Positions 1 to 33,788 of a DNA stretch of 33,788 nt are shown here, in pieces. Every line of letters begins with the position of its first letter. Position 1 is the stretch's first letter. The stretch spans positions 118,335,455 through 118,369,242 of the forward strand of contig NC_068982.1 of the NCBI RefSeq assembly GCF_001194135.2. The letters are read 5' to 3'. The notes beneath the pieces are model-generated. The model was not told the origin of the DNA, did no database searches, and saw only the letters and a list, made by a program, of their open reading frames with translations. This DNA is from Octopus bimaculoides (lineage: Eukaryota). Position numbers and translations under genes: made by a program.

Positions 1-1436
1 ATATATATATATATATACTATGTATAGAAAGTCTGTATATAAGTCTGTATAGAAAGAAGTTTTTTCTTAGGGATGTATTATCCAAGCGTACACCAGTATT
101 GCACTAACATCGACTGTCGATACTGGATCTTCTTCATGTGAATATGTTCTAGTGTTTATCGTTGGTTCTTCTTCAATATTAGTACTTTACGCCTCTGGAA
201 TTCCATTTCTCGGTATGGATATGTCCATCATTTTCGATGTAGTAGAAAACGTTTAAAATTTCAAAGAAATCAGATATACATAGGAGGAGTAAATAATTTA
301 TGACCATAGTCTAGATAAATTAATGTTTGTTCATATTGACTATGTAGTGTTTCTACTGACTGCTGTTATTCAATATTTGCATTGTAAAGTGTATTATGAA
401 GTTGAGAATGAAACAACCGTCATCGGGGCTTAATTCACTGATATTTTTCAAATCCTTACGGATGAAGAGTTTATGCTTACAATATTCAGATTCAGTAGTG
501 GCTTGTATTACCTGGCCTCTGTTCTAAAAATAGCTAAAGGATGACATTTTGACCTAACTGGACAAGCGATAATCAAAAGAACTAGGTCACGTTACTATTC
601 CACTCATTTGGTAGTGGCGATTAACGTTTTACAAGCCTGTCACTACTTTTCATCCTATCCAGCATGTACATAACACATTCATCTACGTACTTATTCAATA
701 CATTTGGCCAAATTGATTAACTATTTATGCTTACAATATGCTTATGTCGCTACTTTTCATACTATTGAGCGAGTCCATAACATAATTACGCCCTAATTAC
801 TGATAAAATAAATCTAGCTATGTTCTAATTGTTTCTTTTATTTATTTATTTTATATCAACACTATTATTTACTTATTTTTGTAAAAGTTTATATTTCTTA
901 CTAGTAAATATAAACATTCATTCAAATATATTATATTAGTTGATAGTTTGGGTTCACACATATATACTTTTTAGTACGCGATACATAGGTATTATTTGCA
1001 CGTGTTTATTTTAGCCATATCTATTTAAATTTATTAATGTATATTTAACTTTGGAAACTATTACACATTGAATGTTTTAACCTCTCTACTTTGAAATTAT
1101 TGAAACTCTATTTAATTTTATGAACACTACAGTTTCTTGTTTCCCTCTGCTGTTAGCTAATTTGCGTTTTGATGTACTAATTTGGTAAATTTCTTCCATG
1201 CGAAAATCACACATTCTCTTCCCAATGCTATCATATTTTCCTCGACTGATTTATCTTGGCTTTATCAACTTCATAATGCACTTTAAATGTGCAAATATTG
1301 AATATTTGATTGCACATGTTAATTTGGCTGGATTATGGTAATAAATTGATCACATTAAGTATGTGTTAGCCGTTTACTTAGAATTTTACATATCTTCTTA
1401 GAATTGTTTACGTTAATATATATATATATATATATA

Positions 1437-2050
1437 NNNNNNNNNNNNNNNNNNNNNNNNNNNNNNNNNNNNNNNNNNNNNNNNNNNNNNNNNNNNNNNN
1501 NNNNNNNNNNNNNNNNNNNNNNNNNNNNNNNNNNNNNNNNNNNNNNNNNNNNNNNNNNNNNNNNNNNNNNNNNNNNNNNNNNNNNNNNNNNNNNNNNNNN
1601 NNNNNNNNNNNNNNNNNNNNNNNNNNNNNNNNNNNNNNNNNNNNNNNNNNNNNNNNNNNNNNNNNNNNNNNNNNNNNNNNNNNNNNNNNNNNNNNNNNNN
1701 NNNNNNNNNNNNNNNNNNNNNNNNNNNNNNNNNNNNNNNNNNNNNNNNNNNNNNNNNNNNNNNNNNNNNNNNNNNNNNNNNNNNNNNNNNNNNNNNNNNN
1801 NNNNNNNNNNNNNNNNNNNNNNNNNNNNNNNNNNNNNNNNNNNNNNNNNNNNNNNNNNNNNNNNNNNNNNNNNNNNNNNNNNNNNNNNNNNNNNNNNNNN
1901 NNNNNNNNNNNNNNNNNNNNNNNNNNNNNNNNNNNNNNNNNNNNNNNNNNNNNNNNNNNNNNNNNNNNNNNNNNNNNNNNNNNNNNNNNNNNNNNNNNNN
2001 NNNNNNNNNNNNNNNNNNNNNNNNNNNNNNNNNNNNNNNNNNNNNNNNNN
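1437..2050. other. Assembly gap (N-run) flanked by (AT)n. Other gaps: 13272-13640, 17700-17812, 18861-19663, 20665-20871, 23313-23600, 30413-30498
   Basis: N-runs are seen directly. Six of the seven abut a microsatellite on at least one side, which is typical of short-read assembly breaks. ORFs running through them are artefacts. Confidence 0.99.
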
Positions 2051-2100
2051 TATATATATGTAAATAACTATAGAGACATATTTACACATATTTATATATG

Positions 2101-2935
2101 CAATGTGGGGTGAATAAGCTGTCGTCTAAGTTACGCGAAAATGAAAACAGAGCTGACATCTCATTTATACAGTTATATTTACCAAATTTACATAAAAATA
2201 TGTTGAAATAAAATCATTGTTGGCTTCAGTTTACTCGGAACCTCCAGTCGACTTCGGAATCCCCTGCAACACTTCTGGACGCTCTCCTTGTTTAAGTTGG
2301 TGAACGTTGCTATAATCCCTGCCGTTAGTTTATCTTTGATGTTACAATAATTTATGTTGGCCTCTCGCTCAACTGCGTGCCACACTTAATAATCAAAGAT
2401 GTTGCAGTCTGTGGAGTTTGGTGGCCAGGGGAAGTGGTCGCAGTAATTGTCTGAAAGCTGTGATTTGGTTATTCTGCTTCTGCGGCATAGTGCAGAATCC
2501 TGTTTCCAGACATTGTATCTACCAGCAGCCACCTTCTTCACCCAGGGCAGCACTACCTCCCCCAGGCACTTGGTGTAGGCCTCCGAGTTGAGTCTGAGAC
2601 CGTGTGGGAAGATGAATGGAGGCAAAACATCACCATCACTAGTGGTCACTGCAAAGACCATGATGTTGGCTGGATGTTTGATGTTTATCACTCTCGGTAC
2701 CTGTCCTCATATTGACACCCACACTCTCAGCGATGTTCGCATTGGTGCTTCCGGTGAGAATGCCAAGCAGTACAGTATGTCGCTTCCAAACTTCTGACAG
2801 AGTTAACTGCATCACGGTGCTGTTTTTCTCACAGACAATAACTATCCATCTGAGCCTAATACGAACAGTTCCTCTGGATAAGTGATATTCTACAAATATA
2901 GATAGCTGCTCAGCTATTATTTATTCACCTCAGTG
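2101..2935 (-). mobile_element. Internally deleted, decayed Tc1/mariner-superfamily (IS630-Tc1-mariner, maT-like) DNA transposon
   Basis: The minus strand reads MQLTLSEVWKRHTVLLGILTGSTNANIAESVGVNMRT (ATG at 2812, HTH-like), then ...KHPANIMVFAVTTSDGDVLPPFIFPHGLRLNSEAYTKCLGEVVLPWVKKVAAGRYNVWKQDSA...WPPNSTDCNIFDY*VWHAVERE...KLTAGIIATF. These are the QQD(G/S)A and WPP.SPD.NP.DY..W catalytic motifs. Imperfect TIRs: caatgtggggtgaataa (2101-2117) versus ttattcacctcagtg (2921-2935), the latter followed by TA. Confidence 0.9.
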
Positions 2936-3238
2936 TAAAATAAAAGATCAGCAAGATGCAGAGACGTAATTGGCATCGTATTACATTCTTCTAAATGTTC
3001 ACATATGGACCCAACATGCAGTCCTCAATGGCGGGGATGGTCACTTGACCATGAATTCCTACAATGCGATGCTTATTCATTAACATAAAGCAAAACCTAC
3101 TGCTGTCTCTTATAAAAATCAATTAGCGATGTTGCCCAAATTTTAGATTATCAATTTCGTATTAGAATACCCCCTAATAAATTGTTCTTACAAAACTTTG
3201 TCCAGCACACAACATCTATTAATTATTTGTCCTATCGT

Positions 3239-3389
3239 TTATGTCTCTTTTACTCTATTTCTGGAAATTACTGTAAACGTTTTCTTAAAAATAGACACAG
3301 CATTGTAGAGTAGACACATCCTCACAATCCCCACAGGTGATATCCATATACCAGAGATCCAAACTGCATCCGTACACAAAGACCACTGC
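3239..3389 (-). other. Candidate downstream exon, phase-compatible with 3737-3789
   Basis: Acceptor tcctttctctgttttatgtCAG at 3390. Joining it to the 53-nt exon gives R-QWSLCTDAVWISGIWISPVGIVRMCLL...KET*, the longest of the three frames. No homology recognised. Confidence 0.25.
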
Positions 3390-3736
3390 CTGACATAAAA
3401 CAGAGAAAGGATAATTTTAAAATACGACCGACTAGAAGTATTACACATAATTGAAACAGCTTTGTAATTTATCTTCAATAAGCTCTGTCAAACTTACTGC
3501 AAAAACAAGTTATTAAGTTGTTTTCGACTTCTCATAAAATTTTTACGTATATGATTTTAATAAAATTGTATCTAATGACTACACATCCATCTCTGAGCGA
3601 GTAAGTTTCTCAAAGCTCAAGTACTGTTGTACAAAACATTATTAACGCTATTGGAGCAGTCTTCGGTTATGGGGTATAAAGTTGTTGATTTGCACATAAA
3701 TTATCGTAGAACTTTCTTCATCACGTACTCTCTTAC

Positions 3737-3789
3737 CTTTCGAATGCTACAAAATTTGTGTTTGCACCTCTCTTCCGTTTGTTATTAGT
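3737..3789 (-). other. Candidate 53-nt spliced exon of unknown gene or lncRNA
   Basis: Minus strand: pyrimidine-rich acceptor ccattccctctctctggtgCAG, exon open in only one frame (TNNKRKRGANTNFVAFE), donor AAG|GTAAGA. No recognisable homology. Confidence 0.3.
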
Positions 3790-3870
3790 CTGCACCAGAG
3801 AGAGGGAATGGTGATTGATAATGAGTATGTCTTCATCAAATCCCACTCATTGCATGTATTTCCTCAACAC

Positions 3871-3902
3871 TTTCTCTCTCTCTCTGCCACTTTCTGTCTC
3901 TG

Positions 3903-3936
<34 letters not shown>
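3871..3936. repeat. (CT)n microsatellite
   Basis: Seen directly; pure run from about 3910 to 3936. Confidence 0.97.
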
Positions 3937-3939
<3 letters not shown>

Positions 3940-4289
3940 ATGTTCATTTACTGTCTCTATGTTCATTTACCCACAAGTTCCTGCACTGAGTAAATGCCTT
4001 TAAGATTTCCCTTATGCAACTGTTCCCATTTCAACCATTCTGGTATTTCTTATCCTTAGGTTTAACTTATTCGGAAAAATTCATTCTGGAAATGACCGTT
4101 CCATTTAATGAGTGTTTTTTATTCAACAAATACCAACGCACTTCCCTATTTCATACACCACTGGAATTTCAATTTTGTATTCTTTATTTACAAATCTGTA
4201 ATCATCCCCTCCAGCCTTTCTCGGGCATTATTTAAAACTGGTATCGAATTTTGGCTCAAGGTCAGTAATTTCAGGGAAGGAAGGTTATA

Positions 4290-4381
4290 AGTTGTTGTAA
4301 TCGGCCCTAGTGCTCAGCCGGAGACTATTTTATTTATCCGAAAGGATATAAGGATACCGGCGGCATTTGAACTAAGAACGT
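4290..4381 (-). mobile_element. Decayed fragment of a tRNA-derived SINE (B-box plus core)
   Basis: Reverse complement reads acgttcttagttcaaatgccgccgg...cctttcggataaataaaatagt...gagcactagggccgat, collinear with the SINE at 17277-17502 (gttctacttcaaatttcgccgagg...gataaaataagtacc...gcactgag). Confidence 0.7.
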
Positions 4382-5254
4382 CAAGAAGAGCGAGTTCTTC
4401 ATGTGAACGACTTCAAGTTAATCGACAGCGCAGTGACAGTAACATCGCAAACGGTGATGCTGTTCGTATTTTTAGGAATGGAGAATTCAATATCGTGTCT
4501 GATGGGTCGTGTCTGAGGGAATTATGGGTCAAAGTATCGACGGTGTGGAACAAAATACTATCCGAATATAGGATCCACAATTCGACTTCGACTAAAATTA
4601 AACTGCAAAATCAACTGTCCTGATAGGCTTTGAGTTTGCAATTAAACAAAGATTATTCTGTCAGTTTGGAGAGGCTGCAACTATGACTTTTAATAAACAC
4701 CAGCCTATCATCTAGAATTACAATTGGATTGGAAGCAAAGACCAGTCTAGCAGATGGAAATGGACCAATGGATTAAGCAAATATCTCGGCTTTGAAAGAA
4801 TTTGGAATATTTATTGGTAAACAAGTACCGGATAATTAAAATGAAGTGGATTAAGACATTACAGAAAGACAGGACCTTGTAGTAGATATGGATAAACTCG
4901 ATAAACAAAACCAGGCTATTTGGTTGATTTAGACCAAGAATACAAAGGGCTGAACATTGGATGTGCTTCGCCTAATTAAATAAACAGAGGCCTGCCCATC
5001 GGTTAGAGTTGGACTAAGTCGGTAAAAAAAATCTAGATTAATGTCAAACTTGGTTGAGAAAGACAAGCCATCAATTGGTTTGGGACTAATTATATGGGTG
5101 TATTTGGACAAAGTTAACAAATCATCAGCAGAACATCGTGTGAGATTGTTCTAACAGAGGAAGATGCAGAATTTCCCCAACCGTACATGTTACCGAAGTT
5201 CTTTTAGCCTTGGCTCACGAGGTCTGTTTATTTTCCAGATACAGTGTACTGATT

Positions 5255-5581
5255 GTTGCTGTTAATTAGATCTTTATCAACCCTGATAATTAATTTAAGA
5301 TCAATCTAAATAACTAGTGGTATGTCTACCTTAGTAATTAAGTATCTAATCAACACTGCCAATTAGCTCCACACCTGCACTGTTAGATATTTTCATATTA
5401 CTCGTGTTAATTAGCTCCATATCTATTCTGTTAGCTAACTTCATATTTACCGGCTTAATTATTTCCAGAACGTGTATTTTAATTGACTAGTTTCAATTAG
5501 AATGATATCAACACTGCCAGTTAGCTCCAGATCAACTGTGTTAATTACTTCTATACAAACCCTGTTCTTTAGCCCCTCCAA
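5255..5581 (-). repeat. Degenerate 24-bp tandem array, 13 units plus one 14-nt partial unit, octapeptide-like on the minus strand
   Basis: Units fall at 24-nt spacing (e.g. 5255-5278, 5279-5302, 5352-5375, 5400-5423, 5510-5533). They read LEGLKNRV CIEVINTV DLELTGSV DIILIETS / VLEIIKPV NMKLANRI DMELINTS NMKISNSA GVELIGSV / DRYLITKV DIPLVI*I DLKLIIRV DKDLINSN. Confidence 0.88.
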
Positions 5582-8500
5582 GGTCAACCCTGTTGAAGCA
5601 GACCTATAATCAAAAGTGTTCCAGCCATTACAATACTGCTGGTTTCCTGGATACCACCACGTATTTAGGATTAAACTACTATCTCTCTTCTTTTTCAAAG
5701 ATGCAGATGAAGAATCTATTATGGTTGATATTTCTTTTCGGTCGAACATCAATGTAAAGGCTTCATCGCTGCCTCGGGTTTTAAGTTTGTACTTTGATGC
5801 AGGTTTGGCATAATTATGTATTATATATTATTATGATACCATATCCTATGCCAAGTTATTTACATCGCTTCTTTAGACACTTTATACAGTAGACTAAGTT
5901 CCTAACTTTGCAATAGTAATATGCATTGGTTTCTCAAGTTCCGCTGTCATTCATACATTTATCCAGCAAACGGGTACAGCTTACTACTGATAAATCTTAT
6001 ATATTGACTAGTTTTCTGTACTATCTTAATCTGCAACTTAGTCTCACTATATATATTAGCTATATTAGCTAATTTACTTATAGACATAGCTTTAATACAC
6101 ATTATGAATTTGTTATCGTGCCAAGGATACACTTTATCTAATATGTCGCTTACCTACGTAATCTATTCGGAAATTTCCCGCGGTATGTAGAGCATGGTTA
6201 ATTTGCATTATTATTTATGATTTTTCCAATAACTTCTTGGTTTTATTCTTCCTTCTCATCAGATCTATAATCGCTGAAACCATAAAACTACATGCAGTAA
6301 ATATCACATTTCTGATAATTTAGCAACGCACGTGTCACGCATGTTTAACACATTCTTCACTCTTTCAAGATCTACTTTCGAGATCGTTTTTGCAATTTCA
6401 GAAATGGCTTTATCTATACAGATTGTATATTTGATAGCTATATGCACAATTATATAATGGGAAAGCCGTATCTTTGTTTTGCATATAGCGTTCATACCTA
6501 ACGTTTCTAACCATACTCCAATATATAGTAAATACCACAATAACATGGTAACGTAGTTAAACGATTGTTCAACGGATGCAAGTTCTAACATAATAAGCAT
6601 TCATACAACGTATATGAATGAAATTTCTCCTAAATTTAAAATGGTTCTGTACTTTGCTTAACGTTCTATGAATTTTTTTATGAACTAAATTCTGATTACT
6701 TCTTATTCAATCTGAACGGAGTAAACTGTTAACAACCCAAAATATCTAGCATTTCTAACTACACACTAAATAATGAAAAACATCTATTTCCTCATACTGT
6801 AGGTACAGCAAACAAGATCTTCTCGCGTTTGAGTTCCACAGGCTTCTCGAGAGTAAAACAATAGTTGCATAACTTTCAGAGTGTAATTCCACAAGCCAAA
6901 CAACTACTGTAATAGAGAGTATTACTGATAAAGAATACTGATTCCGAGTGGTTTTAAAAACCGTTAACATCGTATGTATAAGGGTCAGATGATTAACTCA
7001 AAATGATATTCTAATAACTCCTAGACTCATGCGATGTATCTATCACTATTTGTGAGTTACACTATAAAAACATGTTTATTTCGGGTGTTTTTATTTCTCC
7101 TTATTGTGTGTTATGTCAGTTATGCTATCAAAGATAGGTTCTGAGCATGAACAATATCCATCACATACGTGTTCAATCTATTTCCAGGAACCCTTACTTA
7201 TTTCCATATTAGATCACTGTCATGATTCACTTTTTACTTATATTGTTTTTTTTTTCTGATAAATGGTATGTGGCAGAATTAAATAACATAAGTTATCATT
7301 ATACGCCCTTTTAGAAAAGCTTTTAAAGCTGCAATAACAGCATGCGCGCGCAAGCCCACACACATACAGGAACACACAGATAATGATGTATTTGCGTTTA
7401 CTTTCGTAATATATTAAAAGTGTATTTTACGAGTAATGTTTAATGTTCTCCTCATAGGTCTGACATTGTCACTGATATTCTTGTTCACTGTAACTGAACA
7501 TATTATTGCAGGTTTGATATGTCAAATCTATGGAACATAATTTCATCACACTGTGAGATGTGATGCCAAGATTTTATTTCTATAAATTGGCATATATTGA
7601 AGTCCATCTTCCATGAGTTATGGGGATTACATAAGATACTGCCTAATGAATATCAAAAACATAATAATAAAGAAATGAAAGCTTATACAACACTGTATGT
7701 ATATATGAATGTAAGTGACAATACCTCTATGTGATTGTATTGTAACAATAGGACAGGTTCGTTTCATTGGGTAACATTTATCAGATGAATTATAGAAATA
7801 AGATTGAACGAGTTGATGTTGCTAATCATATCATGTCAAATGAATTGAAAGAATGGTGTAATATAATAATAAACATTGACAACCAAACTATCGCCTTTGA
7901 ATGACAAAAACGAGAGTGAAGGGCAATGATAGTTGTGACTTCGAAGATAAATGCAGTGAATTTAAAAATATATGAACGCAAAGGTAAATAAATAAATCAC
8001 AATAGCATATGAGAATATGCAGAACACTCTAAATATATACGTGACGAAGTAAATAATATGACACTAATAACAATTTAACTGGGGAAATAAGGAAGAAAAT
8101 ATCAATCATAAACTACTTGTACACTTGAATATAGGCACAACGAAAATGCTATTCAATGTACTTCAATAGCTCACAAATTCGGTTCATTTAGCAAGCATAC
8201 AACATGAACAGCATTAACTCAAATAAATGAAGACTTGTAAAAGCAATTGTGTAAGGTTAAAATTATGATGTCGATTGTTATGTGAATGCTATATACATAT
8301 ATACACTAATACTACAAATTCCTGTGTAGTTCTTTGCATCAAAATGCATTTATTCGATAAAATGAAAAAGAAAATGCGCTAATTCGGTCTTGTTAATATT
8401 ACATTGGCTATTTTCCTGTGGTGGTGGCGCATGAATAAGTGCTTAAAATATTGGGCCCATTGGCATATAGTTTTTGTTCAAATCTTAGACCAAGTTATAT

Positions 8501-9270
8501 GTTTTATCCTTGAGGAAAGTATCAATAAAATGATAATCAATAAAGTGTCGGTTTAGAGTTCTCTCTCTGCAATGATCATATTCTAGTGGTTTCACAGGGT
8601 TAAGGCCCAGAGGGCCAACATACCGAATATACCTGCTCGGGTTTACCAAGGCACCTACGATAAAATCGAGTTGTTATGGCTGTTTTGTACAATATTATGT
8701 TTCATTTGACTCACTCGTATCTATTCATTAAACCTTTGCAGCAACAAATATTTGTCTTCCAATTTTATTAAATTCCTTCTTACATAAATTTCGGATTAGT
8801 TCATGGGACACATTTTATATTTCCACGAATTACGTAATCTTTCTAGTAATATTTTCTTTTTCTCTCTGGTCATTCACCACTTCTACTTGTGTTGGTGCTC
8901 ATTGGTTCGTGTCTTTTACTCAGTCTGTCTCTAGTTTCACCAAAACAGTTATTTGTGTTGTTTTTTTCTTTAGTTCAAATATTTGTTGTGTCTTCAGGGA
9001 GTCATTTTACGTTGCATGTAGAAAAAATTATAATCTGACAGCGGTATATATGAGCTAAACAAATTCCATGAGTGCTTCAGGCAAGCTGATCTAAAATGAA
9101 CTATACACAACCAACGGTTATAAAAAGTTTGCGATATGTATACATTATTAAAAACTGTATGGAGAACAGAAACCTTACCTTGGGACACCTTCAATACTGT
9201 TTATATTTAGAAAATATAAAAACTAGTATTTTCAATAAAAAGATACAAATTGTAACTAAATGCAATATGC

Positions 9271-9337
9271 ATGTGTGTGTGTGTGTGTGTATGTATGTGT
9301 GTGTGGGGGTGTGTGGGGGGTGGTGGCGGTGGGGGGG
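9271..9337. repeat. (GT)n grading into a G-rich tract
   Basis: Seen directly: gtgtgt...gggggtgtgtgggggtggtggcggtggggggg. Confidence 0.95.
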
Positions 9338-9494
9338 TCTCCACCTTCACATACATTGTATTACCCAGATAGTCAGGTGTCGATCTATTATTTTTCACCT
9401 GTCGATCATTTAGTACTTTTCTAAAAGTTTCTCGATCAACCTTCTAGAGTCGTCTTTCCCCCGTACTCCCAGGCAGGAAGTTTTCATTTTTCAC

Positions 9495-9570
9495 TGTCCG
9501 CTTTACACTCCGGTGTCCGCTTTACACTTCGCTGTCCGCTTTACACTTCTCTGTCCGCTTTACACTCCGC
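9495..9570. repeat. 19-bp minisatellite x4 (tgtccgctttacactYYSS)
   Basis: Units tgtccgctttacactccgg, tgtccgctttacacttcgc, tgtccgctttacacttctc and tgtccgctttacactccgc start at 9495, 9514, 9533 and 9552. Confidence 0.97.
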
Positions 9571-10499
9571 TTTGAATAAGCTCAACGCTAGGTACTCTTG
9601 GCTAATTCCCACCAAATCCTCTCCTTCACCCCTATAGGCTCCACAACACTTACCAAAAAAACTTACTTTTTTGATATCTGCAGCTGCTTCCAAAAATCAA
9701 AATCCCCAGTTTTTAAAATTCTGCTGCTTCATATTTAAACTTTACTGGCAGATCATCCTCCTTTACACCACATTGTTTAAAACTCTCTCACACTCCAGAA
9801 TTGCCTAACACGGTACGTGTAAAAATAAACATTAGTGTGTTCCATTTCAAAGAAAGTAAACTTATCACACTCAGTGAAACGTTGCTATATTGCTCTCCCA
9901 TACAACATCTTCAGCGTTCTCCACCGGCTTATTTAATTCTCTCTGTGTTTCTTTCTCCTATTTTCTCTACAATGATTACTGTTATGTCATTGCTCTAAGA
10001 GGCAACAATTCTTTTGTCTCTTCGGCATGCAAAACTGTGAACATCTCTAATCTCCTGAGTCAGTAGCTTTCTTTCAGATCGTACCATACCGGCATGTTTT
10101 GGCGGCCTTCTTTTCTGTTCCAGTCTCATTTAAATCTGTCGTTTTCCAGGGTCCAGCTATGCCTCCCACTGTCTTTATACATGAAGGACACGCTTGTCAA
10201 CGCATTCGATAATTTCCACCCATATGCAAATGTCTATATTCTTTATACCTATTTAAACATTCTCGAGACGCAACCTAGACACTAAACACTAAATGTGGAC
10301 AACTTAAGAGAGGCTTTCATTTGGGAGCATGTCAATTTTATCTATTTTAACAGAGGTAATTCTCGAATGGTGTATAATCAAGTAAACGCCAATATCCCGC
10401 AACCATATAAACTTGAGCCTCCACTCAACAAAGGGTTTTGGAAACAGGATTATGAAGAATATAACAACTACACCATTGAATATAATATTAATGATGGTT

Positions 10500-10540
10500 G
10501 AATAATAACAACAATAACAACAACGACAACAATAATAATA
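10500..10540. repeat. Mixed (AAT)/(AAC) repeat at the 5' flank of the R4/Dong element
   Basis: aataataacaacaataacaacaacgacaacaataataata seen directly. Confidence 0.95.
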
Positions 10541-13020
10541 CAAGACAGTCTTTGTACTGGTCAAATTATGCAACGTGCTCGCAAACGCAAGTGGTCTGTT
10601 GATATGAACAAAAAAGCGATCCAGTGCCATGAAAAGGCCTTGCTAGACAAGAACAATAGCAAATGTAAAGCTGTCGGAAAAAGATCAATAGAACTTTGGA
10701 AGCAGCTGAGTATATTCGAGATTACTGAAAATAGACTTAGGAATCAGATAAGAGTAAATCTAAATAGAAGCTTTCTTAATGAGGTCCGGATTCAGACAAT
10801 CAGGAAAAGCTTCTGTAGCGGGGTGAACCTCTCTAGGAGAATAACGCAGCTGAACATCAGCGAATGCGTGGCCAAGATGTAATTGTAGTAGAGAAGAGGT
10901 CGGCCAATCAATATAATGTAGAAAACAATGAAATAAGAGAGGATATGACTGAGGAACAGAGAAGCCACAAGAAAAGACTCGAGGATATAATAATTACAAG
11001 AAGAGAGACTAAGCCGATTAATATAAGAAGCTTCGACTGCAACAACGTGAAATGTGCGACCAAAAAGTTGATGAGATTCTGAAATACATTCTGACAAAAG
11101 ATCTAACGGAAACAAGGGACTTGATCAGATCCATTTCAATTTTAATAGGTGAATTGGTTGGAAAGGAAAGTGGAAAGTAAAGAGACACAATGAGCCATGG
11201 TGGAAGGGGAAAATTAAAGGCGATATTCTTACTCTGGGTAAAGATCAGAGATACATAGAAGAGTGGTCCGAAGGGCAACGGAAAAATGGAAAAGAAAATG
11301 CAAGGGCACATCTTGATGCGAAGTAGCAAATAGAAAAGAAAGGTTTCAAAATTGTCTCCGAGATCCTAAAGCGACATGTGCGGGCTAAAACATTAAAGGT
11401 ACAGCACTACACTGATCGCATATCTCAGTTACAACAGAACTGGTTGTACATAAATAACCAGAAGCAGATTTTTAAAAGCGTAGGAGGAAATACACAAGAT
11501 AATGCACCTCCTCTTTATGGATGATTTAAAACTGTTCGCAGAATCAGAGCCTGAAATGGAGAGGCTGGTTGAGACTGAGCAAATGTGCATCAAGAATATA
11601 GGGATGGAATTCGGTATCTCGAAAGGTGTGGTGCTTACTTTGAAGCGGAGGAAAAGTGTGAATTGTAGGAGCATAGAATTGTCAAACGGAGAATGGAAGA
11701 ATGGGTATAAGTATCTTGGGATCCTGCAGCCGGACAATATCTTGCACAAAGAAATGAAAGACAAGGTCATCACTGCATATTTCAAGCTCTTCAAACTTCT
11801 GTTGAAATCAAAAATCAACTCAAGGAACCTTGTGACTGCTATCAACATCTTGGCGGTTGCTGTACTCAGCTATATTTCACCCATCCTGAAATGGACACAA
11901 GCGGAGATTGACCAACTCAATTGCAACTCAATTGCAACCCGAAAGACAATGACAAAACACGGTGCCCTCTATCTTAAGGCAAATAAACACAGGCTCTACA
12001 TGAAGAGAGGTAAAGGTGGGCATGAGCTGATTAGCGTACGGGAGTGCATCAAAGATGAAAGGAGAAACATGACAGAATCTTTGGTAAGCAGCAAACAAGA
12101 CCTACTATAGTATGCAGCTAGTGCAGAAGGAGTGAACAAAAATGGACTTGAGAGTGCTCATGAATTCTGATCAAGAACAGACAACGAGAGAGAAGAAACC
12201 CTTTTCTGTATGGAGTTATAGAGTAAGTTCCACCGTAAAACCAACAAATTAAATGACCAGGAAGCACCATGTAGGCGGCTCGACAACGGTGACCTGAAAA
12301 AGTATACCGAAAACTCAGGAATACATCAATGCCCAGGACCAGGCATTGAATACCAGCTCAGTAATATATATATATATATATATCACACAAGTGCAACGTA
12401 ACTCTGCAGGATGTGTGAAAAGAGGGTCGAAAGCGTGACTCACATAGTTAGTGCTTGTGAAATTCTTCCGCAGAAATATTACAAGCGCAGACACGACAAG
12501 GTAGCCCTTGCTTCTATGCCGTAACTATGGATATGAGGTTATAGGTGCTTGGTACCAACATACCCCGAAAAGCGATGGACGAAAAGTGGAAGGCAAAAAT
12601 ACTGGATATAGTAACCTTTACGGGGTAGAAACAAAAGTGTCTAATAATTGACGTAGCAGTGTCAGGAGATCAACATATCATCATGAAAGAGAGTGAAACT
12701 ATTGATAAATATGGAGACCTGAGAATTGAATTCGCTAAGATGTGGCAGCTACGAGAATCAAATATAAATGTAATCCCTTTTGTTATCAGAGCATTGGGTT
12801 CAATTCCACCCAATCTAAAAAAAAAAATATCTGCAAGCTTTAGAAATACCCTACAATCTAGATGTATTGCAAAAGTCGGCATTACTTGGAACTGCACACA
12901 TATCGTGTAAAGTAATGTCTGACTGAATTCCTTGTTGTGACCTGACGAACAGTACGAACCCTCGGTAGACACAATATCTTCAATCAACAACCTCATGACG
13001 TTGTATACTGTGCGACGTCT
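10541..13020 (+). mobile_element. Decayed R4/Dong-clade non-LTR retrotransposon (RT, CCHC zinc finger, restriction-like endonuclease) with internal deletions
   Basis: N-terminal RKRKWS...LWKQLSIFEITENRLRNQIR (10568-10882); NEPWWKGKI...KVQHYTDRISQLQQN (about 11190-11500); RT HLLFMDDLKLF...MEFGISK...GYKYLGIL...INSRNLVTAIN...RLYMKRGKGG (11502-12110); CRMCEKRVESVTHIVSAC...RHD (12405-12497); endonuclease KCLIIDVAVSGD...KESETIDKYGDL...VIPFVIRALG...LQKSALLGTAHI, stop at 12924-12926; short 3' UTR, then (AAT)n. Many stops and frameshifts. Confidence 0.93.
12364..12383. repeat. (AT)n inside the LINE coding region
   Basis: gtaatatatatatatatatatatcacac lies between the QDQALNT-like motif and the CCHC finger. 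Confidence 0.95.
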
Positions 13021-13050
13021 ATAATAACAATAATAATAATAATAATAATC

Positions 13051-13087
<37 letters not shown>

Positions 13088-13165
13088 TAACAATGATAAT
13101 AATGAGAAGAAAAAGAAGTAGAACAACAACAACATCGACGACGACAACAACAACAGCAAAAAGAA
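13021..13165. repeat. Compound (AAT)n/(AAG)/(AAC)/(GAC) repeat; 3' tail or target of the R4/Dong element
   Basis: Seen directly, starting immediately after the element's 3' end. Confidence 0.96.
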
Positions 13166-13640
13166 AATGATGATCATTAGATAATCGTCTTGTCACCTAC
13201 ATATAAGTGAAAGTCGTGGGATATGGTGTCAAGTATGTCACTGATATATAAAAGAATAAAAGTGGGAGACANNNNNNNNNNNNNNNNNNNNNNNNNNNNN
13301 NNNNNNNNNNNNNNNNNNNNNNNNNNNNNNNNNNNNNNNNNNNNNNNNNNNNNNNNNNNNNNNNNNNNNNNNNNNNNNNNNNNNNNNNNNNNNNNNNNNN
13401 NNNNNNNNNNNNNNNNNNNNNNNNNNNNNNNNNNNNNNNNNNNNNNNNNNNNNNNNNNNNNNNNNNNNNNNNNNNNNNNNNNNNNNNNNNNNNNNNNNNN
13501 NNNNNNNNNNNNNNNNNNNNNNNNNNNNNNNNNNNNNNNNNNNNNNNNNNNNNNNNNNNNNNNNNNNNNNNNNNNNNNNNNNNNNNNNNNNNNNNNNNNN
13601 NNNNNNNNNNNNNNNNNNNNNNNNNNNNNNNNNNNNNNNN

Positions 13641-13671
13641 AATAATAATATTAATAATAATAGTAGTAGTA

Positions 13672-13742
<71 letters not shown>

Positions 13743-14015
13743 AAGAAGAAGAAGAAGAAGAAGAAGAAGAAGAAGAAGAAGAAAAAGAAGAAGAAGAAGA
13801 AGAAGAAGACGAAGAAGAGGGCTGGACAAAAAGAAGATGAAAGATAACGAAAAGAAGGAGAAGAAAAAAGAAGAGGTGAGGAATCGGAGTAAAATGTAAA
13901 AGATAAACAAGAAATCGGACATGAATGAGGAAGAGAAGGAAGGGGAAGAGGAGGAGAAGGAGGAGGAGGGGAAGAGGAGGGGAAGATGAGGGGAAGATGA
14001 GGGGTGTGGAAGAAG
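13641..14015. repeat. Compound (AAT)n-(AGT)-(AAT)n-(AAG)n followed by a purine-rich GAG/GAA tract
   Basis: Seen directly; (AAG)n from about 13712 to 13810. Confidence 0.97.
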
Positions 14016-14059
14016 GAAAAGCTACTGCTGCTAGTGCACACACTACTGAAACATTTCGT

Positions 14060-14450
14060 CTTGCATGCACAGAGAAAGAACTATAATCATTATGTGGGAT
14101 TTTTAGGAGTGTGAATGCGAGACTTCAAACGCCATAGAGGGAAATTAATACGAGACGTTACTGTGGGATCTGCAAAAAAGAATGGATCACATGCCACATG
14201 TCAGAGTGGACAACAAGCAGATACTATGCATTGTGGTCGACGTAGCACGCCAATGGGACACTGAAATATAAAGAGAGGAAAAAGACAGCAAAAGATTATG
14301 ATAACGACATGAAATATAAAAACCTTAACAGGTGGGCCGGTGATTTGAAAGCAGAAAAATGTGACAACGATTTTTTTTTTAATGACCTTTAATATGGGGA
14401 TATCTGCAATGCAGAGAAACTGTCTTCTAAAGTATAAAATGCCCCTAGTT
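14060..14450 (+). mobile_element. Older, highly decayed R4/Dong-like 3' fragment (endonuclease region)
   Basis: 14161-14271 reads LWDLQKRMDHMPHVRVDNKQILCIVVDVARQWDTEI*, matching the LWD...D...C.I.DVA.P.D...KE pattern. KYKNL and ISAMQRNCLL follow, resembling the KY..L and QK..LLGT motifs. Similarity judged by eye. Confidence 0.55.
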
Positions 14451-14507
14451 CTAGACAAGAAGTGGTTCGACAGGAAGCACTTTTTAACTGGAAACAACGG
14501 AACATGC

Positions 14508-14581
<74 letters not shown>

Positions 14582-14650
14582 GTAGCAGCAGCAGCAGCAG
14601 CAGAAACAGCAACAGCAACAACAACAAGATCAACAGTGACAACAACACAA
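14508..14650. repeat. (CAT)n followed in register by (CAG)n and (CAA)-rich repeat
   Basis: Seen directly: (CAT)n 14508-14580, then cag tag cag cag...caa caa. Confidence 0.97.
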
Positions 14651-14699
14651 ACACTATTGCTTTGTATATTTATGTAGGTAGATAGTAACACACACACGT

Positions 14700-14865
14700 A
14701 CATTCATACATGCATATATGTATATGTACATAACACGTATATCCATATATCCATCCATCCATCAATCTATCCATCCACATATCCATACATACAGCCTGTA
14801 TACATGCATACATGCATACATACATACATACATACATACATACATACATACATACATACATACAA
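14700..14865. repeat. Compound ATCC/ATAC tetranucleotide repeats; (TACA)n about 14809-14862
   Basis: Seen directly. Confidence 0.95.
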
Positions 14866-14932
14866 ATATTCATACACACCTATTCTCTACTTTTTTCCCT
14901 GGAAAACGAACGTTGCTATATATTTCATGCGG

Positions 14933-15625
<693 letters not shown>

Positions 15626-15910
15626 CAGAGATTTCGAATCATCGCAAATAAACATTACATTGAAAGCCATAAAGCGTACACTAGTAAACGCAATCATATA
15701 CACAGAGGATACATAAATATACACATACACACTTATTAACACAGACACATATACTGACACATAAACACGCCTAAACACCAGAACTCACACAGCTAATCTC
15801 AAACACTTGTAGTTCATACGTCAATGCACGTATCCTCAAAACAGTGAAAACGCTTAAACACAGCACAACATAATTTCCAATTCCATCTTGCGTAGCCTAT
15901 AGACATATGT

Positions 15911-15967
15911 ACGTATGTATGTATGTATGTATGTATGTATGTATGTATGTATGTATGTATGTATGTA
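15911..15967. repeat. (TATG)n
   Basis: Seen directly. Confidence 0.97.
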
Positions 15968-16417
15968 CGTATATACACACACATATATAGGTGAAGTTCT
16001 TCAGGGCTTATATTCGAGTGGACTGACACTCAATAATAGGCAGAATACCAAAGGAATTTGAATGAATAGGTAAATATAACTTATATAAAAGAATGCCCGA
16101 CGGTTCTTACAAATATTTTAATACTATCCGAATTTTTTCAGAAAACAATAAAATTGAAACATTTGCACAACCGATGAAGCATTCGAAAAAATATTATATA
16201 TGCATACAGGTACACACACGTATATGCAAACATGCATATACTCACATATGTAAATATACATATATTCATACGTAAGTACATACATACATTTATGCAGTTA
16301 TAAGAATAATGTATTATCAGTAGCAGTAGTACTAACTTCAACAATACAGTTGCGCATATCTTATATTGTTCCTGTTTTCGAATTTCCCAGGCAACGTTTT
16401 GTCTATCTGTGTCTATC

Positions 16418-16423
16418 TGTGTG

Positions 16424-16508
<85 letters not shown>

Positions 16509-16703
16509 TTTCCCTGCGTGTGCCTTTCTGTGAATTCATATGCTTTTCTCTCTGCTTTGTTTTCGATCTCTCTGAATCCCATTCTCTTACACGCACGCAC
16601 ACACGCACGCACACGCACACACTCACGCACTCACACATGCACACACACACATACACACACACACACATACACACACACCCACACATACACACACACCCAC
16701 ACA
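16418..16703. repeat. (GT)n 16418-16503 and CA-rich tract 16588-16703, forming an inverted pair
   Basis: Seen directly; spacer of about 85 bp. Confidence 0.95.
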
Positions 16704-17092
16704 CAAATGAACATACTCATATTCCTTCCTACTGTCATAAAGGCATATTAGGTATTGTAGAGGCAGTATACAGTATACTACGTCTGATTAAAAGTAAGTG
16801 ACAGATAAAATGTCATTGATCATATATCTCTAGGATCAGAGATTACTTTAGGCTACACTACAACAACTAACAATAAATAATAACTGCAACAACATTTTTC
16901 AGAACTGTAAAAACTATTGCAACGGCAAAATATCAGCAATAAATGACATTACTACAGTCTCGTAACACGCACTCATTTATTGCACGCACGATTCTCTTTC
17001 TCACTCATTGTGTTTTTTGTTTTTTTTTATCCTGTTTCAATTTCGATTTGCTCATGTCTGCCTCATTTCCACATATATGTCCATTGTAAGAC

Positions 17093-17169
17093 GATGAAAT
17101 GTCAGAATGGGTAGAGCATAGAATGTCTTGTGATTGTCGTTTTGGGTCTTTGCGCTCTGGATTCAAATC
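17093..17169 (+). mobile_element. Decayed tRNA-like SINE head fragment
   Basis: gatgaaatgtcagaatgggtagagc (A-box-like) ... ctctggattcaaatc (B-box-like); resembles the head of 17277-17502. Confidence 0.5.
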
Positions 17170-17276
17170 ATGTAGTATTCCCGATTAGGATTTTATCTCA
17201 TTATCCGTGTATGACGATAGGTAAGTTACTATTCCAATAGTGGAAATAATTCATTGTTATTTCAGTTACATACAAG

Positions 17277-17502
17277 TCAGTGAGTTGGTAGGATCTTTAG
17301 CAGGGCCGGGGAAAAGGTTTAACGGCATTTCGTCCGAGTTCTACTTCAAATTTCGCCGAGGTCTACTTCGCCTTTCATCATTTTGGGAGCGATAAAATAA
17401 GTACCAGGTGGGCACTGAGATTGAGGTAATCACTAGAGTCAATGTAATCGACTTATTCCACTCCTGAAATTGCTGGCTTTGTGTCATAATTTCAAATCAT
17501 TA
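17277..17502 (+). mobile_element. tRNA-derived SINE, near full length and decayed
   Basis: A-box-like tggtaggatc and B-box-like gttctacttcaaatt, then cgccgaggtctacttcgcctttcatc...gataaaataagtaccagg...gtaatcgactt...cctgaaattgctggctttgtgtc. Resembles an abundant Octopus SINE (from recall). Confidence 0.8.
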
Positions 17503-17558
17503 TTTTTGCACTATTGTTGTTGTTCTTATGATCTCTTATTGCATGTATACATATAGAT

Positions 17559-17570
17559 ATGCATGTGTGT

Positions 17571-17605
<35 letters not shown>

Positions 17606-17699
17606 TGTGTGTGTGTGCGTGCGTGTATATATATATATATATGTATGTATATATATATACATATGTATGTATGTATGTATATATATACATATATATATA
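17559..17699. repeat. Compound (GT)n/(AT)n/(ATGT)n running into a gap
   Basis: Seen directly. Confidence 0.96.
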
Positions 17700-17848
17700 N
17701 NNNNNNNNNNNNNNNNNNNNNNNNNNNNNNNNNNNNNNNNNNNNNNNNNNNNNNNNNNNNNNNNNNNNNNNNNNNNNNNNNNNNNNNNNNNNNNNNNNNN
17801 NNNNNNNNNNNNATATATATCAGAGGTTACTCCAAGTTATCAGTAGCA

Positions 17849-18580
17849 CTCGGGCTCATCACAGATTTCGCATAAGACACAAGCCTGCTGGAAGAATTTC
17901 ACGTTTTTCCGCAATATTTCTACCCTCAAATGGCTTACATTTTATATCTACCACTATGCATTTCTACATTTCCAAGTTAAGGATAAAAATAAAGCAACCC
18001 TGAAAAACTCAACTGATCTTTACACACAGACGCACAGAATAACGACAGTGGAGTGCACAACAAACATCAGCGATCTGACTGTAACCGTACACTTGGCAAG
18101 AGGTGCCAGTTAATCAGTTTCACCTACCAGGCTCGTTCGTACTAGCCCGAGTTGCTGGAAATTTTTTGTTACTTTAAGAATATTGAAGAACGGCAACTTT
18201 CCATAGATTAAAATTTAAATACAAATCTCTACAGAAATTTATTGTTTCAAGAAAATTTTGAATCTGGATTACTTTTGATTTTTATGATTAAAGATAAGAA
18301 CTCGGGCTGTAACTTCTTTTGAGACCAAGTCAAGCGCGTGTGAATGATGTCGACAGAACGTCTGCTATAAATAATATATGTTTGACACAGGGCAGATTTA
18401 AAACGACCACAAGACTAAATGAAAAATTAATGAAAATAAATGAACTGCGACTAGGCTCAATAAAAGGAGCCCGAGATACTGGCTGAAACTACATGTTTGA
18501 AATCAGTGTTGGCAGAAATTAATCTGCTTGCAAATACACTTTATGAAATTTATACTCGGGCTAAGCCCTTAAAGCCCAAG
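17849..18580. promoter_or_regulatory. Homotypic cluster of CTCGGGCT motifs; candidate protein-binding cluster, function unknown
   Basis: Exact copies at 17849(+), 18144(-), 18301(+), 18468(-) and 18555(+); a one-mismatch copy agcccaag at 18573(-). Four of the five extend to ACTCGGGCT. The motif is certain; the regulatory role is inference. Confidence 0.45.
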
Positions 18581-18584
18581 AACC

Positions 18585-18625
18585 GGAGTCACTACTATTT
18601 ATATATATATAACAGTAGTGACTCC
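18585..18625. repeat. Perfect 12-bp inverted repeat with a 17-nt AT-rich loop
   Basis: ggagtcactact (18585-18596) and agtagtgactcc (18614-18625). Confidence 0.95.
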
Positions 18626-18629
18626 AGTA

Positions 18630-18860
18630 TACTCTTTTACTCTTTTACTTGTTTCAGTCATTTGACTGCGGCCATGCTGGAGCACCGCCTTTAGTCGAGC
18701 AAATCGACCCCAGGACTTATTCTTTGTAAGCCTAGTACTTATTCTATTGGTCTCTTTTGCCGAACCGCTAAGTTACGGGGACGTAAACACACCACCATCG
18801 GTTGTCAAGCGATGTTGGGGGGGACAAACACAGACACACAAAACACACATGCACACACAC
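18630..18860 (-). mobile_element. SINE 3' half with (AAAAGAGT)n tail, running into a CA microsatellite and gap
   Basis: tactcttttactcttttacttgtttcagtcatttgactgcggccatgctggagcaccgcc...gtaagcctagtacttattctat...ccgctaagttacggggac; highly similar to the reverse complement of 22338-22485. Resembles a very abundant Octopus repeat (from recall). Confidence 0.88.
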
Positions 18861-19663
18861 NNNNNNNNNNNNNNNNNNNNNNNNNNNNNNNNNNNNNNNN
18901 NNNNNNNNNNNNNNNNNNNNNNNNNNNNNNNNNNNNNNNNNNNNNNNNNNNNNNNNNNNNNNNNNNNNNNNNNNNNNNNNNNNNNNNNNNNNNNNNNNNN
19001 NNNNNNNNNNNNNNNNNNNNNNNNNNNNNNNNNNNNNNNNNNNNNNNNNNNNNNNNNNNNNNNNNNNNNNNNNNNNNNNNNNNNNNNNNNNNNNNNNNNN
19101 NNNNNNNNNNNNNNNNNNNNNNNNNNNNNNNNNNNNNNNNNNNNNNNNNNNNNNNNNNNNNNNNNNNNNNNNNNNNNNNNNNNNNNNNNNNNNNNNNNNN
19201 NNNNNNNNNNNNNNNNNNNNNNNNNNNNNNNNNNNNNNNNNNNNNNNNNNNNNNNNNNNNNNNNNNNNNNNNNNNNNNNNNNNNNNNNNNNNNNNNNNNN
19301 NNNNNNNNNNNNNNNNNNNNNNNNNNNNNNNNNNNNNNNNNNNNNNNNNNNNNNNNNNNNNNNNNNNNNNNNNNNNNNNNNNNNNNNNNNNNNNNNNNNN
19401 NNNNNNNNNNNNNNNNNNNNNNNNNNNNNNNNNNNNNNNNNNNNNNNNNNNNNNNNNNNNNNNNNNNNNNNNNNNNNNNNNNNNNNNNNNNNNNNNNNNN
19501 NNNNNNNNNNNNNNNNNNNNNNNNNNNNNNNNNNNNNNNNNNNNNNNNNNNNNNNNNNNNNNNNNNNNNNNNNNNNNNNNNNNNNNNNNNNNNNNNNNNN
19601 NNNNNNNNNNNNNNNNNNNNNNNNNNNNNNNNNNNNNNNNNNNNNNNNNNNNNNNNNNNNNNN

Positions 19664-19740
19664 ATATATATATATACATACATACATACATACATACATA
19701 CATACATACATACACACACGTATACATACATATATATATA
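19664..19740. repeat. (AT)n/(TACA)n
   Basis: Seen directly. Confidence 0.95.
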
Positions 19741-20871
19741 ATTGATGAAAACACGCTATGGAGAACTCAGTGTATCTAGTGGGATATTTTGTTTACGCCA
19801 AGCGCCTGAAGTAACACAGGCTGCACTGATTGATGTAACACAACTAGATGCACAATACCCCAACCCCATGGGACAGATGCAGGATGAGCCGAAACGATCA
19901 TCGTGCTGAATAAGGAGTCGTACTAAATCCAACTTCCGTTTCCTTAACAAATACTGCGGATTTCCTGATGTCGACATACTAATAGACATGTGTGTGTGTA
20001 TGTTTGTGTGTGTGTGTGTGTGTGAGTTTGTGTCGTGTATGTGAGTGAAAAGGTCGTCCTTTTATTTTGGAGGGTTCCAAAAAATGATTTCTAATAAAGA
20101 TTCTTCATATTTTTGCTTGTAGCTTACTGGCGTAAGTTTGGGAAGATGAAAATAATACATGTATATGGTGTGTTATGGGAACTTATCCCATAGAACTCAA
20201 CAAATTTGTTAAAAATGGAGAAATGAGAATGTCAAAATTATGAAAGAATTTTAATGCATGCATACGATCGTTTCAAACAATGATATAAAAACATTCTAAT
20301 TCATGGTAGAATAATCAAATGAATTTGATTAAATTAAATTAATTATATATCACTGTTCTCCTCCGTGCAAGAAGTATAAACAAAAAATTATTATGACAGA
20401 GGATGATGTTCGTAATTTCCATAAGGATAAATATGTATATCCGAAATTGTTCTCAGCTATTTCCTGTATCAAATCATCTCTAATAATATTTTTTTTTATT
20501 TATACTTCATGCACTGAAGAGAAAAGTGATATATAATTAATTTACTTTAAACAAAGTAATTTAATTACTTTAGCATGAATTTGCATGTTTTAATATTGGT
20601 GCTTGAAACGATTCTTTCAAATTTTAACATCTTCTCATGTCCATTTTTAACAAATATATATATANNNNNNNNNNNNNNNNNNNNNNNNNNNNNNNNNNNN
20701 NNNNNNNNNNNNNNNNNNNNNNNNNNNNNNNNNNNNNNNNNNNNNNNNNNNNNNNNNNNNNNNNNNNNNNNNNNNNNNNNNNNNNNNNNNNNNNNNNNNN
20801 NNNNNNNNNNNNNNNNNNNNNNNNNNNNNNNNNNNNNNNNNNNNNNNNNNNNNNNNNNNNNNNNNNNNNNN

Positions 20872-20905
<34 letters not shown>

Positions 20906-22034
20906 TGTGTGTGAATGATTACACAGAGAGAGAAAGGGGTAGAGGGAGACAATATAACTACATGTACATATGTACATAAAACCACATATATATATATATA
21001 CATACAAACATGCGTCCTCGTACATAGACACGTATATATTTTACATACTTTCATTAATTACTAAATTGTTTTGGCATTCCAATGTCCAATTCTTTTCGTA
21101 TTCACTTACGCTGTATCGAGTTTTGAACTATGTTGAATGTAGACATGGTTGTGGAATTACTGGTTGAACATTTTATCTATGTTGATGTCGATGGAGAATA
21201 TATTTCCACGGCAGATATCTGTATATATTTACATGCATGTATATGCAATCTATATCATGTTCTGTCCGTTGGTGAATAGTCTAGTCCCACTATTGTATCA
21301 ATTTCTCTAGTTCGGTTGCTGGATCCATCCTACCACAATAAAGAGCAATGCTTATCAAGATGTTAAAGGGAGAAGTAACAGACTACAAAACAACCTGCAA
21401 CATTTCAATTATCAATGTCATTTCGGGCATGACTTGCAATCAATCCAAATGTCCACAGAGGTATCTCAGAGTATTCATTGTCCTATCGTTCCAATTTCCA
21501 AAAAAAAAACAAAAAACATATTACTCGTGAAGTAATGAACTAGTGCTAGTGTTAATTGCACGGCACGTTATTCCATTGATTACCGAGAACCTTTGATAGA
21601 ATTGACACTTTTATTAGGATTCTGCTAAGTCAAGGCTAGGATAAAAATTTTAAAAAACACATTTGATCCCTCATTACTTATTCGTTGAAGCGGAAAACTT
21701 AATACTACATTTCTCATCAGTTCATATTCGAAGATTTAGTACTGCACATCAAATGGCTTGTTCACTGACGTATACTTATTCTGTCTTGGCATAGTTCAGC
21801 ATCATCGTAGATATCATATAATAAATCGAAAGGCATCAAAAGCTTTTAGGCCATGAGTAAGAAGCTATTCTGTACATCGTAGATTTATAAAAATGGCGTC
21901 AATTTCTTGTGGGTGGAGCGACCACTTAGGCGCTTCCTTGCAGGTTCATAAATCCGACTCCCATGTTATATGCTGTATACATGAATTCTTAGCCGTGTTC
22001 TCACTTCTGTCCCATGTACCGTGTATACACACAA

Positions 22035-22228
22035 GCGTGCGCACTCACACACATACACTCGTATACTACAGGCTTCTTTCCGTTTCTGTGTACCGAAACC
22101 ACTCAAAAGCCTTTGTCAGAATGAGGCTATACTAGAAGTCATCTACCCAAGGTGTCACGCGGTAAGACTGTACTCGGAACCATGTAGTTGGGAACCATAC
22201 TTCTTACCACCTAACTAAGCCAACGCCT
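22035..22228 (-). mobile_element. tRNA-derived SINE 5' half ending in a GT/CA-rich tract
   Basis: Reverse complement: aggcgttggcttagttaggtggtaagaagtatggttcccaactacatggttccgagtacagtc (tRNA-like head), then accttgggtagatgactt (CORE/Meta-like ccttgggcaag motif), ...gaaacggaaagaagcc..., then gtgtatgtgtgtg. Confidence 0.75.
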
Positions 22229-22337
22229 ATAAAGAAGATTAGTCTGATGAAACTTACAATCACGCGTTTTAAAGGGGATCGCGTCAAGTACGCGAATTTT
22301 TTTGCAGCAATGCAGGGAGAAGAGGGCGTATGCCTAT

Positions 22338-22485
22338 GTCCCCGAAACTTAGCTGTTCGGTAGAAACACCGATAGAATAAGTACCAGGCTTACAAACAAT
22401 AAGTCTGGGGACAATTTGTTCGACGAAAGGCGGTGATCCAGCATGGCCACAGTCAAATGACTGAAACGTGTAAAAGAGTAAAAGA
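22338..22485 (+). mobile_element. SINE 3' half, same family as 18630-18860
   Basis: gtccccgaaacttagctgttcgg...gatagaataagtaccaggcttac...aaggcggtgatccagcatggccacagtcaaatgactgaaacgtgtaaaagagtaaaaga. Confidence 0.88.
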
Positions 22486-22794
22486 AAATATGTATGTAGA
22501 TGGTGATTGCTTCCTCCTCACAGATAATTTCCATCTCTTTGTATCTCCGCGTTTCAGAAATAGCATTTCTCACTTCTTCCTTCTGTCTATTACCTCTCAG
22601 ATGACAACTCCGTTCCGTTAAAGATATTCGTGGTTTGAAGAATACGAGACAGACTATCGTGCGTAACATATTGTGCGTTTCTATCTTGCTAGATCTGGAT
22701 ACGTAGTTATCCTTCCATCGTCAGAGGTACTTCTATGCGCCTCAAAACCCAAGATTCCTGATTCCCGAGAACCGAATGCAGTTTAAGATCACAC

Positions 22795-22869
<75 letters not shown>
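22795..22869. repeat. (CA)n
   Basis: Seen directly. Confidence 0.98.
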
Positions 22870-22873
<4 letters not shown>

Positions 22874-22950
22874 TATAATTATACACACATTGCACATATA
22901 TCTATCTGTGCGTATGTTTATGTATGTATGTGTATGTGCATTTCTGTAAA

Positions 22951-23296
22951 GGCGCATGGATCAATGGTTAGAGTGTCGAGCTTACCATCTAGTAATTATG
23001 AGTTCGATTCCCCCACGGGGCTGTATGTTGTGTTCTTGAAGAATGACTCTATCTCAATTTGCTCCAGTTCATTCAGCTTTAGGAAAGAGTGGCGGCGTCA
23101 CTGGTGACAAGGTGTATCGGCCTTTGCCATCCCTTGAAGGGCATCGATGGCGTTGCCTGGATTGGAGTGGGGAGAGTAGGTAAGCATGGGCCGCTGCTGG
23201 TCTTTCACATACAACCTCGCCCGGATTGTTCCCCGGAGTGAGCTTTTTTTGGGTGGGTGGCAGTCCCATGGTCATTCGTGACCGACAATTGTCTTT
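22951..23296 (+). mobile_element. tRNA-derived SINE of a different family, near full length
   Basis: A-box-like tggatcaatgg (22957-22967), B-box gagttcgattc (23000-23010), central tgtgttcttgaag...ttgctccagttcattcagct block (CORE/Meta-like), GC-rich body ending cccatggtcattcgtgaccga. Confidence 0.82.
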
Positions 23297-26200
23297 AGCC
23301 GTTACTCTACATNNNNNNNNNNNNNNNNNNNNNNNNNNNNNNNNNNNNNNNNNNNNNNNNNNNNNNNNNNNNNNNNNNNNNNNNNNNNNNNNNNNNNNNN
23401 NNNNNNNNNNNNNNNNNNNNNNNNNNNNNNNNNNNNNNNNNNNNNNNNNNNNNNNNNNNNNNNNNNNNNNNNNNNNNNNNNNNNNNNNNNNNNNNNNNNN
23501 NNNNNNNNNNNNNNNNNNNNNNNNNNNNNNNNNNNNNNNNNNNNNNNNNNNNNNNNNNNNNNNNNNNNNNNNNNNNNNNNNNNNNNNNNNNNNNNNNNNN
23601 ATATATATATATATATATATATATAGGTGAGAAAGTTGGTGTGTGAAAGCACGTGGTTGGATGTATAAAAGATAATGAGAGTGAAAAAACTACAGAAGGC
23701 TTGTGTTACATGGTTAAAGTGTATATTTAAATTATGTCAGAAAAATGTTAGAAAATCTTTTTGGTATATAAACATTGTATTTTGAGAAATAACCGGTTTC
23801 GTGTTGTCTTTTCAAATTTCTAGAAAGAAGTTCTATACATAATTTCTTCGGAATAAACAATTTACAAAAGATAAATATGGAACTCATCTGTTTGTAGAAA
23901 GGAGTATTGAAAATCATATATGAAAGTGAATATGTATATATCGATATTTAGTTAATTGTGGAAACAGAATCCCGCATATATTAATAGATGTAATGTTCTC
24001 GGTATTATGAGGAGAGAGCATAGGTAGGATTTATTATTCGATTAGACTTTACGTTTGTTTAAATGAAAATCACGTCAATAAATGAGAAATTTTGTACCTT
24101 CTTTTGGAATATGTTCTAATTGATAATAATCTTTGAAGTTCTATTTCGTTTTATGTTCTAGCAGTTGATAGCAAGGTTTCTTTTCATGTTTTAATTCTTT
24201 CTCACAGCACAAACTGTTTATTCATCTATTCGAGCAACGCAAGCGTCATTTTGACGAAAGTTTGACGGTATCTTGATTAAAATTTGTCTTTGTTTGTGAT
24301 ATTAGTAAATATCATGTAAAATACTCCAGTCATTTTCATGTGAACAAACTAGAATTCATCTTGATTCTCTAGTGATGGAAATTAGAATATTTACAAAATA
24401 TAGTCATAATTGAGTATTGTTCTCTGCACTCAACGTTAAGTTAAGTGGTTTAATGTTCTTTGTTTTCATTTTCTGCATAATAAGAATCTTGAAATATGTG
24501 TCAGAATTACATTGTGTAACTATTAAATAACAATGTTCTCCACAGGAACACTCGTAGGAATTGTTAAAGCTTAATGTATTTTTCCATATTTTCTTTCTCA
24601 TATTTTCTTTAATAGCTATTTGGCTTCAGTACTGAATTACTTTTGTGGTCATATTTGCCTAAGTTCACTTAGATGTCAATCGCTTGAATTTCATCGGTAA
24701 TATTTCATTATTACAACTCCTATTTACTTGCTGTTATTGAATAGTAACTAAATTGATATTAGTATTGAAATTTATAATTCCATGTATATTTATTGTTAAT
24801 AAGATTACAGTGGTAGAAGGTTAAATTTAAGCCTTTACAGTCTTCATAGACTTTTCTCCTTTCTCGGGATAATTACTGATGCAACTGCAATAACCTCTTT
24901 CTGAGTTTTATTGAATGTCAATCTACTAAGCTGTGCAATAGGATCCGCATTATTATGTTTTCCCTCTTATTAAGCCAAGCGGAGATTATTTTGAAGTCTA
25001 TGCTTATGCCAGTAAGTTTGTCGACGTTAACTCGGTTAACTATTAGAATGTGCAATGCATTGTCTGGTACTTATGATTTATCCAGATGCGTTTTTAATCT
25101 TCGTTATGACAAATTGCTACACTACTGATCTTTTTGCCATATGTTGTTTTTACTCCTTTATTCTTTGCTTAATATTTTGACAGCTTTCATTGTGTTGTGG
25201 TTATTTTATTTAATCGATGTTGTATAGCAAGGGACTTTACTCGGTAGTGTATTTCGAGGTTAAATAGTTGTTGCATTGCATTTTTGGCAGTATATTATTA
25301 ACGTTTTCGACCTATCCAACAATTCAAACGTGTTACACATGATATTTTTGTTGAATAAGTCTTGTAGTCTTTCTAGAAAATTTATTTCTTCAGCAGTATT
25401 GAGACCAATAATGTGTAAACCTTAGAAGCAATATTTTCTCTATAGCCAAAATATTGCTGCTAGGTCTTTTATAAAGATTATTGTATTGACCTGCCAGACC
25501 GTTGGGATATGTTAGAATAAATACAGTACGGAAAATAATGACTGTATCAGAAGTACCCTGAGTTACGAATTTTATATTTGTTTGCCTTATCTCTGTCATG
25601 AATTACTTCCTTCCCATTGTCGTAGACTACTCTAAAACTTAATTTCATACTTCTATCCCGTTACAGATAATTTGTAGCGCTGCATAAACGATGTCGTCTT
25701 GGATATCGATTGCTGTATTTACCTTAAAAGGAAACATTTCCGATCTGTTTATCGGCATTTGGGGGGAAATAATAATCCCTGGGATAGTATTTTAGTGGAG
25801 CCCCACCCCCACATAGACTAAAATATATATCGTCGAGAATATACCGTCATCTACAAGTATTCAGGGATATATTGTCGTTCCGAGTGAAAATCTGAAACCA
25901 GGATATGACCGCCACAACAATATTTGTTTTAAAATAGGTTTTTTTTTCTTGCAATCTTTACAAAGCCTGTTAGTATTGAATTTAAAATGGAAATAATTAT
26001 CACGGGAGAAATGATACTATGAAATAACTGATTGGTACTGACAACAATAGAGTTACTACCAACCGCATCACTTTAGTGAAGTATTGAAGATGGCGTAAAT
26101 ATTTCCATAACTTCACTTAGTCTTTCACTTTGGATAAAGATTTATGACGATACTATCTAAATTTCTGCAAATGTTCCTTCTATTAACCTTAGATGCTTTT

Positions 26201-26912
26201 GAGTAAGCTGCTCGAAATGCTACACATTCCAAGTATATAATTTGAAAACAGCTATTTATCGTCTTCAGAAAAGTGCTTGATTTAATGTAACTGCTGAAGT
26301 ATCAATGGATTTCAAATAACATTCATTTAGAAACTAGTTAAAAGCTGCTCTTCTATAAACCAATAAAACTGTATAAACACAAACAGGGCCACCAGCTATA
26401 GCATTACTTTCACCGAGTATATTTACTATCAATTACAGCTAAATGTAGAATGTACATATATACACACTCACACACACATATATGCGAGTGAAGCTGAAAT
26501 ACGGTTCAATTCATATAACATATGAATTTCTTATTTTTCTATAAATTTTCTAAATCACTATAGGATAGCGTACTGCTTTTGATAAGAATGGGAAAAAAAT
26601 TATCAAACGTGCTCATTCTTAAAGTTGTGGAAGTTATTGCTAGAAGCTATATAAAGTCAACAACTGATGTACGATATATACCGGTTAATCAATGCATGTT
26701 TGTATGTAACAGTTGTTCCTCTGAAACAAAGCCTGCGGTCTACCGCTAATCCACGTCGTTATAAAATTATCTAGCCTAACTTACACAAGTGGAAGTCAAA
26801 ATTATAAGTTCGTGATCATTTCTGCTATGAAATGAAGCATTTTCCAACTATATAAAATTGAGCGAATACTATCAAACTTATTGCACACGAACTACATTGT
26901 ACAGAAAATATT

Positions 26913-26966
26913 ATCTTTTATCTTTTACTTGCTTCATTCAATTGATTGCAGCCATTCTGGAGTCAC
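26913..26966 (-). mobile_element. Short decayed SINE 3' fragment
   Basis: tcttttatcttttacttgcttcattcaattgattgcagccattctggag matches the start of 18630-18860. Confidence 0.7.
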
Positions 26967-27091
26967 AAACTTCATTGCAGGTGATATTTTCCGTTTCATT
27001 TGCAACAGTCTCTCACACTCTCACTTCTATTTTTATTAATTTGCAAAACCCTCAGTTTATCCTATATACAGAATGTATATTTATTGAATAA

Positions 27092-27460
27092 ATGCATGCT
27101 ATTAGACAAAATAGCTGTATGACTTTGATAGGAGGCACAATGTCAAGAGTATTGTCAGTTTTCAGAGTTTGTTATATGAATAGTTTTAATAAAAAGAAAA
27201 CCTTTTAATATACCGGTATATTTTTTTTTTTAATTAAGAAGTGATTTTGTGTTAAATGGATGCATGCAATCAAACAAAATAGCTGTATATCTTTGATACG
27301 AGGCATAATTTCAAGTATTTTATCATTTCCCGGAGTTTGTTAAATGAATATTTTTGATAAGATGAATTTTTATTTTTTTAATACGGCCGCAGTCAAATGA
27401 CTGAAACAAGTTAGAGAATAAAACATTTAAACATTTTTTTTAAGAGGTGATTTTGTGGAT
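27092..27460. repeat. Diverged tandem duplication, period 168 bp
   Basis: atgcatgc...acaaaatagctgtat...ctttgata.gaggca.aat.tcaag...gagtttgtta.atgaata starts at 27092 and 27260; gtgattttgtg at 27241 and 27447. Confidence 0.92.
27385..27423 (+). mobile_element. 39-bp SINE 3'-terminal fragment inside the second duplication unit
   Basis: ggccgcagtcaaatgactgaaacaagt is identical to the reverse complement of part of 18630-18860 and is followed by an A-rich tail. Confidence 0.85.
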
Positions 27461-27759
27461 ATAGGCTGCTTTGGAGCGCTATAAACATTACAGTAATAAC
27501 TATGAGATTGCTACTCTTTCTAGCACGCAAAACAATACAGTTTTAACGAGCTTTTACCTATACGATTTTTCATTTCATGCTTATTTCATTCCTTGTTTGG
27601 AATGTTCTTTCTTCCCTCTTTCTCTCCCTCTCACTCAAACACTCTCTTTGTCTCTGTCATACCCCCCCCCACACACACACACACTGTCTCTCTAATATAA
27701 ACACACATACACACACACCTGCCTTGATCTCGTTATTACTCAAATGTCACATTAGAATT

Positions 27760-29165
27760 ATGTCCCCCAAAAATACGCGACTGAAAAGATCACTTAGCAG
27801 TTAAAGCACGACGACAGAGTGAAATACGGGCAACTGAATCAGATGAAACCAGGGCAAAGCGACTGAGACAAGTATCTGAATACGCACGGGGTCGTAGACA
27901 TGATTATGTTTTCACTACACATAAGTGACTGGCGAGGGTATCTCGAGATGTGTCTTCAAAAGAAGACACTGAAGCAGCTTTCACCATATGTGACTCTTTA
28001 GCTACCGACTGATAATCAGTATCAAATGGGAAGTCAAACATCAGTGAGATACAAACAGAAACACCAGATCCAAAACACTGAGTGCTGAGAGACGACACAG
28101 AATATTTAGAGCAGAAGTACAAACTAGGAAGAATTCTGTTAAAGGATTAGCAATGAAAGCCAGCTCCGATAATTTCCAAGAACAGGCTGTCCTGTCTATT
28201 GTACAGTCACATTATGCAGGGAGGCTCTTTGACCATGTTTGTTCATATTGCAATGCTTCAGGTGGGCTGCTGAATTGAAATCTCTATGTTGCTTTGAGGG
28301 GAATGTGAAACTTGACAATCTGCACCCCCCTCCACCAAATATTCTTAAATACTTCGATGTTACACAAACAAGAAACAATTTCCTACAAATAAACGTCCAT
28401 TTAACAATGCACTAGCATTGCCTTCTCTGAGTTGCCAAGAAATCAGAGCCCCAGAATTTAGACCTACATCTAAGGTGCAGGGAAGAGTTTATGACATGAT
28501 TGGGACGCTACTTCCAAACGACAACATTCCAAAATTTGCTCGAATCTACTTCAATGATACAGATAACGAACTTGAGAATCGTAAGCGGCATAGAAATTTA
28601 AACAGTGAAATTTTGAAAGCAATAGAGGATGACTTGCATCGTTACAGTGCATACATGTAGTTTTAGAGTAGCTATTGAAACTGATGCTTTAAGGGATTTC
28701 GATATTGTTCTATACGCTGACAGGAATAACAAACCCTCTCATTCACATTGTCGAACTTAGAATCTTCAAATGGATTCAGAAATTGCTGCTATTTTGCCAG
28801 GGGAAAGTGCTGGCCACTTGGATGTTATTATTCACAGAAGAGATGGTAATCTACAAAGAATCCATCAGTTGCATCGGTCATATGATCTTCTGCATTATGT
28901 ACTGCTATTTCCCCGAGGGGAGGATGGATATCAGACAGGTCTGTAATGAATAGACAATCGCAAACTTTCTGTCACTGATTTTTATTATTATCGTTTTAAA
29001 GTGAGGGAACGGGATTTCGACACTGTGATGAAACAATATGCTGTAGATGATCAGGCTAAAACAGTCGTTCATGCAAGGATTTGAGGGTATTTGATGGTAT
29101 TGTATACCAAACATTTCAAGACGCATGAAATGCAGATATAAATGCATATATAAGACTCGGTTACA
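27760..29165 (+). mobile_element. Decayed Helitron RepHel gene, N-terminal portion only
   Basis: With frameshifts: MSPK...; RATESDETRAKRLRQ (STPR-like); CSYCNA/RWAAELKSLCCFEGNVKL..PPP; KRPFNNALA...KVQGRVYDMIGTLLP...PKFARIYF.D; EIAAILPG...RRDGNLQRIHQLHRSYDLLHYVLLFPRGEDG; FYYYRFKVR; KQYAVD; YQTFQDA...G. This is the motif order of the Helitron_like_N region. It ends before the Rep HUH motifs. Confidence 0.92.
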
Positions 29166-29329
29166 TATCTACATATAAAATTCTTTGATGTCCGTTAGTT
29201 TCCAATAAAACTGGTATTCTTATTCATAGCAAACAAGGCATAGCTCCAGACTCTAGATCGTGTAGGTGTATTTTTACCCACTCCAAAGTTTACACACGGC
29301 CAGTCATACATCAAATTACGGTCTCCAGT

Positions 29330-29410
29330 AATTTGAAAATTAGTGTCGACCATACACAAAGTAAAGTATCGTCTACATAGAAGTTTTGTAATCATATTAA
29401 TATTACTGCT
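29330..29410 (-). mobile_element. Possible BEL/Pao-type reverse transcriptase scrap
   Basis: Minus frame AVILI*LQNFYVDDTLLCVWST (NFYVDD at 29368-29385) resembles the BEL/Pao RT motif. No other RT motif is confidently seen. Confidence 0.3.
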
Positions 29411-29614
29411 GTTATGACTTTCCTCCTTCACTTTATGCCTCCATCATAGACGGGTAGATTTGCTATTATATATAGTTCGTTTATGATATATAGCATATAT
29501 ATTTATATTTAGTGTATGTGTGTGTGCATGTGCGCGGGCGTGTGTGTCGCATGCTCTCACTACAATGTTTCATTAGACTTTACTATGAGGTTCTCTCATA
29601 CATTCAATTATCTG

Positions 29615-29800
29615 AGACATGCAACATGCATAAGAATATGCAATACATCATTTTACAATAAGAGCACGTCATTGGGCAACCAATTTTGTTGACCCTGGCG
29701 AGCTAACAACGTATCAAATACTGAGCTGCTTGCGGTTGCATGACAATTTGGGATAATTACATAATGAAAGGTTGTATAATCTTATATATGTTGCATGTCT
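29615..29800. mobile_element. MITE-like 186-bp segment with 21-bp terminal inverted repeats
   Basis: agacatgcaacatgcataaga (29615-29635) versus tcttatatatgttgcatgtct (29780-29800), 19/21 complementary. No clear TSD. Confidence 0.45.
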
Positions 29801-29830
29801 AATATAAGTGGATGTACGATGTTACATCAA

Positions 29831-30105
29831 AATAAAATCTCCTTGTGAAAGATAATAGCGGAAATATATAAACATTCTGTTTTTATTTTATTTTAATTAG
29901 TATGTTACAACTCGGTGAAAGTTTCTGTGTATTTTGGAATCTCTTGGATTTGCAGTTTACCAAACACCAAAGAACCTGCCGTCATTGACGAAAAATTCAC
30001 CACTGGAATGCATTGCCACCATCTACTGTGTGTTTTCTTTTGATATGCCTCGGACTTTAAAAAGCATCCCATCGAGTTAATAGTGCGCACATATATATAT
30101 GTATA

Positions 30106-30188
<83 letters not shown>

Positions 30189-30201
30189 TCTCCTTGTGAA
30201 A
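29831..30201 (+). other. 331-bp insert with (AAT)n tail between identical 20-bp direct repeats (retroposition-like, or assembly artefact)
   Basis: aataaaatctccttgtgaaa at 29831-29850 and 30182-30201; (AAT)n from 30143 to 30181 directly precedes the second copy. Confidence 0.6.
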
Positions 30202-30498
30202 CATATACCCTCTCATCGGTGACACGTGACGAAAGGGGATCTCTCTTTCTGTTCACTGCCTTCTTATAGAAAAGACGCATTTTTTTCTGTCTCTTCTCTT
30301 ATGCACGTCTATCTTAGCGTTCGTAATAATTTTCTATCGTCTTGGCTAAAACTGTTTCCCAGTATATTTATACAGTGAAGCTTTAGTATAGCATCGTATA
30401 TTATCGACTGCTNNNNNNNNNNNNNNNNNNNNNNNNNNNNNNNNNNNNNNNNNNNNNNNNNNNNNNNNNNNNNNNNNNNNNNNNNNNNNNNNNNNNNN

Positions 30499-30521
30499 GT
30501 GCGCACATATATATATGTATA

Positions 30522-30557
<36 letters not shown>
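30499..30557. repeat. Exact 59-bp duplicate of 30083-30141 at a gap edge
   Basis: gtgcgcac(at)5gt(at)4gt(at)12gtata is identical at both positions, including repeat counts. Confidence 0.93.
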
Positions 30558-30937
30558 CATATGTTAACATATATATATTCATATATACACACATGCACTT
30601 ATTTATATTTGCGACACATTTGTATGTGTGTATATGTCATGTATATGTATATCCCAATGTGTGTGTTTATGGGTGTATACGTTACTACATACTGTGTATG
30701 ACCCAATATATGTGAGCTCAAATATATGGATGCATAGTGGGTTACACTCTTTCATCTATTTAGTTCCATGCACATTTGAACAGGGTTAAATATTGTATAG
30801 TGCAGGTACAGCTGTCATTTTCAGGGAATATGGCACCATATAGAATAATTCTAAGCAGGCGTCGTGAAACTTCTTGAAATAGATGTAGAATGAACATGTC
30901 ATTGATACTTTCCTGTAATTCATTCATAAATGTGTTT

Positions 30938-31010
30938 GTTTGTGTGTGCACGCGCGCGCGCACGTGTGCATATGAATGTGTGTGCGTGTGTGCGCGTGTG
31001 TGTATATATT
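30938..31010. repeat. Alternating purine-pyrimidine (GT)/(GC)n tract
   Basis: gtgtgtgcacgcgcgcgcgcacgtgtgc...gtgtgcgtgtgtgcgcgtgtgtg seen directly. Confidence 0.9.
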
Positions 31011-33394
31011 ACCTGATTCAAGTTGGTGATGAATAAACTGTAGTGGTGTGATAATGCAAATCCTGTGCCCCTGTGCTTATTGACACGCACTCCCTTTTTA
31101 CACCACCACAGTTTAGTCATTTAAGCATAAGAAGACTGATTTTAAGCTGGAACAGACGTTTCTTGTTTTGTTCACCAAACCTGATACAAGGTGTATAATA
31201 TAAATTATTCTGAAGAAAATATTTTACAAATCTCTATGATGATAAATGTTACTTTTACGCATAAGTTGTGTAAACGAAAAAAAGATGTTCTTATATAATT
31301 TCGTTCGAGTCTATAGAGTGAAAAGATTTTAATTATAATGTCAGTAATATAGCTAATTTAAATGTTAAATGATAAAATAGTTAGAACACAATCTTCATTT
31401 TCAACTGGGGATAATATGCCGCTTCGCTATAATCGTACTGATACACGCAAACTTTTCTTCGTTATTTCTGAAAGGGAGTATGGATGGTGTCTGTTATAGG
31501 TCCTTTCTGTACACTTCTGTATCAGGACTAGCGGTAGTGTTAAGAGAAAAAATATCCAATAATCTATCCTTCTCTCTATTACAAAACTTAATATCAACAT
31601 CCCCAACTCCTGCAACAACGCAAGGTAATGTGGAGCATATTTTGCGTGGCTCCATAATGTAGATTATCAGCGAATTGAACGCTAAACACGAAGAAAAATA
31701 TATTCCTAGGTAAAATATGATCTAATACATCAATTTCTTATGGAATATACTGATGCTAAAGAACGCTTGCATTATCTAGAAGGTTTTTACATATTTTCTG
31801 TCAAAGATGCCTGGTAGAAGGCAACAGAAATTGAGTAAGACGTTATATGTTCAGGCCTTCAGAGGTATTAACTTGTTCAGGCCTGAGTTACCAGTAAAAG
31901 TCTGGTTAGCAAGAGAACAAAGAATAAATGATATCAAGAATCATTTCTCCTGAAATATCTCCAAATCACCGTGGAACTTTGAAGTTCTCAGGCAGTGGAA
32001 TTAATAATCGTTCTCTGAAACGTCAATCTTGGACGATTAATAGTTTAGCATGTGAATCGACGCAGATGATGCAGTTTTAGTTTTACTTACAGATGTATAT
32101 AATACTTAGTTACAAACTAACATTTTCCTTAAGGGTTAAAATTATATAGTGCACACGTACACAAGCACATACGCACATATATGCATGAATATGAATTTTG
32201 TGATAGTTTCTATCGAAAAGATATTGTTTGTAGCAATTAATAGGTACCTACGTCTGTGCTGCTAATGTGTGTGTTTGCATGAGATGAGTAGACCCATCGT
32301 GTGTATAAGATTTTTTGAACCAATCAAAATGAAAATTAATATTAAGAATCACGAACTTTGAATTCTTCGTGGTTATGATGGAGTTATGAACGTGAAGTCG
32401 GTGGTGGAAACGAAAAACAAATTACGTCATTTAATTTCACGTTTATTGGAGAGGATTCAGATCCTGCAGAAGCTAATTTGCACTGATGATAGAAACATAT
32501 ACTGCTGTATTATGTTTACAACTGCCAGCTAGAAACGTACTCATCTAAAACAAACGTGAGTTGGTTAATTTTATTCATATTTCTGATAAGTATAGGAATT
32601 TATAAGATAAAAAATGTATTGAGAAAAAAGACGCAGTGATGCTCTTCGGCAATATTCTAAACGTGGTCAGTTAGAATATTGGAGGTAAAATATATAATCA
32701 AAAAGCCTGGATATTTTCAGAATCATTAGAACATTACAAAAAAATGCATAGCACTCTATGTTTCTTTTCTATATATTCTGAGATCAGTCCTATTAATGCC
32801 ATCCTTTCTGTGTTTATAAAAGTGCATACAACTGGTGTCTTTCCATCTACAAATATCAATTCTCTTCTCTTAAGTTAGAAATAAGTATTTTATTTGTTCA
32901 TGAGATATTTTTTTGTTATTTGAGAAAGTACAGCGATGATGACTTTCTTTGTTTAGAAGAACTATCAGATACATCTTCATCAATTCACTTTTCAACCAGC
33001 ATTTACCGATGAAATTAAATTAAGATTTACTTCTTACGCATTAATTTTCTTTCAAATCTTCATCAAGCTTCCTTTCAATGATTTCCTTGAGATCATTGAG
33101 GTTAGGTGAAAAGGATCCTCAATAAGATATTGTTAAGACAAATTTTGGATTTTCAGCTATCGTAGGAAAACGCCTCAGTTCCTCAAGATAATAACCCTTT
33201 TATACTCAGTTTCCTTACTCTCACTTTTATACAACTTTCTTTATGGCTTTCTTTTTTAAAAACAACGGATTTTCATTTACGCATTCCCACATTTGATGTT
33301 TCAGTCTATTTTGTTTCAACAGAATTATTTTGATTGTTTTTGTCTTCATGGTTGTTCGAAGGAGAAGTCTTGTAAACATTTCATCCCCTTTTCA

Positions 33395-33396
<2 letters not shown>

Positions 33397-33472
<76 letters not shown>
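33397..33472. repeat. (CT)n
   Basis: Seen directly. Confidence 0.98.
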
Positions 33473-33476
<4 letters not shown>

Positions 33477-33788
33477 ATAAATACATATATCTTAATATAT
33501 AAATCTGAAATTGTGTGTTTGCGTGAAGCCTTTTTGAAAGTTTATAGAAATCCACATTTTCCACTTTTTCGTCAAATTTTTTACATCAATGGAATTTTCT
33601 CGATGTGAACTTTCCAGTGCAGGAATTAGATTTTTAAAATTCCGTTTACTTTGTGCGATTTAAGGGAGATTTGGCTGTTGTTTCTAGCAACTTTTATATT
33701 TCATCCCTTCTACCTGGAACGCAATTCTTACACACGCGCTCAACATAAAAATATAGAGAGTAAGAGTTAAAGAGGGAGAGGGAGAGAG

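What the first reader, a model, noticed from the sequence alone, without database searches (positions are those of the whole stretch)
17849..18580. Five alternating-orientation copies of a CpG-containing 8-9-mer (ACTCGGGCT) in about 715 bp of unique-looking DNA
Exact CTCGGGCT occurs at 17849(+), 18144(-), 18301(+), 18468(-) and 18555(+), with a CpG-decayed sixth copy at 18573(-). The strands alternate strictly and the flanks are unrelated, so this is not a tandem repeat. With about one-third GC, a rough estimate is under 0.01 expected copies in this span, and I noticed none elsewhere in the window. Retained CpGs suggest protection from methylation decay. It is a candidate homotypic binding cluster (enhancer or insulator, possibly for one of the expanded cephalopod C2H2 zinc-finger proteins) or a set of transposase-binding subterminal repeats. 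I do not recognise the motif. This is the strongest unexplained signal in the window.
Basis: partly seen in the sequence, partly recalled or inferred. Interest (0 to 1): 0.7.

Follow-up and report, generated by a model that had tools for sequence, protein, structure and literature searches.

The report
Clustered 9-mer repeats in octopus non-coding DNA
Five exact copies of an 8-9 base motif really do sit, in alternating orientation, within 715 bases of non-coding octopus DNA and cannot be chance, but they are most likely protein-binding repeats of an uncharacterised transposon remnant, not a new kind of regulatory element, and these tools cannot settle which.

Summary
CTCGGGCT occurs exactly five times in the window, all between 17849 and 18562, with strands +,-,+,-,+. 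A one-mismatch copy (CTTGGGCT) lies at 18573(-). About 0.004 copies are expected in that span. Random models predict about 1e-7 such clusters in a 2.7-Gb genome.

The spacers are unrelated. There is no tandem repeat, ORF, protein homologue, Rfam family or tRNA. The DNA is octopod: it is contiguous with a SINE that is 92% identical to an Octopus bimaculoides copy.

CpG observed/expected is 0.82 here against 0.76 window-wide, and under 10% of octopus CpGs are methylated, mostly in gene bodies.

Exact short motifs in both orientations, in otherwise unrelated DNA, fit repeated binding sites for one DNA-binding protein. My best guess (0.4) is the internal or subterminal repeats of a non-autonomous cut-and-paste transposon. 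Hermes subterminal repeats, the Harbinger 9-bp Myb-like sites and the Emigrant MITE are the known parallels. A host regulatory cluster is the main rival (0.25).

Evidence for terminal inverted repeats is weak. No cephalopod genome could be searched, so copy number and cross-species conservation, the decisive tests, remain undone.

The parts
17848..17856 (+). Motif copy M1, ACTCGGGCT
   Evidence: Exact match
18144..18152 (-). Motif copy M2, ACTCGGGCT (AGCCCGAGT on the + strand)
   Evidence: Exact match
18300..18308 (+). Motif copy M3, ACTCGGGCT
   Evidence: Exact match
18468..18476 (-). Motif copy M4, TCTCGGGCT (8-mer exact; position -1 is T instead of A)
18554..18562 (+). Motif copy M5, ACTCGGGCT
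   Evidence: Exact match
18573..18580 (-). Degenerate copy M6, CTTGGGCT (the CpG has become TpG), 10 nt from M5 and inverted relative to it
18322..18330 (-). Degenerate inverted copy ACTTGGTCT (7/9), 13 nt 3' of M3
   Evidence: The 3' flanks of the five copies hold inverted-motif-like 9-mers more often than chance (summed matches 30 against 23.3 +/- 1.75, P=2.5e-4), while the 5' flanks do not (24).
18129..18134 (+). AGGCTC hexamer exactly 9 nt before M2. The same hexamer sits at the same offset before M4 (18453-18458).
   Evidence: Read directly from the sequence. M2/M4 flank identity is 18/40, P=0.012 uncorrected. This is suggestive only.
18453..18458 (+). AGGCTC hexamer exactly 9 nt before M4
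18582..18628 (.). Strong palindrome, GGAGTCACTACT-(TA)n loop-AGTAGTGACTCC, immediately after M6. It is a possible right boundary or terminal structure of the element.
   Evidence: inverted repeat I1.: -12.9 kcal/mol, z=-6.9, 0 of 200 shuffles as stable.
17821..17834 (+). CAGAGGTTACTCCA next to a (TA)n run at the left contig edge. It matches 11/14 of the right palindrome arm CAGTAGTGACTCCA and is a weak candidate terminal repeat.
   Evidence: (direct repeat D4). Local alignment of the two ends scores no better than random 60-mers.
18633..18860 (+). Octopus SINE copy bounding the region on the right and cut off by the gap
   Evidence: Copies elsewhere in the window. Up to 92% identical to a copy on O. 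bimaculoides chromosome CM046617.1.
17700..17812 (.). Assembly gap (113 N) bounding the region on the left, inside (TA)n/(TG)n microsatellites

Best explanation
The six sites are repeated binding sites for one sequence-specific DNA-binding protein. They are carried on a roughly 0.8-kb non-coding element that is most likely a non-autonomous cut-and-paste DNA transposon or its remnant. In such elements, short motifs of 4-12 bp are scattered in both orientations through otherwise unrelated subterminal DNA. They recruit several copies of the transposase, or of an accessory Myb/SANT-, BED- or THAP-type protein, to assemble the transposition complex. Shown here: the motif cluster is non-random, it occurs in both orientations, the spacers are unrelated, the DNA is non-coding, it is octopod, and it lies among microsatellites and a SINE. 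Inferred: that a protein binds the motif, that the element is or was mobile, and where its ends lie.
For: The cluster cannot arise by chance or base composition. Five 8-mers are identical, with 44 of 45 positions identical across the 9-mers, while the spacers show no detectable similarity. That pattern means either selection on the motif itself or very recent common origin, and it is the anatomy of transposon subterminal repeats. The region has no ORF or protein homologue, no RNA family and no tRNA. Degenerate inverted copies lie 9-25 nt 3' of the exact copies (P=2.5e-4), resembling the paired or palindromic sites seen in known transposon ends. A strong palindrome with a TA loop (z=-6.9) and TA-rich flanks sit at the right edge. 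A weakly similar 14-mer sits next to (TA)n at the left edge. The right palindrome arm contains ACTCCGGTT, 7/9 identical to the motif, in the way Sleeping Beauty and Emigrant subterminal repeats echo the inner half of the terminal inverted repeat (PMC1636448). Published precedents exist. Hermes has 17 and 14 short subterminal repeats in both orientations, some of them palindromic pairs, bound by BED domains (PMC10368747). The Harbinger3_DR Myb-like protein binds a 9-bp subterminal motif (PMC9710019). The only published use of this exact 8-mer as a motif is the binding site AGCCCGAG of a single-repeat Myb protein in maize (PMC10654321). As a prior, about 66% of the O. vulgaris genome is repeats, including many Tc1/mariner, hAT, unclassified TIR and MITE families (PMC13282606).
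Against: No second copy of the region was found, but only about 62 kb of octopus DNA could be searched. The terminal inverted repeat evidence is weak: alignment of the two ends scores 12 against a null mean of 11.8. No target-site duplication can be read in the TA-rich, gap-bounded flanks. No transposase is nearby. The mini-hairpins formed with the degenerate partners are not thermodynamically significant. Five or six sites spread over 700 bp is sparser than in the classic examples.
Confidence: 0.4

Rival explanations
1. The region is a host cis-regulatory module, such as an enhancer, silencer or insulator, built as a homotypic cluster of sites for one sequence-specific factor. That factor could be a Myb/SANT/MADF-type or multi-zinc-finger protein. 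Occupancy at several sites would give cooperative or graded regulation of a nearby gene.
For: The non-random cluster and unrelated spacers are the same as for the best explanation. The DNA is unique in everything that could be searched. The mix of perfect sites with CpG-decayed or degenerate sites resembles binding-site turnover. A single-repeat Myb protein binds exactly AGCCCGAG in maize (PMC10654321).
Against: Transcription-factor sites in enhancers are usually degenerate, so five identical 8-mers point to common descent more than to independent evolution. No annotated exon or protein match lies within about 10 kb on either side. CpG content is ordinary. The neighbourhood is microsatellites, SINEs and retroelement debris.
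Confidence: 0.25
2. The cluster is a non-functional by-product of local mutation. One possibility is a series of old local direct and inverted duplications of a segment carrying the motif. Another is repeated templated insertions. In either case the identical cores would have survived by luck or gene conversion.
For: The +/- pairs (M1/M2, M3/M4, M5/M6) could be three copies of a two-motif unit. M2 and M4 share AGGCTC at -9 and T-R-CTGG after the core.
Against: If the spacers have diverged beyond recognition, neutral decay should have hit the 45 core positions too. Only one differs, and at 30% or more divergence the chance of that is about 1e-7. The M2/M4 flank similarity does not survive multiple-test correction.
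Confidence: 0.15
3. The region is a structure-forming element. The inverted 9-mers and the palindrome would pair in single-stranded DNA or in a transcript to form a cruciform or long hairpin, serving as a recombination or replication signal or as a source of double-stranded RNA.
For: Folding the 820 nt as DNA pairs M1 with M4 and M2 with M3, with z=-2.2. The palindrome at 18582-18628 is very stable.
Against: The stems are only 9-10 bp with no extended complementarity. The individual mini-hairpins have z-scores from -1.9 to +1.2. Rfam gives no match.
Confidence: 0.07
4. The cluster is an assembly or contamination artefact of the small gap-bounded contig.
For: The cluster lies on a 1048-bp contig between two runs of N.
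Against: The same contig runs directly into an octopus SINE that is 92% identical to a copy on an O. bimaculoides chromosome. An 8-9-nt motif is shorter than any assembler k-mer. From my own knowledge it matches no common adaptor. Scans of the bacterial, viral and metagenome collections found nothing.
Confidence: 0.03

Closest known systems
Subterminal repeats of hAT transposons (Hermes STRs; Ac/Ds AAACGG repeats)
   Same: A short motif is repeated many times in both orientations in otherwise unrelated non-coding DNA near the element ends. Some copies form palindromic pairs. The motif is bound by the transposase BED domain (PMC10368747, PMC3260210).
   Different: The hAT motifs are 4-6 bp and denser, with 14-17 per end. 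Here the motif is 8-9 bp with only 5-6 copies. No hAT-type terminal repeat or 8-bp target-site duplication could be identified, and no other copies are known.
PIF/Harbinger elements and their Tourist-like MITEs
   Same: The Myb/SANT/MADF-like accessory protein of Harbinger3_DR binds a 9-bp motif in the subterminal regions (PMC9710019). The only published motif identical to this 8-mer is bound by a single-repeat Myb protein (PMC10654321). The flanks here are AT-rich.
   Different: No TWA target-site duplication or Harbinger-type terminal repeat could be read, and no Harbinger genes are nearby. The maize link is a coincidence of sequence across kingdoms. It is a lead, not a test.
pogo-like / Tc1-mariner MITEs with subterminal motifs (Emigrant/Lemi1; Sleeping Beauty IR/DR)
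   Same: These have TA-rich insertion sites and subterminal repeats that echo the inner half of the terminal repeat and lie in either orientation (PMC1636448). Here ACTCCGGTT in the right palindrome arm is 7/9 identical to the motif.
   Different: Those elements have 2-3 sites per end, close to the tips. Here the sites span the whole 0.7 kb. Similarity between the two ends is not above chance.
Homotypic clusters of transcription-factor binding sites in animal enhancers
   Same: Several sites for one factor lie within a few hundred bp of unique non-coding DNA, in both orientations.
   Different: Enhancer sites are normally degenerate, not identical. No conservation, chromatin or nearby-gene evidence is available here.

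Membership tests
Non-autonomous cut-and-paste DNA transposon with subterminal repeats | A short motif repeated in both orientations within non-coding subterminal DNA | tested here: met
   There are five exact copies and at least two degenerate ones, on alternating strands, with unrelated spacers.
Non-autonomous cut-and-paste DNA transposon with subterminal repeats | Terminal inverted repeats at both ends | tested here: inconclusive
   The left 14-mer matches the right palindrome arms at 11/14 (direct) and 9/13 (inverted). Local alignment of the ends scores 12 against a null mean of 11.8. The left edge abuts an assembly gap.
Non-autonomous cut-and-paste DNA transposon with subterminal repeats | Target-site duplication flanking the element | tested here: inconclusive
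   Both candidate ends lie in (TA)n runs, so a TA or TWA duplication can be neither shown nor excluded.
Non-autonomous cut-and-paste DNA transposon with subterminal repeats | Multiple dispersed copies in the genome | not testable with these tools
   No copy was found in the rest of the window or in 41 kb of O. bimaculoides chromosome. The public collections that can be scanned hold no octopus DNA, because the SINE control found nothing.
Non-autonomous cut-and-paste DNA transposon with subterminal repeats | A cognate transposase or accessory protein that binds the motif | not tested
   This needs a genome-wide search for the autonomous partner and binding assays.
Homotypic transcription-factor site cluster (enhancer or insulator) | Several sites for one motif within a few hundred bp of unique DNA | tested here: met
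Homotypic transcription-factor site cluster (enhancer or insulator) | Motif cores conserved better than spacers in orthologous loci | not testable with these tools
   No orthologous locus could be reached. Six-frame ORFs of the region and of its 7.4-28 kb neighbourhood hit no protein in the database.
Homotypic transcription-factor site cluster (enhancer or insulator) | Match to a known factor's motif; open chromatin | not testable with these tools
   No motif library or chromatin data are available. The full-text search found the 8-mer as a motif only for maize ZmRL6.
Tandem repeat / minisatellite | Head-to-tail copies of a unit with related sequence between the cores | tested here: not met
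   TRF reports nothing in 17813-18632. The spacers are unrelated and the orientation alternates.
CpG-protected (unmethylated island-like) region | CpG observed/expected clearly above the surroundings | tested here: not met
   The ratio is 0.82 against 0.76 window-wide, and there are 10-14 CpG per 400 bp against a mean of 9.5 +/- 3.4. Octopus intergenic CpGs are mostly unmethylated anyway (PMC9476566).
Known structured RNA (Rfam) or tRNA-derived element | A covariance-model or tRNA match | tested here: not met
   There were no gathering-threshold hits. The best E-value hit was 0.56, on the palindrome. No tRNA was found.

The most novel reading that the evidence does not exclude
The region is a single-copy, lineage-specific cis-regulatory or boundary element. 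Its identical ACTCGGGCT sites, arranged in alternating orientation, would be held by selection for a cephalopod DNA-binding protein, for example a domesticated Myb/SANT-, BED- or THAP-type factor or an expanded C2H2 zinc-finger protein.
Probability: 0.18. Interest if true: 0.55.

Novelty: new member of a known kind. Interest (0 to 1): 0.3.

Why it matters
If it is a transposon remnant, it is one more uncharacterised family in a genome that is about two-thirds repeats. Its use would be in repeat annotation, and it would supply a ready-made binding motif for finding the autonomous partner. If it proves single-copy with conserved cores, it would be one of very few candidate cis-regulatory modules in a cephalopod with an explicit, testable binding motif. 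That motif would give direct access to the protein that reads it, through pull-down or DAP-seq.

Tried and rejected
1. Chance or base composition: rejected.
2. Tandem or decayed larger repeat: the spacers are unrelated.
3. Coding sequence: the longest open frames are 88 and 76 aa. An 835-aa concatenate of all frames of 28 aa or more hit nothing among 5.8 billion proteins. Exact-product look-ups of two ORFs found nothing.
4. RNA gene: no Rfam or tRNA match.
5. Reaching orthologous loci through a neighbouring gene failed. The reverse-transcriptase ORF is not on record. Its best named relative is an O. bimaculoides protein at 68% identity, at another locus. A 4855-aa concatenate of ORFs from 7.4-28 kb hit nothing.
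6. Collection scans with a three-motif spaced pattern found nothing in the metagenome, GTDB and IMG/VR collections. The SINE control also found nothing, so these negatives say nothing about cephalopods.
7. Terminal inverted repeats: the visual similarity between the ends is not above a random-60-mer null.
8. Mini-hairpins formed from each motif and its degenerate partner are not significant when folded.
9. CpG protection: rejected (PMC9476566).
10. Literature search for the 9-mer inside longer strings returned only unrelated primers and oligos.
11. My recalled resemblances to THAP1, AP-2, GCM, Zeste and 7SL/Alu motifs did not fit on inspection and were dropped.
12. My guess of a Helitron-type ORF at 28-29 kb got no Pfam support.

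Full report
**Observation.** The 8-mer CTCGGGCT occurs exactly five times in the 33,788-base window. All five lie between 17849 and 18562, with strands +,-,+,-,+. The window-wide expectation is 0.17, and no shuffle out of 100 reached five. Four copies share the 9-mer ACTCGGGCT and the fifth reads TCTCGGGCT. A sixth copy at 18573-18580(-) reads CTTGGGCT, differing by a C-to-T change at the CpG. Apart from a 19-bp tandem repeat at 9494-9571, this is the only complex 8-mer with five copies inside any 750 bp of the window. In 300 order-3 Markov simulations of the window, none produced four or more copies of a GC-rich complex 8-mer within 750 bp. Models of order 0 to 3, trained on the rest of the window plus 41 kb of octopus chromosome, give about 0.004 expected copies in the span. 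They give P(5 or more) of about 1e-14 and about 1e-7 such clusters per 2.7 Gb.

**Provenance.** The cluster lies on a 1048-bp contig (17813-18860) between two runs of N. That contig continues directly into a SINE with other copies in the window. The SINE is up to 92% identical to a copy on Octopus bimaculoides chromosome CM046617.1, which I fetched as L001. A retroelement at 11.5-13.0 kb is 78% identical over 1550 bp to a copy in L001. Its reverse-transcriptase ORF is 68% identical to O. bimaculoides LOC106876884. The window is therefore octopod DNA, and the region is neither contamination nor an adaptor artefact.

**What the region is not.**
- It is not a tandem repeat.
- The four long spacers show no similarity to each other in either orientation; 12 tests gave one nominal P of 0.01.
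- Flank identity anchored on the motif is at background. The exception is M2/M4 at 18/40, P=0.012 before correcting for 15 pairs.
- It does not code for protein. The longest open frames are 88 and 76 aa, and a concatenate of all frames of 28 aa or more hit nothing among 5.8 billion proteins.
- No Rfam family or tRNA matches.
- It has no similarity to the rest of the window or to L001 by blastn or nhmmer.

**CpG argument.** CpG observed/expected is 0.82 in the contig and 0.76 in the window. CpG counts per 400 bp are 10-14 against a window mean of 9.5 +/- 3.4. [quoted passage not shown] Retained CpGs are the default state and do not indicate protection.

**Finer anatomy.**
- The 40 nt on the 3' side of the five exact copies contain 9-mers resembling the inverted motif more often than random sites do. 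The summed best matches are 30 against 23.3 +/- 1.75 (P=2.5e-4), while the 5' sides score 24. The clearest cases are AGACCAAGT 13 nt after M3 and AGCCCAAG, which is M6, 10 nt after M5. Both have lost the CpG.
- M2 and M4 share AGGCTC exactly 9 nt before the core and T-R-CTGG after it, but this does not survive multiple-test correction.
- The mini-hairpins these partners could form are not thermodynamically significant, with z between -1.9 and +1.2.
- Immediately after M6 lies a strong palindrome: GGAGTCACTACT, a (TA)n loop, then AGTAGTGACTCC. It folds at -12.9 kcal/mol with z=-6.9.
- A 14-mer next to the (TA)n run at the left contig edge, CAGAGGTTACTCCA, matches 11/14 of the palindrome arm.
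- The inner part of the left palindrome arm reads ACTCCGGTT, 7/9 identical to the motif.
- These features hint at an element of about 780 bp (17821-18598) with TA-rich flanks. However, a local alignment of the two ends scores no better than random 60-mers: 12 against a null mean of 11.8. I treat the terminal repeats as unproven.

**Interpretation.** Forty-four of 45 core positions are identical, while the intervening DNA is unrelated. That cannot be neutral decay of an old duplication. It means selection on the motif itself, or a very recent common origin. The simplest mechanism is a repeated binding site for one DNA-binding protein. Two settings produce this anatomy.

- *Transposon ends.* The first setting is the internal or subterminal region of cut-and-paste transposons and their non-autonomous derivatives.
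  - Hermes carries 17 and 14 short subterminal repeats in both orientations, some in palindromic pairs, bound by BED domains (PMC10368747).
  - The Harbinger3_DR Myb-like protein binds a 9-bp subterminal motif (PMC9710019).
  - The pogo-like Lemi1 proteins bind subterminal motifs of the Emigrant MITE, which echo the inner half of the terminal repeat and occur in either orientation (PMC1636448).
- *Host regulatory cluster.* The second setting is a homotypic cluster of transcription-factor sites.

I favour the transposon reading at 0.4 for three reasons. Identical sites, as opposed to degenerate ones, suggest descent from a selected master copy. The surroundings are microsatellites, SINEs and retroelement debris, with no exon detectable within about 10 kb. 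About two-thirds of an octopus genome is repeats, with many unclassified TIR and MITE families (PMC13282606). The host regulatory reading gets 0.25, a non-functional mutational by-product 0.15, a structural DNA or RNA element 0.07, and an artefact 0.03.

**Literature lead.** A whole-word full-text search found this exact 8-mer as a named motif only once. It is the DAP-seq and EMSA site AGCCCGAG of the maize single-repeat Myb protein ZmRL6 (PMC10654321). This shows that a Myb/SANT-type domain can read the sequence, and that domain is the type used by Harbinger accessory proteins. It is a cross-kingdom coincidence of sequence, so I count it as a lead, not a test.

**Limits.** No cephalopod genome can be searched by DNA with these tools. 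Scans of the metagenome, GTDB and IMG/VR collections with a spaced three-motif pattern found nothing. An octopus SINE control also found nothing, so those negatives are uninformative. Attempts to reach orthologous loci through neighbouring proteins failed. Copy number in the genome and conservation across Octopus species are the two decisive tests, and both remain to be done.

**Verdict.** The feature is real and statistically striking. It is most likely an uncharacterised member of a known kind, namely repeated protein-binding motifs of a transposon-derived element. The more interesting host-regulatory reading keeps a probability of about one in five. The interest score is moderate to low until copy number and conservation are known.

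Noticed in passing
window 18582-18628: A near-perfect palindrome, GGAGTCACTACT, a (TA)n loop, then AGTAGTGACTCC. It folds at -12.9 kcal/mol with z=-6.9. It is wedged between the last motif copy and a SINE. There is a weak mir-276-like Rfam hit (E=0.56), which is not significant.
   Followed up: partly
window 18633-18860(+), 22335-22485(-), 26914-26962(+), 27385-27423(-): Four full or partial copies of an octopus SINE (core GTTTCAGTCATTTGACTGCGGCCATGCTGGAGCACCGCC). The window copies are 86-92% identical to each other, and the best match to a copy on O. bimaculoides chromosome CM046617.1 (L001) is 92%.
   Followed up: partly
window about 10500-12980 (+): A degraded retroelement. The ORF at 11484-12107 has a weak RVT_1 match and is 68% identical to O. 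bimaculoides LOC106876884. The DNA is 78% identical over 1550 bp to L001 10196-11701.
   Followed up: partly
window 17290-17430; also 22062-22235: Two short interspersed repeats of unknown class, each with 2-4 copies (70-87% identity) in the 41-kb O. bimaculoides locus L001. The first contains a 22-bp unit repeated 1.9 times at 17327-17369.
   Followed up: no
window 9494-9571: A 19-bp tandem repeat (CTGTCCGCTTTACACTCCG) with 4.1 copies and 89% matches. It is the only other complex 8-mer cluster in the window.
   Followed up: no
window 13021-14626: A dense run of trinucleotide microsatellites, (ATA)28, (AAT)25, (AAG)35 and (CAT)25, around an assembly gap. The window holds seven gaps totalling 2480 N, and most abut microsatellites.
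   Followed up: no
window 2389-2706 (-): A 106-aa open frame with faint similarity to the catalytic domain of Sleeping Beauty transposase (PDB 5cr4, E=0.41) and no Pfam hit. It may be a Tc1-like relic, but this is unproven.
   Followed up: partly
window 27785-27925 (+): A 47-aa open frame with a just-below-threshold Pfam match to the STPR DNA-binding repeat (E=1.5e-5; 25.7 bits against a cut-off of 27). The neighbouring ORFs at 28048-28950 gave no family match.
   Followed up: no
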